Part shown: positions 1-64,000 of the stretch, in pieces
Numbering within the stretch: the stretch's first letter is position 1
Layout of the letters: every line of letters begins with the position of its first letter
From: Candidatus Latescibacterota bacterium
GTDB taxonomy: Bacteria > Latescibacterota > UBA2968 > UBA8231
Direction of reading: 5' to 3'
Length of the DNA: 64,000 bases
Assembly: GCA_965248265.1 (NCBI GenBank)
Contig: CBDFJF010000002.1
Location: 544,001 to 608,000 of the forward strand
The notes under the pieces: model-generated
Database searches by the model: none
What the model was told of the DNA's origin: nothing
Seen by the model: only the letters and a program-made list of their open reading frames with translations
Program-made: the position numbers and the translations under genes

Positions 1-648
1 GGCGTTGATGTCCACCTTCATGCCATCGTTGTCCATGAAGGCAGAAACCTCGGCCACCTCCAATCCAGTCATCCAGAGCGTTGATGCGACCAGGTGGCTG
101 CCCGAGTCCATGAACATGCCACCGCCGGCCAGTTCGGGATCCAGCCGCCATCCACCGGTTTTGGTCCAGTTCTGGGTGATGTAGGAAACGACCCCGCGAA
201 GCGGTCCGATGGCGCCTTTGCTGATCAGCTCGCGGGCGTACACATAGTGCGGATAGTAGTTGCGCTGATAGCTAACCTGCAGGAAGCGTTTCTGCTTGGC
301 CGCGAGCTTGATCAGCGCCCGGGTGTGCCTGGAGGAAATCGTCAACGGCTTTTCTACGAGCGTATGCAGGCCTTGCCTCAACGCCCGGCCGGCCTGCTCG
401 TAATGCTGGGAATGCGGTGTGCTGATGAAGACGGCATCCAGCTGCTCCTTGTCCAACATGTGCTTGTAGTCGACGTAGCAATTTACCTCCTGGCCATAGC
501 GATCCATCAGGGCCTCGGATTGTGCCTCATCCGTATCTGTCACGCTGACCAGATTCACCCCATCGTCCTTCTGAATTCGCGGGACGTGAGCCCCTCGCAT
601 GTTGCCACCGCATCCGATCAATCCCAAGCGGATTTTTTTCCTGGCCAT
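1..648 (-). CDS. Gfo/Idh/MocA family oxidoreductase (3' end runs off the window)
   Basis: Manual translation from ATG 648 (AGGAG upstream): MARKKIRLGLIGCGGNMRGAH...DAVFISTPHSQHYEQ...HTLVEKPLT. Rossmann GxG plus the STP and EKP motifs. Absent from the ORF track because there is no stop inside the window. Confidence 0.9.
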   Translation of the reverse strand, partial: MARKKIRLGLIGCGGNMRGAHVPRIQKDDGVNLVSVTDTDEAQSEALMDRYGQEVNCYVDYKHMLDKEQLDAVFISTPHSQHYEQAGRALRQGLHTLVEKPLTISSRHTRALIKLAAKQKRFLQVSYQRNYYPHYVYARELISKGAIGPLRGVVSYITQNWTKTGGWRLDPELAGGGMFMDSGSHLVASTLWMTGLEVAEVSAFMDNDGMKVDINA

Positions 649-728
649 TCTCTGTCTCCTTGTTTGGTCGGTGGGGGATAATACGAAAATGTGGCCGTAC
701 TGCCTTGCCCAGATTGTGGCAATGAAAT

Positions 729-754
729 AAGTTAAAGTTGAAGTTAAACTTTAA
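729..754. promoter_or_regulatory. Probable toxin-antitoxin autoregulatory operator
   Basis: AT-rich dyad TTAAAGTT-N7-AACTTTAA (732-754) containing AAGTT-A-AACTT (741-751), about 20 bp upstream of the antitoxin ATG. Confidence 0.55.
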
Positions 755-772
755 GCTAATGGAAGGTGGGCT

Positions 773-1006
773 ATGAAGACGGTATCGATGCTGGAATTGC
801 GAAAAAATGCCCAGGCGATCGTCGAGAGAGTCGAGCGTGGCCAGCCGTTCCTACTGACCTACCGCGGCCGGCCAGTGGCCCGGATTGAACCAGTGAAGAC
901 TTCAGCACAAAAGGACGACCCGTTCTACTCCCTCGGTGAGCTGGCAGATCGCAAGGGCAAGAGCCTGACCAATCGCGAGATAGACGAGACTCTGTATGGC
1001 GGGTGA
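773..1006 (+). CDS. Phd/YefM family antitoxin
   Basis: 77 aa; MKTVSMLELRKN...VERGQPFLLTYRGRPVARIEP is the Phd DNA-binding signature; overlaps the start of the PIN toxin gene. Confidence 0.9.
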   Translation: MKTVSMLELRKNAQAIVERVERGQPFLLTYRGRPVARIEPVKTSAQKDDPFYSLGELADRKGKSLTNREIDETLYGG

Positions 1007-1406
1007 GATATTCGTCGACACCAGTGGGTTTTACGCCTGTTTGGTACAGAAAGACAACCGCCACCGTAAGGCCGTCAACGTGCTGCGCTCGTCGAAGGGG
1101 CGAAGGCGGTTCGTAACCACGGACTACGTGCTCGACGAAACCATCACCCTGTTGAAAATGGGCGGGCTCGGTCATCTCATCGAAGAGTTTACCCGTATCG
1201 CCTTGAGATCCCAGGCCTGTCGTGTCGAGTGGATGGATCCGGAGCGGTTTAATGCCGTTCGTGGATATCTCGTCCAGCATCACGACCATAAGTATTCGTT
1301 CACGGACTGTTTCAGTTTTTACGTCATGAAGCAGGGCAATCTGCGTGATGCGCTCACCAAGGACGAACATTTCAAGGAAGCCGGGTACCAACCACTTTTG
1401 ATCTGA
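996..1406 (+). CDS. vapC: PIN-domain toxin (VapC family ribonuclease)
   Basis: IFVDTS, TTDYVLDET, SFTDCFSF and LTKDEHF carry the acidic PIN tetrad; 136 aa; directly downstream of the antitoxin. Confidence 0.9.
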   Translation: MAGEIFVDTSGFYACLVQKDNRHRKAVNVLRSSKGRRRFVTTDYVLDETITLLKMGGLGHLIEEFTRIALRSQACRVEWMDPERFNAVRGYLVQHHDHKYSFTDCFSFYVMKQGNLRDALTKDEHFKEAGYQPLLI

Positions 1407-1438
1407 CACCAAGTCAAGCGAACCAGACAGCGAGAGCA

Positions 1439-2851
1439 ATGAGTGTGAGACCAGACCAACTTCCATGGAGCGAGATAGGGCTGCGTTGCGATCCGCGGGA
1501 CGTGGAGCCCCTGCTGGAAGCGGTCTCCGTCGACGAGGCGATTCAGCGGCTGAAACAATTCGCCGGGTGGGTGTCTGAAATGGGGACCGCACGCGGGGTT
1601 CACGTGGTGATGACCCCGGTGCTGGCACGCTTTCTTGGCCAGGCTGGCGAGAACCGGCTACAGCAACTGGACGGATTGATGGATCAAACCAGAAGCGGCC
1701 AGTTTGATCCGGACGACGCTGTCCAGCGGGATCTGGAGTACGGCCGTTTTCATATTGAGTACCGCCGGTACACAGCCAACCGCCCAGCCGACGAGAATCC
1801 CTACGAGTTGTTCACTGACCTTGACCGGTTTCCGCTCGGGGTGGAACGGGAGTGGGAACCGGATGATGATGATTTGCTGTCGGTACAGCGGGCTGCTCAC
1901 GAAGCGGTCGGTTTCGCTCGATTCTTGCGCGAGTTCAAGTCAGGCACATCCAGACCCGTCATCGTCATCGGCAATGACAAGGGGCAACTTCTCGGTGGTG
2001 GCTACGGCCGGCTGTGGGTGGTGGAGCCGCTGGAGGAGTACCTGGAGGGTGACGTTGAGATCCGCTACGATCGGGTTACCTCACACGGGACTATGAGACT
2101 CAACGTACCGTCCCCTTTTCCGAAGGACTTCATTAAACGGCTGTGCGAGGAGATGCCCCACCTCGTCATCGTCGATGGCGCCGGCCCTTCCAGGCTGGAA
2201 GGCGTTGTGAGGTTTTCCCGCGTGCCGAGGGGGTACGCCAACTGGTTCGCCGTATACAATGAAATACGAAGCGGCGATGACCCTGGTGCGGCCGACGACG
2301 AGCTGTTTCCCGCAGAACATCTGGCCGAGCTGCGAAAGTGGCATGAGTACAGTATCGTTCGCGACGAGATCTCCCGGTGGACGAGCCCCGGTCCAGGCTA
2401 TACATCGACTCTGTGGGCTCCCGAGCACGAGGACTCGGCGTTGATGGGGGAGGTCGTGGTGCCGTGGAGATCGCCGATGCCGGAGGGTGGACCGCAGATC
2501 GTCTACGCGAACCCGATCATCTACCGCAGCAATGTTGATTCGAGCGGAAGAGCGGTCAGGCCGGCCGGTGACGAGCTGCCCGAGTGCTTCGGGCGCACCA
2601 GTCCGTACTACCTGGACTCCGTTGACAAGCGGCTCAGGGTCCAGTCATTCGTCGACGGCAGCCCTCGTATGGCCACCTGGGGTGAGACCAATGACAATCC
2701 CGAAGGGCCGGCAGGCTGCCTCAATCCGGTGCACACGGTCTTCGGATTCGGACCACACGGTTTCGAGAGAAGGGCGGTGGGCCCGAGTCTGTCGCGGTGT
2801 GTAGACGTTCTTCAGGGACTCATCAAAGCTGAAATCGACCGCCTGATGTAG
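1439..2851 (+). CDS. Hypothetical protein (470 aa)
   Basis: Long ORF with host-like codon usage and GAGAG before the ATG; no family recognised. Confidence 0.75.
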   Translation: MSVRPDQLPWSEIGLRCDPRDVEPLLEAVSVDEAIQRLKQFAGWVSEMGTARGVHVVMTPVLARFLGQAGENRLQQLDGLMDQTRSGQFDPDDAVQRDLEYGRFHIEYRRYTANRPADENPYELFTDLDRFPLGVEREWEPDDDDLLSVQRAAHEAVGFARFLREFKSGTSRPVIVIGNDKGQLLGGGYGRLWVVEPLEEYLEGDVEIRYDRVTSHGTMRLNVPSPFPKDFIKRLCEEMPHLVIVDGAGPSRLEGVVRFSRVPRGYANWFAVYNEIRSGDDPGAADDELFPAEHLAELRKWHEYSIVRDEISRWTSPGPGYTSTLWAPEHEDSALMGEVVVPWRSPMPEGGPQIVYANPIIYRSNVDSSGRAVRPAGDELPECFGRTSPYYLDSVDKRLRVQSFVDGSPRMATWGETNDNPEGPAGCLNPVHTVFGFGPHGFERRAVGPSLSRCVDVLQGLIKAEIDRLM

Positions 2852-2877
2852 CGTGGCGCGCCATGCAGGCGTGCCAC

Positions 2878-4302
2878 TCACGACACTGGCGGCCGCTTGT
2901 CCGGCCATGGACGGACGCTCTCGAAGGCGGCAGAGGCCGCGAGCACGACCTCCTCTCCTCGTTTTCCTCCCACGATATGCAGGCCGATCGGCATGCCGCC
3001 ACTGGAAAACCCGGCGGGAATGGAGGCGGCCGCATGGCCGCTGATGTTGATCGGCATGGTGAAGGCGCCGTTCCAGTACTGCTCGGGGTAGGCGGATTTG
3101 CCCGACATGCGCTCACCCGGGAATTCGCCGTAGGGGAATGCCGGGAAGCAGGCGGTCGGGGACAAGAGCAGATCGAACTCCTCGAACAGATCGGCCATGC
3201 GGGCTTTCTGCAGTGCGACCTGGCCCAGCGCTTCGGCGTACTCCGCGGTTGTGCGCGGTCCGCGTTCCAGCATGAAGCGGGCGAAGCCGGTCAACTGATC
3301 CCCGTGGGTTTCCAAGTACATACCCAGACTGGCGTGACTGTCGGCATCCAGAATAGGCCCATAGGTGTCGTAGGGCGGGGCTATCTCCAGGTCCACCTCT
3401 GAGACATGACACGATAGTTCTTCGAATACCCGTGCCGCTTTCGAGGTCACATCCAGCACCTCAGCGTCCACCTCGGCGAAGCCGAAGTCCGGGCTCCAGG
3501 CGATGCGCAGGCCGGCGATGTCTGTGTTTGCGGCGGCGACGAAGTCGGGTGGCTGCTGGCGCAACGAGTTGACGTCTCTGCGGTCGAAGCCGGCCAGTGT
3601 TTGGAGCAAGAGGGCGGCGTCACCGACTGTGCGGGTCAGCGGGCCGTTCTGGCTGAACAGGTTCATTGACGGAGGGTCGTCCGCTCCGGTGTAGTGGGAC
3701 ACTCGTCCAAGCATCGGCTTGATGCCGTAAATGCCGCAGAAGTTGGAGGGTATGCGGATGGAGCCGCCGCCATCGCTGCCGGTGGCGGCCGAACACAATC
3801 CCGCCGCAACCGCGGCCGCCGCTCCACCTGATGAACCACCCGGAGTGCATTCGGTGTTGCGCCCCTTCTCGCCGACCGTGTTCTCGCAGGTGCCGACCAT
3901 GCCGAATTCGGAGAGGTTGGTCTTACCCAGGATGACGGCCCCGGCGCTTCGCAGCCGTTCGACCACGGCGGCATCCGCCATGGCGATGCGATCCTTGAAC
4001 ACGATTGATCCCGCGGTAGCGGCGACCCCATTCATCATCTGCGTCTCCTTGATGGAGACGGGCAGGCCATGAAGCGCGCCCAATGGTCCTCCACCCATCA
4101 CGGCGTCTTCTGCTGACCTGGCCATCTGCAGGGCTTCGTCACGGGTCACCCTCAGATAGGCGTGCAGCCGAGGGTTCAGCTCGTCGATGCGGTCCAGGTA
4201 GAGCTGGGTGAGTTCGACCGGGGAAATCTGTTTGTCTGCGATCAGTCTCAGGTGCTCCGCCGCCGGCGCAAAAGCCAGTTCCGCATCCATAGTCACACTC
4301 AT
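2878..4302 (-). CDS. Amidase signature family enzyme
   Basis: LHGLPVSIKE (catalytic Lys), GKTNLSEF, TPGGSSGG, GSDGGGSIRIP; GGAG RBS. The usual NPW segment before TPGGSSGG is missing. Confidence 0.9.
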   Translation of the reverse strand: MSVTMDAELAFAPAAEHLRLIADKQISPVELTQLYLDRIDELNPRLHAYLRVTRDEALQMARSAEDAVMGGGPLGALHGLPVSIKETQMMNGVAATAGSIVFKDRIAMADAAVVERLRSAGAVILGKTNLSEFGMVGTCENTVGEKGRNTECTPGGSSGGAAAAVAAGLCSAATGSDGGGSIRIPSNFCGIYGIKPMLGRVSHYTGADDPPSMNLFSQNGPLTRTVGDAALLLQTLAGFDRRDVNSLRQQPPDFVAAANTDIAGLRIAWSPDFGFAEVDAEVLDVTSKAARVFEELSCHVSEVDLEIAPPYDTYGPILDADSHASLGMYLETHGDQLTGFARFMLERGPRTTAEYAEALGQVALQKARMADLFEEFDLLLSPTACFPAFPYGEFPGERMSGKSAYPEQYWNGAFTMPINISGHAAASIPAGFSSGGMPIGLHIVGGKRGEEVVLAASAAFESVRPWPDKRPPVS

Positions 4303-4487
4303 TGTCTCCGCATTCTATCCATGGCTACTTCCGACCTCGCTCGGCCGCGTCACTCCACGTCAGTCAACTTCGCAGTCAATCCCGCGAATTCCATCAATGA
4401 TCAGCCATCCCGCAAGAAAAGTCCACCGAATCTAAAGCGCTGTTTGTAATTGATTTAAGATCCGTAATCCAAAAAATATTCCAACCA

Positions 4488-4528
4488 CGTGACCCGGGTC
4501 ACGACACTGTATAGTATTACATTATACA
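4488..4528. promoter_or_regulatory. Divergent promoter region with two dyads
   Basis: Perfect 16-bp palindrome CGTGACCCGGGTCACG (4488-4503) and TGTATA-N9-TATACA (4508-4528); TATAGT on + (4510-4515), TATAAT on - (4521-4526). Confidence 0.45.
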
Positions 4529-4603
4529 TTGAGACATCATATAGAAAGAGATGATATCTACGTCATCGCGGGTTCCACTCACAACACGCAGGAGGGTAGC
4601 ACC

Positions 4604-6700
4604 ATGAAGAGCATGATAACAGACCGCTTGGCCGGACGCCTTGGCATGATAGCAGCTTCATTGCTGCTGGTCATGACCGGCATGAGCGTAACCGACGCCC
4701 AGGATGACATCCTGTCTGACCTGGAGATTGTCGGGGCGTCGTTCAACAGTCCCGTCGATCCGGGTGGGTCGGTGACGGTTGAGGTGACCGTACGCAACTC
4801 GGGCAACAGCATGGCTCCGGGCAGCGAGACCTCGGAGAGCAGTTACATGATCGACTTCGTCCTGTCCACGGACACCCATGTGCCCGCAGATTGGGCCGTG
4901 TTCAGCGCCAGCTTCGAAGAAGACGTGCTGCTGGCCGGCGGACGCATCAGCAACACGGAGGACGTGTTTCCCGGGGGGGACGATGTGATTTACTCCGAGA
5001 CCGGCGTCCTACCGGTGGACACACCGGTGGGTGAGTATCAGCTGTGCCTCGTCATCGATCCGGGCAACGGCGTTCAGGAGGTGGATGAGACCAACAACGT
5101 CTTCTGCCAGTCCTTGATCGTCGCCCTACCACAGCCGGATCTGGAGATCGGCGGCGCCTCCTTCAACAACCAGGTCGCACCTGGCGGCCAGGTCGATGTG
5201 GAGGTTACCGCACGCAATATCGGCACTTTCATGGCCATGGGCACGGAGACCTCACAGACCGGCTTCATGATCGACTTCGTGTTGTCCACGGACACCCATG
5301 TGCCACCCGATTTCGCCATCTACGACCCCGCCTTCTCGGAAGACGTGCTGTTGTTGGGCGGTCGCATCAGCAACACCGATGACCTGGACGCCGGCGCCGA
5401 GCAAGCCTACCAGATGCCGGGTTGGGTGCCGTCCGATACGCCCCCAGGTGATTACCAGCTGTGCCTGGTCATCGATCCGGGAGACGGCGTGGAAGAGGGC
5501 GATGAAACGAATAACGTCTATTGCCAGTCGTTGACGGTGCTCGACCTGCATCCGGATCTGGTGATTGCCGGAGCATCCTTCAGCAACCTCGTCGAACCGG
5601 GTGGCCAGCTTGACGTCGAGGTGACGGCGCGCAACGCCGGCACCGCCATGGCACCGGGAACGGAGACCTCACAGACCGGCTTCATGATCGACTTCGTGTT
5701 GTCCACGGACACCCATGTGCCACCCGATTTCGCCATCTACGACCCCGCCTTCTCGGAAGACGTGCTGTTGTTGGGCGGTCGCATCAGCAACACCGATGAC
5801 CTGGACGCCGGCGCCGAGCAAGCCTACCAGATGCCGGGTTGGGTGCCGTCCGATACGCCCCCAGGTGACTATCAGCTGTGCCTGGTCATCGATCCGGGAG
5901 ACGGCGTGGATGAAGGAGACGAAACGAACAATGTTTACTGTCAGTCCCTGACCGTGGCTGAGCTGCAGCCGGACCTGGAGATCGCCCAGGCGTTTTTCAA
6001 CAGTACGGTCGAAGCCGGTGGTCTGGTGGAGGTCGAGGTGACGGCGCTCAACGCCGGTACGGCCATGGCGCTGGGTACGGAGACCTCGCAGACCGGTTAC
6101 ATGATCGACGTGGTGTTGTCGACGGACAGCCATGTTCCTGCCGGGTTCTCGGAATTCAGTGATGTCTTCGTCGAAGATGTGCTGCTGGCAGCAGGTCGTA
6201 TCAGCAATACCAATGATCTGGCAGCTGGGGGTGCACAAGGGTACACTGAATCCAGCTGGCTGCCGTCTGACACGCCTCCCGGTGACTACCAGTTGTGCAT
6301 GGTCATCGATCCGGGTGACGGCGTGGCGGAAAGTGACGAGACCGACAACACCTACTGTCAGTCGCTGACGGTGATCGAGGCTCCCTTCAACGACGTGCCC
6401 ACGGATGTTAGTGAAGTGCAGGGAGCGGGTGTGCCGAATTCCTTCGATTTAGCACAGAATTATCCGAATCCCTTCAACCCGTCGACGAACATCCGCTTCA
6501 GTCTGCCACACGAAGCACAGGTAGTCGTGCGTGTTTACGACTGCCTGGGTGCGGTGCAGGAGACCCTGGTCAATGAGGTGCTGCAGGCCGGTAGCTACAA
6601 TGTCGATTACCATGCCGCCGGCCTGGCAAGCGGCATGTACTTCTATCGTATCGAGGCGCCCGGGTTCACGAGCACGAGGAAGTTCACGTTGATGAAATAA
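4604..6700 (+). CDS. Secreted acidic protein with 4 CARDB-like Ig repeats and a T9SS/FlgD-like C-terminal sorting domain
   Basis: ATG 4604 after GGAGG; signal peptide; four ~139-aa units (PDL...VTARNxG...YQLCLVIDP...ExDETNN); C-terminus F.LAQNYPNPFNPSTNIRFSLP...LASGMYFYRI...RKFTLMK. Confidence 0.85.
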   Translation: MKSMITDRLAGRLGMIAASLLLVMTGMSVTDAQDDILSDLEIVGASFNSPVDPGGSVTVEVTVRNSGNSMAPGSETSESSYMIDFVLSTDTHVPADWAVFSASFEEDVLLAGGRISNTEDVFPGGDDVIYSETGVLPVDTPVGEYQLCLVIDPGNGVQEVDETNNVFCQSLIVALPQPDLEIGGASFNNQVAPGGQVDVEVTARNIGTFMAMGTETSQTGFMIDFVLSTDTHVPPDFAIYDPAFSEDVLLLGGRISNTDDLDAGAEQAYQMPGWVPSDTPPGDYQLCLVIDPGDGVEEGDETNNVYCQSLTVLDLHPDLVIAGASFSNLVEPGGQLDVEVTARNAGTAMAPGTETSQTGFMIDFVLSTDTHVPPDFAIYDPAFSEDVLLLGGRISNTDDLDAGAEQAYQMPGWVPSDTPPGDYQLCLVIDPGDGVDEGDETNNVYCQSLTVAELQPDLEIAQAFFNSTVEAGGLVEVEVTALNAGTAMALGTETSQTGYMIDVVLSTDSHVPAGFSEFSDVFVEDVLLAAGRISNTNDLAAGGAQGYTESSWLPSDTPPGDYQLCMVIDPGDGVAESDETDNTYCQSLTVIEAPFNDVPTDVSEVQGAGVPNSFDLAQNYPNPFNPSTNIRFSLPHEAQVVVRVYDCLGAVQETLVNEVLQAGSYNVDYHAAGLASGMYFYRIEAPGFTSTRKFTLMK
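4715..6385 (+). repeat. Four tandem intragenic repeats (417-420 bp period)
   Basis: Units start at 4715, 5135, 5552 and 5969; 5243-5451 and 5660-5868 are identical (209 bp). Confidence 0.95.
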
Positions 6701-6761
6701 AAGGGGTGGGAGACTGAGTAGTCCCCGACGGTGGCCGTTGTGCGCCGTCGGGACGGCGCTC

Positions 6762-8651
6762 TCATTGCGGATAGCCGAGTTTCGCAAACTCCGCAGTGAT
6801 CTCATCAAGAATGCCGGCATCATCGATGGTGGCCGGAACCCGGTACTCGACTCCGTCGGCGATCTTCTTCATGGTGCCTCTCAGAATCTTTCCTGAGCGC
6901 GTTTTCGGCAGCCGCGCGACCACGGCGGCGGCCTTGAACGAAGCCACCGGTCCGATCTGTTCGCGGATCAATTGTACCAACTCGGCGACGATATCGGCGC
7001 TCGGGCGAACGATGCCGGCGTTGAGGACAACGGCCCCGATCGGCACCTCACCCTTGAGGTCGTCCACCACTCCCAGCACCGCGCACTCGGCCACATCGGG
7101 ATGGGCGGCGAGCACCTCCTCCAACGCTCCCGTGGAAAGACGATGGCCCGCGACGTTAATGATATCGTCGGTCCGGCTCATGATCCACAGATAACCGTCT
7201 TCGTCCCGGTAGCCGGCGTCAGCCGTCGAATAATATCCGGGAAAGGTGTCCAGGTAGGAGCTGCGGAAGCCGTCGTCATTCTGCCACAGCGTCGGCAGGC
7301 AGCCCGGGGGCAAGGGAAGCTGAACGGCCACGCTGCCGATATCTCCGTCGGTCACTTCCACTGCATTTTCGTCCAGCACTCGGACATCGAAACCGGGTAC
7401 GGGAACGCCGGCCGATCCCGGTTTGACCGTCAACAGCTCGATGCCGATGGGGTTGGCGCAGATGGGCCAGCCGGTCTCCGTTTGCCACCAGTGGTCGACG
7501 ACGGGCACGCCCAGCTTCTCCTGCGCCCATTGCAGTGTGTCCGGATCGCAGCGCTCGCCGGCCAGAAAGAGGGTGCGGAATCGATTCAGCTGGTACTTGT
7601 CGATGAATTCGCCATCGGGGTCGTCTCTTTTGATGGCCCGGAAGGCTGTCGGTGCGGTGAACATCACCTTCACATTGTGCTCGGAGATTACACGCCAGAA
7701 CGCTCCGGGGTCGGGAGTTCCCACCGGTTTGCCTTCGTATAGGACTGTCGTGCAACCGTGAAAGAGCGGGCCGTACACGATATAGGAGTGTCCGACGACC
7801 CAACCGACATCTGACGCCGCCCAGTAGACATCTCCGGGATTGACATCGTAAATGGCCTGCATGCTCCACTCGAGTGCGACGAGATGGCCACCGTTGTCGC
7901 GGACGACCCCCTTGGGTACGCCGGTAGTGCCGGAGGTGTAGAGGATGTACAGCGGATCGGTTGCGGCGACGGGGACACATTCAACCGGCTGGGCCGCAGC
8001 CATCAGGGTTACCCAATCGACATCACGGCCTGCCGCCATCGAGGCCTCGAGCATGGGTCGCTGTAAGACCACACAGGTGTCTGGTTTGTGCGCCGCGAGT
8101 TCGATGGCGCGATCCAGGAGCGGCTTGTAAGGAATGACCCGGGCCGTCTCAATTCCACAAGAGGCGGAGACGATGACCCTCGGTCTGGCATCATCGATGC
8201 GGGTTGCCAGCTCGTTTGCCGCGAAGCCGCCGAAGACGACGGAGTGGATGGCTCCGATGCGCGCGCAGGCCAGCATGGCGATGACGGTCTCGGGGACCAT
8301 GGGCATGTAAACGATCACGCGGTCGCCTTTGACGACACCGAGAGCAGTGAGGGCGCCGGCGAACAGGGAGACCTGGTCCAGCAGGTCGCGGTAGGTGAGT
8401 GTTCTAACCGTGCCCGTGACCGGACTGTCGTAGATGAGAGCTGGTTGGGCTCCTCGCCCACCTTCGACATGGCGATCGACGGCGTTGTAACAGGTGTTGA
8501 GTTCACCGCCGACAAACCAGCGGGTGAAGGGTGGTCTGGAGTCATCGAGCACCCTGTCCCATGGTTTGTACCAGGACACGCTCTGTGCGGCCTGCTCCCA
8601 AAAGCCCTCGGGGTCTGCACGCCATGCGGCGTAGGTCTGCCGGTAGTTCAT
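6762..8651 (-). CDS. prpE: Propionyl-CoA synthetase (acetate/propionate-CoA ligase family)
   Basis: Likely start MNYRQTY at 8651; YILYTSGTTGVPKG, DHWWQTETG, DDIINVAGHRLSTG, LPKTRSGKILR. The ORF-track 5' extension overlaps the divergent gene. Confidence 0.85.
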   Translation of the reverse strand: MNYRQTYAAWRADPEGFWEQAAQSVSWYKPWDRVLDDSRPPFTRWFVGGELNTCYNAVDRHVEGGRGAQPALIYDSPVTGTVRTLTYRDLLDQVSLFAGALTALGVVKGDRVIVYMPMVPETVIAMLACARIGAIHSVVFGGFAANELATRIDDARPRVIVSASCGIETARVIPYKPLLDRAIELAAHKPDTCVVLQRPMLEASMAAGRDVDWVTLMAAAQPVECVPVAATDPLYILYTSGTTGVPKGVVRDNGGHLVALEWSMQAIYDVNPGDVYWAASDVGWVVGHSYIVYGPLFHGCTTVLYEGKPVGTPDPGAFWRVISEHNVKVMFTAPTAFRAIKRDDPDGEFIDKYQLNRFRTLFLAGERCDPDTLQWAQEKLGVPVVDHWWQTETGWPICANPIGIELLTVKPGSAGVPVPGFDVRVLDENAVEVTDGDIGSVAVQLPLPPGCLPTLWQNDDGFRSSYLDTFPGYYSTADAGYRDEDGYLWIMSRTDDIINVAGHRLSTGALEEVLAAHPDVAECAVLGVVDDLKGEVPIGAVVLNAGIVRPSADIVAELVQLIREQIGPVASFKAAAVVARLPKTRSGKILRGTMKKIADGVEYRVPATIDDAGILDEITAEFAKLGYPQ

Positions 8652-8748
8652 CTGCCAGATACTACGAGAAACAGAATAGCTACGGAAGGTGACGCCTGCT
8701 CGAACCGCTCGTTGCCAGTCTTGCTCGTAGTTGCGTACGCTATCTCCC

Positions 8749-11115
8749 ATGCGCACCTGGGTATGTATTTTCATCTGCCTTGTGTTGGTCGCAGCGGTCC
8801 ATTCAGTACAAGGCCCATCGAATGACGCCACCATCAGCGGCTTCGTGTACGACGCTGACAGTGGCGAGGTTCTGATAGGCTGCAACGTCTATCTCGAGGA
8901 CATCCAGCTGGGAACGACAACGAACCTGCACGGTTTCTACACCCTGCCGCGGGTTCCTCCCGGCGAGCACACGCTCAAATGCAGCCACGTCAGTTACGAG
9001 GCTACGTCGGAGGTTGTCACACCTTCAGCGCACCAGGCTCTGAGGATGGATCTGCATCTCACACAACGCGCAGTGGAGGCGGCAGGTGTGGTCGTGGTCG
9101 CGGCCGGCGACCAAGGACTGCAGCAGAAATCGATTTCCAAACTGGAGATTTCAGCCGCCCGGATCGATCAGATCCCCCAGGTCGTGGAGGCGGATCTGCT
9201 GCGGTCCCTGCAGACCCTTCCCGGGATCGTGCCGGTTTCCGATTACTCGTCGGCACCCTACATCCGCGGTGGAACACCTGATCAGAATCTCTACCTCGTC
9301 GACGGCACGGACGTCTACAATCCAGAGCACGCCTTCGGCCTGTTCTCCATTTTCAACACCGACGCACTCAAAAAAGCGGAGGTGTTCAAGGGCGGATTCG
9401 GTGCTCAGTACGGCGGACGGCTCTCGTCCGTTCTCAACATCACCCACCTCGACGGCAACAAGAAGGCCTTTGAGGGATCGGCCGCCATCAGTCTTCTGTC
9501 CGCCAGGACGACACTGCAGGTGCCACTGCGTGACCGCGGTTCACTCTCGGCTTCGCTGCGCCGGACCTACTTCGACCAGACCGTTGCCCGCGCCATGGAC
9601 GATATCCCGCCGTACTACTTCTGGGACGGCAATTTCAAGGCCTTCATCGACATCGATAAGACCAACAAACTTACGATCAGTGCTTTCGGCGGCCGCGATT
9701 TCCTCGACTTCACGCTGAACAGCGATGCAGTAGAAGAAGTGGGTCTGCAGTACGGTTGGGGCAACCGCACCGGCAGCGTGCGGTGGACCAGGGTCTGGAC
9801 GCCCAAGCTGTTCGGCAATCTGTGGATAACCGGTAGTCGCTTCGACTCAAAGCTGGATCTCAACCAGGTGATCGGCTTTCGCGAGACCAATGAAGTGTCA
9901 GACGTGACGTTCAAGGGGGATCTCGAATACACTCATTCCCCCGAGCTCAGCAGCCGGTTCGGTTTCGAACAGAAGTACCTGCGGGTCGCGTATGAGCAGC
10001 GGTTCCCCGACGCGAGGACGGACATCACCAAGGATCCGACGCACTACACCGGCTACGGGACGGTGCTGCTGACGTCGGGAGTACGCTGGGAGGCCGAACT
10101 CGGTGCGCGCTACCACTTCTTCGACTCGGACAAGAATTTCAGCGCCCTGGCGCCGCGGGCAGCGCTCACGTATCGACTGACTCCGGGCAGCAACATCAAA
10201 GCAGCCACAGGGATATATCATCAGTACCTGAATCGAATCCCCAGGGTCTTCATCGCCGACATCTGGACGACGGCGAACGCATTTCAACGCGGCTCGAAAG
10301 CCCGTCACTTCGTACTCGCTTACCATCAGGAAGTGGGCGATCGCTTCGAGTTCGAAGTGGAGGGGTATCACAAAGACTACGACCACATCCACGTCTTCAA
10401 TGAGGCGTTCCTGGCCGCGGTCACGACCGATATCCACGAACAGGGCGTTCCCGTGTTCACGGAAACGGTCGGCCTGTTCCATGAAGGAACCGGTGACACC
10501 AGGGGGGTTGAGGCTCTTATAACAAAAAGGCGCGGCCTGCTCTCGGGTTGGCTCGGTTACACGCTGACGCAAACGGAGTATGCCTTCCCGACACTCAATG
10601 ACGGCACGGGATTCGCACCACGGCATGATCGGACTTCGGTGGTGAATGCGGTTGCGCGGGTCGATTGCAATCAGATCACTGCGCTCGCCAGTCGATCTGG
10701 AGAAGCAACGGAGGGCAACGGCAAATGGTTTCTCGATCTGAACTTCGTCTACACATCCGGACAGCCGATAACCCAGCCGGAGTCGGGCTACGTGGCGCGG
10801 ACAGTCCCTGACGCGGATGGAGCGACGAATCTCTTCACCGGTAGCGTGCGGGACTTCGTCGTTCTGCCAGGACAGATAAATCAGTTCAGGTTACCGCCCT
10901 ACGTGCGCCTGGACGTGAGTTTGAAGTACAAGACGCGCCGCCAGGGCATGGACTGGACGGCGTACGTTCAGGTGTTCAACATCGGCAACCGTCGCAATAT
11001 CTGGTTCGTGCAGTACGACGATGACAGCAGGGGCGGCTTCGACGTCGTACAGGACGTGGACACCGTGCCGATGTTTCCCATCCTGCCGACCCTGGGGGTG
11101 CACGTTGCGTTCTGA
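8749..11115 (+). CDS. TonB-dependent receptor with N-terminal carboxypeptidase-regulatory-like domain
   Basis: Signal peptide; TISGFVYDADSGEVLIGCNV; plug motifs EADLLRSLQTLPG, YIRGGTPDQNL, KGGFGAQYGGRLSSV; RLPPYVRLD; terminal Phe. Confidence 0.9.
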   Translation: MRTWVCIFICLVLVAAVHSVQGPSNDATISGFVYDADSGEVLIGCNVYLEDIQLGTTTNLHGFYTLPRVPPGEHTLKCSHVSYEATSEVVTPSAHQALRMDLHLTQRAVEAAGVVVVAAGDQGLQQKSISKLEISAARIDQIPQVVEADLLRSLQTLPGIVPVSDYSSAPYIRGGTPDQNLYLVDGTDVYNPEHAFGLFSIFNTDALKKAEVFKGGFGAQYGGRLSSVLNITHLDGNKKAFEGSAAISLLSARTTLQVPLRDRGSLSASLRRTYFDQTVARAMDDIPPYYFWDGNFKAFIDIDKTNKLTISAFGGRDFLDFTLNSDAVEEVGLQYGWGNRTGSVRWTRVWTPKLFGNLWITGSRFDSKLDLNQVIGFRETNEVSDVTFKGDLEYTHSPELSSRFGFEQKYLRVAYEQRFPDARTDITKDPTHYTGYGTVLLTSGVRWEAELGARYHFFDSDKNFSALAPRAALTYRLTPGSNIKAATGIYHQYLNRIPRVFIADIWTTANAFQRGSKARHFVLAYHQEVGDRFEFEVEGYHKDYDHIHVFNEAFLAAVTTDIHEQGVPVFTETVGLFHEGTGDTRGVEALITKRRGLLSGWLGYTLTQTEYAFPTLNDGTGFAPRHDRTSVVNAVARVDCNQITALASRSGEATEGNGKWFLDLNFVYTSGQPITQPESGYVARTVPDADGATNLFTGSVRDFVVLPGQINQFRLPPYVRLDVSLKYKTRRQGMDWTAYVQVFNIGNRRNIWFVQYDDDSRGGFDVVQDVDTVPMFPILPTLGVHVAF

Positions 11116-12052
11116 TCATATAAAACCGCCGACTGCGATCGCTGTCGTCGTCTTGTTGCTGTGTACGCTGGGTTTGATATCCTGTGGCGAGCCCAGCATC
11201 GTGGCCTCGAAGGGTGACTCGCAGCCAAAGCTGGCCATTCAGGGCTACCTCCTTCCACAACAGCCCGTGAGTGTCCTCATAACGAAGACATTCCCGCTCG
11301 ATCCCGCCGCTTCGATCAACAAGTTCGATCTGCTGATTGAGGACGCGTCCGTCGTGTTGGAGGATTTGACTCAGGGTGCAAGCTATCCATTGAGCTACAA
11401 CCATGAGACGATCGTGTACGAATACGCCGGTGATCAGGATCTGACCATCGTCCACGGTAGCTCCTACCGGCTGCAAGTGGAAGCGACTGTGGGGGGTGAG
11501 TCGCTGCGGGCGAGCACGACGACGACCGTGCCGCAGGCCGGTTTTGCCGTGGTCGAAGAGCAATCCAGACTGGGTCAGCTGCGTTACCGGGAACGTGAGG
11601 GCACTGGTGATGAGTTGAAGCATTTCGAGATTGCCTTCAGTCGTTCCCCAGGGATCGACTTCTACGTGCTTTCGATCAAGGCGTTGGATGCGTCTACATC
11701 GAGTTACATTTACGACAATCCATTTACGAAAAACGACAGTGCAGACGTACGGTTCTTCTTTCGTGAGTTGGTGTCCGCGTACGAATGGGGGCAGAGTCTG
11801 CCGACCGACCCCGACCGAGAACCGGTGGTCTCGATCCAGTCGATACGGTGGAGAGCGCTGCAGTTCTACGGCCGTTACCGGGCGATCATCTATGCCGCCG
11901 ACGAGAACTTCAAGGATTTCTTCCTGACCCATTCGACGACGCAGGAGCTGGACGGGAACTTCCACGCGCCCACCTTCCACATGGAGGGGGATGGCGTGGG
12001 GGTGTTTGGATCCGCCATCGCCGATACGGTTTTCTTCGAGGTGCTGCAATGA
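11105..12052 (+). CDS. DUF4249-like lipoprotein, partner of the TonB receptor
   Basis: Probable TTG start overlapping the receptor stop; hydrophobic segment ending in lipobox LISC; PKLAIQGYL and C-terminal GDGVGVFGS typical of DUF4249. Confidence 0.7.
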   Translation: MRSDHIKPPTAIAVVVLLLCTLGLISCGEPSIVASKGDSQPKLAIQGYLLPQQPVSVLITKTFPLDPAASINKFDLLIEDASVVLEDLTQGASYPLSYNHETIVYEYAGDQDLTIVHGSSYRLQVEATVGGESLRASTTTTVPQAGFAVVEEQSRLGQLRYREREGTGDELKHFEIAFSRSPGIDFYVLSIKALDASTSSYIYDNPFTKNDSADVRFFFRELVSAYEWGQSLPTDPDREPVVSIQSIRWRALQFYGRYRAIIYAADENFKDFFLTHSTTQELDGNFHAPTFHMEGDGVGVFGSAIADTVFFEVLQ

Positions 12053-12067
12053 TACCCAGACGGAATC

Positions 12068-12118
12068 ATGGCCATGATCGGTATGACGGGGTTGCTGGCT
12101 GCGCTCATCAAGTTATGA
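12068..12118 (+). pseudogene. Short hydrophobic C-terminal remnant (DUF1640/CCDC90-like tail?)
   Basis: Reads MAMIGMTGLLAALIKL*, resembling a C-terminal membrane anchor; no upstream body. Confidence 0.25.
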
Positions 12119-12158
12119 CCCGACGGGTCGCCGCCCGCCGATCTGTGCAGGGGCAACG

Positions 12159-14117
12159 GTGACCAGCCACTTTCTGCGCCCAATTCCCGTGCTGGTTATG
12201 GCGGTTGCGACAAGCGTGGCGCCGCTGAGGGCAGCCGACCTTCCCGACGACATCTTTCCCGACGACATCTGGCCCGAATCATGGTTCCAACCACCCGAGC
12301 CTGCCTCTGAAGCAGGAATAGCTCGCTTTTTCGAGTCGCCAATGCTGGCGGCTAAAGCGGCGGCCGGTACTCTGCCGCCTCTGGTGCAACGCTTACCCCA
12401 CGATCCCTTCGTCATTGAGCCGGCAGACGAAATCGGCAGGCATGGCGGCACCCTGCGTTGTTTTGGCAAGGACGACTCCGTCGTGCGCAGCCTGGAACCG
12501 CCACTGATCATGGATCCGCAGGTGAGCGGCATCCTGCCAAATCTGGCTGAGAGCTGGCGCTACAGCGAAGGAGGCAGAGTCCTGACGCTACGGTTGCGGT
12601 CGGGCCTGAAATGGTCTGATGGCCACTCATTCACCTCAGCTGCCTTCCTGTTCTGGTTTCAACATATCCTGTCCAACGAAGAGCTGAACCCGGCCATGAG
12701 TCCGCGTTGGATCGGAGCAAGCGTAACCGCACCTGCGTCTGAGACCGTGCGTTTCGAGTTTGCCGAGCCGCATCCCTACTTCATCAACAAACTGGCACAT
12801 CACGGCAACAGCTTTTACACACCAGGGCATTTCTTGCAAGACTACCATCCCGCTTTCGTCGACTCTCAGGAGTTGGATGCCAGTGCCGAGCGCGAGGGGT
12901 TTATCGGCTGGACCGCCTACTTCAACGCGGTGCGCCGGGAGGGCATGGCGGACCCTGCCGGCACGCCGACCATGAACGCGCATGTTCTGGTGAAGAAGTC
13001 GCCGATCATGCACGTGTACGAGAGAAATCCCTATTACCCGAAGATCGATCCTGCCGGGAACCAACTGCCTTACGTGGACAGCATTCGAGTGATGCTGGTC
13101 AAGAACAAGGAAGTGATAACGGCGCGCACATCCACGGGACAGATGCACTTTTCGGCGAACGGCCTGGCTACCCAGGACATCCCGCTGTTCAAGCTGGGCG
13201 AGCAGGCGAACGATTTTCGCACATTGATCTGGAAGCGGTTGCATGGCGTCGACGTGGTCATCCAGCCCAACCTGACGTCACCCGATCTCGAATTGCGAGC
13301 CATCTTCCAGGATTTCCGCTTCCGCCAGGCTCTGTCCATCGCGATCAATCGCGACGAGATCAATTCGGTTGTCTATTTCGGCAAGGCGACGCCGCGCCAG
13401 CTCCACGTCATCCCGTCGAGCGTGTTCTACAAGGAGGCGTACGCCCGTGCCTACATCGACTACGACCCGGTCACGGCACATCGGCTGCTGGATGACATGG
13501 GTCTGTTCGACAATGACGGGGACGGTATCAGAGAGAAGCCCTCGGGTGAGCCTCTCAGCCTGACACTGGAATGGCTCGACATCGAGACCCCCAAGGGCAT
13601 TACCATGGAGCTGGTTACCGAGTACTGGCGTGATGTCGGCATTCAGCTCAATACCAAACAGGTGACGAGCGGTCTCCAGGGCACGCGGGCACGCGGCAAC
13701 ATGATGGAGATGACGCTGTGGCACGCGGATCGCACCAGCGACATCCTGTTTCCCTCTGAGCCATTGTGGTTTGTGCCGATGAACAAGGGGTTGATGGAGT
13801 GCCACTGGGGGTTGTGGTCGGACTGGTACCTCAGCGACGGGGCGAGGGGCGAGGAGCCACCGCCGGATGTCATGCAGTTGATCGACTGGTGGACGGAGAT
13901 GTCTACGGCGCCGGACGCGCAACGCCGGGTATGGTTGGGCAAGCAGATCCTGCGTTCCCAGGCGGAAAACCTGTGGTCGATCGGTACGCTGGGATTGGCC
14001 CCGCAACCCGTGGTCGTGCACAACAGCCTGCGCAATGTGCCGAAGCAGGGCTACTGGGGCTGGGACAATCGCTGGAGCCTGCCGTACCATCCCGAGACCT
14101 GGTACCTGAGGAAATAG
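12159..14117 (+). CDS. ABC transporter substrate-binding protein, family 5 (oligosaccharide/peptide type)
   Basis: ESPML...LPPLVQRLP, GRHGGTL, PNLAESW, LRSGLKWSDG, RNPYYPKIDPAGNQLPY, FRQALSIAINR. Confidence 0.9.
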   Translation: MTSHFLRPIPVLVMAVATSVAPLRAADLPDDIFPDDIWPESWFQPPEPASEAGIARFFESPMLAAKAAAGTLPPLVQRLPHDPFVIEPADEIGRHGGTLRCFGKDDSVVRSLEPPLIMDPQVSGILPNLAESWRYSEGGRVLTLRLRSGLKWSDGHSFTSAAFLFWFQHILSNEELNPAMSPRWIGASVTAPASETVRFEFAEPHPYFINKLAHHGNSFYTPGHFLQDYHPAFVDSQELDASAEREGFIGWTAYFNAVRREGMADPAGTPTMNAHVLVKKSPIMHVYERNPYYPKIDPAGNQLPYVDSIRVMLVKNKEVITARTSTGQMHFSANGLATQDIPLFKLGEQANDFRTLIWKRLHGVDVVIQPNLTSPDLELRAIFQDFRFRQALSIAINRDEINSVVYFGKATPRQLHVIPSSVFYKEAYARAYIDYDPVTAHRLLDDMGLFDNDGDGIREKPSGEPLSLTLEWLDIETPKGITMELVTEYWRDVGIQLNTKQVTSGLQGTRARGNMMEMTLWHADRTSDILFPSEPLWFVPMNKGLMECHWGLWSDWYLSDGARGEEPPPDVMQLIDWWTEMSTAPDAQRRVWLGKQILRSQAENLWSIGTLGLAPQPVVVHNSLRNVPKQGYWGWDNRWSLPYHPETWYLRK

Positions 14118-14120
14118 GCC

Positions 14121-15104
14121 GTGGCTTCTTACATCACCCGGCGTCTGCTGGGAATGATACCGACGCTGTTCCTCATCTCCGTGATCAGCTTCGTGCTGAT
14201 ACAGCTGCCACCCGGAGACATCATCGAGTCCACCATCCAGGATTTGCAGCAGCAGGGCCAGCACGTCTCCATCGAGCGTATCGCGGCGATCAGAGCCATG
14301 TACCATCTGGATGATCCGATGCCCATTCAGTACGTCCGCTGGATCAGCGGCTTCATGCGCGGAGACATGGGCTACTCCCTCGTTTACCAGCAGCCGGTGA
14401 ACCAACTGATCAGCGAGCGTTTGCTGCTCACGGTGTTGGTGGCCCTGGGCAGCGTGCTGTTCACCTGGTCACTGGCGTTGCCGATCGGCATCTATTCTGC
14501 GGTAAGACAGTATTCGCTGCTCGATTACACGATGACGGTGTTTGCTCTGCTCGGTATGGCCACGCCAGGGTTCATGCTGGCCCTGCTCATCATGTACGGT
14601 GCCCATAGTTGGTTCGGGATCAGCGTCGGCGGGTTGTTCTCGCCTGAGTTCATCGACGTGCCGTGGACGCTGGCACGGGTCGCGGATCTGCTCAAACATA
14701 TATGGGCCCCCATGGTTGTACTGGGTGTGTCCGGTACGGCCGGCATGATCCGCATCATGCGCGCCAACCTTCTGGATGAACTCAAGAAGCCATACGTGGT
14801 CACAGCCAGGGCCAAGGGTTTGCGGCCGGCCAGGCTGATCATCAAATACCCACTGCGGCTCGCCATCAACCCGTTCATCTCGACCATTGGCTGGATGCTG
14901 CCGGCCCTGTTCTCGGGCTCGGCCATCGTCGCCGTGGTCATGGACCTGCCCACCACCGGACCTTTGCTGCTGGAGGCGCTGATGAGTCAGGACATGTACC
15001 TGGCCGGCAGCTTCATTCTCATCCTCAGTACCTTGACCGTCATCGGCACGCTGATCTCCGATCTGCTGCTGGCGGTCGTGGATCCGCGCATCCGTCATGA
15101 GTGA
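14121..15104 (+). CDS. ABC transporter permease (DppB/OppB type)
   Basis: YITRRLL...LPPGD, EAA loop RANLLDELKKPYVVTARAKG, C-terminal DPRIR. Confidence 0.92.
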   Translation: MASYITRRLLGMIPTLFLISVISFVLIQLPPGDIIESTIQDLQQQGQHVSIERIAAIRAMYHLDDPMPIQYVRWISGFMRGDMGYSLVYQQPVNQLISERLLLTVLVALGSVLFTWSLALPIGIYSAVRQYSLLDYTMTVFALLGMATPGFMLALLIMYGAHSWFGISVGGLFSPEFIDVPWTLARVADLLKHIWAPMVVLGVSGTAGMIRIMRANLLDELKKPYVVTARAKGLRPARLIIKYPLRLAINPFISTIGWMLPALFSGSAIVAVVMDLPTTGPLLLEALMSQDMYLAGSFILILSTLTVIGTLISDLLLAVVDPRIRHE

Positions 15105-16197
15105 ATCGCGCAAGCCTGATCTGGAGACGGCGTCGCAGTGGCAGCTGATGTGGGTGCGTTTCAGGCGTCATCGGCTGGCCATGATTTCAGCTACGGTGTT
15201 GTTCTTCCTATACCTGCTCGCCGCCTTTTGTGAGATTGCAGCGCCCTACGGGCCCAGCCAGCGCAACCCCCGCACCATCCACTGCCCGCCGCAGTCTCTG
15301 CGTTTCATCGACGATGATGGAAAAGTCCACCTGCGCCCGTTCGTATACGGCTACAAGCTCTCCGTGGATCCAGAAACCTGGCGACGTGAGTACACCCCTG
15401 ACCCGCAGGCGCGTTTCCCGGTGCGGTTCCTGACTGACGGCGCGCCCTACGAATTCTGGGGTCTGATCCCGGGGCGCCTGCGACTGTTTGGCACGCCAGA
15501 CGGCGGCTACATCCACCTCTTCGGCACGGACAAGCTGGGACGGGATCTGTTCAGCCGGATTCTGTACGGAGGAAGGGTCTCGCTGACCCTCGGACTGCTG
15601 GGTGTGCTGCTGACGTTCGTCTTCGGTATCATCCTGGGAGGGGTGGCGGGCTACCTGGGTGGATGGGTCGACAACCTGACCCAGCGATTGATCGAGGTTA
15701 TTCAATGCATGCCCCAGCTGCCGTTGTGGATGGCCCTGAGCGCGGCGCTACCTGCGGGATGGTCGGGCATCAAGGTCTACTTCGGCATCACTGTCATTCT
15801 CTCCTTCCTGGGGTGGACGGGGTTGGCGCGGGTGGTGCGGGGCAAGTTTCTGTCGCTGCGTGAGGAAGAATTCGTGGTCGCAGCCAGGCTGCTTGGCGCC
15901 GGGCGCCGGCGTGTCATCTTCCGCCACATGCTGCCTTCGTTTCTCAGCCACATCATCACCTCGGCCACCCTGGCCGTCCCCGGGATGATCCTCGGTGAAA
16001 CCGCGCTCAGTTTTCTGGGGATCGGGTTGAGGCCTCCGGTAGTAAGCTGGGGAGTGTTGCTGCAACAGGCGCAAAACTACCAGGCCGTGGTGATGACGCC
16101 ATGGCTGTTGCTGCCCGGCGTATTCGTTATACTGGCCGTGCTGGCTTTCAATCTCATCGGTGACGGGTTGCGGGATGCAGCTGATCCCTACAACTGA
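15097..16197 (+). CDS. ABC transporter permease (DppC/OppC type)
   Basis: HLFGTDKLGRDLFSRILYGGRVSL, SLREEEFVVAARLLGA, FNLIGDGLRDAADP. Confidence 0.92.
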   Translation: MSESRKPDLETASQWQLMWVRFRRHRLAMISATVLFFLYLLAAFCEIAAPYGPSQRNPRTIHCPPQSLRFIDDDGKVHLRPFVYGYKLSVDPETWRREYTPDPQARFPVRFLTDGAPYEFWGLIPGRLRLFGTPDGGYIHLFGTDKLGRDLFSRILYGGRVSLTLGLLGVLLTFVFGIILGGVAGYLGGWVDNLTQRLIEVIQCMPQLPLWMALSAALPAGWSGIKVYFGITVILSFLGWTGLARVVRGKFLSLREEEFVVAARLLGAGRRRVIFRHMLPSFLSHIITSATLAVPGMILGETALSFLGIGLRPPVVSWGVLLQQAQNYQAVVMTPWLLLPGVFVILAVLAFNLIGDGLRDAADPYN

Positions 16198-16397
16198 GGT
16201 TGATGCTCGTTGCAGCGAACTCACGGGTCCAGGTAGGGCTCCCCAGTCAGGTACGTGATCGGCCTCACTAGGTCCTGGCGAGAATGGCTACATATTTTTG
16301 TCCCATGGAGGATGATGCACCGCCCACCGGGCGGAATATCTGGAGATAGCGGACAAGCACTCAGAGCACCGGGTTGCGATGACGAAGGAGTTTCACC

Positions 16398-17249
16398 ATG
16401 GAGAATCACGTGAGGAAAATCGCAACGATCGCGCTGGCCACCGCGATGCTGGCTGGCGGAGCGTTCGCCGGCGACAACCGGAATGCTACGTTCACGATTA
16501 CCAGTTCGACGACTCTGGCTGGAGTCGGGGCCAGCGAAATCGTAGAGATCAGCATCGGTACAGACAACTGGGTCAACGTGCAGCAGGCAGACGTCACGGT
16601 CCAGGTATCGCCACCGGCTCATTTTGATGTTACGGTCGCCGGCGTCGTCCTCGGCGAGAATTTGCCGGATGCCAGTGTCTTTCCGCCTGGAAACTGGCGC
16701 GCCCTGGGTGGCCTACTGGTGGAGGGAACGAACAACCAGATCAGGGTCGGCTTCGCGCTGCTGGATCCTGATCCAGAGGCTGAAGGGCATACTGGCGCAG
16801 CCGACTTCAGGATCCTCCTGCGCACATCCAATACTCTTACCACTGACACAGAAGCAAGCGTCGTCGTCACCCAGGTCTCCCTGGGGCCCGGTGCGTTCGG
16901 GCGTGATATCGTCACGGTGAATGAAACCATCTTCATCAATCCGGCCACTCCCACTGCGGTGAGCGAGTTGCCCGGGGCCGTGCCGAATTCGTTCGAGCTC
17001 GAGCAGAACTATCCCAATCCGTTCAACCCGTCGACGAACATACGCTTCAGCGTACCGCATGAATCACCCGTACTGGTTCGAGTTTACGATGCACTTGGAA
17101 AGGTACAGGAGACCCTGGTCGATGAGGTCCTGCAGGCGGGGCGCTATACCGTCGATTTCCACGCCGCCGGCCTGGCGAGTGGGATGTATTTTTATCACAT
17201 CGAGGCGCCCGGGTTCACGAGTACGCGGAAGTCGCTACTGCTCAAGTGA
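16398..17249 (+). CDS. Secreted beta-rich protein with T9SS/FlgD-like C-terminal sorting domain
   Basis: AAGGAG RBS; signal peptide ending AFA; C-terminus FELEQNYPNPFNPSTNIRFS...LASGMYFYHI...RKSLLLK, closely related to that of 4604-6700. Confidence 0.85.
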   Translation: MENHVRKIATIALATAMLAGGAFAGDNRNATFTITSSTTLAGVGASEIVEISIGTDNWVNVQQADVTVQVSPPAHFDVTVAGVVLGENLPDASVFPPGNWRALGGLLVEGTNNQIRVGFALLDPDPEAEGHTGAADFRILLRTSNTLTTDTEASVVVTQVSLGPGAFGRDIVTVNETIFINPATPTAVSELPGAVPNSFELEQNYPNPFNPSTNIRFSVPHESPVLVRVYDALGKVQETLVDEVLQAGRYTVDFHAAGLASGMYFYHIEAPGFTSTRKSLLLK

Positions 17250-17290
17250 GGAGACCGATAGCCTGATCGGCGCGTCCCATCGCATTCTAT

Positions 17291-17329
17291 AACAAAAAGA
17301 GCCGGACGCGCACTTGGCGTGTCCGGCTC
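17291..17329 (-). terminator. Intrinsic terminator (minus strand)
   Basis: Minus strand GAGCCGGACACGC-CAAGT-GCGCGTCCGGCTC followed by TTTTTGTT. Confidence 0.8.
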
Positions 17330-17361
17330 CCCTCTATTGCTAGAGGCCATTTACGGCGGTC

Positions 17362-17397
17362 TCAGGCGCCGCACCTCTCTATATTCGGCATCATCAT
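17362..17397 (-). CDS. Mini-ORF MMMPNIERCGA (9-11 aa depending on ATG used)
   Basis: Perfect AGGAGG (17401-17406) followed by three tandem ATGs and a TGA at 17362-17364. Confidence 0.35.
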   Translation of the reverse strand: MMMPNIERCGA

Positions 17398-17505
17398 TTT
17401 CCTCCTGTTCTTGCCCCTTGGCGAAACGCGTTTTCGCCGGGCCTTGGGTGGAGGTGGTCGTGCGTCATCCGCACACACTGGTCTGCAGCCAGCTTCACTA
17501 TAGGT

Positions 17506-17533
17506 TTATCGGACCAACCATGGCTTCCTTTAG
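17506..17533 (-). promoter_or_regulatory. Sigma-28 (FliA/SigD)-type promoter
   Basis: Minus strand CTAAA-GGAAGCCATGGTTGG(15 nt)-TCCGATAA; matches TAAA-N15-GCCGATAA with one mismatch and exact spacing. Confidence 0.7.
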
Positions 17534-17636
17534 TATGTCGTTTTTCGGCGCGGCCGACAAGAGCTTGAAGCGCACCCTGAGGAGATGAATGATAACCGGT
17601 AAACCGCGAGTACTCCTGACGTGAGAGGACAGACTC

Positions 17637-20600
17637 TTAGGCGGACACGGCTGGCCAATCCGACCGCTCGATCAACTCGTTGAATCCGCGGATTTCCTTG
17701 TCGATGACAGCTTGCAGGCGTCGGGCGACCTCGTCGACGTCGGTGGTGAGTTCCTCGAACAGCTCAACGGTCTGTTTCGTCGGTGCGTCGTCGGCGGCTG
17801 CGACCACGCTGATGAGTCCCCCCACCCTCGTGCACACACGCACTGGCAGCCTCAAGGCATCGATTGGACCCCGTTGCCCCGCCTGCACGAGCTCAGCCTC
17901 GATGGCTTCCAGCTCGCTGTTCAAAGCGGCGGCCGCTTCGACGATTGCCCGCCCTTCAGACGAGTCGCCTTCCCGAGCACGGTTGGACCATTCCGACACC
18001 TGCCGCTGCAGGCGACGCAGGCGATTCACCAGGTTGTTAGCCTCCGAGAGTTTGTCGCGGATGCGAACCCACAAGGCGAATTGGGCCTCGAAGTCCGCGG
18101 GTGTGGCCCTAACCCGCGGATCGTGTCTGATTTCGAACGGCTGCGTCAGTACCATGTTACCGACTTCCAACTTGACTTCATAGAGACCCGGGACAGCGAG
18201 GGGGCCATTGGCATGGCGCCGTTCGGCAAGCAAGGCCTCAGGCTTGGGCTTCAACGGGCTGTCCTCGGTGATCCGCTCGGCGCTGGGGTAGCGCATGTCC
18301 CAGACGAACCGGTTCAAGCCGGCCGCTGCGGGAACGAAGCGATCGTCTGCAGCATCCGCATCGTCAGCATCATCGTCACCCGACGCATCATCGTCGCCCG
18401 ACTCGGTGCGGCTCGAAAACGTTTTGATGGTGTCGCCGGCAGCGTCCATGAAGCTGAGCGAAATCGATTCGTCGACATCCTCACTGAGGCGGTAGTAGAT
18501 GACGGCTCCATGCGGCGGATTTTCGCCAGCATCCAGAAAGGATCGGGTCCATTCGCCGTCTTCGGTGGTGTGGTCACGGTAGGCGGCGTGTGCACCGAGT
18601 GCCACCATGTAGCCGATGTCGCCTTCCTTATTGGGCCGAATGGCTCCTACTGCCCAGTTGAGCCAGCGGCGGTACGCGGGCGCCGGCGCGAACAAGTGGG
18701 CAGCCGCAGTGAAGGCTGGATCCCGGCAGAGCTGGCGCAGGGGTGTGAGGTCGTCGAGGATCCAGAACGAGCGGCCATGGGTGGCGGCTACCAGGTCGGC
18801 GTCCTTGACGGTGAGGTCGTAGACGGGAACAACAGGCAGGTTGGTTTGCAGCTTCTGCCAGCTTTGGCCGCTGTTGAGGGAGACGCATACTCCCGTTTCC
18901 GTGCCGACATACAACAGTCCAGCGCACTCCGGGTCTTCACGCACCACGCGGGTGATTTCTCCCTCCGGAAAATCACCGCTGATATCGGTCCAGCTCTTGC
19001 CCCGATCCGTCGTCTTGAGCAGGTAGGGGTGGTAGTCGTCCAGTTTGTAGCGGGTGGCCGCCACATAAGCTGTGTCCGCGTCGTGTCTGGATGGCTCCAC
19101 GCACCCGATCCGGGCTGATTCGGGTAGACTCTCCGGCGTTACTTCAGTCCAACTGCCACCTGCGTTCCCGGACACATGGATCAAGCCGTCGTCTGTGCCT
19201 GCCCACAGCAGTCCCTTTTCGACCGGCGACTCGGCGAATGCGAATACGGTCCCGTAGGTTTCGGCCCCGCTTTGATCGATGGTGATGTCGCCGCCGGAGG
19301 CCAGTAGGGTCGCAGGGTCATTTCTGGACAGATCCGGAGAGATCGCCTCCCAGCTGGCGCCCTCGTTCGTCGTGCGAAAGACAACGTTGCCGGCCACGTA
19401 GAGGGTGTTGGGATCGTGTGGTGAAAAGCAGATCGGAAAGGTCCAGGAAAAGCGGTACTTGAGATCCTTCGGGTCCCAGCCGAAGTACTCCTCCGGCCAC
19501 ACGGAAACCAGACGAAGCTGTCTGGTGTGGTCATCATAGCGCTGCAGGACCCCAGCGCCGCCAGGTGAGCTACCGGTGGATCCGATGTAGACGATGTTGG
19601 CGTCATCGGGATGCACGGCGACATCGCCGCTCTCACCCGTGCCCGGTGTTTTGCAGTGGGTCCACAGAATGACGCCGTACTCGGTGGCGCTGGGCACGCT
19701 GACGCTGGAATTGTCCTGTTGGGTGGCGTAGACGCGGTAGGGAAACTGGTTGTCGGTGTCGAGCCGGTAGAACTGGGCGGTAGGCTGGTTGAATATCGTC
19801 GACCAGGAAGTGCCGCCGTTCCAGGAGACGCAAGCGCCACCGTCGTTGCCCTGGACCATACGGGCGGGATTGCGCGGGTCCAACCACAGGTCGTGGTTGT
19901 CGCCGTGCGGCGTCGTCACTTCCACGAAGGAGGAGCCGCCATCCGTGGACTTCCACATCTGCAGATTCAGTATGTAGACGGTGTCGCGATCCTGCGGGTC
20001 GGCAAACACGTGGCAGTAGTAGAACGGCCGATGGATGAGGTCCCGACTGCCGCAGACCAGTTCCCAAGTATCGCCACCGTCATCCGAGCGGTACAGGCCG
20101 GCGTCCTCGGCTTCGATGATGGCCCAGATCCTGTCGGGATCGGCCGGAGAGACGGCGACGCCGATTTTTCCTTTTAACCCCTTGGGCAACCCTGGGTTAT
20201 CGGTGAGCTCGGACCAGGAGTCACCGCCGTCGACGGAGCGCAGCAGACCGCTGTCGGGACCACCACTCGATAGGGTCCAGAAGGTGCGATAGGCCTGCCA
20301 TACACTGGCGAAGAGCCGGCGAGGGTTGTTGGGATCCATCGACAGATCGATGGCGCCCGCCCGGTCGCTGCGAAAAAGGATATTCTCCCAGTCTCGCCCA
20401 CCGTCACGGGAGCGAAACACACCGCGCTCATTGTTAGGACCAAAGGCGTGGCCGAGAGCCGCTACGTACACCAGGTCAGCGTTACTCGGATGCACTCGAA
20501 TCTTGCTGATATGCCGGGTCTCGGCGAGGCCGGCGTGGATCCATGACGCGCCCCCATCCTCGGAACGATATACACCGTCACCGTAGGAAACGTTGCCCCG

Positions 20601-20876
20601 AATCGTCGACTCACCGGTGCCGGCATACATGACATTGGGGTCGGCTTCGGACACGGCCAACGCACCGATGGCGGCGCTGTTGAAGTAGCCGTCTGAGATG
20701 TTCTCCCAGTAGCTGCCGGCGTCCGTCGTCTTCCACACGCCGCCGGCACAGGCGCCGAAATAGAAAACGGCCTGGTCGCGCGGATGACCGGCCACCGCTA
20801 CCACGCGGCCCCCGCGGGGTGGGCCGATGCAGCGCCACCGGAGTGCCTGTAGATCTGTTTGCGCAATTTGCGTCAA
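17637..20876 (-). CDS. BNR/Asp-box (VPS10/sortilin-like) glycosyl hydrolase
   Basis: WRCIGPPRGGRV, GGVWKTTDAG, many SxDGGxxW Asp-boxes, HGDNHDLW, ATHGRSFWILDD, GLNRFVWDMRY; TTG start after GAGGAG; no signal peptide. Confidence 0.9.
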   Translation of the reverse strand: MTQIAQTDLQALRWRCIGPPRGGRVVAVAGHPRDQAVFYFGACAGGVWKTTDAGSYWENISDGYFNSAAIGALAVSEADPNVMYAGTGESTIRGNVSYGDGVYRSEDGGASWIHAGLAETRHISKIRVHPSNADLVYVAALGHAFGPNNERGVFRSRDGGRDWENILFRSDRAGAIDLSMDPNNPRRLFASVWQAYRTFWTLSSGGPDSGLLRSVDGGDSWSELTDNPGLPKGLKGKIGVAVSPADPDRIWAIIEAEDAGLYRSDDGGDTWELVCGSRDLIHRPFYYCHVFADPQDRDTVYILNLQMWKSTDGGSSFVEVTTPHGDNHDLWLDPRNPARMVQGNDGGACVSWNGGTSWSTIFNQPTAQFYRLDTDNQFPYRVYATQQDNSSVSVPSATEYGVILWTHCKTPGTGESGDVAVHPDDANIVYIGSTGSSPGGAGVLQRYDDHTRQLRLVSVWPEEYFGWDPKDLKYRFSWTFPICFSPHDPNTLYVAGNVVFRTTNEGASWEAISPDLSRNDPATLLASGGDITIDQSGAETYGTVFAFAESPVEKGLLWAGTDDGLIHVSGNAGGSWTEVTPESLPESARIGCVEPSRHDADTAYVAATRYKLDDYHPYLLKTTDRGKSWTDISGDFPEGEITRVVREDPECAGLLYVGTETGVCVSLNSGQSWQKLQTNLPVVPVYDLTVKDADLVAATHGRSFWILDDLTPLRQLCRDPAFTAAAHLFAPAPAYRRWLNWAVGAIRPNKEGDIGYMVALGAHAAYRDHTTEDGEWTRSFLDAGENPPHGAVIYYRLSEDVDESISLSFMDAAGDTIKTFSSRTESGDDDASGDDDADDADAADDRFVPAAAGLNRFVWDMRYPSAERITEDSPLKPKPEALLAERRHANGPLAVPGLYEVKLEVGNMVLTQPFEIRHDPRVRATPADFEAQFALWVRIRDKLSEANNLVNRLRRLQRQVSEWSNRAREGDSSEGRAIVEAAAALNSELEAIEAELVQAGQRGPIDALRLPVRVCTRVGGLISVVAAADDAPTKQTVELFEELTTDVDEVARRLQAVIDKEIRGFNELIERSDWPAVSA

Positions 20877-20905
20877 CTGAACTCTCCTCGTTGTGTGCTA
20901 TCCCG

Positions 20906-21556
20906 TCAGAATTTCGACCTTCTGACAATTGAATGAGTGTACGGCAGCTCTCCGTCGACCATCTGATAGTCGGTGTAGGCCATCCAGAATGACTTGCCGT
21001 CCTCAGCGATCCATTTCGGGATGATCTGAGGTTGGTAGGCGCGCGCCGCGGTATCCCCTTCCGGCGCCCAGGGATCCTCCTCATATACCTGCGCCCAGGG
21101 TCCCCACGGATGTGCCGCCGTCCAGAAGCCGAGATAGCTCGGTTTTCCGAACCACCTGCCCTCGCTGTCGCATCCCATACCCCAGTTCGCCATCATGTAG
21201 ACCCCGAGGGGGGCGTTGTAGACGACACTGGGATGCCAGGCGTAAGGGTGATGAAAGCCTTCGTTCACCCAACCGGATGGAAAGGTGTGGATGATTCCTC
21301 TGGCGTCAATGTCGGGACTCCAATTGGCCGACCCATCGTCGTTTCGGGAGACAAAGTAGGTATAAGCTGAGCGCGAAAGGATCCGATTCCGGGGTATCTC
21401 CAACTGCCTCAGGCCAGCCCCTGCCGTCCGTGAGCAGGACATATTGCTTATCGTTGGCTGCCCATGTGGTGTGCCAGTTGTCCCCGTGACCGGATCGGTG
21501 GGTGGTTCCACCGAGTATCCGAATGCCTGCGATTCCCGTCATCGACTTTCAGCCAT
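20906..21556 (-). pseudogene. DUF4185-like beta-propeller protein, internally deleted and frameshifted
   Basis: N-terminal GHGDNWHTTWAANDKQY...DGRG (21542 frame) joins out of frame near 21380 to C-terminal PSVVYNAPLGVYMM...APWGPW-like...YQPQIIPKWIAEDGK; far too short for the family. Confidence 0.65.
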
Positions 21557-21628
21557 GACCCTTCCTCCATAACATTGTGCCACTACTGTGCAACTACCGC
21601 CACAACATAACAGAAAGAGGATAGGCAG

Positions 21629-22654
21629 ATGGGCCACTATGTCTACATACCGACCGGCGGGAGCGAAAGCACCATACAAATCCATCAACTGGATCCGATC
21701 TCCGGCACGCTGACTCGGAAGGACGAGCTGGCACTTCCGTACCCCGGCAGAGCCCTGTGCACCGATCCCGGCAGCAACTATCTCTACGTGGCACTGTACG
21801 ACGAATCAAACACGGCTGTCGTGTCCTGCAAGATCGATCAAGGCACCGGCAGCTTGTCGCCAATCGGAGAGGTTGATCTCGAAGGCCACAAGTCCTGCTA
21901 CATGTCGACGGACCGCAGTGGTCGGTTTCTGATGTCGGCCTACTACAGCGACGGTCTGGTCACGGTGCATCCCATCGGCGACGATGGGGCCGCCTATGGT
22001 CCTCCGGCGGATCGACATGAGACCGAGCAATATGCTCACTGGGTGGCCACCGATCGCTCAAACCGCTACGCCTTTGTCCCGCACGTGCAGTCGGCGAATG
22101 CCATTTACCAGTTCACCTTCGATGAGGCTACTGGCAAGCTGACACCGAATGCGGAGCGCACCATCGAAGCGGGACTCGGCCAGGGACCCCGTCACCTGGC
22201 CTACCATCCACAGCTGGATGTCGTGTACGCCGACAACGAACAGGAGTGCAGCGTCACCGTGTACCATCTCGACTCCTCAACCGGCACCCTGAAAGCTGTC
22301 CAGACGGTTTCGACGTTACCGGACGATGGATTCGACGGTGAGAAGTCCAACGCACAGCTCCACATTCACCCGGATGGAAGGGCGGTGTACGCCTCGAACC
22401 GCGGACCGGACAGCATCGCCATGTTCTCGATCGACCCCGGCAGTGGGGCGATCACTTCACTGGGACAGCAGCCTGCTCAGAAAATTCCGCGCTCATTCGG
22501 TATCGACCCTGACGGAGACTTTCTGATATCCGGGGCGGATCAATCCGACATTCTGACGTTGTTCAGGATAGACGCCCGCGGCGCCCTCGAGCTGGTCGAG
22601 GAGTACGACATCGGCGGGCCGTGTGCGTGGGTGGGTATTGCCAAGGTGGGATAA
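21629..22654 (+). CDS. Lactonase family beta-propeller protein (6-phosphogluconolactonase-like)
   Basis: AHWVATD, GQGPRHLAYHP, QLHIHPDGRAVYASNRGPDSIA, PRSFGIDPDG. Confidence 0.88.
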   Translation: MGHYVYIPTGGSESTIQIHQLDPISGTLTRKDELALPYPGRALCTDPGSNYLYVALYDESNTAVVSCKIDQGTGSLSPIGEVDLEGHKSCYMSTDRSGRFLMSAYYSDGLVTVHPIGDDGAAYGPPADRHETEQYAHWVATDRSNRYAFVPHVQSANAIYQFTFDEATGKLTPNAERTIEAGLGQGPRHLAYHPQLDVVYADNEQECSVTVYHLDSSTGTLKAVQTVSTLPDDGFDGEKSNAQLHIHPDGRAVYASNRGPDSIAMFSIDPGSGAITSLGQQPAQKIPRSFGIDPDGDFLISGADQSDILTLFRIDARGALELVEEYDIGGPCAWVGIAKVG

Positions 22655-22675
22655 CGCAAAGGAAAATGACACACG

Positions 22676-23512
22676 ATGACGGTTGAACCGAATCCGCTGA
22701 ATATCTTTGCATCCAACCTCTTCGGCGGGCGAACCGCGCTGGTGACCGGGGGAGGTCGTGGCATCGGCAAGCACGTGGCGCTGGCATTCGCAGGCCTGGG
22801 CGCAAACGTCGTCATCGCCAGCAGGAATCAGAAGAATCTGGATCGGACAGCGGAAGAGATCAACGAAAACGGCGCCGATTGTCTGGCCATGCCCGTCAAT
22901 ATTCGCGAAACCACGGAAGTCGATTCACTGATGGAGAAAGCGCTCGAGCGGTTCGGCGCCATCGATTTTCTCATCAATAACGCGGGCGGTCAGTTTCCAG
23001 CTTCTCCCACCAAGATCAGCGATCGTGGCTGGCGCGCCGTCATCGATCTCAACCTCAACGGCACCTGGAACATGTGCAGCCGGGTGGGTCCCCACATGGC
23101 TGAAAACCACTTCGGTTGTATCGTCAACACCATCCACATTTACGCCTTGGAACGCGGGGGGGCACCGTTTGCGCATTCCGGTGCGGCGCGGGCGGGAGTC
23201 GTGAACATGACCAAGTCTCTGGCGTACTACTACGCGCGCCACGGCGTCACCGTCAACGCCCTGGCCCCGGGCTTCGTCTCCACCAGCGGATTGCGCGAGT
23301 TGGAGTTTGACCAACTACAGCACGATGATTATGAAAGCCTCGCCCTGCAGGATATCCCCGCTCACCGTCTGGCTGAACCCGATGAAATCGCCGCCATCTC
23401 CGTGTTCCTGTGCTCCCCGGCGGCTCGCTATATCAATGGCTCGACTCTCGTGGCCGACGGCGCCCTGTCGCTGAGCAACTGGACGCCCTGGGTAGACCCG
23501 GAGACGCCGTAG
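22676..23512 (+). CDS. SDR family oxidoreductase (2,4-dienoyl-CoA / trans-2-enoyl-CoA reductase-like)
   Basis: TGGGRGIG, NNAGGQFP, HSGAARAGV, VNALAPG. Confidence 0.88.
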   Translation: MTVEPNPLNIFASNLFGGRTALVTGGGRGIGKHVALAFAGLGANVVIASRNQKNLDRTAEEINENGADCLAMPVNIRETTEVDSLMEKALERFGAIDFLINNAGGQFPASPTKISDRGWRAVIDLNLNGTWNMCSRVGPHMAENHFGCIVNTIHIYALERGGAPFAHSGAARAGVVNMTKSLAYYYARHGVTVNALAPGFVSTSGLRELEFDQLQHDDYESLALQDIPAHRLAEPDEIAAISVFLCSPAARYINGSTLVADGALSLSNWTPWVDPETP

Positions 23513-23539
23513 TCGGTTGAAATCCTTGCGGCTGCTCGA

Positions 23540-24274
23540 TCACGCCGATCGGGAGGCGAGGCGCAGGAAGGATTCGAACGTGGCCTGCTCCTCGAGGTCC
23601 AGGGCCACGTCCAGACTCGCTGGACCGCTGCGAACCATCTGTTTGAAGCGGGACGTGCTGTCTGCGTCCGTCTGCTCGGCGATGCGTTGGGCAATGGAGA
23701 TCGCCCGCTCCAGCACGTCGTCCGGCTCGAAGACCCAGTTGACGAGGCCGTGGTCCAACATGTGATCGGCACCGAAACGCTCACCGAGTGCCAGCATCTG
23801 CATGGTCCGTTTGTGCCCGATAGTGCTCGGCAACAGATAGGTCAGTCCGCCGGTAGGGAACTGGCCCAGCTGCAGCTCGGGTAGGAAGGCGACCAGGTCG
23901 CTGCCGGCAACGGCCAGATCGCAGTTGAGCAGCCACTCGAAGCCGCCACCGACGGCGTAACCGCGAGCTGCCGCGATCACGATCCGGTTATTGAACATGA
24001 TTCGACGTGAAACTTTTTGGATTGATGCGATATGGGCCTGTGCGCTCGAAGAATCCTCGGACACGTCACTGAACTCCTTGAGGTCCTCGCCAGCGCAAAA
24101 GGCGCGTCCTACGCCCGTTAGGACGAGCGTCGCTGCTTCATCGCAGGCCTCAGCTTCGTCGAGCGCCGCATGCAGGTCTTCCAGCAACACACTGCTGATG
24201 GCATTGAGCCGTTCGGGTCGATTGAACGAAACGATCCCTACCTGGCTGTGCAATTCAAAGGTCGCAAAGCTCAT
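23540..24274 (-). CDS. Enoyl-CoA hydratase/isomerase (crotonase) family protein
   Basis: FNRPERLNAI, GRAFCAGEDL, GYAVGGGFE, PELQLG; ATG 24274 overlaps the ligase stop (ATGA). Confidence 0.88.
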   Translation of the reverse strand: MSFATFELHSQVGIVSFNRPERLNAISSVLLEDLHAALDEAEACDEAATLVLTGVGRAFCAGEDLKEFSDVSEDSSSAQAHIASIQKVSRRIMFNNRIVIAAARGYAVGGGFEWLLNCDLAVAGSDLVAFLPELQLGQFPTGGLTYLLPSTIGHKRTMQMLALGERFGADHMLDHGLVNWVFEPDDVLERAISIAQRIAEQTDADSTSRFKQMVRSGPASLDVALDLEEQATFESFLRLASRSA

Positions 24275-25599
24275 CGGTCCGTCCTTTCGATCCACGATGT
24301 CTTGCCATCAGTCCGTGATAGCGACAAGTCAGGTACCATGGCGATGACGGCGCCGGCACCGATGCGCTCCCGGATCCGTTCCTGGAGAATGGTGGCAGCG
24401 CGACCGAACTCATCGCCGGGAAGGCCGGAAGCCGCTTCCACCGTCATCTCGATGTAATCATACGGTCCCGGACCGCGCAGGTTTATGCGAAAGTGCCCGG
24501 ATGTCACATCCGCGGAAGAGGTCAGCACTTCGGATATTGCGGCAGGGAAGACATTAACCCCGCGCACGTTGAACATGTCATCGGTCCGTCCGACGATGCG
24601 AAAGCGCCATGATGTGCGACCGCATCGGCACGGATCAGTATCTCTGATCGTGACGATGTCACCGGTGCGATACCGCACCAATGGCTGTGCCTGCCGGTAC
24701 AGGTTCGTCAGCACCAGCTCTCCACGGTTGCCCGTTTCGATCGGCAGTGTCGTGCCCTGTTCGGGGTCCAACAATTCAACGAAGACGACATCTCCGGCGT
24801 GGAAGTGCAGGTCGTTGGTGAACGGACACTGGCCGGCGAACTGGCTGAGCACCTCGCTCAGGCCGTAGTTGGCGTTGCGCACTTCGAAACCCCACGTCTG
24901 TGCGAGTTTCTGGCGGAAGTTGTCGTTGTCGAGGCCTGCCTCGCCACCGAAGAGTGCGAGCCGCAGGCCGAGTTCCCTGGGATCGCGCCCGCCGGATTCG
25001 GACAGGACCTTTTCCATCAACGCGGGATAAGAGGGCGTGCACGAGATTGCTGTGATGCCGAGTTCGTCGATGGTTTGCAGCAGGCGACGCGTGTTACCGA
25101 CGCCAAAGGGCACGACCATGGCACCCGTGGCCTCCAGGGAGAGATGGTCGGTCAGACCGCCGGTCCAGAGGCAGTAGTTGAGGCAGTGGATGACGCGATC
25201 GGTCGAGCGCAGGCCCGCGGCGAACATCGCCCTGCCACCAACCCGTGCCGTCACACGCGCATCCTGCTCGGTCCAGGCAATGTTGATTGCTCCGCCGGTG
25301 GTACCGGACGTCCGATGCAGGCGTGCCACCTGCTTCTCGTCGCAGGCCAGGTGGTCGCCGAAGGGAGGACGCCGTTGGATGCTGTCGCGCAACTCGTCTT
25401 TGTCGGTCAGCGGTAATTCGGCGAGGCGGTCCAGCGGCAGGGGACGCGATGCTGCGTCTCCAAATTTGTCTATGTAGAACACTGAACGGCCGCGGAGGTA
25501 ATCCCATTGCGCCGGCCAGGTCTGTTGATACAACGTCACCGTTTCCTGCGCAGACATCGCCTCGACCGCAGGCTCGAGCATTGCGGTGAAGTCGCTCAT
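24271..25599 (-). CDS. Phenylacetate-CoA ligase (PaaK)-like protein
   Basis: Start MSDFTAM at 25599; LPLTDKDELR, HRTSGTTG, NYGLSE, PLVRYRTGD, CRCGRT, GRTDDMFNVRGVNVFP. Confidence 0.85.
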   Translation of the reverse strand: MSDFTAMLEPAVEAMSAQETVTLYQQTWPAQWDYLRGRSVFYIDKFGDAASRPLPLDRLAELPLTDKDELRDSIQRRPPFGDHLACDEKQVARLHRTSGTTGGAINIAWTEQDARVTARVGGRAMFAAGLRSTDRVIHCLNYCLWTGGLTDHLSLEATGAMVVPFGVGNTRRLLQTIDELGITAISCTPSYPALMEKVLSESGGRDPRELGLRLALFGGEAGLDNDNFRQKLAQTWGFEVRNANYGLSEVLSQFAGQCPFTNDLHFHAGDVVFVELLDPEQGTTLPIETGNRGELVLTNLYRQAQPLVRYRTGDIVTIRDTDPCRCGRTSWRFRIVGRTDDMFNVRGVNVFPAAISEVLTSSADVTSGHFRINLRGPGPYDYIEMTVEAASGLPGDEFGRAATILQERIRERIGAGAVIAMVPDLSLSRTDGKTSWIERTDR

Positions 25600-25618
25600 G
25601 CACAGCGCCTTCGTGAGC

Positions 25619-26035
25619 TCACGGCGCACGTCGCTTGCCGGCGTCCGCCTCAATGGTGGCACGGTCGACGATGGCACGAGCGTGCCGGCCCTTGGCGACC
25701 GCCCCAGCGTCGTCCTCGCAGCTGACTTCGAACCAGTAGAGCGACTTTTCCCTCTCAAGGTAGATGGCGTGGGTCGTAAACGCCGAACCGACCGGGGTCG
25801 GCTTGAAATGGGTGACTTCAAACTTGACCCCCACGGTCATCTGCCCCTCTTCGAGAAGCGGCAACATCGCCTGGGCGCAGGTGCGCTCCATGAATGAGAT
25901 CATCATCGGCGATGACAGGACCTCCGGGTAGGACTCACCTGCATCCCGGCCAATGGCATGGGCCGTCATGTCCTCTGACACGACCGTGCGCACAGTGATT
26001 GTGCCTGTTGGTTCCTGTTCGCTCAAGCCGCCCAT
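25619..26035 (-). CDS. Hotdog-fold thioesterase (FlK-like)
   Basis: VLSSPMMISFMERTC...TVGVKFEVTHFKPTPVG...GRHARAIV; Ser/Thr-Glu-His positions as in FlK. Confidence 0.82.
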   Translation of the reverse strand: MGGLSEQEPTGTITVRTVVSEDMTAHAIGRDAGESYPEVLSSPMMISFMERTCAQAMLPLLEEGQMTVGVKFEVTHFKPTPVGSAFTTHAIYLEREKSLYWFEVSCEDDAGAVAKGRHARAIVDRATIEADAGKRRAP

Positions 26036-26038
26036 AGT

Positions 26039-26078
26039 GAGGATAAAGGGCATTATCGTGAGTCCGTCAAGCGCGTTT
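26039..26078 (-). repeat. 40-bp promoter/operator-like cassette, copy 1
   Basis: GAGGATAAAGGGCATTATCGTGAGTCCGTCAAGCGCGTTT, identical to 48121-48160; 3 nt upstream of the thioesterase ATG. Confidence 0.9.
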
Positions 26079-26455
26079 GAGGTGTTTCGAGGGCGTTTGG
26101 GGCTGTGCCTGTACGTTGATCGTCGTGCGGTGAACGATGGGCGGCGCGCGTGACGGCCTGCCCGCTCGGCCACCACCATCACGCACACCGACGCAGACCC
26201 AGACCTCACCTACGGCGTGACTCCACTAACGAGTCGCGCAACCCTGACATCAATCTTGACTCGGCTCCTCGTGCCACCAGCAATGCACACGGATGTGAAG
26301 AGCCCTTCACGCATGGCAGCCGCCTCTCGAAGTCACGATTGCCTTCGCCAACGACAATAGCGACCATATTTGCGACAGGCGGAGTCAGCCTGCCGGCGGG
26401 ACAACTCCTGTCCCGGGTTCATCGAACTCACTCATCAGATGGCGAGGGCAAAACG

Positions 26456-29092
26456 ATGAAATGGACATGGACAGTGGTAACGTTGTTGATGGCGGGGCTG
26501 TCGTGGGCCCAGGATTCAGCGCTTTCACCGACCGCACACAGAACGGTTCCGACGGAACGTCCGAGCGAGAATATCGCCCTCGGAGCCAGCTACACGATGG
26601 AGCCCGGACCGGGTTACGAGCACTGCACGGACCCCGGTGACGTCGAGCAGCTGACGGATGGGGTCTACACGGAGGGTTATTTCTGGACGCAGAAGTCGAC
26701 GGTAGGCTGGGTCCGGGCAAAACCTGTGATCCTGACGCTGGATCTGGGCACGGTGAAGCCGATACGAGGGGTGTCGTTCCATACGGCTGGGGGGTTTGCG
26801 CATGTGGGATGGCCGGAGGCCATCTACATCTTCACGGCGGGTGAAGACGGGGTATTCCATGAGATCGGGGAGCTGGTGGGGTTGAGCGCGGCACAGCACG
26901 GACCGCTCGCACCGAAGCAGGCGACTGATGCCATGTGGGACCAGGACGGCACGAGCTTCAACAACGCCGAGATCCAAGACCACTACGATCGGCACCGCGA
27001 TCGCTACCCCGGTGAGATGACCCCCGAGCTGCGTGGGCAGGTCCGCCGTGATCTCTACGAACATCGCGACACCCATTACAGGTCCTATCGCTACTGGACA
27101 GACCGGTTGCAGACGCATGGCCGCTATGTCTGCCTGGTTGTATGGCCCGTGGGAAAGTACTCGTTCGTGGACGAGATCGAGGTCTACGCAGGAGAGCCCG
27201 CTTGGGTAAATGAGGCACTCCCAGGCCCGGGCTTCACAGACGTGAGTGCCCATGCGGACCTGATCGCCATCCGGGAGGGTATTCGGAGACGCCTGGTACA
27301 GGACATCGCGGCCCTGCGGCAGGCAGCCGCGGAGGACGGGGTCCCTGCCCAGACGCGGCGAGATGTGGTTGATGAATTGGCCGCCGTGGAAGCGGAGTTG
27401 GAACAGGCCTCGAGGGCGTACGGTGACGATTTCCGGGCCGTACTGCCGCTGAATTCATGGCACGAACGGGTTTTGCGTACGCAGGCATGGCTATGGCGCG
27501 CCAGGGGGTTGGAGCCGCTCACATTCTGGCAGTCATATTTGTGGGACCCCCTACCTCTCATCGGCGCACCCAGTACCGAGGCGGAGCTGGCGGTCGAGGT
27601 GCACCTGATGCGGAACGAACACCGCGCGGCGGCCTTCAATGTGAGCAACAGCAGCGACGAGCCAATGCAGGTGGCCTTCCGCTTGAGCGGGCTCCCCGGG
27701 GGCGACAATCCGGACTACGTGACCGTTCACGAGGTAGCCTGGACGGACACCTATTTCGGAGTGCCGGTGGCGGCGGCTCTCCCAGAGGTCGGTCCCGAAA
27801 ACGATCTGTACACAGTCTCCGTACCCGCGGGCATAACGCGGCAGGTGTGGCTGACCTTTAATCCGATGGACATCGACCCGGGTACCTACGAGGGTGCGGT
27901 GGTCGTGGAATCAACGCCGGGCGGCGAGGGGTTTCCCTTGCGCATGCACCTGTATCCGCTCGATTTCCCGGAGAAGCAGACGTTGCATTACGGCGGATGG
28001 GACTACACGGACCTGATCGGTCATTTCTCCCACGTAACAGAGCAAAACGTGTCGGCGTTCATCGAGCATCTGCGCGAACGCCTCGTCGACTCGCCGTGGG
28101 CCCACCCGGTGGCGTTGCCGCGCGGCACGCACGATGAGACGGGAGCGATGACGGCGCCACCCGCCACCGGCCACTTCGATGCCTGGATCGAACGGTGGCC
28201 GGATGCAGCCCAGTACATGGTGTTTGCAGAGGGGACCGAGAATTTCGAGTCATGGCCCAAGGGTACACCGGAATTCAATACCGCGGTGAAGGCGTGGGTG
28301 ACCTTCTGGGCCGGGCACATCAGGTCTAAGGGAATATCACCGGAGCAGTTCGCGCTGATGCTGGCGGATACACCTGCCAACCCAGAAGCGGACGCGCGCA
28401 TCCTGGCCTGGGCGAAGCCGATCCGCGAGGCCGGGACGGGTATCCGCGTCTGGGAGAATGTGATCCACGGTAGTATGGACGACGCGAACCAGGACATGAT
28501 CAACGCCTGCCATGTGTTGAGTCCCCACTATGGATCCTTTCTGAAACAGGGCGAGGCGTATCGCAACTACTTTCAGAAGAAACGCGATCAGGGGATCGCC
28601 CTCGAGTACTGGAATGCGTGGATGGGTCGGACCAAGGATCCGTACATGGGCCGGCTTATGCCGTGGACGTGCTGGCGTTACGGGGCGGAGGCCTTCCACG
28701 TGTGGTCGTTCGGCGACACGGGCGGCGCTTCATCGTGGAACGAATATGTGACTGCAAGGTTGCCTTACACCCCCATCTTCCTCGACGAGGTCTCGGTGAC
28801 GGCGGGCAAACACCTCGAGGCGACGAGGGAAGGGATCCAGGACTACGAGTACTTCGTCATGCTGGACCGGGCGATCCAGGAAGCCTCTGCTCAGGGGATC
28901 ACAGGTCCGGAATTGGAGCGCGCCCGTCGGTTGCTGGAGACTCTACCGACCCGTGTCTGCGACGCAGGGGGGCATGGGGACGACATCGAAGACGACGACT
29001 TTGACTGGCTGAACGAGAACGTGGACCGGACAATGGCGGACGAGGCGCGGATTCAGGTGCTGGCGGCGTTGACGGAGCTGGCGGAGTACTGA
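26456..29092 (+). CDS. Secreted discoidin-like + DUF4091 (GH123-like) protein, paralog A
   Basis: ATG 26456; signal peptide ending SWA; ENIALGASY...QLTDG...TLDLG...FVDEIEVY; MRNEHRAAAFNV; C-terminal KHLEATREGIQDYEY. Confidence 0.8.
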   Translation: MKWTWTVVTLLMAGLSWAQDSALSPTAHRTVPTERPSENIALGASYTMEPGPGYEHCTDPGDVEQLTDGVYTEGYFWTQKSTVGWVRAKPVILTLDLGTVKPIRGVSFHTAGGFAHVGWPEAIYIFTAGEDGVFHEIGELVGLSAAQHGPLAPKQATDAMWDQDGTSFNNAEIQDHYDRHRDRYPGEMTPELRGQVRRDLYEHRDTHYRSYRYWTDRLQTHGRYVCLVVWPVGKYSFVDEIEVYAGEPAWVNEALPGPGFTDVSAHADLIAIREGIRRRLVQDIAALRQAAAEDGVPAQTRRDVVDELAAVEAELEQASRAYGDDFRAVLPLNSWHERVLRTQAWLWRARGLEPLTFWQSYLWDPLPLIGAPSTEAELAVEVHLMRNEHRAAAFNVSNSSDEPMQVAFRLSGLPGGDNPDYVTVHEVAWTDTYFGVPVAAALPEVGPENDLYTVSVPAGITRQVWLTFNPMDIDPGTYEGAVVVESTPGGEGFPLRMHLYPLDFPEKQTLHYGGWDYTDLIGHFSHVTEQNVSAFIEHLRERLVDSPWAHPVALPRGTHDETGAMTAPPATGHFDAWIERWPDAAQYMVFAEGTENFESWPKGTPEFNTAVKAWVTFWAGHIRSKGISPEQFALMLADTPANPEADARILAWAKPIREAGTGIRVWENVIHGSMDDANQDMINACHVLSPHYGSFLKQGEAYRNYFQKKRDQGIALEYWNAWMGRTKDPYMGRLMPWTCWRYGAEAFHVWSFGDTGGASSWNEYVTARLPYTPIFLDEVSVTAGKHLEATREGIQDYEYFVMLDRAIQEASAQGITGPELERARRLLETLPTRVCDAGGHGDDIEDDDFDWLNENVDRTMADEARIQVLAALTELAEY

Positions 29093-29134
29093 GGTCGAGC
29101 CCGCGGCGACTGCCAGACCAACGCGGGGTGGAGC

Positions 29135-29260
29135 TTGTAGCGCAATGGTGCTATGATCGAATACGAGTCTTGTATTCAGGATGAGTACGATATGAAGGAG
29201 TTTGCGGTGCGCGATCCGGACGGCCACGTCATCGCCTTTGGCCAACACCACGAAGCATGA
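29135..29260 (+). pseudogene. C-terminal remnant of a VOC/glyoxalase/bleomycin-resistance protein
   Basis: RNGAMIEYESCIQDEYDMKEFAVRDPDGHVIAFGQ...*; in-frame TAG at 29138; its TGA overlaps the sulfatase ATG. Confidence 0.7.
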
Positions 29261-30693
29261 CCACTCGATCCGACAGTTCGACGCCAAACTTCCTCATCAT
29301 CATGTCGGACCAGCATACTCCGGAAACGATCGGGGGCATGGCGCATCCGGCCGTGCAGACACCGGCCCTGGATCAACTCGTGGCGGCCGGGGTTTCTTTC
29401 CGCAACACGTACTGCTGCTACCCGATGTGCACGCCGTCGCGTGCCAGCTTCATGACCGGTCGTCTAACGCCGGAGCACGGGGTGTGGGAGCTCGGCACGC
29501 CGTTGAGCTCGGACCTGCCGACATGGGCGCACGTGCTTCGCCGGGCAGGCTACACCACATCGATCAGCGGCCGTATGCACTTCGTCGGGCACGATCAGAT
29601 GCACGGCTTCGAGCGACGGGTGCACGACGACTTCAAAGAGATGCCGACTCCGTACTGCTACGCTGACTGGGACCAACCGCTGCGGGATGAGCACCACATG
29701 CTTGGCGCGGTCAAGAGCGCGGCCCCGACGGCCGAGCCGACGAAGGCGGAGAGTTTTGACAAGGCCGTCACCGAGGCTGCGATGCAGGAGTTGTCATTCC
29801 TCGCCGGGCAGAGCGATCGCCCGTGGGGGCTCATGGTCGGCCTCTATCTGCCGCACTTTCGGTACGCGATCAGCCAGGAGTACTACGACAGATATGATGG
29901 GGTAGACATTCCCCTGCCCCGTACTCCACCTGATGGTCGCAGCTACGAGGACTCGGTGCCGGCACAGCTGGAGGGCAGCAGACGATGGCTGGGGTTGACC
30001 AGTGATGGCGTATCTGAAGAGGAGGTTCGGACCGCGCGCCGGTGTTACTACGGCATGATCACCTGCATGGACGAGCAGATCGGCAGACTGGTGTCTCAAC
30101 TCGATCGACTGGGGGTCGCTGACAACACCTGGGTGGTCTATTTGTCCGATCACGGCGACAACATGGGGGAGCACGGCTTCTGGTCGAAGCTGAACTTCTA
30201 CGAGGACAGCGTTCGCGTTCCCATGATCGTCGTGCCTCCGGCCTGCGCAAACGCAGGTGCCCAGTGCCCAGCCCCCGTATCGACAGTCGATTGGATGACG
30301 ACATTCCTCGATCTCACCGGGCAGGATCGGGGATTCGAAGAGCTGTCCGGGCGTTCCCTGGTGCCGTTGCTCGAGGATCCATCCGAGCAATGGCCTGAGC
30401 GGGTTATCCTTTCAGACTACGCCTGTGAGGGCACGCGCGTGCCGATGAGGATGATTCGCCGAGGCCGATGGAAGGCCTGGTTTGCGCCTGACCTGCCTCC
30501 ACTCCTGTTCGACCTGGAGGAGGATCCGCATGAGTGGAATGATCTCAGCGAAGAGGCCTCCTGCCAAGACATCCTCAAAGATCTCCACCACCTTGCCCGC
30601 GAGAACGGATGGGATGCCGAAGCGTTGCTAGAGGACATTCTATTGCACAAGCGTCGATTGAAATACATTGAGCAGGCGGAATCCGGTACGTAG
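29257..30693 (+). CDS. Formylglycine-dependent sulfatase (choline-sulfatase-like)
   Basis: PNFLIIMSDQH, CTPSRASFMTG (CxPxR), GRMHF, SDHGDNMGEHG, VRVPMI, LFDLEEDPHE. Confidence 0.9.
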   Translation: MTTRSDSSTPNFLIIMSDQHTPETIGGMAHPAVQTPALDQLVAAGVSFRNTYCCYPMCTPSRASFMTGRLTPEHGVWELGTPLSSDLPTWAHVLRRAGYTTSISGRMHFVGHDQMHGFERRVHDDFKEMPTPYCYADWDQPLRDEHHMLGAVKSAAPTAEPTKAESFDKAVTEAAMQELSFLAGQSDRPWGLMVGLYLPHFRYAISQEYYDRYDGVDIPLPRTPPDGRSYEDSVPAQLEGSRRWLGLTSDGVSEEEVRTARRCYYGMITCMDEQIGRLVSQLDRLGVADNTWVVYLSDHGDNMGEHGFWSKLNFYEDSVRVPMIVVPPACANAGAQCPAPVSTVDWMTTFLDLTGQDRGFEELSGRSLVPLLEDPSEQWPERVILSDYACEGTRVPMRMIRRGRWKAWFAPDLPPLLFDLEEDPHEWNDLSEEASCQDILKDLHHLARENGWDAEALLEDILLHKRRLKYIEQAESGT

Positions 30694-30952
30694 ACTAGTC
30701 AGCAGGCACCATGATCAAGGTCACGCCATTCGAATCGTTCCGTCAGCGGCCCGATGTGCCTGCCGAGCTGAAAGAAGACAGCCGGGCGAAACGACGACTG
30801 AGCGGAACGACATCACTAACCGATTGGATGACTCCGCTCCTCACGATCCCTTGGTAAGGCGCGATGAAAACCCTGTTCATCATGGGTAGCCGCAATCCGA
30901 ACGGCCAGACTGCGAGGGCTGCGGCTCCTGTGGGCAGCGCGAATAGTGTGGT

Positions 30953-31729
30953 ATGAGTCATCCCCTTACACCACAACGGATTCTCGATCTCGAAGGCGCC
31001 TACGAGATCCGTGACACCGGCGGGTATGCGACGAGGGACGGCAGACAGACCCGGTGGAAAACCCTGCTGAGGGCGGCCAACCTGGACCAGCTGACCCCCG
31101 AGTCGCAGGAGGCTCTCATCGACTACGGCGTGCGCACGGTCATCGACCTGAGAAAACCGAGCGAGTTGGAGCGCCGACCCGATGTCTTCGCCGGTTCGGC
31201 GAAGGTGAACTACCGCCATCACGACATGGTCGGCGAAGACCTCCACCTCGAGATCAAGGACGCGGTGTCCACACATGGATTGGGTCCTTACATCGGACGC
31301 TGGCTGCATGAGACGACCCTCAAGATCCTCGATCGGCGACACGCCGAGGTATGCGCCACCCTGACGACGCTGGCCCAGCCGGGAGGACTGCCCGCGATCG
31401 TCCACTGCTCTGCCGGCAAAGGTCGAACGGGGTTGATCATAGCGATGGTCCTCGATCTCGCCGGTGTGCCCGCCGAGACGATCGCCGAGGATTACGCGTT
31501 GACCGCTGCGGTCAGGTGGCGCCGCCGCACCGGGAAGGATCCTTCCCCGGGTGAGACCGAGGAAGGCAGGACCTGGGAGGAGTACCTGCAGATCAGCAGC
31601 CCACCGAGCGCGATGCTCAAGACGCTGGATCTGATCGAGCACCGGTACGGTGGCGTCGAAGCGTATGTTGAGGACGGCGGCGTGACAGATGAACAGATCC
31701 GGCAGATCCGGAACACCGTAGTGGCCTGA
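30953..31729 (+). CDS. Tyrosine/lipid phosphatase (Y_phosphatase3, MptpB/IphP-like)
   Basis: IRDTGGY, VRTVIDLR, P-loop HCSAGKGRTG (Cx5R), IAEDYALT, YGGVEAY. Confidence 0.88.
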   Translation: MSHPLTPQRILDLEGAYEIRDTGGYATRDGRQTRWKTLLRAANLDQLTPESQEALIDYGVRTVIDLRKPSELERRPDVFAGSAKVNYRHHDMVGEDLHLEIKDAVSTHGLGPYIGRWLHETTLKILDRRHAEVCATLTTLAQPGGLPAIVHCSAGKGRTGLIIAMVLDLAGVPAETIAEDYALTAAVRWRRRTGKDPSPGETEEGRTWEEYLQISSPPSAMLKTLDLIEHRYGGVEAYVEDGGVTDEQIRQIRNTVVA

Positions 31730-31895
31730 TCAGTCTAGGGCCGCCGAAGAGGACTAAAGCCGGGGCCGGAATCCACCCTCGCCCGCCCCCGCAAGGCCAA
31801 AGTACCCATCCCGTCCATCACAAAAGCTCAGATCCGCCAGCGGCCGCACCCACTCGGCGCGGCGCGACGCCAGGTGCGCGAGGCCGTCGACGGGA

Positions 31896-34889
31896 CTAAT
31901 ACAACACGTTCTGCCCATACCCCAAGAACAGGCGCACGAAGATCTCCGTCGTGTCATAGCTCTCGAGGAAGCGGAACTCGTCGGCGTACTCCAGTCGGTC
32001 CTGCCTGAACCCCAGGTTCGTGGAGATCTTGTACCCCGAGTAATCCGACATGTTTGAGAGGAAGACCGTCCGGGTCCGCCGCTTAAAGCTGTTGCGCGGC
32101 TCCGCCAGGTCGGTCTCCTCGAACCACCAGCCCGGCACCCCCTGCAGACCCGCCTTCAACTCCGTCGCCGGCGACAGCTCATAGCGGGTCATGACGATGG
32201 GGACGACCGTGTGCACGTGTTCCAACGCCCGCGCTGCCTCGCGCCGCGTCCGCTTCAACCACAGCCCCTTCAGGGCCGGCTGCAGCGTCAACTGCCCCCA
32301 GCGCCACGTGTAGTCGGCCTGCTGCACCCACGCCAGGGAGCGAAGCCGGTCCGCCGCCTGCTCCGAGCCGTCGTCGAGCGGGCCCCCATACTGACGGTTG
32401 TGCTCCAGCTTCAGCCGCGTCGTGATCCGCCAGCCCGGAAGCCACCGCAGCGTGCCCGATACATACAACCGGTTCGCCAGGCTGTTGCGATAGTTCAACG
32501 GATCGGGGGTGAACGTCGGAGAATACGCGAAGCGCCCCGGCTGAAACGCTGATCCTGGGCTTTGCTGTACTACCGTGGCCCTCTCCGCCCAGCTGAACAC
32601 GTCGTCCGGCACATCGTCCCACACCCGCTTCAGCTCGTTCTCGATCAGCCATTCACCCACCCCGGGACGCTCCTCTTCATACCGCAGCCGCACGTAACGC
32701 TGGTCGTTGCGGCCGCCGCCGGCAATCTGATGCGATTGCAGCCAGCCCACTGTCGCCCCCGCGCCCTCCCAGGGCTTCCAGCGCACATAGCCATGGGCTC
32801 CCCGCAGATCCCGGTCATACGGAAGGTCCTCCTTCTGGTCGTCCTCGCGCTCATCCACGACATCGTTGTTGTTGAAATCCAGACCATACACGTAGTCATC
32901 CGTATCCACTTCGTAGAGCAGGAACGGCTCCAGAAAATCGGGCAGGGAATTCTGGTTGCGGTTGGTATCCGGGATGCCGTCGTTGTCCGCATCGTTGCCG
33001 GGAAACACGGCCAGATCACGGGGAGCCGAGCCCCGGATCTTGCCCTCCGGATTGGGGTCCCCATCATCATTGTCCTCGAGAAGAGAGAAGAAGGTCGTCT
33101 TGTTCTTCAGGTAGGGGAAGCCTCCCCCAAGCACCAGTTCACCGGGCCTGTTCGTCAGTCGCTGGTTGAACGTGGGGCCGATGGAAAACAGCTCGCCCCC
33201 GAATCCATAGCGCGCCGTCTCCCGCTCGAGTTGAAGATACCCGGCCCGTTCCCGCTCGTGGTGGCGCACGCCATTGCCCTCGTAGAGCACCGGGTCGGTG
33301 CCGATGAGGTCCAGCTGTTCCCCGGGCACCCCGTCCCGGTAGCGGCTGTAGGTGATGCTCTGTGCAAACTCCCCACGCACCCGCAGACCCACGAGGTCCA
33401 GCGCCATGTTCACCCCCCACACCGATTGCCCGGTCTCATTGCCGATCGGAAACCGTATCCGCTCGACGTTCGACAAATCCTGAACGTTCCCCTCGGCGCG
33501 ACGCACCGTCTTGTAGAACGGCGCGCTGTAGCGAGAGTCATACTTTTCTTCACGCGGATTCGACACGCTGATGTCGGCGACTTCGATATGGTAGTCGTTG
33601 CCCACCGACACCGCCACCGCCACCGAGCGCACGTGGGTCAACCCCTCCAAATCGAAGTAGTACACCAGAGCCTCGGTCCCATCCGCACGATGAACCTGGC
33701 GCGGGTCTTCCCAGCCGATAAACCGCTCCAGACGCTCGACGTCGGCGAAGTCGGACACATCCTCTCCCTGCGCGAGATCCCGCCGATACAGGTAGTCGGC
33801 ATACAGCGGCTTCTCCAGCCCGAAATAGGGACCCGGGGTGAGCCCCACGTTCTCGTAGTAGAAGCTGGGCCGGAAATTCCCGTCGACCCCCGTCCTCCCG
33901 ACCACCGTGAACCGGTTCTCCAGATCCCGACGCACCACGTCCGGTGCCATATCCGGGCGCGCTTGACCGTTGACCACCAACTGCACCCCGTACACCACCG
34001 GACCGCCGCGTCCATCGCCCGGAGAATCGTCCGAGATCCGCACCGCGATGAGCGCCGGAATCTCCTGCGTGGCGTGCAGATCCCCCCTCAAATCGGTCGT
34101 CGGATAGCGCTTGTCGAAAAAGTGCAGGTTGGCAAACGTGGCGCCCAACCGCAGCGGCCCCGCCTCGCGCTCGTAGTGTCCGCCCAGGATAATTGCCGAA
34201 TCGTCGCCGCCTCCCTGCAAGCCAGCTCCTCCCGTGTAGCCCAAATACTGGTAGGAAGCCACCAGGCTCAGGGCATCGCCGAACGGGCTCAGGATGTCCC
34301 CCCGGGCGCCCTGCAGCGCCACCCGATTCAACGTCAGCGGTGTGAACCGCGTGATGATCCCCTGGGTCCAGAAACTCCCCAGCACAGAATTCCGCGAAAA
34401 GATCAGATTACTCGCCCATCCCGAATAGGTCTGCCCGCCCATGGACAGGACCCCGTGGAAGTTGGTGAGGTTAGCTTGAATGCTACTGCCTCCACTGCGG
34501 ACGTCCCCTGCCGTGGACTGGTCGGCGGTCCAGGTACCCAATTCCCGACCGCTGATCAGGAAGTTGCCCAGCGGATCGTAGATGTTCGACCATGGCGGTC
34601 GACTCGTCAGCGAATCGTAGTTCCGATACCCCGTGAAGGCGTAGTTGTGATACACCCCACCCGTGTCCCCCAAAAACATCTGATCCGGCACGACCGCCGG
34701 CACCTCCGGTGTCTCCTTCCACCGACGCTGTGCCGTCCACACCTCCTCCCCCTGCGCCTGAGCCTCGACCCCGCTCTCCAGCACCACCATCAACAGGAAC
34801 GGAGACAGGGCAAGAGATGCACGTCTCCCCTGGAAGCGACGGCGCCTGCCTGTCTCGTGATCACGCGCGATGTCGGGCATTGCTATCAT
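31896..34889 (-). CDS. Large hypothetical secreted / outer-membrane-like protein with Asp-rich Ca-binding-like loops (997 aa)
   Basis: Arg-rich n-region plus hydrophobic signal (AQA); amphipathic beta-strand pattern; DNDDGD, DADNDGIPD and DFNNNDVVDERED motifs; aromatic C-terminus. Exact start uncertain (34889 or 34880). Confidence 0.75.
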   Translation of the reverse strand: MIAMPDIARDHETGRRRRFQGRRASLALSPFLLMVVLESGVEAQAQGEEVWTAQRRWKETPEVPAVVPDQMFLGDTGGVYHNYAFTGYRNYDSLTSRPPWSNIYDPLGNFLISGRELGTWTADQSTAGDVRSGGSSIQANLTNFHGVLSMGGQTYSGWASNLIFSRNSVLGSFWTQGIITRFTPLTLNRVALQGARGDILSPFGDALSLVASYQYLGYTGGAGLQGGGDDSAIILGGHYEREAGPLRLGATFANLHFFDKRYPTTDLRGDLHATQEIPALIAVRISDDSPGDGRGGPVVYGVQLVVNGQARPDMAPDVVRRDLENRFTVVGRTGVDGNFRPSFYYENVGLTPGPYFGLEKPLYADYLYRRDLAQGEDVSDFADVERLERFIGWEDPRQVHRADGTEALVYYFDLEGLTHVRSVAVAVSVGNDYHIEVADISVSNPREEKYDSRYSAPFYKTVRRAEGNVQDLSNVERIRFPIGNETGQSVWGVNMALDLVGLRVRGEFAQSITYSRYRDGVPGEQLDLIGTDPVLYEGNGVRHHERERAGYLQLERETARYGFGGELFSIGPTFNQRLTNRPGELVLGGGFPYLKNKTTFFSLLEDNDDGDPNPEGKIRGSAPRDLAVFPGNDADNDGIPDTNRNQNSLPDFLEPFLLYEVDTDDYVYGLDFNNNDVVDEREDDQKEDLPYDRDLRGAHGYVRWKPWEGAGATVGWLQSHQIAGGGRNDQRYVRLRYEEERPGVGEWLIENELKRVWDDVPDDVFSWAERATVVQQSPGSAFQPGRFAYSPTFTPDPLNYRNSLANRLYVSGTLRWLPGWRITTRLKLEHNRQYGGPLDDGSEQAADRLRSLAWVQQADYTWRWGQLTLQPALKGLWLKRTRREAARALEHVHTVVPIVMTRYELSPATELKAGLQGVPGWWFEETDLAEPRNSFKRRTRTVFLSNMSDYSGYKISTNLGFRQDRLEYADEFRFLESYDTTEIFVRLFLGYGQNVLY

Positions 34890-34946
34890 CCCACTCGTTC
34901 ATCGGGCTCGTGAGGTGGGACACAAGCTGCTGATGATGCTCTGGGT

Positions 34947-34974
34947 ACTATACCTGTGAGTTGGGGGATGTCAA
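34947..34974 (-). promoter_or_regulatory. Sigma-70-type promoter for the 997-aa gene
   Basis: Minus strand TTGACA-N16-TATAGT, about 58 nt upstream of the ATG. Confidence 0.65.
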
Positions 34975-35077
34975 TGCCAATCGAACTCGTTGAGGGAATG
35001 ATCGGCACGTGCTCGTTTTCCTAATTGTGAGGATTGGTGCGTATCGCCCAGAACTCAGGGCAGCAACGTCTGCGCGG

Positions 35078-35395
35078 TGGTACTGGTTGGCAGACCTATG
35101 CCACCGCGAAGGTCTGAGCTTCGTGTTGGCTCACGCCCTGTACCTGAAGGCGGTTCACGGCGGCAAGACCAAGAACGACCGCATCGACGCCCACAAAATC
35201 GCTGCCCTGTTGCGTGGCGGCAACATCCCGATCGCTTACACCTATCCTGCCCACATGAGGGCCACCCGCGACTTGCGTCGCCGTCGGACCCACCTCATGC
35301 GCAAGCGCGCCGAGTTGGTGACACACATTCAAAACACCGCCTCCCAGTACAATCTGCCGAGCTCAGCTATCCGGGTCAGCGTGCCGGCGTTGCCC
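35078..35395 (+). mobile_element. IS110-family transposase, internal fragment
   Basis: WYWLADLC...LAHALYLKAVHGGKTKNDRIDAHKIAALLRGG...MRATRDL...HIQNTASQYNLP, then frameshifted LSYPGQRAGVA; KxDxxDA motif; both ends lost. Confidence 0.85.
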
Positions 35396-35499
35396 CGCGG
35401 CCCCATGATCTATTCATTCTGCTCGAGTGCGTCCCGCACATCCGGTTTTCGCCGCCGGGTCCCTTCCCATTCGGTTTCCGATTGCTTAGGGTACGAAAC

Positions 35500-37998
35500 A
35501 TGAAACCGAGAAATATCCTGGCCGCCCTGGCCATTCTCCTTCTGGTGCAGCTGAGAGGCGCGGCTTCGAGACAGGCCACAGGCGCCATCGAGGGCGTCGT
35601 CCGCGAGGGGGACAGCGGACGCCCCTTGGCCACCGCCAACGTCGTCCTCGCCGACACGGAACACGGCGTGGTCACCGAAGATGACGGTCGTTTCCTGCTG
35701 ACGGCGATTTCACCCGGGCGCTACAACATCACCGCCAGTCACGTCGGTTATGAGTCCGCGTCTCGGGAGGTCACCGTCCGCGCAGGTGACACGAGCGCGG
35801 TTGCCCTGGCCTTGACTCCCAAACCGGTCCGCCTCGAAGGCATTCTGGTGGCTGCTGACCGCGCTCTGTCAGCCGCTTCGTCGCGCGCCGTGCGCGAGTT
35901 CGATCTGCGCACCCGTCCCAGACGCTCCTCGCAGCAGTTGTTGCAGACGGTCCCCGGTCTCGTCGTCGCGCAGCACGCCGGAGGGGGCAAGGCGGAACAG
36001 ATCTTTCTGCGGGGTTTCGACAACGACCACGGCACCGACGTCTCCGTCAGCGTCGACGGCATGCCCGTCAACATGGTCTCCCACGGTCATGGCCAGGGGT
36101 ATGCCGATCTCCACTTTCTGATCCCCGATATCGTCGAGGGGATCGACGTGCACAAGGGTCCCTACTTCGCCGAGTTCGGCAACCTGGCCAACGCGGGGCA
36201 TGTGGCCTTTCGCACGCGTCAACGGCTCGCCGGCAACGCCGTGAACGTGGAGGCCGGTCAATTCAACACAGCGCGCTACACGGTGTTGTACCAGTTGCCC
36301 GGTGAGGCGAATCTCGGGCATTCGGCGTACTTCGCCGGGGATTACTACCGCACCGACGGCCCTTTCGATCATCCGCAGGACCTGCATCGCCTCACCCTGT
36401 TCGCGAAGGTGCGCCGCACCATGTCACCGAGCACACGGCTCACCCTGGACGTCGGTGGGTTCGCCTCGACATGGAACGCCTCCGGACAGATACCCGAGCG
36501 CGTCGTCGACCGAGGACTGATCAGCCGTTGGGGCGCCATCGACGACGGCGAGGGCGGCCAGACGTCGCGACACAACGTCAACCTCTCGCTCGAGACCAGG
36601 GGACAGGACGGCGACCGCCTCACAGCCCAGGCCTACTGGAGCGCCTACGACTACAATCTCTACTCGAACTTCACCTTCTTCCGCTGGGATGTAGAATTCG
36701 GCAACATGATCGAGCAGTCGGATGCGCGCCGGGTCATCGGACTCAACAGCACGTACACCAATGACGGTTCGCTCGGACGTTTCGGGCTGTCATCTACATT
36801 AGCCGGTGGCTTCCGCAGCGACGACATCGACACGGATCTGTGGCAGGTGGTCGAGCGCCGTCGCTACTGGCCGCTGACTGATGCCGCCATCGCCGAGCGC
36901 AACTACTTCCTGTGGGGACGGCAGGATCTCATCCTCGCGCCGCGCTGGCGGTTGAGCCTGGGGTTGAGAGCCGATTACTTCACCTTCGAAGTCGACGATG
37001 GGTTAGAGCGCACGGGGCAATCGATCCAGCCCTTGATCGACATCATCGAGCTGCTCCGGGAGATACCCCAGGTGCAGCGGCCGAGTGCCAAGCCCCTCCA
37101 TGTACCGCTCGACCAACCTCATGCCTCCGGTATCGCGGATGACGTCATCTTCAGTCCCAAGGCCAATCTGACGTTCTCGCCCACTGCCGCGGTAGATCTC
37201 TTCCTCAATTTCGGACAGGGCTTTCACTCCAACGATGCGCGCACGGTAGTCACCGGCCAGGTCATCGCCGATCAGATGCGGGCTCTGGAAGAATGGGGCG
37301 CCAAATTCCAGGAGATCCGCGTGGCCTTTCAACAGCTCAATTTCGATACCGATCAGGCCGGTGTGACCAGCCTACCCCGCACGACCGGGGCGGAGATCGG
37401 TCTGCGCAGCCGTGTGGGCCGTGGTCTGAACTTCGGATCAGCGCTGTGGTGGATCGACGTGGATGAGGAGTACGTCTACTCCGCCGACGTGGGTGTGCCG
37501 GAGCAGCGGGGCCGGACACGCCGCACGGGCATCGACGTCGAGGCGCGGCTACGGTTGCTGTCCTGGCTGTGGGCCGATGGCGATCTCAATCTGTCCCGCG
37601 GCCGGTTGCGGGATGAGCCGGAAGACGCCGACCGTATTCCGCTGGCACCCACGCGCACGGCGACCGGCGGCCTGACGGTGAGACGGCCCGAGGGGTCCGA
37701 GGGTGGGCTCCGTTTCCGCCACGTCGGAGACCGGCCGGCCATGGCTGACGGTTCGCTGACCGCGCAGGGCCACACGCTCGTCGATTTGACTGCCGCCCGG
37801 CGCTGGGACGTATTCAGAGTCGAGGTGACGGCGGAGAACCTGTTCGACGCGGAGTGGAAGGAAGCCCAGTTCGCCACGGAGTCGTTACTGGCGGACGAGA
37901 TCGACGCCGCCATGGGGGGCGACATCCCGCCACCCGAGATCCACTTTACCCCGGGCAATCCCTTCAACGTGCGAATCGGGATCGGATACTTTTTCTAG
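35500..37998 (+). CDS. TonB-dependent receptor (His-rich plug type) with N-terminal carboxypeptidase-regulatory-like domain
   Basis: ATG 35500 with signal peptide; plug QHAGGGKAEQIFLRGFDNDHGTD...NMVSHGHGQGYAD; GQGFHSNDAR; ENLFD; HFTPGNP; ends in YFF. Confidence 0.9.
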   Translation: MKPRNILAALAILLLVQLRGAASRQATGAIEGVVREGDSGRPLATANVVLADTEHGVVTEDDGRFLLTAISPGRYNITASHVGYESASREVTVRAGDTSAVALALTPKPVRLEGILVAADRALSAASSRAVREFDLRTRPRRSSQQLLQTVPGLVVAQHAGGGKAEQIFLRGFDNDHGTDVSVSVDGMPVNMVSHGHGQGYADLHFLIPDIVEGIDVHKGPYFAEFGNLANAGHVAFRTRQRLAGNAVNVEAGQFNTARYTVLYQLPGEANLGHSAYFAGDYYRTDGPFDHPQDLHRLTLFAKVRRTMSPSTRLTLDVGGFASTWNASGQIPERVVDRGLISRWGAIDDGEGGQTSRHNVNLSLETRGQDGDRLTAQAYWSAYDYNLYSNFTFFRWDVEFGNMIEQSDARRVIGLNSTYTNDGSLGRFGLSSTLAGGFRSDDIDTDLWQVVERRRYWPLTDAAIAERNYFLWGRQDLILAPRWRLSLGLRADYFTFEVDDGLERTGQSIQPLIDIIELLREIPQVQRPSAKPLHVPLDQPHASGIADDVIFSPKANLTFSPTAAVDLFLNFGQGFHSNDARTVVTGQVIADQMRALEEWGAKFQEIRVAFQQLNFDTDQAGVTSLPRTTGAEIGLRSRVGRGLNFGSALWWIDVDEEYVYSADVGVPEQRGRTRRTGIDVEARLRLLSWLWADGDLNLSRGRLRDEPEDADRIPLAPTRTATGGLTVRRPEGSEGGLRFRHVGDRPAMADGSLTAQGHTLVDLTAARRWDVFRVEVTAENLFDAEWKEAQFATESLLADEIDAAMGGDIPPPEIHFTPGNPFNVRIGIGYFF

Positions 37999-38300
37999 GG
38001 GCCGGCCGGAGCTTGATGCACCTGGATGCCTACGTGGCAGTTTACAGAGGAACGGCGCGATTGCCCAAACTCAAAGTAGACATTGAGTTTGCTCTTGCTG
38101 ACATCCACACAGACATCGACCTGATCGAGTTGGACAGTCGAACTCATCTTGGTAGATTTCATCACGGGCTTCTCCTTTCAGATGCAGACGTGGTGCACAC
38201 GTCTTTGAGGGTCTTATGGACACCTCCGAATATCTGAAAGAGAAGCCCTCTTGTTTACGCCTAAGAGTATGTAACGGGCTCTTATCGTTCTTATCCGTTC
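37995..38300 (-). mobile_element. IS110-like 5' remnant: structured non-coding end plus first codons of the transposase
   Basis: AAAGGAG RBS, then GTG/ATG at 38165/38162: MKSTKMSSTVQLDQVDVCVDVSKSKLNVYFE, resembling the IS110 N-terminal GIDVSKxxLDV motif; frame ends at 37995. Confidence 0.55.
38166..38248 (-). ncRNA. Three-way-junction RNA structure in the IS110-like left end
   Basis: 17-bp stem (38166-38183 with 38232-38248, one bulge) enclosing hairpins AGACGTG/CACGTCT and GAGG-GTC/GAC-A-CCTC; the stem buries the transposase RBS. Confidence 0.45.
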
Positions 38301-38302
38301 CC
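38274..38302. repeat. Imperfect ~29-bp direct repeat, copy 1
   Basis: ACGGGCTCTTATCGTTCTTATCCGTTCCC, compared with ACGGGGCCCCTATCGTTTTATCCGCTACC at 40119-40147. Confidence 0.55.
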
Positions 38303-38329
38303 TAATCTACCCGGGAGAGCGGTCGTCCC

Positions 38330-40108
38330 ATGCGTATCTGGCGGTCCTTGGTCATCGTCCTGCTTTGCACAACGTCCGTCGCTGCCCAGGACCTGTCGAA
38401 TAACCCGGCCGGCGTGCCGTGGCTGAACACGAACGACGAATGGGGCCGGGCGTGGGGCGATGCGGCCAACCAGTTCTACAAGAATCTCGAAGCACATCGG
38501 AAAGTGCACGGGGGCGACCAGATGCAGTTCGCGGTCGGCACAGAGATCGCACTGCGAAAAGTGTTTCGGCCCAAGGTGTGGTTCAAGGGCGACTTCAGCG
38601 GGTCGGTGTCGATGACGGCGGCGCGCGGGGAGTATGAGGCGTTTCAACTGGTCATCTGTCCGATCACCGACGAGGAGCGCGGGCTGGGGAATCTGTCGGA
38701 CGGACGCGCGCAAGGAAACGGCAGCCTCAAGCCCAAGACAGTGGCGATCCGCGCAATCGAGGTGTCGCCGTTACACCACGCGGACGTGGACTATCAGATC
38801 GAGTCAACGGCGTCGACGCTGTACCGGGTCGGCTACATCCCGACGCAGCCTGGGCAGTACCCGGTGATGCACGTGGGCGATTGGCCGGACCCGTTGCTAC
38901 CGATGGGGCCGTTCGAGGTCAGCAATCCGTATTGTCAGCCAGTGTGGGTCGAGGTCCAGGTGCCGCGCGAGGCGCCGGCCGGCGAATACAGCGGCTACGT
39001 CACCGCGCGCGGGCCGCACGACGTGCGTATCGAGGTAGAGCTGACAGTCTGGGATTTCGCACTGCCGAACCCGCCCCGGACGGTCAGCAACGGCTGGGTG
39101 TTGCACGAGTGGTTCCGGCGTAACGGCACCGACAGACTCCTGGAACGGCTAGATGTCTTGCTGGACCACCGCCTCATCGCCTGGCACACCGCCGTGGACA
39201 CGCGCGGCGACCTCGAAGCGCACGATCGCGTGATGGAGCTGTTGCTGTCACGCGGTGTCCAGCTCCAGGCAATCGGCGGCAAGCCCGACTCGGCGTACAT
39301 CGAGCACCTGGACAGCAAGGGTTGGCTCGAGCATTTCGTGTCGCTCTGGGGCGACGAGCCGCACGAACGCGACTACCCGCGGTATCGCAAGCAGACCGAC
39401 GTCATCCGTAACGAGTTTCCCGGCCTTGCTGCGGCGATGACGGAGGAGCCGACGCCGACGAATGTGGGGCTGTTCGACGTGTGGATCGCGGAGCCGTCCG
39501 CCCAGCGCGACGCGTGGGTGCAGGACGCCCTTGAGCGCGGCGATCGCGTCTGGTGGTACCTCTGCCAGTTGCCCATCAACGCCGAGTACCCCGGCCCGAT
39601 CCACCGTGCCCCCGGCATGGTGGTGGATCGGCCCGCCATCGATCATCGCATCACCTACTGGCTGGCGTTCAAGCAACACATCGAAGGGGTGTCCTACTGG
39701 GCCGTCTCGCAGTGGCCTGAAGGTTGGGACAAATGGAACAAATGGAATGGGGGCGCCGAGCCGTGGCCGACCAACCCGCGCGTCCCGTTCCCCTACAGCG
39801 GCCAGCACAACGCCAATGGATTCCTCTGCTACCCCGGATCCGACGGCATGCCCTGGCCTTCGATTCGTCTAAAAACCATGCGCGACGGCCTGGAGGATCA
39901 CGACTACTTGAGCCTCCTGCGCGAGCGGGCTGGCGACACCCTCTGGTCCGTGATCGAAGACCAGGCCGTCCCCGACGAGTTGGCCGTGGGGCTGCGTTAT
40001 TACAACAAAGACCCGCACGTCTTGTTGAAGGTGCGCCGTCAGGTCGCGGAGCGAATCATCCAGCTGTCCAAGCAAACCCCGCCCGACACCATCTCTCAGC
40101 CGAACTAG
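38330..40108 (+). CDS. Secreted DUF4091 / GH123-like glycoside hydrolase
   Basis: Signal peptide; AARGEYEAFQLVI, WPDPLLP, QPVWVEVQVP, LTVWDFALP, WGDEP (DE pair), GFLCYPG...PSIRLKTMRDGLEDHDY. Confidence 0.85.
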   Translation: MRIWRSLVIVLLCTTSVAAQDLSNNPAGVPWLNTNDEWGRAWGDAANQFYKNLEAHRKVHGGDQMQFAVGTEIALRKVFRPKVWFKGDFSGSVSMTAARGEYEAFQLVICPITDEERGLGNLSDGRAQGNGSLKPKTVAIRAIEVSPLHHADVDYQIESTASTLYRVGYIPTQPGQYPVMHVGDWPDPLLPMGPFEVSNPYCQPVWVEVQVPREAPAGEYSGYVTARGPHDVRIEVELTVWDFALPNPPRTVSNGWVLHEWFRRNGTDRLLERLDVLLDHRLIAWHTAVDTRGDLEAHDRVMELLLSRGVQLQAIGGKPDSAYIEHLDSKGWLEHFVSLWGDEPHERDYPRYRKQTDVIRNEFPGLAAAMTEEPTPTNVGLFDVWIAEPSAQRDAWVQDALERGDRVWWYLCQLPINAEYPGPIHRAPGMVVDRPAIDHRITYWLAFKQHIEGVSYWAVSQWPEGWDKWNKWNGGAEPWPTNPRVPFPYSGQHNANGFLCYPGSDGMPWPSIRLKTMRDGLEDHDYLSLLRERAGDTLWSVIEDQAVPDELAVGLRYYNKDPHVLLKVRRQVAERIIQLSKQTPPDTISQPN

Positions 40109-40118
40109 ACTACCAATG

Positions 40119-40147
40119 ACGGGGCCCCTATCGTTTTATCCGCTACC
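40119..40147. repeat. Imperfect ~29-bp direct repeat, copy 2
   Basis: See 38274-38302; begins 10 nt after the stop of the intervening gene. Confidence 0.55.
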
Positions 40148-40314
40148 GTGGGAGGATGCGGCCAATGCATGTCGTCACCTGAGTCGCACAACTTCCTCCC
40201 GGGCGATCTCCTTCATGCGCGGAGTGCCTGCGCCGGTCACGGGGGCACCCTGGCCGTTCTCGAGAGGGTAAGGATGTCGATACAAAAGTATTCATCAGAT
40301 ATGAGGAACAGCTA

Positions 40315-42963
40315 ATGAAGTGGACATGGATAGCGTTGCTGATGGCGGGACAGGCGTGGGCGCAGGATTCGGCGCTTTCACCAACGGCACACCGGACGAT
40401 TCCGACGGAGCGTCCGAGTGAGAACATTGCGCTCGGGGCGAGCTACACAATGGAGCCGGGGCCGAATTACGGCCTGTGCACCGACCCCGGCGATTACGAG
40501 CAACTTACGGATGGCGTCTATACGGAGGGTTTTTTCTGGGCGCAGACGTCGACGGTGGGCTACCAGGAAAAGACACCCTCGATCGTCACCCTGGACCTGG
40601 GTGCAGTGAAACCGGTACGGGGAGTGTCCTACCACACCGCGGGGGGGTTTATGGACGGGTCATGGCCGCTGACGATCCGCATCCTGGTGGCGGGTGAAGA
40701 CGGGCAGTTCCACGAAGTCGGCGACCTGGTTCAATTGAGTGAGCAGCAACACGGACCGCTCGCGCCGATGCCGGCGACCGATGCCATGTGGGCAGTGGAC
40801 ACCGTGGGTTTCAATCAGGCCGAGATCCACCATCACTACAACCTCAACCGGGATCGCTTCCCGGAAAAGATGACCCCCGAACTGCGTGAGCAGGTCCTCA
40901 GCGATCTGTACGAAACTCGAGCCGAGCAGTATGGGACGTACCGCTACTGGACGGACCGGCTGCGGACACACGGGCGCTACATCAGCCTGATTGTGTGGAA
41001 CGAGCCGTACACCTTCGTGGACGAGATCGAGGTCTACGCTGGAGAGCCGGAGTGGGTGGATGAGCCGCTGCCGGGACCGGCCATCGCGGACGTCAAGGCG
41101 TATGCGGGCCGGCTCGCCATCGAGAAAGGGATTCGGACACGCCTGACGCAGGACATCGAGGCCTTGCGGCTGATGGCCCAAGACGGTATCCCGACGCAGA
41201 CGCGAAGCGCAGTGCTGGGCGAGCTGGCCACCGTGGAGGCGAATATGGGGCGGGCCACCAGGGTGTTCGGGGATGACTTCCAGGCTGTGCTGCCGCTGAA
41301 CTCGTGGCATGAACGGGTATTGCGCGCGCAGGCGTGGCTCTGGCGCGCCAGGGGATTGGAGCCGCTCACGTTCTGGCGTTCAAATCTATGGGACCCCCTG
41401 CCCCTTATTGGCACACCACCTGCGGAGGCAGAGCTGGCCGTCGACGTGCACCTGATGCGGAAGGAATACCGCGCGGCCGCTTTCAATGTGAGCAACAGTA
41501 GCGATGAGCCCATGCAGGTCGCGTTCCGCTTGAGCGGGCTTTCCGGGGGCGACAATCCGGAGTACGTGACCGTTCACGAGGTGATCTGGACGGACACCCG
41601 CAGCGGCATGCCGGTGGCGGCGGCATTACCAGAGATTACTGCTGACGACGGTCTGTATGCGGTCTCCGTACCGTCGGGCATGACCCGGCAGGTGTGGCTG
41701 ACCTTCAATCCGATCGACCTGGAGCCCGGTACCTACGAGGGTGAGGTTGTCGTGGAGTCGGCGCCCGGGGGCAAGCAGTTTCCGTTGCGCATGCACCTGT
41801 ATCCCCTGGACTTCCCGGAGAAGCAGACCCTTCACATGGGCGGGTGGGACTATACGGACCGGATCGGTCATTTTCCCTTCATCACAGAGCAGAACCGGTC
41901 GGCGCTCGTCGAGCATTTGCGTGAACACCGCGTCGACTCGCCGTGGGCCCTCAAGCTGGCGCTGCCGCGCGGCACTCACGATGCGACGGGAGCGATGACG
42001 GCGCCACCCTCCACCGACTACTTCGACGCGTGGATCGAACTGTGGCCGGATGCCGCCCAGTACATGGTGTTCGCGAAAGTGGGTGACAAGTTCAAGTCCT
42101 TGCCCATGGGCACGCCGGAATTCGATGTCGCGGTGAAAGCCTGGGTGACCTTCTGGGCGAAGTACATGAAGTCAAAGGGAATATCGCCGGAGCAGTTCGC
42201 GCTGTGCCTGGTGGATGAGCCTGACGAACCGTATCAGGACGCGCGCATTCTGGCATGGGCGAAGCCGATCCGCGCGGCGGACACAGGAATGCGCATCTGG
42301 GAGGATATAACCCACGAGGACATGCACGACGCGGATCAGGACATGATCGACGCCTGCCACGTGTTGAGCCCGAATTATCAGGCTTTCCTGTCCAAGGGTG
42401 AGGAGTATCGCAGCTACTATCTGAACAAGCGCGATCAGGGAATCGCCCTGGAGTACTACACGGCCTGGCCGAGTCGGATTTTCGATCCGTACGCCGGCCG
42501 GCTCATGGCGTGGACGTGCTGGCGCTACGGAGCGGAGGCCTTCTACATGTGGTCGCTGACGGACACGGGCCACGCGTCATCGTGGAACGAATACCTGACG
42601 ATCAAGAGTGCCTACTCCCCGATCTTCATCGATGAGGTCTCGGTGACGGCGGGCAAACACCTCGAGGCGGCGCGGGAAGGGGTCCAGGACTACGAGTACT
42701 TTGTGATGTTGGACCGGGCGATCCGGGAAACCTCGGCTCAGGGGGTTGTGGGTCCGGGTTTGGAGGAAGCCCGTCGGTTGCTGGAGAGCCTGCCGGCCAG
42801 GGTCTGCGATGCGGGGGGCCACCGGGGTGGCCACGGGGATGGATACGCCGACGACCGGCCGTTGAGCGGTTTTCACTGGTCGAACGACAGCGTGGACCGC
42901 ACACTGGCGGACGAGGCGCGGATTCAGGTGCTGGTGGCGTTGACGGAGCTGGCCGGGCGCTGA
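40315..42963 (+). CDS. Secreted discoidin-like + DUF4091 (GH123-like) protein, paralog B
   Basis: Colinear end to end with 26456-29092; LVDEP motif intact; KHLEAAREGVQDYEY. Confidence 0.85.
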   Translation: MKWTWIALLMAGQAWAQDSALSPTAHRTIPTERPSENIALGASYTMEPGPNYGLCTDPGDYEQLTDGVYTEGFFWAQTSTVGYQEKTPSIVTLDLGAVKPVRGVSYHTAGGFMDGSWPLTIRILVAGEDGQFHEVGDLVQLSEQQHGPLAPMPATDAMWAVDTVGFNQAEIHHHYNLNRDRFPEKMTPELREQVLSDLYETRAEQYGTYRYWTDRLRTHGRYISLIVWNEPYTFVDEIEVYAGEPEWVDEPLPGPAIADVKAYAGRLAIEKGIRTRLTQDIEALRLMAQDGIPTQTRSAVLGELATVEANMGRATRVFGDDFQAVLPLNSWHERVLRAQAWLWRARGLEPLTFWRSNLWDPLPLIGTPPAEAELAVDVHLMRKEYRAAAFNVSNSSDEPMQVAFRLSGLSGGDNPEYVTVHEVIWTDTRSGMPVAAALPEITADDGLYAVSVPSGMTRQVWLTFNPIDLEPGTYEGEVVVESAPGGKQFPLRMHLYPLDFPEKQTLHMGGWDYTDRIGHFPFITEQNRSALVEHLREHRVDSPWALKLALPRGTHDATGAMTAPPSTDYFDAWIELWPDAAQYMVFAKVGDKFKSLPMGTPEFDVAVKAWVTFWAKYMKSKGISPEQFALCLVDEPDEPYQDARILAWAKPIRAADTGMRIWEDITHEDMHDADQDMIDACHVLSPNYQAFLSKGEEYRSYYLNKRDQGIALEYYTAWPSRIFDPYAGRLMAWTCWRYGAEAFYMWSLTDTGHASSWNEYLTIKSAYSPIFIDEVSVTAGKHLEAAREGVQDYEYFVMLDRAIRETSAQGVVGPGLEEARRLLESLPARVCDAGGHRGGHGDGYADDRPLSGFHWSNDSVDRTLADEARIQVLVALTELAGR

Positions 42964-42965
42964 GC

Positions 42966-43110
42966 CTGGAACAGGACACAGGCGGCAATCTCGCGCGGGT
43001 CCGCAGGCCGTTTGAGCATCGTATGTTGCGCGAACTCTTCCTTGAAGACCTCGCGAATGGGGGCGTTGGGGGCCAGCAGGGATTGGTATCGACCCACGAG
43101 CGCATCGCCG
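42966..43110 (-). pseudogene. C-terminal fragment of an SDR oxidoreductase
   Basis: ...EEFAQHTMLKRPADPREIAACVLF, the conserved SDR C-terminal helix; no Rossmann N-terminus. Confidence 0.55.
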
Positions 43111-43122
43111 ATTGAGTTCGCC

Positions 43123-44613
43123 TCAGGCGACACTCGTGAAGCGGAAGGAATACAGCTTCGCCGAGCGCATCACCACGCGCAGTCGAACCGCCTGCTTCGC
43201 GAGTGCGATACTTGCCTGACCGCGCCAGGCAACCGGCGTCCGGATCGCATTGGCCGTGACCGTCTCGCACGTCTTCAGGGTGTAACCTTCGAGCGCGCGG
43301 CCTTCCTCGTCCTGCAGCTCGACCAGCAACCATCCGCCGGCGCCACAGTCCACGTTGAGCTCGAGCTCGTTTCCCTCGAACTCGAGTGGTGGGGTCACGA
43401 ATTCGCCTCCCGAAAGTCCGGCATCGGCGGAAACGAAGCCATCGCGTCTCAGAATGGCGCGGAACAGACCGGTGTTGGAGCCGTCCCGGTCGGAGGTGTT
43501 GTGCTTGCTCCCGGTTCCCGAGTAGTAGATCCAGGTCTCGGTCTCGGTGACGACGGGCCAGACATTGGCCTTCACCATGCCGCCTGCGGGACCTCCATCC
43601 AGACCCCGCCGGATGAAGGGCTCGCGCGCACCCTGGCGTTCCCAGATGATGCCGTCGCGGCTTGTCAGCAGCTGCACATCCATGGTCGCCGGGGCGTCGT
43701 TCTCTTCCCAATGGTAGTACCCCGCCGGCATCATGAAATAGGCGTCGTCCGCTCCGGGATGCTTGAAGACGGCGTTGGTGTAGAAGTCGATCTGCGGCCG
43801 CGCTACCGAGGTTGGCGGCAGTGGTGCTTCCAGGTCGATGGCATCGCCCTCGAGGACGATCAATGTCGGCTGCGACCAGTTCTTGAAATCGGGTGAAGTG
43901 ATGCGGCCGACAGAACGGTAGCGTTTTCCCAGCTCCATCTCGGCTGCTTCGTCGCGACGCTGGGTCTCGTGCACGCGAGTATAGCCGACGTACTGATCGA
44001 TCCTGTTGTCCCAGAAGAATACGTTTTGAGTATCACACATTTGATTATGTGGATTTGGTTGACCTGTATCATATCTCCAGCGTAGACCGTCCGGCGAATG
44101 CATCGCCCATAACCCCGGCTTGGCGCCGGCGGCGATCTCGTCGTCACGGGGCTGGTACTTCGTCCAGAGCCGGTACCGCGCCTTTGCCGGCGCGCGTTCG
44201 TCGATGTAGACGGTCGCGCCCTGCTGGCTCTGCTGCTCGTCCAATGGCGCGACGATGTTGTTGGCCCGCGATCCTCGGAAGGTCACCAGGCCGAGTTCGG
44301 GTTTGCGCCAGGCGATGCCGTCGTCCGATTCCGCGTAGCAGAGCCTTACCGCACCTTCCTGCGGTCCGCCGGAAAGCATCTGGGCGGTGTACCAGAGACG
44401 GAAGCGGCTGTCTCCTTCCCGAATCACCGTGTTGTAGCCGCCGATTCCCAGTGCTTCCCACGGCTTGTTGGGGCGCAGGACCGGCTCGGGCGGCTGCTGG
44501 GGAGGATTCATGCGCAGCTCGATACCCGATGAGCGGTCGAAAAACCGGTGATCGATGAAGAGCTGCTTATGGTTGCCGATGCGGATGGCACCGGAGCTGC
44601 TGATCGTGGTCAT
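43123..44613 (-). CDS. Uncharacterised beta-propeller glycoside-hydrolase-like protein, paralog 1
   Basis: KQLFID, CYAESDDGIAWRKPELG, CDTQNVFFWD, QLLTSRDG, LRRDGFVS, LNVD...VELQD...WRG...VRLR...AKLYSFRF. Confidence 0.75.
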   Translation of the reverse strand: MTTISSSGAIRIGNHKQLFIDHRFFDRSSGIELRMNPPQQPPEPVLRPNKPWEALGIGGYNTVIREGDSRFRLWYTAQMLSGGPQEGAVRLCYAESDDGIAWRKPELGLVTFRGSRANNIVAPLDEQQSQQGATVYIDERAPAKARYRLWTKYQPRDDEIAAGAKPGLWAMHSPDGLRWRYDTGQPNPHNQMCDTQNVFFWDNRIDQYVGYTRVHETQRRDEAAEMELGKRYRSVGRITSPDFKNWSQPTLIVLEGDAIDLEAPLPPTSVARPQIDFYTNAVFKHPGADDAYFMMPAGYYHWEENDAPATMDVQLLTSRDGIIWERQGAREPFIRRGLDGGPAGGMVKANVWPVVTETETWIYYSGTGSKHNTSDRDGSNTGLFRAILRRDGFVSADAGLSGGEFVTPPLEFEGNELELNVDCGAGGWLLVELQDEEGRALEGYTLKTCETVTANAIRTPVAWRGQASIALAKQAVRLRVVMRSAKLYSFRFTSVA

Positions 44614-44692
44614 GCGTTCCCCATGGGTTTGCCTATCGCAGAGAAGTAGCGTGGGTAGCCGGCATTAACCTCGCACGAGGTGTTGCGGGCGC

Positions 44693-45469
44693 CTAGTCGC
44701 GAAACGAGGGGTCTTGCTGCTCGATAAGCCGTACCAGCGCGTCGAACTCGAACTCGAGCTGGCCGAAGTCGGCGGCGCAACGCGCGAACTCCTCCATCTG
44801 TCGCACGGAGCGCTCGATGGATTCGGGTGGCGGGTAGCGCAACGGACCGGCCGCCATGGCGTCGAGCTGCACCTGACAGGCGCGCTCGAGGCGATAGAGG
44901 TGCAGGAAGGCTTCGGGTATGGTGCTGCCGACGGTGAGTAGGCCGTGATTGCGCAGGATAAGCGCATTCGCCGAGCCCAGATCGCCGGCGAGCTTCTCGC
45001 GCTCCTCCAGCAGCAGCGTCGAGCCCTCAAACTCGTGGTAGGCCAGACGCCCGTGAAAGCTCATCGCGTTCATGCTCACCGGCTCGAGGTTGCAGTCCAC
45101 GGCCGCCATGGCCATGCCGGCGCGGGTGTGGGTATGCATGACGCAGTGGCCGTCGTCGCGGTGCTCGTGGATGGCGCTGTGGATGACGAAGCCGGCCGGA
45201 TTGAAGGGATGCTCACCACTGACGACGTTGCCCTCCAGGTCGATCTCGATCAAACTCGAAGCCGTGATTTCATCGTAGCGCAGTCCATACGGATTAATGA
45301 GGAAGTGATGCTCCGGACGGGGCAGGCGCATGGAGATATGGCCGTAGACGAGTTCACACCAGCCGAGGTGATCGAAGATCCTGTAGGCGGCGGCCAGCTG
45401 CACGCGCAGCGCCCATTCGTCCGGCGAAAGGGTGGGATCGGTAGCGGTCTCAGGCAGGGTTGATGTCAT
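44693..45469 (-). CDS. Class II aldolase/adducin family protein
   Basis: LAAAYR, GHISMR, FLINPYG, NPAGFVIHSAIH, CVMHTH, LRNHGLLT. Confidence 0.9.
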   Translation of the reverse strand: MTSTLPETATDPTLSPDEWALRVQLAAAYRIFDHLGWCELVYGHISMRLPRPEHHFLINPYGLRYDEITASSLIEIDLEGNVVSGEHPFNPAGFVIHSAIHEHRDDGHCVMHTHTRAGMAMAAVDCNLEPVSMNAMSFHGRLAYHEFEGSTLLLEEREKLAGDLGSANALILRNHGLLTVGSTIPEAFLHLYRLERACQVQLDAMAAGPLRYPPPESIERSVRQMEEFARCAADFGQLEFEFDALVRLIEQQDPSFRD

Positions 45470-45547
45470 TAGAGTACCTCTCTTGGGGTAAGCCTACATC
45501 TGTCCGGCGACGGGCGCATATTGAGGGTAAAGGGCAAGTCGCACTAA

Positions 45548-45567
45548 CTGATACATTATATGTACAG
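45548..45567. promoter_or_regulatory. AT-rich dyad in a divergent promoter
   Basis: CTGATACAT-TAT-ATGTACAG, containing a minus-strand TATAAT pointing at the aldolase gene. Confidence 0.4.
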
Positions 45568-45639
45568 AAGTCGAGACCGACCAACAGCGATCGGCTTACG
45601 TACACGCTAACGACGAACGAGAGAGCGAGTGAGTGAGTT

Positions 45640-46905
45640 ATGAGAATCCAATCCGTAGAATTGACCCACCTCGATGTGCCGTTCACCAATCACACCGAGC
45701 AGCACATGAAGTACTGGCTGCCACACTGGCGCATAGTGCAACTATGCCAGTTGACGATGGACAACGGCCTGACCGGTCTTGGCGAGACCATCCCCAACTA
45801 CACCTGGGCCGCAGTTCCCGGCGATATCGAGGATCGCATTGTCGGGAGGGAGGCGGGTGAGTTGCTGTGGGATGACAGCTTGGGCGCTGGCGTGCAGATG
45901 GCGCTGTTCGACGCCGTCGGCAAGCATGAGAACGTGCCGGTCTATCGCCTGCTGGGAGAGAAGGTCCGCGACTACGTGCCGCTGTCGTGGTGGGGGATGG
46001 ACATGCCACCCAAGGACTGGGCCAGGCAGTGCAAGGATGCCGTCAAGGCCGGCTACATGTCGGCCAAACTGAAGGCGCGAACCTGGTATGACCTGCACGA
46101 GTCCATCCAAGCCGTACTCGCGGTTGTACCGGAACAGTTCAAGCTCGATTTCGACTACAATGCCAGCCTGGACAATGCCGCTAACGCGGTGGAGCATCTC
46201 AAGAGCCTGGAGCGCTATCCGCAGATGGCCATGATCGAGTCGCCGATTCCGCAGGCCGATGTTGCCGGCAATCGCCACATCCGCGATCGCATCAACAGGC
46301 CGTTGGCCCTGCACTTTGGCAGTCCGCCGATCTCCACGACGCTGAAGGAGGATGTCGCCGACGGCTTCGTCGTCTGCGGCGGGGCCAGCGTCATACGCTC
46401 ACAGTCAGCGATCCTGGATGTCGCCAACAAGCCCTTCTGGCTGCAGCTGGTAGGCACCGGCATCACGACGACATGGGCAGCCCATCTGGGGGTCGTGTGC
46501 ACTCAGGCGAAATGGCCGGCCATCACCTGCATGAACATCTGGAAGGAACAGCTGATCAAGCGTCCGATCGAGGTGCGCGGCGGTTACCATAGCGTACCGG
46601 AAGGGCCCGGCCTCGGTGTTGGATTGAACGAGAGGGTTGTCAAGAAGCTGACTGTCGACTACAGCTGGGTCGATTTGCCCCGGCACGTGTACCGCTACTC
46701 GCGCGCCAACGGTGAGGTTACCTATTTCGGTTGCTCCCGGCAGGATTTACATCGGGCCTATTCGAAAGCGGCCATGCCGGTGAGCGAAGTGGGTTCCGCC
46801 CTGGCGGCGGTCGAGGATGACGGGTCGAAGGCATTCAAGGTGATCTGGGATGCGGTGCAGGGTGGTCGAACGCTGATGCGGCAGGAGCCCACGAGAAAGA
46901 AATAG
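45640..46905 (+). CDS. Enolase superfamily (mandelate racemase/muconate lactonizing) enzyme
   Basis: DNGLTGLGE, QMALFDAVGK...VPVYRLLG, KLK, DFDYN, IESP, VPEGPGLGV. Confidence 0.85.
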   Translation: MRIQSVELTHLDVPFTNHTEQHMKYWLPHWRIVQLCQLTMDNGLTGLGETIPNYTWAAVPGDIEDRIVGREAGELLWDDSLGAGVQMALFDAVGKHENVPVYRLLGEKVRDYVPLSWWGMDMPPKDWARQCKDAVKAGYMSAKLKARTWYDLHESIQAVLAVVPEQFKLDFDYNASLDNAANAVEHLKSLERYPQMAMIESPIPQADVAGNRHIRDRINRPLALHFGSPPISTTLKEDVADGFVVCGGASVIRSQSAILDVANKPFWLQLVGTGITTTWAAHLGVVCTQAKWPAITCMNIWKEQLIKRPIEVRGGYHSVPEGPGLGVGLNERVVKKLTVDYSWVDLPRHVYRYSRANGEVTYFGCSRQDLHRAYSKAAMPVSEVGSALAAVEDDGSKAFKVIWDAVQGGRTLMRQEPTRKK

Positions 46906-46916
46906 ACAGGATCCGG

Positions 46917-48113
46917 CTATTCTACGTATTCCGTACGGCCACCGGTGAGTTCCAGGTCGTAGCTGGAACGCAGCAACTCGGTGAGTACGGGTGGTAACTC
47001 ACCCCGCTGCGCCTTCAACGCCCAGACAGGCGGCACTGAGGTCGGCGGCTGAGTGTATCCATCCGAACCGGCTTTCCGGTAGCAGATCAGAGAGCACCAG
47101 CGGGTGTCTCTGGCGACGGCCTTGGCGGCCACTCCGTGGGCAGCATGTGACAGGCAGCACACGAGCGACCCGGGTGGCAGTGAGAGATGCTCGATCTCGA
47201 GCGCACTTCCCGTAACCGGATGGGTACGGCCGTGCAGCCAGCCTTCCCGCAACTCCTCGTCCGTATCGGCACGACACCCGGTCGGATCACGAAACAGGTG
47301 GCTGCCGCGAACGATCTTCAGGCCGCCGTCGCTCTCAGCCTCGAATCCATTGAGATAGCACAACGTCAGGCTGGCGTTCGCCTGGGCATCATACTCAACC
47401 GGGGTGGCGATACCACAGTCGTCGTAGCGGGAGCCGACCTCGTGGCTGTGCCAGCGTCCACCGCGGTACCCGCCCGGCCGCGACAGCAGCTGGTTGTGAT
47501 CAAAGAAGATGGTGTCACACCCAAGGCACATGCGCTGAAGTTCCAGCATGTGTGGATGGGTCAGGACATTCATCATGAACGGGATGTGACCGGCCGGAAA
47601 GTACTCGGCAAAAACACTGTGATGTCGCAGTGTCCTGACACCGGCCGCGTCCGTGTCCTGCGGCACCGCCTGACTCCCTCCGAGAGCACCTTGAAGTGCC
47701 TCCCTGGTCAGGGTCTCTTCGGGAAGCGTCCGCCCAAGGCCATGCCAATCGATCTCCGTCCAGTCAGCCTGCAACAAGGTGTCGTTGAGGTGCTGGCCGT
47801 ATTGCAGCGCGTCCGTCCATTCCTCGATCGCCTTCGGTAAAATGATCTCCTCGAGCACGGCATAGCCATCGATCAGAAGGCGCTCTCGATCGAATTGCTC
47901 CCTTACCGCGGCCATGTCGAACAGATCCTCTCGGCTCGCCTCCATCTCCTCCCAGTCGCTGCTGGTCCATTGCACTGGTGAGTGGTGGTTGTGGAAGAAA
48001 GCTGGACGTGTCGCCCGGGCAAGCTCGCTGGTCGGACCATGTAGAATCCGTTGCGCATCCGGGTCCGACACTCCAGCCAGGAGTGGGTTTTGAGGCATCG
48101 TCGGTGTGTTCAT
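46917..48113 (-). CDS. PhyH-like Fe(II)/2-oxoglutarate dioxygenase with atypical HSH motif
   Basis: DGYAVLE, WHSHE, GGLKIVRGSH, PPGSLV...HAAHGV, and a downstream Arg (DTRW). Confidence 0.75.
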   Translation of the reverse strand: MNTPTMPQNPLLAGVSDPDAQRILHGPTSELARATRPAFFHNHHSPVQWTSSDWEEMEASREDLFDMAAVREQFDRERLLIDGYAVLEEIILPKAIEEWTDALQYGQHLNDTLLQADWTEIDWHGLGRTLPEETLTREALQGALGGSQAVPQDTDAAGVRTLRHHSVFAEYFPAGHIPFMMNVLTHPHMLELQRMCLGCDTIFFDHNQLLSRPGGYRGGRWHSHEVGSRYDDCGIATPVEYDAQANASLTLCYLNGFEAESDGGLKIVRGSHLFRDPTGCRADTDEELREGWLHGRTHPVTGSALEIEHLSLPPGSLVCCLSHAAHGVAAKAVARDTRWCSLICYRKAGSDGYTQPPTSVPPVWALKAQRGELPPVLTELLRSSYDLELTGGRTEYVE

Positions 48114-48120
48114 GACACTG

Positions 48121-48160
48121 GAGGATAAAGGGCATTATCGTGAGTCCGTCAAGCGCGTTT
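48121..48160 (-). repeat. 40-bp promoter/operator-like cassette, copy 2
   Basis: Identical to 26039-26078; 7 nt upstream of the dioxygenase ATG (48113). Confidence 0.9.
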
Positions 48161-48182
48161 ATTGCAGGGAAGATCACCGGCG

Positions 48183-49661
48183 CTACTCGGCGAATCTGAA
48201 CGAATAGACATCCGCGTCATTCATCACGAATCTGAGCCGCACCGTCTGTCCTACACTGGTTGGCAAGTCCGTGGATCCCTTCCACGACACATGCCTAGAG
48301 ATCTCATCCCCCGTCAGTCCGTCGCAGTCGTCGAGGCGGAACCCCTCCAACGGACGTTCCGACTCATCGAGTAACTCGACCCGCAGGCCCCCGGCGGCAC
48401 TCGTCGAGTAGTTCAGCTCCAGTTTATCGCCGGAATACCTCACTGGCTTCGTGATGGCCTGGCCTCCATCGTACCCGGTGCTCAGCGAGGCGAAGCCGTC
48501 CAGTCTGAGCGTCATCCTCTCCAGATGGGCGGTAGGCTGCTGGTAATGATGCTGCACGAAGATGGACATCTCTGCTTCGCCGGTCTGGATCACCCCGTGC
48601 GCCGGGTAGTTCGTCCTCGTAGTCCAGTTCTCGCCCCCGATCCCCGGCCTGAGAAAGCTCTCCCTGAAGGTGAAGTCGTAGCGATGGCTACCCGCCCTCG
48701 TCGTCATGAAAACGCCATCCGAGCAATCGCCGGTCGAGGAGTGGTGGGACGGCTCGTGCTGACTCTTCGTCTGCAGCTTGCTGAAGAAGATGCGGCCGGG
48801 CAGCGACAGGTAGATGTGATCGGCCCGGAAATACGGAATCGTCTGATTGGTATAGAGCTGCGCCGATGGAGTGATCGAGTCGGTGTCGCTGTACTCCATC
48901 GGCACGAACTCCGACCAGTTCAGGCAATCGGGTGAAGTCGCCCGCGCCGTGGAGCGGATGTAGACACCGCGGGCCCGGTCGCGGGCGATGATGCTGTCGA
49001 TGTCGTGCTCCAGCCGGTACGCGTAGTCCTCGGTGTCTATGAGCTGTCCGTCCTTGCCCACCATGAAGCGGGCGTACATCACGTACTGCGATTCCACGTC
49101 TGACCAGAACATGACGTTCTGACTGTCGAAGTGATTGGGTATCGTCCAGGGAGTCACTGGGGCATCGGCGATTATCCTGAAGCGCGTGCCGTCGCTCGAT
49201 GCGTAGAAGTTCAGGCCCTTCTCTGAAGGCACTCCGGAATGGGCATCCCTCTCCATGTTGGCTTTGTACCGCTGCTGGGATGGCACACCCGGTTTCGCAT
49301 CGAGAAGGGGGCAGAATGCGTTCTGGCAGTTGTCCAGAATGATGTTGTTCTGACTCGAGTCTTCTACTTCGACCAGACCCAGCTCCGGCTTGACCCAGTG
49401 AATGCCATCGGCGCTTTCCGCGTAGCACACGTACTCCAGATTCGCCCGGTAGTACATCCGGTACAGATCGCCGTCCTGAAAGACCGTCGTGAAGAACGAC
49501 GCCGATCCGTTCTCACCTCGCTCCCACGGCTCGTCGTACGCGAGGACGGTGCCGGCCGGTGTCGGATGGTGCAGCTGCAGGCGGCATCCAACCAGGCTGT
49601 CGAGAACGTGATCGTCGACGAAAAGCTCCCTGCGATCGTTCAGATCAATTGGTGTTGCCAT
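48183..49661 (-). CDS. Uncharacterised beta-propeller glycoside-hydrolase-like protein, paralog 2
   Basis: Probable start MATPIDL at 49661; RELFVDD, CYAESADGIHWVKPELG, FDSQNVMFW, LRLDGFAS, LNYSTSAAGGLRVEL, ADVYSFRF. Confidence 0.75.
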   Translation of the reverse strand: MATPIDLNDRRELFVDDHVLDSLVGCRLQLHHPTPAGTVLAYDEPWERGENGSASFFTTVFQDGDLYRMYYRANLEYVCYAESADGIHWVKPELGLVEVEDSSQNNIILDNCQNAFCPLLDAKPGVPSQQRYKANMERDAHSGVPSEKGLNFYASSDGTRFRIIADAPVTPWTIPNHFDSQNVMFWSDVESQYVMYARFMVGKDGQLIDTEDYAYRLEHDIDSIIARDRARGVYIRSTARATSPDCLNWSEFVPMEYSDTDSITPSAQLYTNQTIPYFRADHIYLSLPGRIFFSKLQTKSQHEPSHHSSTGDCSDGVFMTTRAGSHRYDFTFRESFLRPGIGGENWTTRTNYPAHGVIQTGEAEMSIFVQHHYQQPTAHLERMTLRLDGFASLSTGYDGGQAITKPVRYSGDKLELNYSTSAAGGLRVELLDESERPLEGFRLDDCDGLTGDEISRHVSWKGSTDLPTSVGQTVRLRFVMNDADVYSFRFAE

Positions 49662-49782
49662 GATACACGACTCTTGTGCGAGTGAGAATTGGTTCTGGTG
49701 ATGGCCTCGAGCATACAGTATTTTGTCCGCCATGGCTTCTCCCCCCGAAATGCCGTCGCCGGTGCGCGGAGTGCTGGCCTGA

Positions 49783-50670
49783 GTGCTCACTGAAGAAGAA
49801 AAGCGCGCGTTCTTCGAGGACGGGTACGTCATCGTCAGGGAGTTGATTGACGGCGATGAGCTCGAGACGTTATGCGAGCGCTACGCCGACCTCGTACTGG
49901 GACGCAAGCCAGAGTTCCCCGAACGCCACATCTCGCGCCACGAGCCTGGACAGGCTCCGGCGGATCAGCCCGATCCTCACGGCGAGCGGCACCAGCGGCG
50001 TGGAACTCAGGTGTTTCCCAGAGGTGAAGAGCTCTATCGGGCCCGGCGCGACACGCCCATGGAGGATCCTCTCGACGCCGTTTCAAACGTGAGCGTGCCC
50101 TCCCGCTACGACGATGCCTTCGACGCCTGCGCGCGCTCGGAAAAGGTCGTCGACATCGTCGAGCAGCTGATGGGGCCGAATCTCAAGCTCTACTACGACC
50201 AGGTATTCGCCAAACCGCCCTACGCGCCGGCCAACCGCTACCACCAGGATTCCGTGTTCTGGGGCTTCTTCGCCAGTGATTTCCAGATCACCTGCCAGCT
50301 CATGCTGGATGACTCGACCAAAGACAACGGCTGCATCCGCTTCATCCCTGGCAGCCACGAATTTGGTCTCATCGACTGGGATCACCTGCCCTACATGCTG
50401 ACCCCGGATGTCCTCGCGCGCGAGACCCAAGTGCCGCTCGCCGCAGGCGACGCGACGTTCCATCACAGCTTGACCTTGCACTGCAGCGGCCCGAACACCA
50501 CCGCGGCGCGTCGGCGGGGGTGGTCCATGCACTACGTCTCGGCCCGGACGCGCTATATCGGCACGCCCGAGGAGACCGAGAAAGTCAAGCAGCTCGACTG
50601 CCTCGAGGGCCCGGAACCGGTCAATGGCTGGCCGCTCGTCCGAGGACGCGAGTTCCCGGGCTGTGTATAG
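49783..50670 (+). CDS. Phytanoyl-CoA dioxygenase (PhyH) family protein
   Basis: FFEDGYVIV, KPP, YHQD, NGCIRFIPGSH, HHSLTLHCSGPN...RR. Confidence 0.9.
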   Translation: MLTEEEKRAFFEDGYVIVRELIDGDELETLCERYADLVLGRKPEFPERHISRHEPGQAPADQPDPHGERHQRRGTQVFPRGEELYRARRDTPMEDPLDAVSNVSVPSRYDDAFDACARSEKVVDIVEQLMGPNLKLYYDQVFAKPPYAPANRYHQDSVFWGFFASDFQITCQLMLDDSTKDNGCIRFIPGSHEFGLIDWDHLPYMLTPDVLARETQVPLAAGDATFHHSLTLHCSGPNTTAARRRGWSMHYVSARTRYIGTPEETEKVKQLDCLEGPEPVNGWPLVRGREFPGCV

Positions 50671-50699
50671 AGTGAGTTCCCCAGGCTGCGTTTAGCCAC

Positions 50700-51944
50700 G
50701 TGACAAAGGAGATGAGCGAGCTCACGATCCGCGATGTCCGGGCCATCATAACCGAGCCACCCGGAGCCCGCACCCTCTGCATCGTCAAAGTGGAGACGAA
50801 CGAGCCCGAGCTCTACGGGTTGGGATGCGCCTCGTTCTTCTCGCGCGTGACGGCCGTGGCCAGAGCCGTCGACGATTACTTGAAGCCCTTCCTGGTCGGC
50901 AAGGACCCGGCCGAGATCGAGGATATATGGCAGTCCTGCAACGTGTCCGCCTACTGGCGCAACGGACCTGTCCTCAACAACGCCGTCAGCGGCGTCGACG
51001 AGGCGTTGTGGGACATCAAGGGTAAAGTAGCGGGGATGCCGATCTACGATCTGCTCGGCGGCAAGTCGCGGGAGGCAGCGGCCGTTTACGTGATCCCCAC
51101 CGGGGGCAGTAGAGAGGAATACGAAGAGGACATCCAGGATTTGCTGGGAAAAGGATTCCACCACCTGAAGCTGGGCTCATGGCATCCCGACAGGTCAGAC
51201 GACGAGGGCCCGAGGGTCGTGACGCCGAAGACTTCGAACGAAAGGGTATCCCTGTACGAGCCGGCACCGCACGCGCGCGACATCATTGGTGCTTTCGAGC
51301 ACTTCCGCGAAACGTTTGGACGGAATCCCGAAATCCTCTACGACGCCCACGAGCGTCTGCCGCCCATCCAGGGCGTCGCGCTGGCCAAGGACGTGGAGCA
51401 GTACAAGCCGTTCTTCCTCGAAGACGTCCTCTCGCCGGAAGACAACGACTACCACCGCCTCATCCGCGAGCAGACCTGCACGCCCTTGGCCATGGGAGAG
51501 CTCTACAGCAACCCACAGGAGATGGTGCCGATGATCAAGGACCGGCTCATCGACTTCATTCGCTGCCACGTATCCACGATCGGAGGCATCACTCCGGCCC
51601 GCAAGCTGGCAGCGTTGTGCGCGGCCTTCAATGTACGCACGGCCTGGCACGGCTCCGCCGACGTGTCCCCGGTCGGGCACGCCTGCAACTTCATGCTCGA
51701 CATGAACGTGTGGAATTTCGGTATCCAGGAGGCGTCCTGTTACAAGAACACGCATGAGACGTTGAAGGAAGTGTTCCCCGGGGTTCCCGAGGTGCGCAAC
51801 GGCTACATGTGGCCGAGCGGCAAGCCCGGTCACGGAGTCGATCTGAACGAGGAGCTTGCCGCCCGCTTTCCGCCCAAGAACATCGGCGGCCGCAAGCTGT
51901 GGGGGGACGCGCGCCGCAATGACGGCACAGTCATTAGACCCTAG
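50700..51944 (+). CDS. RspA/ManD-type acid-sugar dehydratase (enolase superfamily)
   Basis: ELYGLGCA, YWRNGPVLNNAVSGVDEALWDIKGK, YDAHER, FFLED, AMGE, RTAWHG, NFGIQE, DGTVIRP. Confidence 0.88.
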   Translation: MTKEMSELTIRDVRAIITEPPGARTLCIVKVETNEPELYGLGCASFFSRVTAVARAVDDYLKPFLVGKDPAEIEDIWQSCNVSAYWRNGPVLNNAVSGVDEALWDIKGKVAGMPIYDLLGGKSREAAAVYVIPTGGSREEYEEDIQDLLGKGFHHLKLGSWHPDRSDDEGPRVVTPKTSNERVSLYEPAPHARDIIGAFEHFRETFGRNPEILYDAHERLPPIQGVALAKDVEQYKPFFLEDVLSPEDNDYHRLIREQTCTPLAMGELYSNPQEMVPMIKDRLIDFIRCHVSTIGGITPARKLAALCAAFNVRTAWHGSADVSPVGHACNFMLDMNVWNFGIQEASCYKNTHETLKEVFPGVPEVRNGYMWPSGKPGHGVDLNEELAARFPPKNIGGRKLWGDARRNDGTVIRP

Positions 51945-51980
51945 TGCCCAGCGCACCTACCCACAGGATTGATTCATTTT

Positions 51981-52463
51981 TCAGTCTCGAACGCCCGGCG
52001 GTGGGGCCAGCGGAAAACCTCGACCCTCGTAGTCAAAGCCGCCGAGCTCCAATCGATCCAGGTCGGTCGCCTGCGGTGAAGCGTAGTAAGCGCGAATCTC
52101 CCTGATCAGGCCGGTCTGGCCGTCGAACTCGTACCACTCCATCCCCCGCAACACCGTGCCCTGCTTGGTCTTGAAGTGGGTCCACTCGCCGGCAGCCCGA
52201 TCCGCGTCCGGGGAAACGATCAGTGAATCGATGGTCCAGTAGGATCCCAGGTCAGCGACAGCCGTGCACCACTTTCGGGCGATCAAGTCGGCGCCCATCC
52301 ACGGACCGTCGTACATGCCCGGTGGAAAGTAGTGTGCGCAGTCCGGTGTAAGAGCGGAAATGATCTTCTCGGCGTCGGCCTCGCAACACCCCTCGATGTA
52401 GATCTCGATCACCCGCTCCAGGTCCCGTTTACGGGCAGCCTTCGTTTGCGCGTTCATCGCCAT
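51981..52463 (-). CDS. SnoaL-like / NTF2-fold protein
   Basis: 160 aa; HYFPPG, AGEWT, LRGMEWYEFD...IREIRAYY; GAGG RBS. Confidence 0.75.
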   Translation of the reverse strand: MAMNAQTKAARKRDLERVIEIYIEGCCEADAEKIISALTPDCAHYFPPGMYDGPWMGADLIARKWCTAVADLGSYWTIDSLIVSPDADRAAGEWTHFKTKQGTVLRGMEWYEFDGQTGLIREIRAYYASPQATDLDRLELGGFDYEGRGFPLAPPPGVRD

Positions 52464-52532
52464 GTTCCTCAGTTCGATTGCGCGGTTTGACGATCTCCGG
52501 CTGGTGGTTTCATTCGTCCCGGTGGCCGGACA

Positions 52533-52960
52533 TCACCAGTCCTGCACCGAGCCGTCCTCACGGCGCCAGTGGGGCGGATCGGGATCGGACCAGGGATGCG
52601 CGGCCGCAGCTTCCTCGTTCAGCTCGATGCCCAGACCCGGTGACTCGGGGCAAAGCAGATACCCTCCCTCGGTGGCGAGGTCGTGTTCGATGACTTTGTC
52701 GATCCACCCCGAACTCGGCGCGTATTCCTGGACCGCGCAGTTGGGCACGGACATGTTCAGGTGCAGCATCGCCGCCGTGCTCACCGGACTGGCAGTATAG
52801 TGGAGGGCGAGCTCCTGGTAGTGCACCTCCCCCATGGCGGCGATCTTCTTCCCCTCCGTGATGCCGCCGCCGTGACAGATGTCCACGCGCAGGTAGTCGA
52901 CGAGCTCCCGCTCGATCAGCTCCCGGAAAGCCCACTTCGTCGTCAGCTGCTCCCCCGTGC
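52533..52960 (-). pseudogene. C-terminal half of a galactonate-dehydratase-like enolase enzyme
   Basis: GTGEQLTTKWAFRELIERELVDYLRVDICHGGGITEGKKIAA...PGLGIELNEE...DGSVQDW; in-frame stop just upstream, N-terminal half absent. Confidence 0.85.
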
Positions 52961-53030
52961 CGAAGTCACGCTGACCCGATCACCGACCGCGGCGTGTGGC
53001 CGAATGCCTGTCATGGACAACGCGCTGCAA

Positions 53031-53870
53031 CTAGCGCTCGGGCTCGTCCATCTCCTCCCGTGCTTTGCGCGTCAACTCCCGCAGGTGTCCGTCGTTGGCC
53101 ATCCTCTGCTCCAGGTGCACCATCCGCTGCGGACTGGCCGTCTTGATCATCAGATCTCCGTAGGCCTGGTCTATCCAGAAGCGCGCCAGCACGGCGATAT
53201 TTTCCCGCAGACTGTCCAGTTCGTCGTCAGTGTGCCGGGGCTCGAGGATGATCGTGAACATCCGCCGCCTGGTGCTACCACCGAAGGCCGCATGCTTGAT
53301 CCGGCGGTCGAAGCAGACGAGATCGCCCGGCCGGGATTCCAGCGCCACCGCCGGCATTTCGCTGCCGTCGACACCCAGCCTCTCCTCGAAGTGTTGCTGG
53401 TCTATCCACGGTACCATGTCATTCAACGCCGTCGCATAAACGTCGCCGGTCTTGTGGCTGCCCGGAATTACCCTGAGGCAGCCGGTGTCCTCGGTGACCT
53501 CGTCCAGGTAGAAGGCTGCCTTGATGGTCTGCTTGGGAATTCCGGTGTCGGAGTGCCAGACGGTGTCCTCTACGTGCAGGTTGCCATCGCTTGATTTGTA
53601 GTTGTAGTCGCTGCCGAGCACGTCACAGGCAAAGGCGTCGATGCGAAAGTCGTCGAGCAGTCCGCACAGGTACTCATTGCGGTCGATGAACTGCAACAGG
53701 GCGGATTTACGACGGTAGTCGTGGGCCTGGCCGTGGTGCCCGCCACCGTGGTCCGCCCACACCTTTTCGAACGCCTCGGTAATACGGCCGATGTCGTCAG
53801 AGAACAGGCCGGGAAAGCAGACGAAGCCGAAGGTGTCGAAGAAGCGGACCTGCTGCTCCGTCGGGCTCAT
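53031..53870 (-). CDS. Phytanoyl-CoA dioxygenase (PhyH) family protein
   Basis: FFDTFGF, WHSD, YLD...GCLRVIPGSH, PGDLVCFD...KHAAFGG...RRM. Confidence 0.9.
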   Translation of the reverse strand: MSPTEQQVRFFDTFGFVCFPGLFSDDIGRITEAFEKVWADHGGGHHGQAHDYRRKSALLQFIDRNEYLCGLLDDFRIDAFACDVLGSDYNYKSSDGNLHVEDTVWHSDTGIPKQTIKAAFYLDEVTEDTGCLRVIPGSHKTGDVYATALNDMVPWIDQQHFEERLGVDGSEMPAVALESRPGDLVCFDRRIKHAAFGGSTRRRMFTIILEPRHTDDELDSLRENIAVLARFWIDQAYGDLMIKTASPQRMVHLEQRMANDGHLRELTRKAREEMDEPER

Positions 53871-54313
53871 GCGCGGGCCCGGTTCAACCGGTCCTTGCGG
53901 TAGATGACGGGACAGTGTGCGGGCTCGTCGAGCGCTTCAGCCAGACCTTCGTTGGAATTTTCTGTGCGCAGATGAATGGCGAAACTCCTTCGCATATGGG
54001 TCGACAGGTTGGGGCCGGAGCCGTGATAGGTCAGGTTGTGATGAAAGCTGGCGCCGCCGGGTGGCAGGATCGCGTCGACCTCCTCCCAGGTCACACCCTC
54101 CGGCACGGCGATGGCCTCGCGCTGCTCTTCGTCGGGGGGATCCCGGGTTGCGATCCCCCCCTTGGAAGCATGCTGGTGTCGTATCCCGCGGATGGCATCC
54201 ATGCCTTCGGTGGCACGACGAAGGAGCTCATCGGGAACGAGGGGCTCCTGATGCAGGTAGAACCCATCGGCTTCATACTGTGCCCGGGCTGCAGACAGTG
54301 GTTGCGTCTCCAT
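53867..54313 (-). pseudogene. PhyH-family gene with large internal deletion
   Basis: N-terminal QYEADGFYL is fused to C-terminal GGASFHHNLTYHGSGPN...RRSFAIH in only 148 aa; the HxD and PGSH segments are missing. Confidence 0.75.
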
Positions 54314-54436
54314 CGAATGTCTCTCCTGACACACGGCGAGTCCGACGCGGCTGGTGCATCTGGAACAGCTGTTCGAGCGCCATGCCCTGGTACATCCAGA
54401 CGACACCGTGCAGCGTCCGTTTCCCGGGCGCCGAGG

Positions 54437-56026
54437 TTACAGCCGGTAGGCAAACAGCTTCGCCTGAAACATCCTCACACGGAAGGCCGCCATCTCGCCG
54501 ACGCGGGAGATGTCGCTGCTCCCCTTCCAGGTGACAACCTGCTCCTCCTCGTCGCCGGTGAGCCGGTCGCACTCATCGAAGGAATAGCCCTCGAGGGGAT
54601 TGGCATCCGGGCACAGCATCGTCGGCACGCGGGGCATCAGCTCGACCTGGATCCAGCCTCCCGGGGCACAGCGGTAGTTGAGGCGCAGCTCGTTTTCCAA
54701 CCGGAACACGGTCGGAATCGTGAAGCGCCCCTCGGACTCGGATTCCACTCCGCAAAAGCGGTGCGGCCGCCAGCGCGCCCACCGGTGCTGGACATCACCG
54801 TGACCCGGAAAGATCTCGGCCTGGCGATCCTCCTCCACCGTGTGCAGGATCGAGTTCCCCTGGTAGGGCACGGCCCAGTGGCCGTCGGGCAGCTCCACCA
54901 GGCCTTGGCGCCAGACGTGGATCTGGCCCTCATCGCCACTGCCGGGTGAGCCGAGGTTGGTGATGGGCCGGCGCTCGGGCCGGGTCCAGACCAGGCCGTC
55001 GCGGCTGAAGGCGATCTGCATGTCGACGTGATCGGTCATGCCGTGGAAGACCGGAAGGAACATGCCGTGCAGCTCCCGCCGACCCGGGTAGGGGAAGTAA
55101 CAGGCTCCGTAGTATGAGATGTCCAGGGGGTCCTGTGCATCTGGATGGACCAGGAGCCTGGCCGCCGGCCAGTGACGGAAGTTCTTCGTCCGCGTCAGCC
55201 CCACGGCACGGCGCACGACCTCCGTCTCCGGCATGCTGGTTCCCAGGGTTTTCGGCTCCACCGCAGCTCCACCCTGCGGTTGGATGTAGGCGAAGTAATC
55301 CTGGTTGTCCTCGTCGTAGCAGAGCGCCATGCCGCCGTTTACCGAATAGTTGCCGACCGGCTCTTCGATTTCCGTCCAGTTGTAGCGGTCCGGAGAGACG
55401 TGGCCTATCATCGCCCCTTTCAAGACGACCTTGCGACCGCTGTACGCCTCCCCCTCATAGTGCTCAGCGCGCCAGCACTTGTCTGCTTCGTCGCCGTCGA
55501 CTACCTCGCCGGTGTCGCGGTCGAGCCAGAATCCCTTGGCGCTAAGGGCCTTGTAGCGTTCGGCCGGCGGCGCGCTCGGATCCTTTAGAACGGCGCCGGG
55601 GATCGACGCTCCGAGAATGTTGTTCTCAGTTGACCCGTTGAACTCGGTCTTGCCCAGGACCGGCCGCTCCCAGTTGTAGCCGTCATCACTGACCGCCTGG
55701 CAGCCAACCTCGCCGACGTTGTAGAACATGTGGAAGCGTCCGTCTTCGTACCAGAAATTCGAGGGGCCCATGGAGCCCTTCTGCTCCCATTCCTTCTCGC
55801 GTGTCAGAAACGGTTCCGACTTGTCCGCTTCCTCCACCCGCAGCTGCACGCCAACGGGGCCGTCGAACATTTCATACCCGCCGTCCCGGGTGATGCTGCG
55901 GTGGCCGGTGAAGATCTCCATCACATCCACCATGGCCATCCAGGTGCCCGGATTGAACCGCGGGCGTACCCAGTCGCCCGGGAAGTAGCTACCGCGATCG
56001 AGGATCTGCTGCCGTTGGTCAGCCAT
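54437..56026 (-). CDS. Uncharacterised beta-propeller glycoside-hydrolase-like protein, paralog 3 (divergent)
   Basis: Start MADQRQ at 56026 after GAGAGG; AVSDDGYNWERPVLG, ERYKA, QIAFSRDG, LNY...WIQVEL...GYSFDECD...TWKG...AKLFAYRL. Confidence 0.72.
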   Translation of the reverse strand: MADQRQQILDRGSYFPGDWVRPRFNPGTWMAMVDVMEIFTGHRSITRDGGYEMFDGPVGVQLRVEEADKSEPFLTREKEWEQKGSMGPSNFWYEDGRFHMFYNVGEVGCQAVSDDGYNWERPVLGKTEFNGSTENNILGASIPGAVLKDPSAPPAERYKALSAKGFWLDRDTGEVVDGDEADKCWRAEHYEGEAYSGRKVVLKGAMIGHVSPDRYNWTEIEEPVGNYSVNGGMALCYDEDNQDYFAYIQPQGGAAVEPKTLGTSMPETEVVRRAVGLTRTKNFRHWPAARLLVHPDAQDPLDISYYGACYFPYPGRRELHGMFLPVFHGMTDHVDMQIAFSRDGLVWTRPERRPITNLGSPGSGDEGQIHVWRQGLVELPDGHWAVPYQGNSILHTVEEDRQAEIFPGHGDVQHRWARWRPHRFCGVESESEGRFTIPTVFRLENELRLNYRCAPGGWIQVELMPRVPTMLCPDANPLEGYSFDECDRLTGDEEEQVVTWKGSSDISRVGEMAAFRVRMFQAKLFAYRL

Positions 56027-56066
56027 GGTTTTGCCTCTCAGGTCTTGTTTCGGTGACGTGCACGAC

Positions 56067-56570
56067 TCACCCACACTGCTCCCAAGCGCCCTCAGAAAAA
56101 CGGTCGTAGCGCTCATGCAGCGCCTCTACCGCCTCGGACGCGATCGGCAGACTGCCGTTGACCATCTCCACGTTCGATTCCACGAAACGGGAGCGTTGGG
56201 TGCCGACGATGGCCACGTCCACGACTGCATGCGCCAGCACGAATCCCAGCGCAGTCAGGATGCGATCATCCGGTTCCGACGGTAACGGCCCCTCCGCACT
56301 CATCACCCCACCACGGCGGAAATACTCCTCCGTGTAGGTGGGATAGCGCTCGTACGGATTCGGGTCTTCAGCGGCCCCCCACACCGCATTGGCGATCGGC
56401 CGCTTGACGATGATGCCCATGTTCTGTTGCTCGGCCTCCGGGTTGAAGGAAGTTTGCAGCGTGTCGAAGGCTCCAGTGCCGACCGCACACAAGGCGCTGT
56501 CGTTGTCGCCGGAATAGGCGATAAACCGTGTCTTGCCCGCATCCTTCGCCTTCTGCAGCGAGTCTGTCAC
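56067..56570 (-). pseudogene. Aldo/keto reductase C-terminal fragment
   Basis: LQKAKDAGKTRFIAYSGD...FDTLQTSFN, then PEAEQQNMGIIVKRPIAN...ALGFVL...AIVGT; N-terminal half absent and a short internal segment appears deleted. Confidence 0.8.
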
Positions 56571-56662
56571 TCCTTGTCAGGATAGCTCAGGCGGCGAGGT
56601 CCCGGTTGAACATAGAGAACCCGAACCCCAGGTCCTATGACGACTCCGCCCGCCACCAAGCT

Positions 56663-56870
56663 TCAGGCGTACTCTCCTCGCCCATTCCAGTCCGGGTACT
56701 GCTCCTCCAGAAGCGCAAGTGTCTGGCTGTTGTAGTAGGTATGCCCGGCGGGAGGAAATCTGAAGAGCTCGCGTTGCCTCGGCGTAGAAGTTCTCCTCGT
56801 CGTGCCGGATTCAGTCGGGGTGTGTAGACCAGACTCGCCTGCGACGCTGACGACATCTTCCCCGGTGTAA
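56663..56870 (-). pseudogene. Degraded C-terminal remnant, probably PhyH-like
   Basis: TPRQRELFRFPPAGHTYYNSQTLALLEEQYPDW resembles C-termini of some PhyH-like proteins; upstream reading is scrambled. Confidence 0.45.
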
Positions 56871-57139
56871 CAACTGCTATCCGCAAAGTGGCCGGGTGTC
56901 AGAACCCTTGAGGGTGATGTGGTGCGTATGGTGGCAGGCCGCAGCATAAGAACCCGCTTGAACAGAGACGACTCGTTCGCCAGTGTTGACAATATCGTGA
57001 GGATCTCACGCTGGTCACACGAGATAAGTATCTGGCGGCGTATGAGCTCGCCATCCTCACAGCCTGAGCACTGTGCGCTCGGGAGATTCCTGAAAAAAGC
57101 GAAGTTCTCCGCTTAGCCGTCCCTGAAGTCAGCGACGAG

Positions 57140-58531
57140 TCACATCGTTCTCGCGACGCTGCCGATCTCGCGTTGCAATCTGGCGTCCACGTCAGCGACG
57201 GTCTCGGGCATGTCCGGCCAAGCGGCCGGCGGTACATGCGAAAGCCGGAGCAGGGTCCGCGCCAGGAAGGCGACGTACTCCTTCATCTCCCGCGTTCGCA
57301 CCTTGTCCACCGTGTCCCATGGCTCGGCTCTGAAATTCGATTCCGGGTGTCGGCCGACAAACCGCCATCGCCAGATGATGGCGTAGGGGATAGCGCTGCG
57401 GGCAAATGAGAAACCGTCGTTGGTATGATCGAGCATGGGCATGACGTGGCATTTCAAGCCTTCGTCCAATTCGTCGAGGGTGTTTTGGATGAGTGTCCGC
57501 AAGTGCGGGAACTGCAACACCATCCCCTTGATCGGACCCGCCGCCAATTCGTCGAGGTTGACGACCAGTTTGGGCTTGGGCTCCGGTCCGTGGTGCCGTC
57601 GAACGTAATCCGCCGAACCTTGATGGTTCTGCTCCTCGCCACTCCAGGCACAAGCCCTGATGCTCATCCCGGGTGAGACGCCGAACTCGTCGCGCAGACC
57701 CGCGAGCAGCCTCATGATCTCCAGAGTCACGACCAGTCCGGACCCGTCGTCCACTGCTCCGGGGGTGTCCATGTAGGTGTCTTGATGGGCACCCAGGACC
57801 AACGACTCGTTCGCCCAGGACGCCCCGGGCAGATCGGCAATCGAATTGTAACACGGTGCGGTGAATGTGCGGCTCTCGACCACGATCTCGAATGTCTTCC
57901 CCTTAGCCTGACGCAGTCTGACGCCGTCTTCCCGATGGGTCTGAACAGTGGGCAGTGGATGGGGTCGCACATCGCCGGCCTTATCATTCCAGCGTTTGTC
58001 CGTCGCCCGGATGGTCTCAATGTTGCCTCCGGCCCTGGCTTCGACGGCGATGGCAGCCGCGCAATTGATTGTAGACAAATCACGGAGTCGTTCTGGCAGT
58101 GGGACCGGGTCGCTGAAGGGCTCGTCGTCGATGTTGATGACGGCGATGCTGCCCGGAAGTTTGCCGGCTACAGGCCCAATCTCATGCGGCATGCCGAAAC
58201 CGACGTCGACGAGCGGCGCACGCAGATCGATCGGCGGACAATGGATCATGGGGACCAGTGCGATCGGCAGGTCGTCCTCTACCACCCTTCCTTCACACTT
58301 CGAGTAATCCCAGGCTTTGAGCTCGAATTCCTCGGAGCGTGGATTCGTCAGGCCGAATTCCTCGAAGCGTTCGACGATATAGCTGCCGGCAGCGAAATCT
58401 CCGGCAGTACCCGCCCATCGCGAGCCGATGCGCTCACAGATCTCGTACAGGAACTCGTCCAGACGAGAGCCAACGAAGGCCTCGCCTGTGAGCCATTTGT
58501 CGATCGCAGTCCAATCGAGGTTGTTAACCAT
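57140..58531 (-). CDS. M28 family metallopeptidase with PA domain
   Basis: IGSRWAGT, LVDVGFG (PA domain), LGAHQDT, GAVDDGSG, WSGEE, NLDE, DTVDKV. Confidence 0.85.
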   Translation of the reverse strand: MVNNLDWTAIDKWLTGEAFVGSRLDEFLYEICERIGSRWAGTAGDFAAGSYIVERFEEFGLTNPRSEEFELKAWDYSKCEGRVVEDDLPIALVPMIHCPPIDLRAPLVDVGFGMPHEIGPVAGKLPGSIAVINIDDEPFSDPVPLPERLRDLSTINCAAAIAVEARAGGNIETIRATDKRWNDKAGDVRPHPLPTVQTHREDGVRLRQAKGKTFEIVVESRTFTAPCYNSIADLPGASWANESLVLGAHQDTYMDTPGAVDDGSGLVVTLEIMRLLAGLRDEFGVSPGMSIRACAWSGEEQNHQGSADYVRRHHGPEPKPKLVVNLDELAAGPIKGMVLQFPHLRTLIQNTLDELDEGLKCHVMPMLDHTNDGFSFARSAIPYAIIWRWRFVGRHPESNFRAEPWDTVDKVRTREMKEYVAFLARTLLRLSHVPPAAWPDMPETVADVDARLQREIGSVARTM

Positions 58532-58553
58532 ACCGGATGCCTAGCGTCCCCAA

Positions 58554-58964
58554 TTAGTGTGGCAATCTGGGTTGTAGCACAGCGTAGGCATAGGCTCCGA
58601 GCAGCACACCAGCGAAAGTGATGAGTGCCAGAAATTCTCCACTTCCAATCTGAGCGTAAATCGGTCCGGGACATGCCCCGGTAATGGACCAACCCATGCC
58701 GAAAAGAATCCCGCCGATCACGGTGCCCTTCTGAAACTTCTTCCCTTTTGCTTCGATGGTTTGTCCGCCTATGGTCTTCAGCCCGAGTTTTCTGATCAGG
58801 AGGAGGGAGATGACTCCCACCACAACCGCGGAGCCGATGATCAGAAACATGTGGGCTTCTTCGAAGCGAAACATCTTCTGAATCCTGAACCAGGAAGCCA
58901 CTTCAGATTTGACCAACAGCAGGCCGAAGTAGGTGCCTACCAAGGTTGAGAGTAGACTGTTCAT
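58554..58964 (-). CDS. YeeE/YedE family membrane protein (DUF6691 type)
   Basis: Start MNSLL at 58964 (ATGA overlap); SWFRIQKMFRF, GGILFGMGWSITGACPGP. Confidence 0.88.
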   Translation of the reverse strand: MNSLLSTLVGTYFGLLLVKSEVASWFRIQKMFRFEEAHMFLIIGSAVVVGVISLLLIRKLGLKTIGGQTIEAKGKKFQKGTVIGGILFGMGWSITGACPGPIYAQIGSGEFLALITFAGVLLGAYAYAVLQPRLPH

Positions 58965-59458
58965 CCCTGACTCGCTCCGATGAGAAGCCAATCGAACATG
59001 GTGACCATGAACACGCCCCCCACGAAAAAGCTGATGGTCGCCACCAGGCTGGGCCATTTGAGATTGGACATGCCCATGATGGAATGGCCGGACGTGCATC
59101 CATCGGCATATCGCGTGCCGAACCCCACGAGCAATCCACCCAGGAAGAGGGCGATCGCTCCACTCCACTCGTGGTAGTGACCGGGCAACAACGGGAACGG
59201 CTGATTCGACAGCAGGCGCATACCAAGAAAACTGCCAAGGACGATGCCGACGACGAAAAACAGGTTCCACGATTCCTGTCGCCAGTCATTCTCCCGCAAG
59301 TACCCGATTGTCGTATTCGGCGCACACATGGAGCACAGATGCCGAAAACTGCTGGATATGCCAAACGGCTTTCCGACGATGACCAACAACAAGGGCACGG
59401 TCAGTCCGATCAACGGACCTGAAACGTACCAGGGCCAGGGTTCCAGTATCCACTCCAT
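58961..59458 (-). CDS. YeeE/YedE family sulfur-compound transporter subunit
   Basis: PWPWYVSGPLIG, FGISSSFRHLC, GFGTRYADGCTSGH. Confidence 0.9.
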   Translation of the reverse strand: MEWILEPWPWYVSGPLIGLTVPLLLVIVGKPFGISSSFRHLCSMCAPNTTIGYLRENDWRQESWNLFFVVGIVLGSFLGMRLLSNQPFPLLPGHYHEWSGAIALFLGGLLVGFGTRYADGCTSGHSIMGMSNLKWPSLVATISFFVGGVFMVTMFDWLLIGASQG

Positions 59459-59565
59459 GAGAATCCTCGCGGACAATTCAAAAAAGTGCGTCTATGTACA
59501 GACTGTAATTGCAATCTGGACAGCGCTATCACATACGCCATTAACGTCGTGCTGGGAGAAATGAA

Positions 59566-60693
59566 ATGCAATTGACTCAGATGGACAAAGAAATTGTTGC
59601 GGAACACGGGGTGGTGAGCTCCTTTCCGCGCGACTTCCTGGGGTACTTCGGCTGGCCGACGCTGGCCAAGATGGACGATGGCACGCTGGTGGCGGCGGCC
59701 TCGGGTTTTCGCAACGAACACGTATGTCCCTTTGGTCGCAACGTGTTCTGTACCAGTGCCGATGAAGGTCGCACCTGGACGAGCCTGCGTGTGGCCAACG
59801 ACTCACCGCTGGACGATCGCGACACCGGTGTGGTCTGCCTGGGTGGGGACAAGATCTTGTTGTCCTGGTTCACGACCGACAATCGCTCACGCGCCGACAG
59901 AGCGAAACCAGAGGTAGCCGATATCTGGCAGACCGGTTTCGCCCGTATCACCGACGACAACGTCGCGCGTTATAGCGGTGCCTGGATCCGCACCAGTGAT
60001 GACGCGGGTGAGAGCTGGAAGGAGCCGGTGAAGGTGCCGCTGACGGCACCGCACGGACCGATCCGCTTGCGCAGCGGTGCCCTGCTCTACTTCGGCAAGG
60101 CCTTCGGCCGCGACATGGATGAGTTCACGACCGGTGCCGGAGAGATCGCGGCCATGACGAGCATCGATGAGGGCCAGACCTGGGAACGGCTGGGGGAGGT
60201 GCCGATGTTGGAAGGCACGGAACCCGGTAACTACCACGAGCCGCACGTGGCCGAGCTGGCGGACGGCAAACTGGTGGGGCTGATCCGCTCTGCCATGGCA
60301 TCGAGTGAAGGTCAGGATGACATCATGGGCGCTCTGAGATTTTCCATGTTTCAGTCGGTGTCCACGGATGGTGGGCGGACCTGGAGCAAGGCCGAGCCAC
60401 TGGGATTCCACGGATCGCCGCCGCACCTGCTGGTGCACTCGAGCGGGGCGCTGGTCTGCGCCTACGGCTATCGGCAGGAACCGTACGGGGAGCGGGTGAT
60501 GATCAGCCGGGACGGGGGGGAGAGTTGGGACCACGATTACATTCTGCGCGACGACGGTCCCGACAGGGATCTGGGCTACCCGTCGAGTGTGGAGTTGGCA
60601 GACGGAAGTCTGCTGACCATGTACTATCAAAAGATTGAATCGAGCGAGGAAAAGTGCAGTTTGCTGTGGTCGAAGTGGAAACTGCCGGGATAA
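59566..60693 (+). CDS. Sialidase-like BNR/Asp-box protein
   Basis: Five S-x-D-x-G-x-T/S-W Asp-boxes, HEP, DLGYPSSV; YFGWP in place of the RIP motif; no signal peptide. Confidence 0.85.
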   Translation: MQLTQMDKEIVAEHGVVSSFPRDFLGYFGWPTLAKMDDGTLVAAASGFRNEHVCPFGRNVFCTSADEGRTWTSLRVANDSPLDDRDTGVVCLGGDKILLSWFTTDNRSRADRAKPEVADIWQTGFARITDDNVARYSGAWIRTSDDAGESWKEPVKVPLTAPHGPIRLRSGALLYFGKAFGRDMDEFTTGAGEIAAMTSIDEGQTWERLGEVPMLEGTEPGNYHEPHVAELADGKLVGLIRSAMASSEGQDDIMGALRFSMFQSVSTDGGRTWSKAEPLGFHGSPPHLLVHSSGALVCAYGYRQEPYGERVMISRDGGESWDHDYILRDDGPDRDLGYPSSVELADGSLLTMYYQKIESSEEKCSLLWSKWKLPG

Positions 60694-60723
60694 CGCGATC
60701 GCCGTGGTTTCCACTGGACGTTC

Positions 60724-61581
60724 ATGACACAGGTTGCCGTTATCGGATCCGCGACCCGGGACCGTGTCGTGGATGGTGAGGTCACTCGCCTCAAGTGGGG
60801 CGGTGTTGCCGTCTACTCCGGTCTGACCCTTTCCCGGTTGGGGATTTCTACTAGCGTCGTGACCAATATTGCCGTCCGCGACAACGCTTTGGTAGATCTG
60901 CTTTCGAGGGCTGAAATTTCCGTCGAAGCCGGCGACAGTAATCGGACCACTGAGTTCGTCAACTACGTCAGCGGAGACGAGCGGCGACAGGAGTTGCTCT
61001 CATATGCCGCTCCGATCTCGGAGTCACAGGTAGCCGAAATCGCCGCGAAGGTGGACCATGTGTACCTGGGTCCGCTGCATCCCCTCGACATAGGACCACA
61101 AGCCATCAAGGAGCTGCGGGACGTCGATCGTGTCAGCGTGGACATTCAGGGGTACACACGTAAGGTTGAGGGGATTGAGGTGCATGCTGAGATTTCGGAG
61201 CATTTACGCCTCGTTCTGGAGCGCGCAACCATAGTCAAGGCCTCCCGCGACGAAGCCGAAGCCGTGGCGAGTCAGTTCGGACAGGAAAACAGCACAACAA
61301 TGCAAGAGTACGGAGTCGAACAGTGGCTGATCACGGACGGAACTCGAGGAGGATGGCTACTCAGCCGTTCGGGGACACGTCACGAGTTCCGTGCCGTCGC
61401 CGCTAGCGAGATCGCTGATCCAACGGGGGCCGGGGATGTCTTCTTCGCCGCCTATCTGACCTACCATCTCTATAAAGGGGCCAACATCGACGAGGCGTTG
61501 CAACGGGCAGCCGCTCTGACCACCCGGCACGTGGAGGGTCAGTTCATCGGAGCTGACGAGCTTACGCGCGAGGAGGACTGA
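60724..61581 (+). CDS. PfkB family carbohydrate kinase
   Basis: IGSATRD, WGGVAVY, VDIQG, VKAS..EA, ITDG..G, DPTGAGDVF. Confidence 0.9.
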   Translation: MTQVAVIGSATRDRVVDGEVTRLKWGGVAVYSGLTLSRLGISTSVVTNIAVRDNALVDLLSRAEISVEAGDSNRTTEFVNYVSGDERRQELLSYAAPISESQVAEIAAKVDHVYLGPLHPLDIGPQAIKELRDVDRVSVDIQGYTRKVEGIEVHAEISEHLRLVLERATIVKASRDEAEAVASQFGQENSTTMQEYGVEQWLITDGTRGGWLLSRSGTRHEFRAVAASEIADPTGAGDVFFAAYLTYHLYKGANIDEALQRAAALTTRHVEGQFIGADELTREED

Positions 61582-61583
61582 CT

Positions 61584-62441
61584 ATGAGCACCACCGCCTC
61601 TGACGACCAGCTGGCGCATTACAAGGAACAGGGGTACACGATTTTTGAAGGATTGTACGATGAAGCCCAGATGCAGTCCTGGCAGGAGGAGGTTCTACGC
61701 CTGGAAGCGGCCTCTACGGGGGTGTACGCGCAAACGCGAAGATGGTGGTTCGGCAACATGCTGGAACGGTCGCCCGCGTTGATGTGGCCGACGGTTTCTA
61801 ATTCGACAATTCTGGACTTCGCCGAAAGGGTCGTAGGGCCGTTCGTCCAACTGGACAACCTGACCCTGGCGGCTTTTCCGTCGGTGTCGGACGACGAGGC
61901 CAAGGGGAGTGTCAGCAAGTGGCACCGGGATCGCTGGGCGCGTATGCCAAGCGGCAACTACGAGCGGCCGTTGTCGATGAACGCGATCTGTTACCTGCAG
62001 GATTTGACCGATGACTACGGGCCGCTGCGGGTGATACCGGGGTCGCACGTCAACCCGGTAACGATCACCGAGGAGCAGAGGCAAGTGCCGCACGCGGACG
62101 AGGTGATCGTGTATATGAAGGCCGGAGATGTCGTCCTGACTCACAGCGGACTACTGCATTCGGGAACGCCCAATACATCCGGCAAGCGGCGGTTCTTTTT
62201 CAGTGTGTATTACAACATTTCCTGGCTCAAGTACACGGACACCTTTGACGGTCCCAATTGCAGACAACTGATCGACTGGGCACGTGGACGCAACGACCAC
62301 CGATCGTTGCGATTGCTGGGCGTGGACGACCACCTGCAGGCCCGCGGCAACAGCGGCTTTCAGGAGCCTGACGAAGGACGCTGGCAGCAGTGGATTGCCG
62401 AGGACCGAGAGGCGTTGAAGGAAATCGAGGAGCCAATGTGA
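61584..62441 (+). CDS. Phytanoyl-CoA dioxygenase (PhyH) family protein
   Basis: YKEQGY, WHRD, YLQD...GPLRVIPGSH, AGDV...LLHSGTPN...RR. Confidence 0.9.
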   Translation: MSTTASDDQLAHYKEQGYTIFEGLYDEAQMQSWQEEVLRLEAASTGVYAQTRRWWFGNMLERSPALMWPTVSNSTILDFAERVVGPFVQLDNLTLAAFPSVSDDEAKGSVSKWHRDRWARMPSGNYERPLSMNAICYLQDLTDDYGPLRVIPGSHVNPVTITEEQRQVPHADEVIVYMKAGDVVLTHSGLLHSGTPNTSGKRRFFFSVYYNISWLKYTDTFDGPNCRQLIDWARGRNDHRSLRLLGVDDHLQARGNSGFQEPDEGRWQQWIAEDREALKEIEEPM

Positions 62442-62500
62442 ACATCCTGATCACAGGCGTCGCAGGCAGTGTCGGAACGGATCTGTCCGAGTACCCCGAA
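62438..62500 (+). pseudogene. N-terminal stub of an NAD-dependent epimerase/dehydratase
   Basis: GTG overlapping the PhyH stop, GAGGAG RBS, MNILITGVAGSVGTDLSEY (GxxGxxG); similarity ends after about 20 codons. Confidence 0.7.
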
Positions 62501-62513
62501 GAGCGTCAGATGC

Positions 62514-62957
62514 TCAGTGCCGTGAATGCTCGGTGTGCGTCAGGCGGTGCGACAGAATATCGACCGCGGTTTCCAGAATTTTCACATAGATCCCCTGATG
62601 CTCACCCACCATCGACCGTAGCGCTCGGCCCGACAGACTCAGCGCCGTCGACGGCTCGATAGCCTCGATGCCCGCGAATCGCGTGTGGCCGGTCAGCACG
62701 CCCATCTCACCAAACACTTCGCCGGGGGAAACCTGGCCGATTTCCTGTCCCTCAGCGTCGACGATCCGCAAACGACCGCTGAGCAGCACAAGCATGTGTG
62801 AGCTCTTGTCGCCGGCAAGCCAGGCCGTCTCGCCAGCCCGATAGGCATTACGCTCACACAAGCCCAACAGGAACTCGGCCTCCTCCGCATCCAGTTCGCG
62901 GAACAGTTCGAGTCTGCGGATCAAGGTCAGCAGTTTGAAGTCGTCTTTTGTATTCAT
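62514..62957 (-). CDS. Cyclic nucleotide-binding domain protein (stand-alone)
   Basis: LFREL, AGD...MLVLLSGRL, PGEVFGEMGVLTGHTRFA (GE...R phosphate-binding cassette); no HTH. Confidence 0.85.
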   Translation of the reverse strand: MNTKDDFKLLTLIRRLELFRELDAEEAEFLLGLCERNAYRAGETAWLAGDKSSHMLVLLSGRLRIVDAEGQEIGQVSPGEVFGEMGVLTGHTRFAGIEAIEPSTALSLSGRALRSMVGEHQGIYVKILETAVDILSHRLTHTEHSRH

Positions 62958-63000
62958 TTTGTATTCATCGTGAACACGCGTTGATGAATGCCCCGGTCAC

Positions 63001-63667
63001 TCACGCACGAGCGACGTCGACGACCTCGTACACGGAAAGTGGCTCACTCTTGTTCTTCACAGACAGCGGTGGCAGCGGACTCAGGCGTACATCGGTACGG
63101 TCTTTGATGTACTCGTAGGAGGCAGCGGAAATGATTATCTGATGCGCCTCGGCCGCACTGCACAGACGTGCGGCCACGTTGACGTTGTCCCCTATCACCG
63201 TGTAGTCCATGCGCTCTTCACTGCCCATCGCCCCCAGAACCACCTGTCCTGTGTTGATGCCGATGCCGACGCCGACGTTAGCATCGGGGTACTGCTTGTT
63301 CAGTTCCCCGATGCGCCGCTGTATTGCATGGGCGCAGCTTACGGCGCGCAGTACCATGCCCTCGGCATGGTCGGTTTCCTCGTCGAATGTGGCGACCAAC
63401 TCGTCACCGACGAACTTGTCAATGTCCCCGCCCCACTCCTTGACGATTTCCGTCTGCGCGCGCAGGTAGGTATTGAGCATGCTGATCACCTGCTCGGGCT
63501 CAACATTTTCCGAGTAAGCCGTAAAGCCGCGAATGTCTGAGAAGAAGATGTGAACGCAGGTTGGCCGATTCCCGCTCGATGGTGATGACGACGGAGGCGC
63601 CCAGACCGCATACCAGGGCGATCACGATGATGACGAGAATCTTGTGTTCGAGCTTCAGGCTCGACAT
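63001..63667 (-). pseudogene. Class III adenylate/guanylate cyclase, internally deleted and frameshifted
   Basis: ATG 63667 MSSLKLEHKILVIIVIALVCGLGASVVITI (TM helix) joins out of frame near 63552 to IFFSDIRGFTAYSE...DKFVGDE...GIGINTG...YTVIGDNVNVAARL. Confidence 0.8.
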
Positions 63668-63801
63668 TCTGCTTTCCGTTTAAGTTGAGATGGCCGGATG
63701 CCTGTCCGGATAGTACAAAACCAGGGGCTCAAGGAACAGCGTCCATGACGCACATCGGCATGTTGACGTTGCAACTGCCTGAGGCTCATGTTTGTGCTCC
63801 A

Positions 63802-64000
63802 ATGAGTGAACTCGCGTCAACGACGCTCCTCCGCCCGGTGTTGGTGTGGCTTTTCGGTTTGGCATTCCAATTGTCGAGTGCTCAACCGGCAGCCAGCCAG
63901 GCCTTCACGCCGAATGGCCTGGTGAGTCACTACACTGTGGAACGAGCATCCACGGAGATGGTCATAGACGGGGACTTGCACGAATTCGCCTGGGAGGTTG
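63802..64000 (+). CDS. Secreted CBM9-like carbohydrate-binding protein (runs off the window)
   Basis: MSELAS...signal peptide...HYTVERASTEMVIDGDLHEFAWEV, with an IDGxLxExAW motif. Confidence 0.65.
   Translation, partial: MSELASTTLLRPVLVWLFGLAFQLSSAQPAASQAFTPNGLVSHYTVERASTEMVIDGDLHEFAWEV

Follow-up and report, generated by a model that had tools for sequence, protein, structure and literature searches.

Organization of the locus

The locus occupies positions 17532-17292 on the minus strand of the window (the whole stretch of 64,000 nucleotides that was analysed), in a 7.3-Mb, 92% complete genome (G000) of the Latescibacterota, an uncultured phylum that is not known except from metagenomes. 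From the sequence, the transcription unit is expected to give an RNA of ~205 nt. It is preceded by a Sortilin/BNR gene and followed by a convergent T9SS-tail gene (16398-17249, plus strand). When the sequence was re-read, each element listed in an initial annotation of this DNA was found on the minus strand where it had been placed, and the proposal made there, namely a stand-alone sigma-28-type unit for a structured RNA of this length with a sequestered Shine-Dalgarno (SD) sequence and a mini-ORF, held in all tests that were run. The locus is very probably a stand-alone FliA-class regulatory RNA gene.

In the direction of transcription, the unit begins with a conserved A-rich block 5' of the -35 (17533-17561), possibly a UP-like element, at whose distal end, 17561, the blastn match to the related genome G021 starts. 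The promoter (17506-17532) consists of CTAAAG, a 15-nt spacer and TCCGATAA, with TAAA at 17532-17529 and the -10 element at 17513-17506. The approximate RNA 5' end, placed at 17498-17504 by the weak hint of contig ends described below, is followed by a stem-loop GCUGG-CUGCAGA-CCAGU (17477-17493), present in the minimum-free-energy structures of G000 and G021, and by a hairpin GUGCG-GAUGA-CGCAC (17460-17474) that is seen in the sequence and in folding and whose loop displays GGAUGA, a candidate CsrA site. Next come an anti-SD CCUCC (17450-17454), kept in G000 and G021 and paired in the folds with the SD; a hairpin GCCC-GGCGA...UCGCC-GGGC (17413-17442) predicted inside the anti-SD/SD helix and overlapping the GGCGAAA-ACGCG-TTTCGCC hairpin legible in the sequence itself (17438-17420); and the SD proper, AGGAGG (17401-17406), whose two overlapping GGA triplets make it the second candidate CsrA site. 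The mini-ORF (17362-17397) reads ATGATGATG-CCG-AAT-ATA-GAG-AGG-TGC-GGC-GCC-TGA, or MMMPNIERCGA-stop. Its UGA stop is placed by RNAalifold in the apical loop of a long hairpin (17342-17378) with an inner stem at 17372-17353 and an outer stem AGAGGU/GCCUCU at 17378-17373 and 17347-17342; this outer stem and the hairpin CCUCUA-GCAA-UAGAGG with its GNRA loop (17331-17346; sequence and folding) are mutually exclusive alternatives. The unit closes with an intrinsic terminator (17292-17330; sequence and RNAalifold), in which the stem GAGCCGGACACGC...GCGCGUCCGGCUC (17330-17299) precedes a U-run (17298-17294). A simple sigma-70 and terminator scanner reported 0 sites within 16900-17900; our guess is that the long bulged stem and the loop of the terminator fall outside its rule. 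No tRNA or tmRNA was found within the window.

Promoter and flagellar regulon

Sigma-28 promoters have the consensus -35 TAAA and -10 (G)CCGATAA with ~15 nt between them. Upstream of five flagellin genes of the source genome, and of a putative flgM named from its N-terminal sequence alone, we found promoters of the class yTAAAG-N16/17-CGATA. With a weight matrix trained on these six sites, its own site being excluded, the promoter of the RNA scores 25.4 bits and ranks fourth genome-wide; outside the training set just two genomic sites score above 22 bits, and the tail of the distribution begins at 21.5. The strict pattern TAAA-N15-[GT]CCGATAA has four occurrences on both strands of the genome, including the present one. 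In the alignment of G000 with G021 the promoter differs at a single position, a base of the spacer. Judged by its sequence, the promoter falls into one class with the flagellin and flgM promoters of its own genome, and it is from the promoter alone that we infer FliA dependence of the RNA. Apparently, this is an RNA gene of an uncultured marine Latescibacterota bacterium that is co-expressed with the flagellin genes, and a defined FliA promoter class is now available for this lineage.

The initial annotation had advised looking for fliA, csrA, fliW and flagellin genes, and all four are present in the genome. A FliA-family sigma factor, on which the idea of a sigma-28 unit depends, is encoded at C2:4096068-4096736 (TIGR02479, 269.4 bits against a cut-off of 189.6); it is also found in G021, is split or partial in G011, and occurs in G008 and G041, which do not carry the RNA. 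CsrA (89.5 bits) is encoded at C2:3834581-3834739 and adjoined by FliW (C2:3834918-3835277) within the flagellar cluster, with a flagellin-family match (C2:3835945-3836355), one of 10 Flagellin_N matches in the genome, adjoining the pair.

Sequences of the element in RNA libraries

Some sampled words of the element are contained in ten RNA runs from 8 studies. In the four runs examined, from four marine metatranscriptome studies (X1 to X4), short contigs fall wholly inside the unit at 97-99% identity, with 1-3 mismatches apiece, as sequences that show neither strand, true ends nor abundance and come from a type of library that can carry DNA. The X1 contig has 173 nt (17332-17504), that of X2 164 nt (17340-17503), those of X3 115, 123 and 79 nt, and that of X4 112 nt (17387-17498) plus 15 adapter letters. 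A start near 17498 had been predicted from the sequence, and the upstream contig ends of three studies (17504, 17503 and 17498 in X1, X2 and X4) lie close to it; a variant contig from X3, that of a relative, extends to 17525, upstream of the -10, so that the RNA 5' end is not fixed. Two natural variants fall within the mapped parts: 17393 A>T (X3) changes the second ATG to AAG and leaves the frame intact, and 17436 G>A replaces a C-G pair by U.G in the hairpin at 17413-17442.

In the same four runs, G000-like cover was absent from 17064-17309 and 17556-18100, bar a small X3 piece at 17720-17801; we do not count this as evidence. RNA matches at 16981-17041 are T9SS-tail sequences of other organisms with different flanks.

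Predicted structure of the RNA

The 256-nt stretch that was folded has a free energy of -95.7 kcal/mol (z = -3.53), and one in 200 shuffled sequences was as stable. Together with the rarity of the strict promoter pattern, the genome-wide rank of the promoter and the retention of the block in two further genomes, this shows that the layout is above chance. In silico, the anti-SD CCUCC has a probability of being unpaired of 0.0 in both G000 and G021 and the SD is mostly paired (0.17), whilst the GGAUGA loop is predominantly open in both genomes (mean 0.83). Folding shows that the RNA alone would adopt a structure in which CCUCC sequesters AGGAGG. When the segment from the SD to 8 nt past the stop was forced to be single-stranded, the anti-SD was predicted to become free in both genomes.

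Comparison of the homologues adds some detail. The GGCGAAA/TTTCGCC stem is reduced to 5 bp in G021 and in the X2 variant because of the loss of its loop-side A-U pairs. In the RNAalifold model of the hairpin with the stop codon, one inner pair is G.U, A-U or G-C depending on the genome, and an outer pair is either U.G or C-G; pairs with both sides changed number 0 of 29 among the three homologues. Two elements are invariant and therefore offer no covariation, namely the 5' stem-loop at 17477-17493, identical in G000 and G021, and the GCAA hairpin, identical in G000, G021 and G011.

Homologues and gene neighbourhood

By blastn, homologues are found in 2 of 75 other genomes of the family, with 89% identity between G000 and G021 over 17561-17294 and 80% between G000 and G011 over 17426-17280. 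Against G021, conservation begins ~29 nt upstream of the -35 and ends at the terminator U-run (17294), and the conserved block is shared between different genera amid unrelated flanks. The SD is invariant in G000 and G021 and reads AAGGAGG in G011. A pattern scan of genome contigs returned the same two MAGs only. A covariance model of the element (R1), run against 151 genomes of the phylum, gave at least 123 bits for the three known copies only, the next best match having 33 bits. We take the RNA to be a genuine and new small RNA of the FliA class, confined to this lineage.

Several further candidates were rejected: five loci from the pattern scan of metagenome contigs, none of which has the surrounding features, and a 25-nt blastn match in G083 that lies inside a coding region are chance similarities, and seven of the eight weaker full-length R1 matches that were inspected (G140, G158, G150, G153, G097, G024 and G013) look like the ends of longer frames with their terminators. 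The eighth, in G028, combines an SD, an AUG and 10 codons with a preceding sequence that is TATAAT-like and not sigma-28-like; its status is uncertain.

The surroundings of the three copies all differ. The G021 copy has a divergent aldehyde dehydrogenase gene upstream and repeat-rich non-coding DNA downstream, and that of G011 faces a convergent xanthine/uracil permease gene. G008 and G041, which are congeneric with G021, do not keep the neighbourhood. The element is an independent gene: it has its own terminator, the next gene is convergent, and the block is conserved amid three different neighbourhoods. This leaves very little room for the idea that the element acts in cis as part of a neighbour, be it as the 3' UTR of the Sortilin/BNR gene that precedes it or as the leader or riboswitch of a gene that follows, an explanation that we regard as largely refuted. 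The X3 contig reaching 17525 would suit it, as would the best Rfam match, to malK-I (RF03069) at 17280-17446, where short identical stretches occur around GGUGCGGC...GAGAC...GCCGUAA and, as in that motif, an SD-like AGGAGG is followed by three hairpins. However, the malK-I match scores 22.9 bits against a gathering threshold of 60.3 (E = 0.28 in a 3-kb search), disappears at E <= 10 in the whole-genome search, and nothing in Rfam reaches gathering across the whole window; moreover, no same-strand gene follows the element in any of the three genomes. The malK motifs are defined, in the description available, as 5' UTR elements of malK genes (PMC5737381). Given the score below gathering, and a terminator and a convergent gene in place of malK, we reject the malK-I identity.

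The same comparisons bear on the possibility, raised in the initial annotation, that the locus is a deletion scar. Under this explanation, the promoter, leader and first codons of a flagellin gene would have been fused to a terminator, leaving a decaying remnant that is transcribed and functionless. The promoter class and SD style are those of flagellin genes, several flagellins of the source genome begin with MP..., as the G000 and G011 mini-ORFs do, and the distribution over the family is patchy. Yet blastn with words of 7-9 over the whole genome finds the element itself and chance matches of <=35 nt, with no likeness to any flagellin leader or gene, which leaves the scar unsupported. The identity retained across genera amid unrelated flanks, a non-coding leader conserved better than the mini-ORF, and the same compact architecture in all three copies, where variation would be expected among scars, all speak against decay, and we consider a remnant improbable. 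Nor do the three carrier loci contain a full-length gene at the position of the mini-ORF, the finding that the initial annotation had named as one that would refute its proposal.

The mini-ORF

All three homologues have an SD, an AUG and an open frame, with the in-frame stop placed in a hairpin loop, and in each the frame has 10 codons counted from the best-spaced AUG (17394 in G000). The peptides themselves differ greatly (MMGYLKRHGA in G021 and MPRHKERCGA in G011): the N-terminal codons show ~50% nucleotide divergence, with indels that leave the codon count at 10, and conservation is limited to the C-terminal R(C/H)GA, which overlaps the conserved stem. One way to read this is as a gene for a small protein, or an RNA of dual function, with a 10-residue product that ends in (E/K)R(C/H)GA and would be made together with the late flagellar genes under translational control by the anti-SD. 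The persistence of SD, start, frame, stop and length despite indels is what such a gene would leave behind, as is the natural variant at 17393, which alters a codon and spares the frame, and in a divergent paralogue within the same genome (G000b) the equivalent frame ends in ...VRCHA-stop. On the other hand, the sole conserved residues come from codons within the 5' arm of the conserved hairpin, so that RNA structure explains them equally well; the N-terminal residues are unconserved; the paralogue has AUC at the start position; and a functional peptide of 10 residues would be very short by bacterial standards. We therefore think a peptide product rather unlikely. The RNA probably tunes flagellum production, and it probably does not encode an ordinary protein.

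Two other coding possibilities were discarded. Selenocysteine read-through of the UGA, which lies in a C-G-A-U motif, would lead into a frame that crosses the terminator and has not been retained in G011. An 89-aa ORF antisense to the element (17319-17588, plus strand) was dropped, as its frame is interrupted by 1- and 2-nt indels when G000 and G021 are compared.

A possible decoy for CsrA

The explanation that we prefer, with a probability of roughly 0.35-0.4, is that this FliA-class RNA titrates CsrA by imitating the 5' end of flagellin mRNA. The RNA would copy the promoter class of such messages, their upstream GGA hairpin loop (CGGAUG) and their strong, GGA-bearing SD, and would in this way bind the FliW-type CsrA that is encoded beside fliW in the flagellar cluster. 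Once FliA switched on the late genes, the RNA would pull CsrA, and perhaps ribosomes, off the flagellin mRNAs. The mini-ORF would act as a translation-initiation site whose occupancy matters and whose peptide does not, and the regulated step would be the opening of the SD/anti-SD helix.

The leader layout that this proposal calls for is present, with one GGA in the upstream hairpin loop, at 17469-17465 and the adjoining bases, and one overlapping the SD (AGGAGGA), the SD site being predicted to be paired. The CGGAUG hexamer also occurs in two of the five flagellin leaders that were folded, and an SD resembling that of the element, CAAGGAGGU, in 4 of 10 upstream regions of flagellin-family genes. 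RNAs of the CsrB/RsmY type carry many GGA loops. In the present RNA, the number of GGA triplets is close to that expected (observed 5, expected 5.6 in G000; observed 6, expected 5.2 in G021), so that it is no multi-site sponge of the CsrB kind and would offer at most one two-site arrangement. The SD is predicted to be fully open (~1.0 unpaired) in three GGA-rich flagellin leaders of the same genome, unlike the SD of the element, which its anti-SD masks. The case for a decoy draws on three homologues only, and the lack of a GGA hairpin 5' of the SD in the paralogue G000b counts against it.

Precedents for parts of this scheme can be found in the literature, as far as the published descriptions available allow a comparison. 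Among them are the leaders of C. jejuni flaA (PMC4894983) and B. subtilis hag (PMC6529632), which have a late-class promoter, an upstream GGA, a GGA-bearing SD and adjacent fliW and csrA in the genome; unlike them, the present RNA encodes 10 codons followed by a terminator and no flagellin. The flaA mRNA is described as being repressed by CsrA and as capable of titrating it (PMC4894983), and the CsrB/RsmY-type sRNAs resemble the element in the proposed titration of CsrA through GGA motifs (PMC4894983, PMC7652899). CJnc170 (FlmR) of C. jejuni is reported as a FliA-dependent sRNA (PMC11187230) and, likened by description, shares with the present RNA control by FliA and a place in the flagellar hierarchy; in that account, it is FliW and not Csr sRNAs that C. 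jejuni uses on CsrA. The RNA described here differs from CJnc170 in the phylum of its host, in its internal SD/anti-SD helix and in its conserved frame of 10 codons. The sRNAs of the E. coli sigma-28 regulon, described as modulating flagellin level and flagellar number (PMC10578931), are likewise comparable, but they are UTR-derived and Hfq is a keyword of that paper, whereas the present RNA stands alone with its own promoter and terminator in a genome in which Hfq was not found.

In the studies considered, flagellar-regulon sRNAs are described in E. coli and C. jejuni, both Proteobacterial models (PMC10578931, PMC11187230), and the antagonists of CsrA in CsrA-FliW organisms are the FliW protein and, in C. 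jejuni, also the flaA mRNA (PMC4894983, PMC7829508). The element is a candidate late-class flagellar RNA of an uncultured phylum, with near-identical sequences in ocean RNA libraries of several studies. If it performs ordinary fine-tuning, it is a useful annotation; if it is a decoy for CsrA, ideas about the control of FliW-type Csr systems will have to be revised. Being compact, the RNA lends itself to in vitro work with FliA, CsrA and FliW made as recombinant proteins, and the organism need not be cultured for this.

Possible base pairing, and related RNAs

The C-rich anti-SD segment CACCUCCACCC suggests another mode of action, in which the RNA would pair in trans with the SDs of target messages, for example the flagellar CAAGGAGGU, its own SD masking the segment until a ribosome or a protein occupied the start of the mini-ORF. 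The retention of CCUCC in G000 and G021 and of GCCUCC at the equivalent position of the paralogue G000b is consistent with this, and so is the predicted release of the anti-SD when the SD region is held single-stranded; FliA-dependent base-pairing sRNAs are known, by the accounts available, from E. coli and C. jejuni (PMC10578931, PMC11187230). Against it, the anti-SD is wholly paired within the molecule in the predicted structure, its complementarity to flagellin SDs, compared manually, is confined to a 6-nt core common to any SD, and Hfq (PF17209) was not found in the 92% complete genome. Base pairing is, in our estimate, fairly unlikely.

The decoy that we prefer and the pairing of CCUCC in trans could also be parts of a single device, although we advance this only tentatively, as a speculation considerably more apt to fail than to hold. 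The RNA would be a mimic of flagellin mRNA, made together with flagellin by FliA, and would behave as a two-state switch: in the closed state the SD and the anti-SD would mask each other, and the binding of CsrA or a ribosome to the SD and mini-ORF would free CCUCC to silence other SDs. It would then be the first RNA antagonist of FliW-type CsrA outside Proteobacteria and one of a small set of FliA-driven CCUCC RNAs in Latescibacterota.

A second sigma-28-type non-coding unit does exist in the source genome, at C1:2363749-2364019, and it has three CCUCC motifs, a further point in favour of base pairing. Neither this sibling RNA, of which 18 homologues are known, nor the paralogue G000b has a match in Rfam. 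The sibling is conserved in 17 of the 75 other family genomes, representing 7 of 18 genera, and its three CCUCC motifs suggest that FliA-driven CCUCC RNAs are a habit of the lineage.

Organization of the transcription unit

The unit is a real, expressed and lineage-restricted small RNA gene, the role of which we infer. It is placed between the stop codons of a Sortilin/BNR-repeat gene (1079 aa, 17637-20876, minus strand) upstream and a convergent T9SS-tail gene (16398-17249, plus strand) downstream. Re-reading of the sequence recovered all elements of the initial annotation on the minus strand: a promoter, TAAA-N15-TCCGATAA (17532-17506); a hairpin, GUGCG-GAUGA-CGCAC (17474-17460); an anti-Shine-Dalgarno (anti-SD) segment, CCUCC (17454-17450); a further hairpin (17438-17420), which the fold encloses in a CCUCC/GGAGG helix; an SD, AGGAGG (17406-17401); a mini-ORF, MMMPNIERCGA (17397-17362); a hairpin, CCUCUA-GCAA-UAGAGG (17346-17331); and a terminator with a long stem followed by a U-run (17330-17294). 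The proposal of a stand-alone sigma-28-type unit encoding a structured RNA with a mini-ORF is supported. With a simple consensus scanner, no sigma-70-like promoter was detected, nor any terminator fitting its narrow rule. The plus-strand genes upstream of the T9SS-tail gene (8731-16197) form an ordinary context of TonB-dependent receptor-like, DUF4249, family-5 solute-binding and two ABC peptide-permease genes, with no motility genes in this run.

Promoter class and related units

The genome (7.3 Mb, 2 contigs, 92% complete) contains all four kinds of genes that the initial annotation had named for checking: one FliA (269 bits, above the curated cut-off), one CsrA with FliW adjacent, and flagellins (10 Flagellin_N matches). 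The element yTAAAG-N16/17-CGATA precedes five flagellin genes and a putative flgM, identified from its N-terminal sequence alone. When both genome strands were scanned with a weight matrix trained on these six sites, with the RNA unit excluded, the promoter of the unit scored 25.4 bits and ranked fourth genome-wide; eight sites, six of them from the training set, reached at least 23.6 bits, and the next sites scored 21.5, 20.4 and 19.2 bits, followed by a tail. The strict pattern TAAA-N15-[GT]CCGATAA occurs four times in the genome. This score and rank and the rarity of the strict pattern assign the promoter, as judged from sequence, to the flagellin/flgM class. That FliA would read this class follows from its likeness to the sigma-28 consensus and from the genes downstream. 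The top site outside the training set (C2:3344034, minus strand, 26.3 bits) lies ahead of a gene that may be an unannotated member of the late flagellar class; its 215-aa product begins with a signal-peptide-like sequence.

A sibling sigma-28-type non-coding unit of ~215 nt (C1:2363749-2364019, plus strand; loci L047:750-1020 and L050:1495-1775) contains CCUCC three times, has a strong terminator and gave no Rfam match. Of 75 other family genomes, 17 keep it (7 of 18 genera), and the CTAAAG and CGATA blocks of its promoter do not vary among eight aligned copies. This favours a real promoter class that drives non-coding RNAs in this lineage. A sigma-70-family gene follows the sibling at a distance of ~0.9 kb, and a sigma-70-family match also lies ~1 kb from its copy in G011, a family genome.

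The RNA unit is single-copy in its genome by blastn, which also found no similarity to any flagellin leader there. R1, a covariance model of its 3' half, matched a second, divergent copy (C2:2041757-2041865, 22.8 bits). The match lies in a paralogous unit at C2:2041744-2041984 (L046:745-985, minus strand). Its promoter, ATAAAG-N17-CGATAAAG, lies ~85 nt upstream of the match, outside the modelled part, scores 15.1 bits and belongs to the loose sigma-28-like patterns, of which the genome has only 51. The parts follow the same order (anti-SD GCCUCC, hairpin, SD, 11-codon frame, terminator), and the frame ends in VRCHA with its stop in a hairpin loop; unlike the RNA unit, the paralogue has AUC at the start position and lacks the GGA hairpin. 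No homologues of it were found in 75 family genomes. In a genome of the same class, R1 scored 30.1 bits at G028:C66:39995-40114 (L036:1501-1620, minus strand), with an SD, an AUG, a 10-codon frame (MIATTRRWVV), a long hairpin GAGGUGGG...CCCACCUC and a terminator, downstream of TATAAT-like rather than sigma-28-like sequence; this locus may be distantly related or may match by chance.

Distribution and expression

In blastn searches, a 391-nt interval matched 2 of 40 relatives and had true matches in the same two among 75 other family genomes; a third match of 25 nt lay inside a coding region and was discarded as chance. G021 belongs to a different genus; its copy shares 89% identity over 17561-17294, conserved from ~29 nt upstream of the -35 element to the end of the U-run. 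The G011 copy is 80% identical over 17426-17280 and lies on a contig that ends inside the unit. Pattern scans of genome and metagenome collections yielded no additional true copy. Gene neighbours differ among all three carriers, and the G021 neighbourhood is not kept even within its genus; a cis element serving a neighbouring gene is, in our estimate, very improbable. A functionless remnant is improbable too, if somewhat less so; the narrow distribution of the unit speaks for it, and the retention of the G021 copy from promoter to terminator, amid different neighbours, speaks against it.

Downstream of the G021 copy, ~0.8 kb of non-coding DNA (L006:4848-5662) is built of short pieces that G008 and G041, non-carriers of its genus, possess in many copies as dispersed repeats (45-130 nt, 73-93% identity), so this copy adjoins a repeat-rich variable region. 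In G011, the adjoining xanthine/uracil permease is split into two overlapping frames (L007:2918-4226) and FliA into two adjacent matches (172.9 and 92.5 bits, G011:C23:14434-15104); frameshifts or errors of assembly may explain both in this 84%-complete MAG.

Some sampled words of the unit were present in 10 RNA runs from 8 studies. Contigs from four marine/seawater metatranscriptome runs of four studies were aligned to 16900-18100, and each run gave short contigs wholly within the unit: X1, 173 nt (17332-17504); X2, 164 nt (17340-17503); X3, 115 nt (17321-17435), 123 nt (17406-17525, three mismatches) and 79 nt (17406-17476); and X4, 112 nt plus 15 adapter letters (17387-17498), all others with one mismatch. 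Of the start proposed near 17498, what stood is that contigs of three studies stop at 17498-17504, beside the start predicted from the -10 element; however, one variant contig extends 20 nt further, to 17525, and since contigs reveal neither strand nor true ends and RNA libraries may contain DNA, these ends give a weak hint of the RNA start.

RNA structure and the mini-ORF

A 256-nt stretch folds at -95.7 kcal/mol (z = -3.53), and full-length folds of the window's genome and G021 share two 5' hairpins, the second of which is predicted to display GGAUGA (P(unpaired) 0.83). The sequestered ribosome-binding site of the initial annotation is borne out by the predicted helix of CCUCC with GGAGG, in which P(unpaired) is 0.0 for the anti-SD and 0.17 for the SD. 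An RNA that base-pairs with targets through its CCUCC segment is an unlikely reading. The recurrence of the motif in the related units speaks for it; against it, the segment is predicted to be fully paired here, and Hfq was not found in the 92%-complete genome. The downstream part is predicted by RNAalifold, from three copies, to form a long hairpin with the UGA stop in its apical loop; its outer stem (AGAGGU/GCCUCU) would compete with the GCAA hairpin, and one inner pair is G.U, A-U or G-C in the three genomes. Two-sided base-pair changes were seen at 0 of 29 pairs in this alignment. Natural variants change a C-G pair to U.G (17436) and break an A-U pair beside a loop (17426), where G021 breaks the next pair down the same stem.

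With the AUG at the best spacing from the SD taken as the start, the frames read MMPNIERCGA in the window's genome, MMGYLKRHGA in G021 and MPRHKERCGA in G011. Despite indels, all three are 10 codons long and keep their stop in the hairpin loop; a variant at 17393 changes the second ATG to AAG and keeps the frame. The first six codons are heavily diverged, the leader is far more conserved, and those C-terminal residues that are kept coincide with a conserved stem. For these reasons selection seems to act on the initiation site and frame rather than on the peptide. A translated leader-type ORF and a structural spacer are both compatible with these data; a peptide gene or dual-function RNA seems to us slightly less probable than base pairing.

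Possible function and relation to known RNAs

The mechanism that we favour, at a probability of about 0.35-0.4, is that the RNA is a flagellin-mRNA mimic that would titrate CsrA, tying it up while late flagellar genes are expressed. The RNA shares with the GGA-rich flagellin leaders of its genome the promoter class, a CGGAUG motif and an SD of the CAAGGAGG type; csrA lies beside fliW; and, according to PMC4894983, C. jejuni flaA mRNA is both repressed by CsrA and titrates it. Against such a mimic stand the presence of no more than two candidate sites, the lack of GGA enrichment (5 observed, 5.6 expected), an SD that is predicted to be masked whereas those of the flagellin leaders are open, and a paralogue without the GGA hairpin.

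By its sequence features the RNA is best placed among sigma-28-class regulatory small RNAs, its function being what we infer. FliA-dependent sRNAs are UTR-derived in E. coli and include CJnc170 in C. jejuni, according to PMC10578931 and PMC11187230, respectively; the Latescibacterota RNA comes from another phylum, has a stand-alone gene of its own, and combines an SD/anti-SD helix with a 10-codon frame that is conserved. It matches no Rfam family, and full-text literature searches did not return any account of an RNA of this kind from Latescibacterota. Nor is it a malK-I RNA, a CsrB-type sponge or an Hfq-dependent sRNA, the tested defining features of which were not found. A sub-threshold resemblance to malK-I (17280-17446, minus strand) includes AGGAGG ~100 nt before the 3' end of the model and the common stretches GGUGCGGC, GAGAC and GCCGUAA, which prompts one to ask if an internal SD and a short frame are also part of malK-I.
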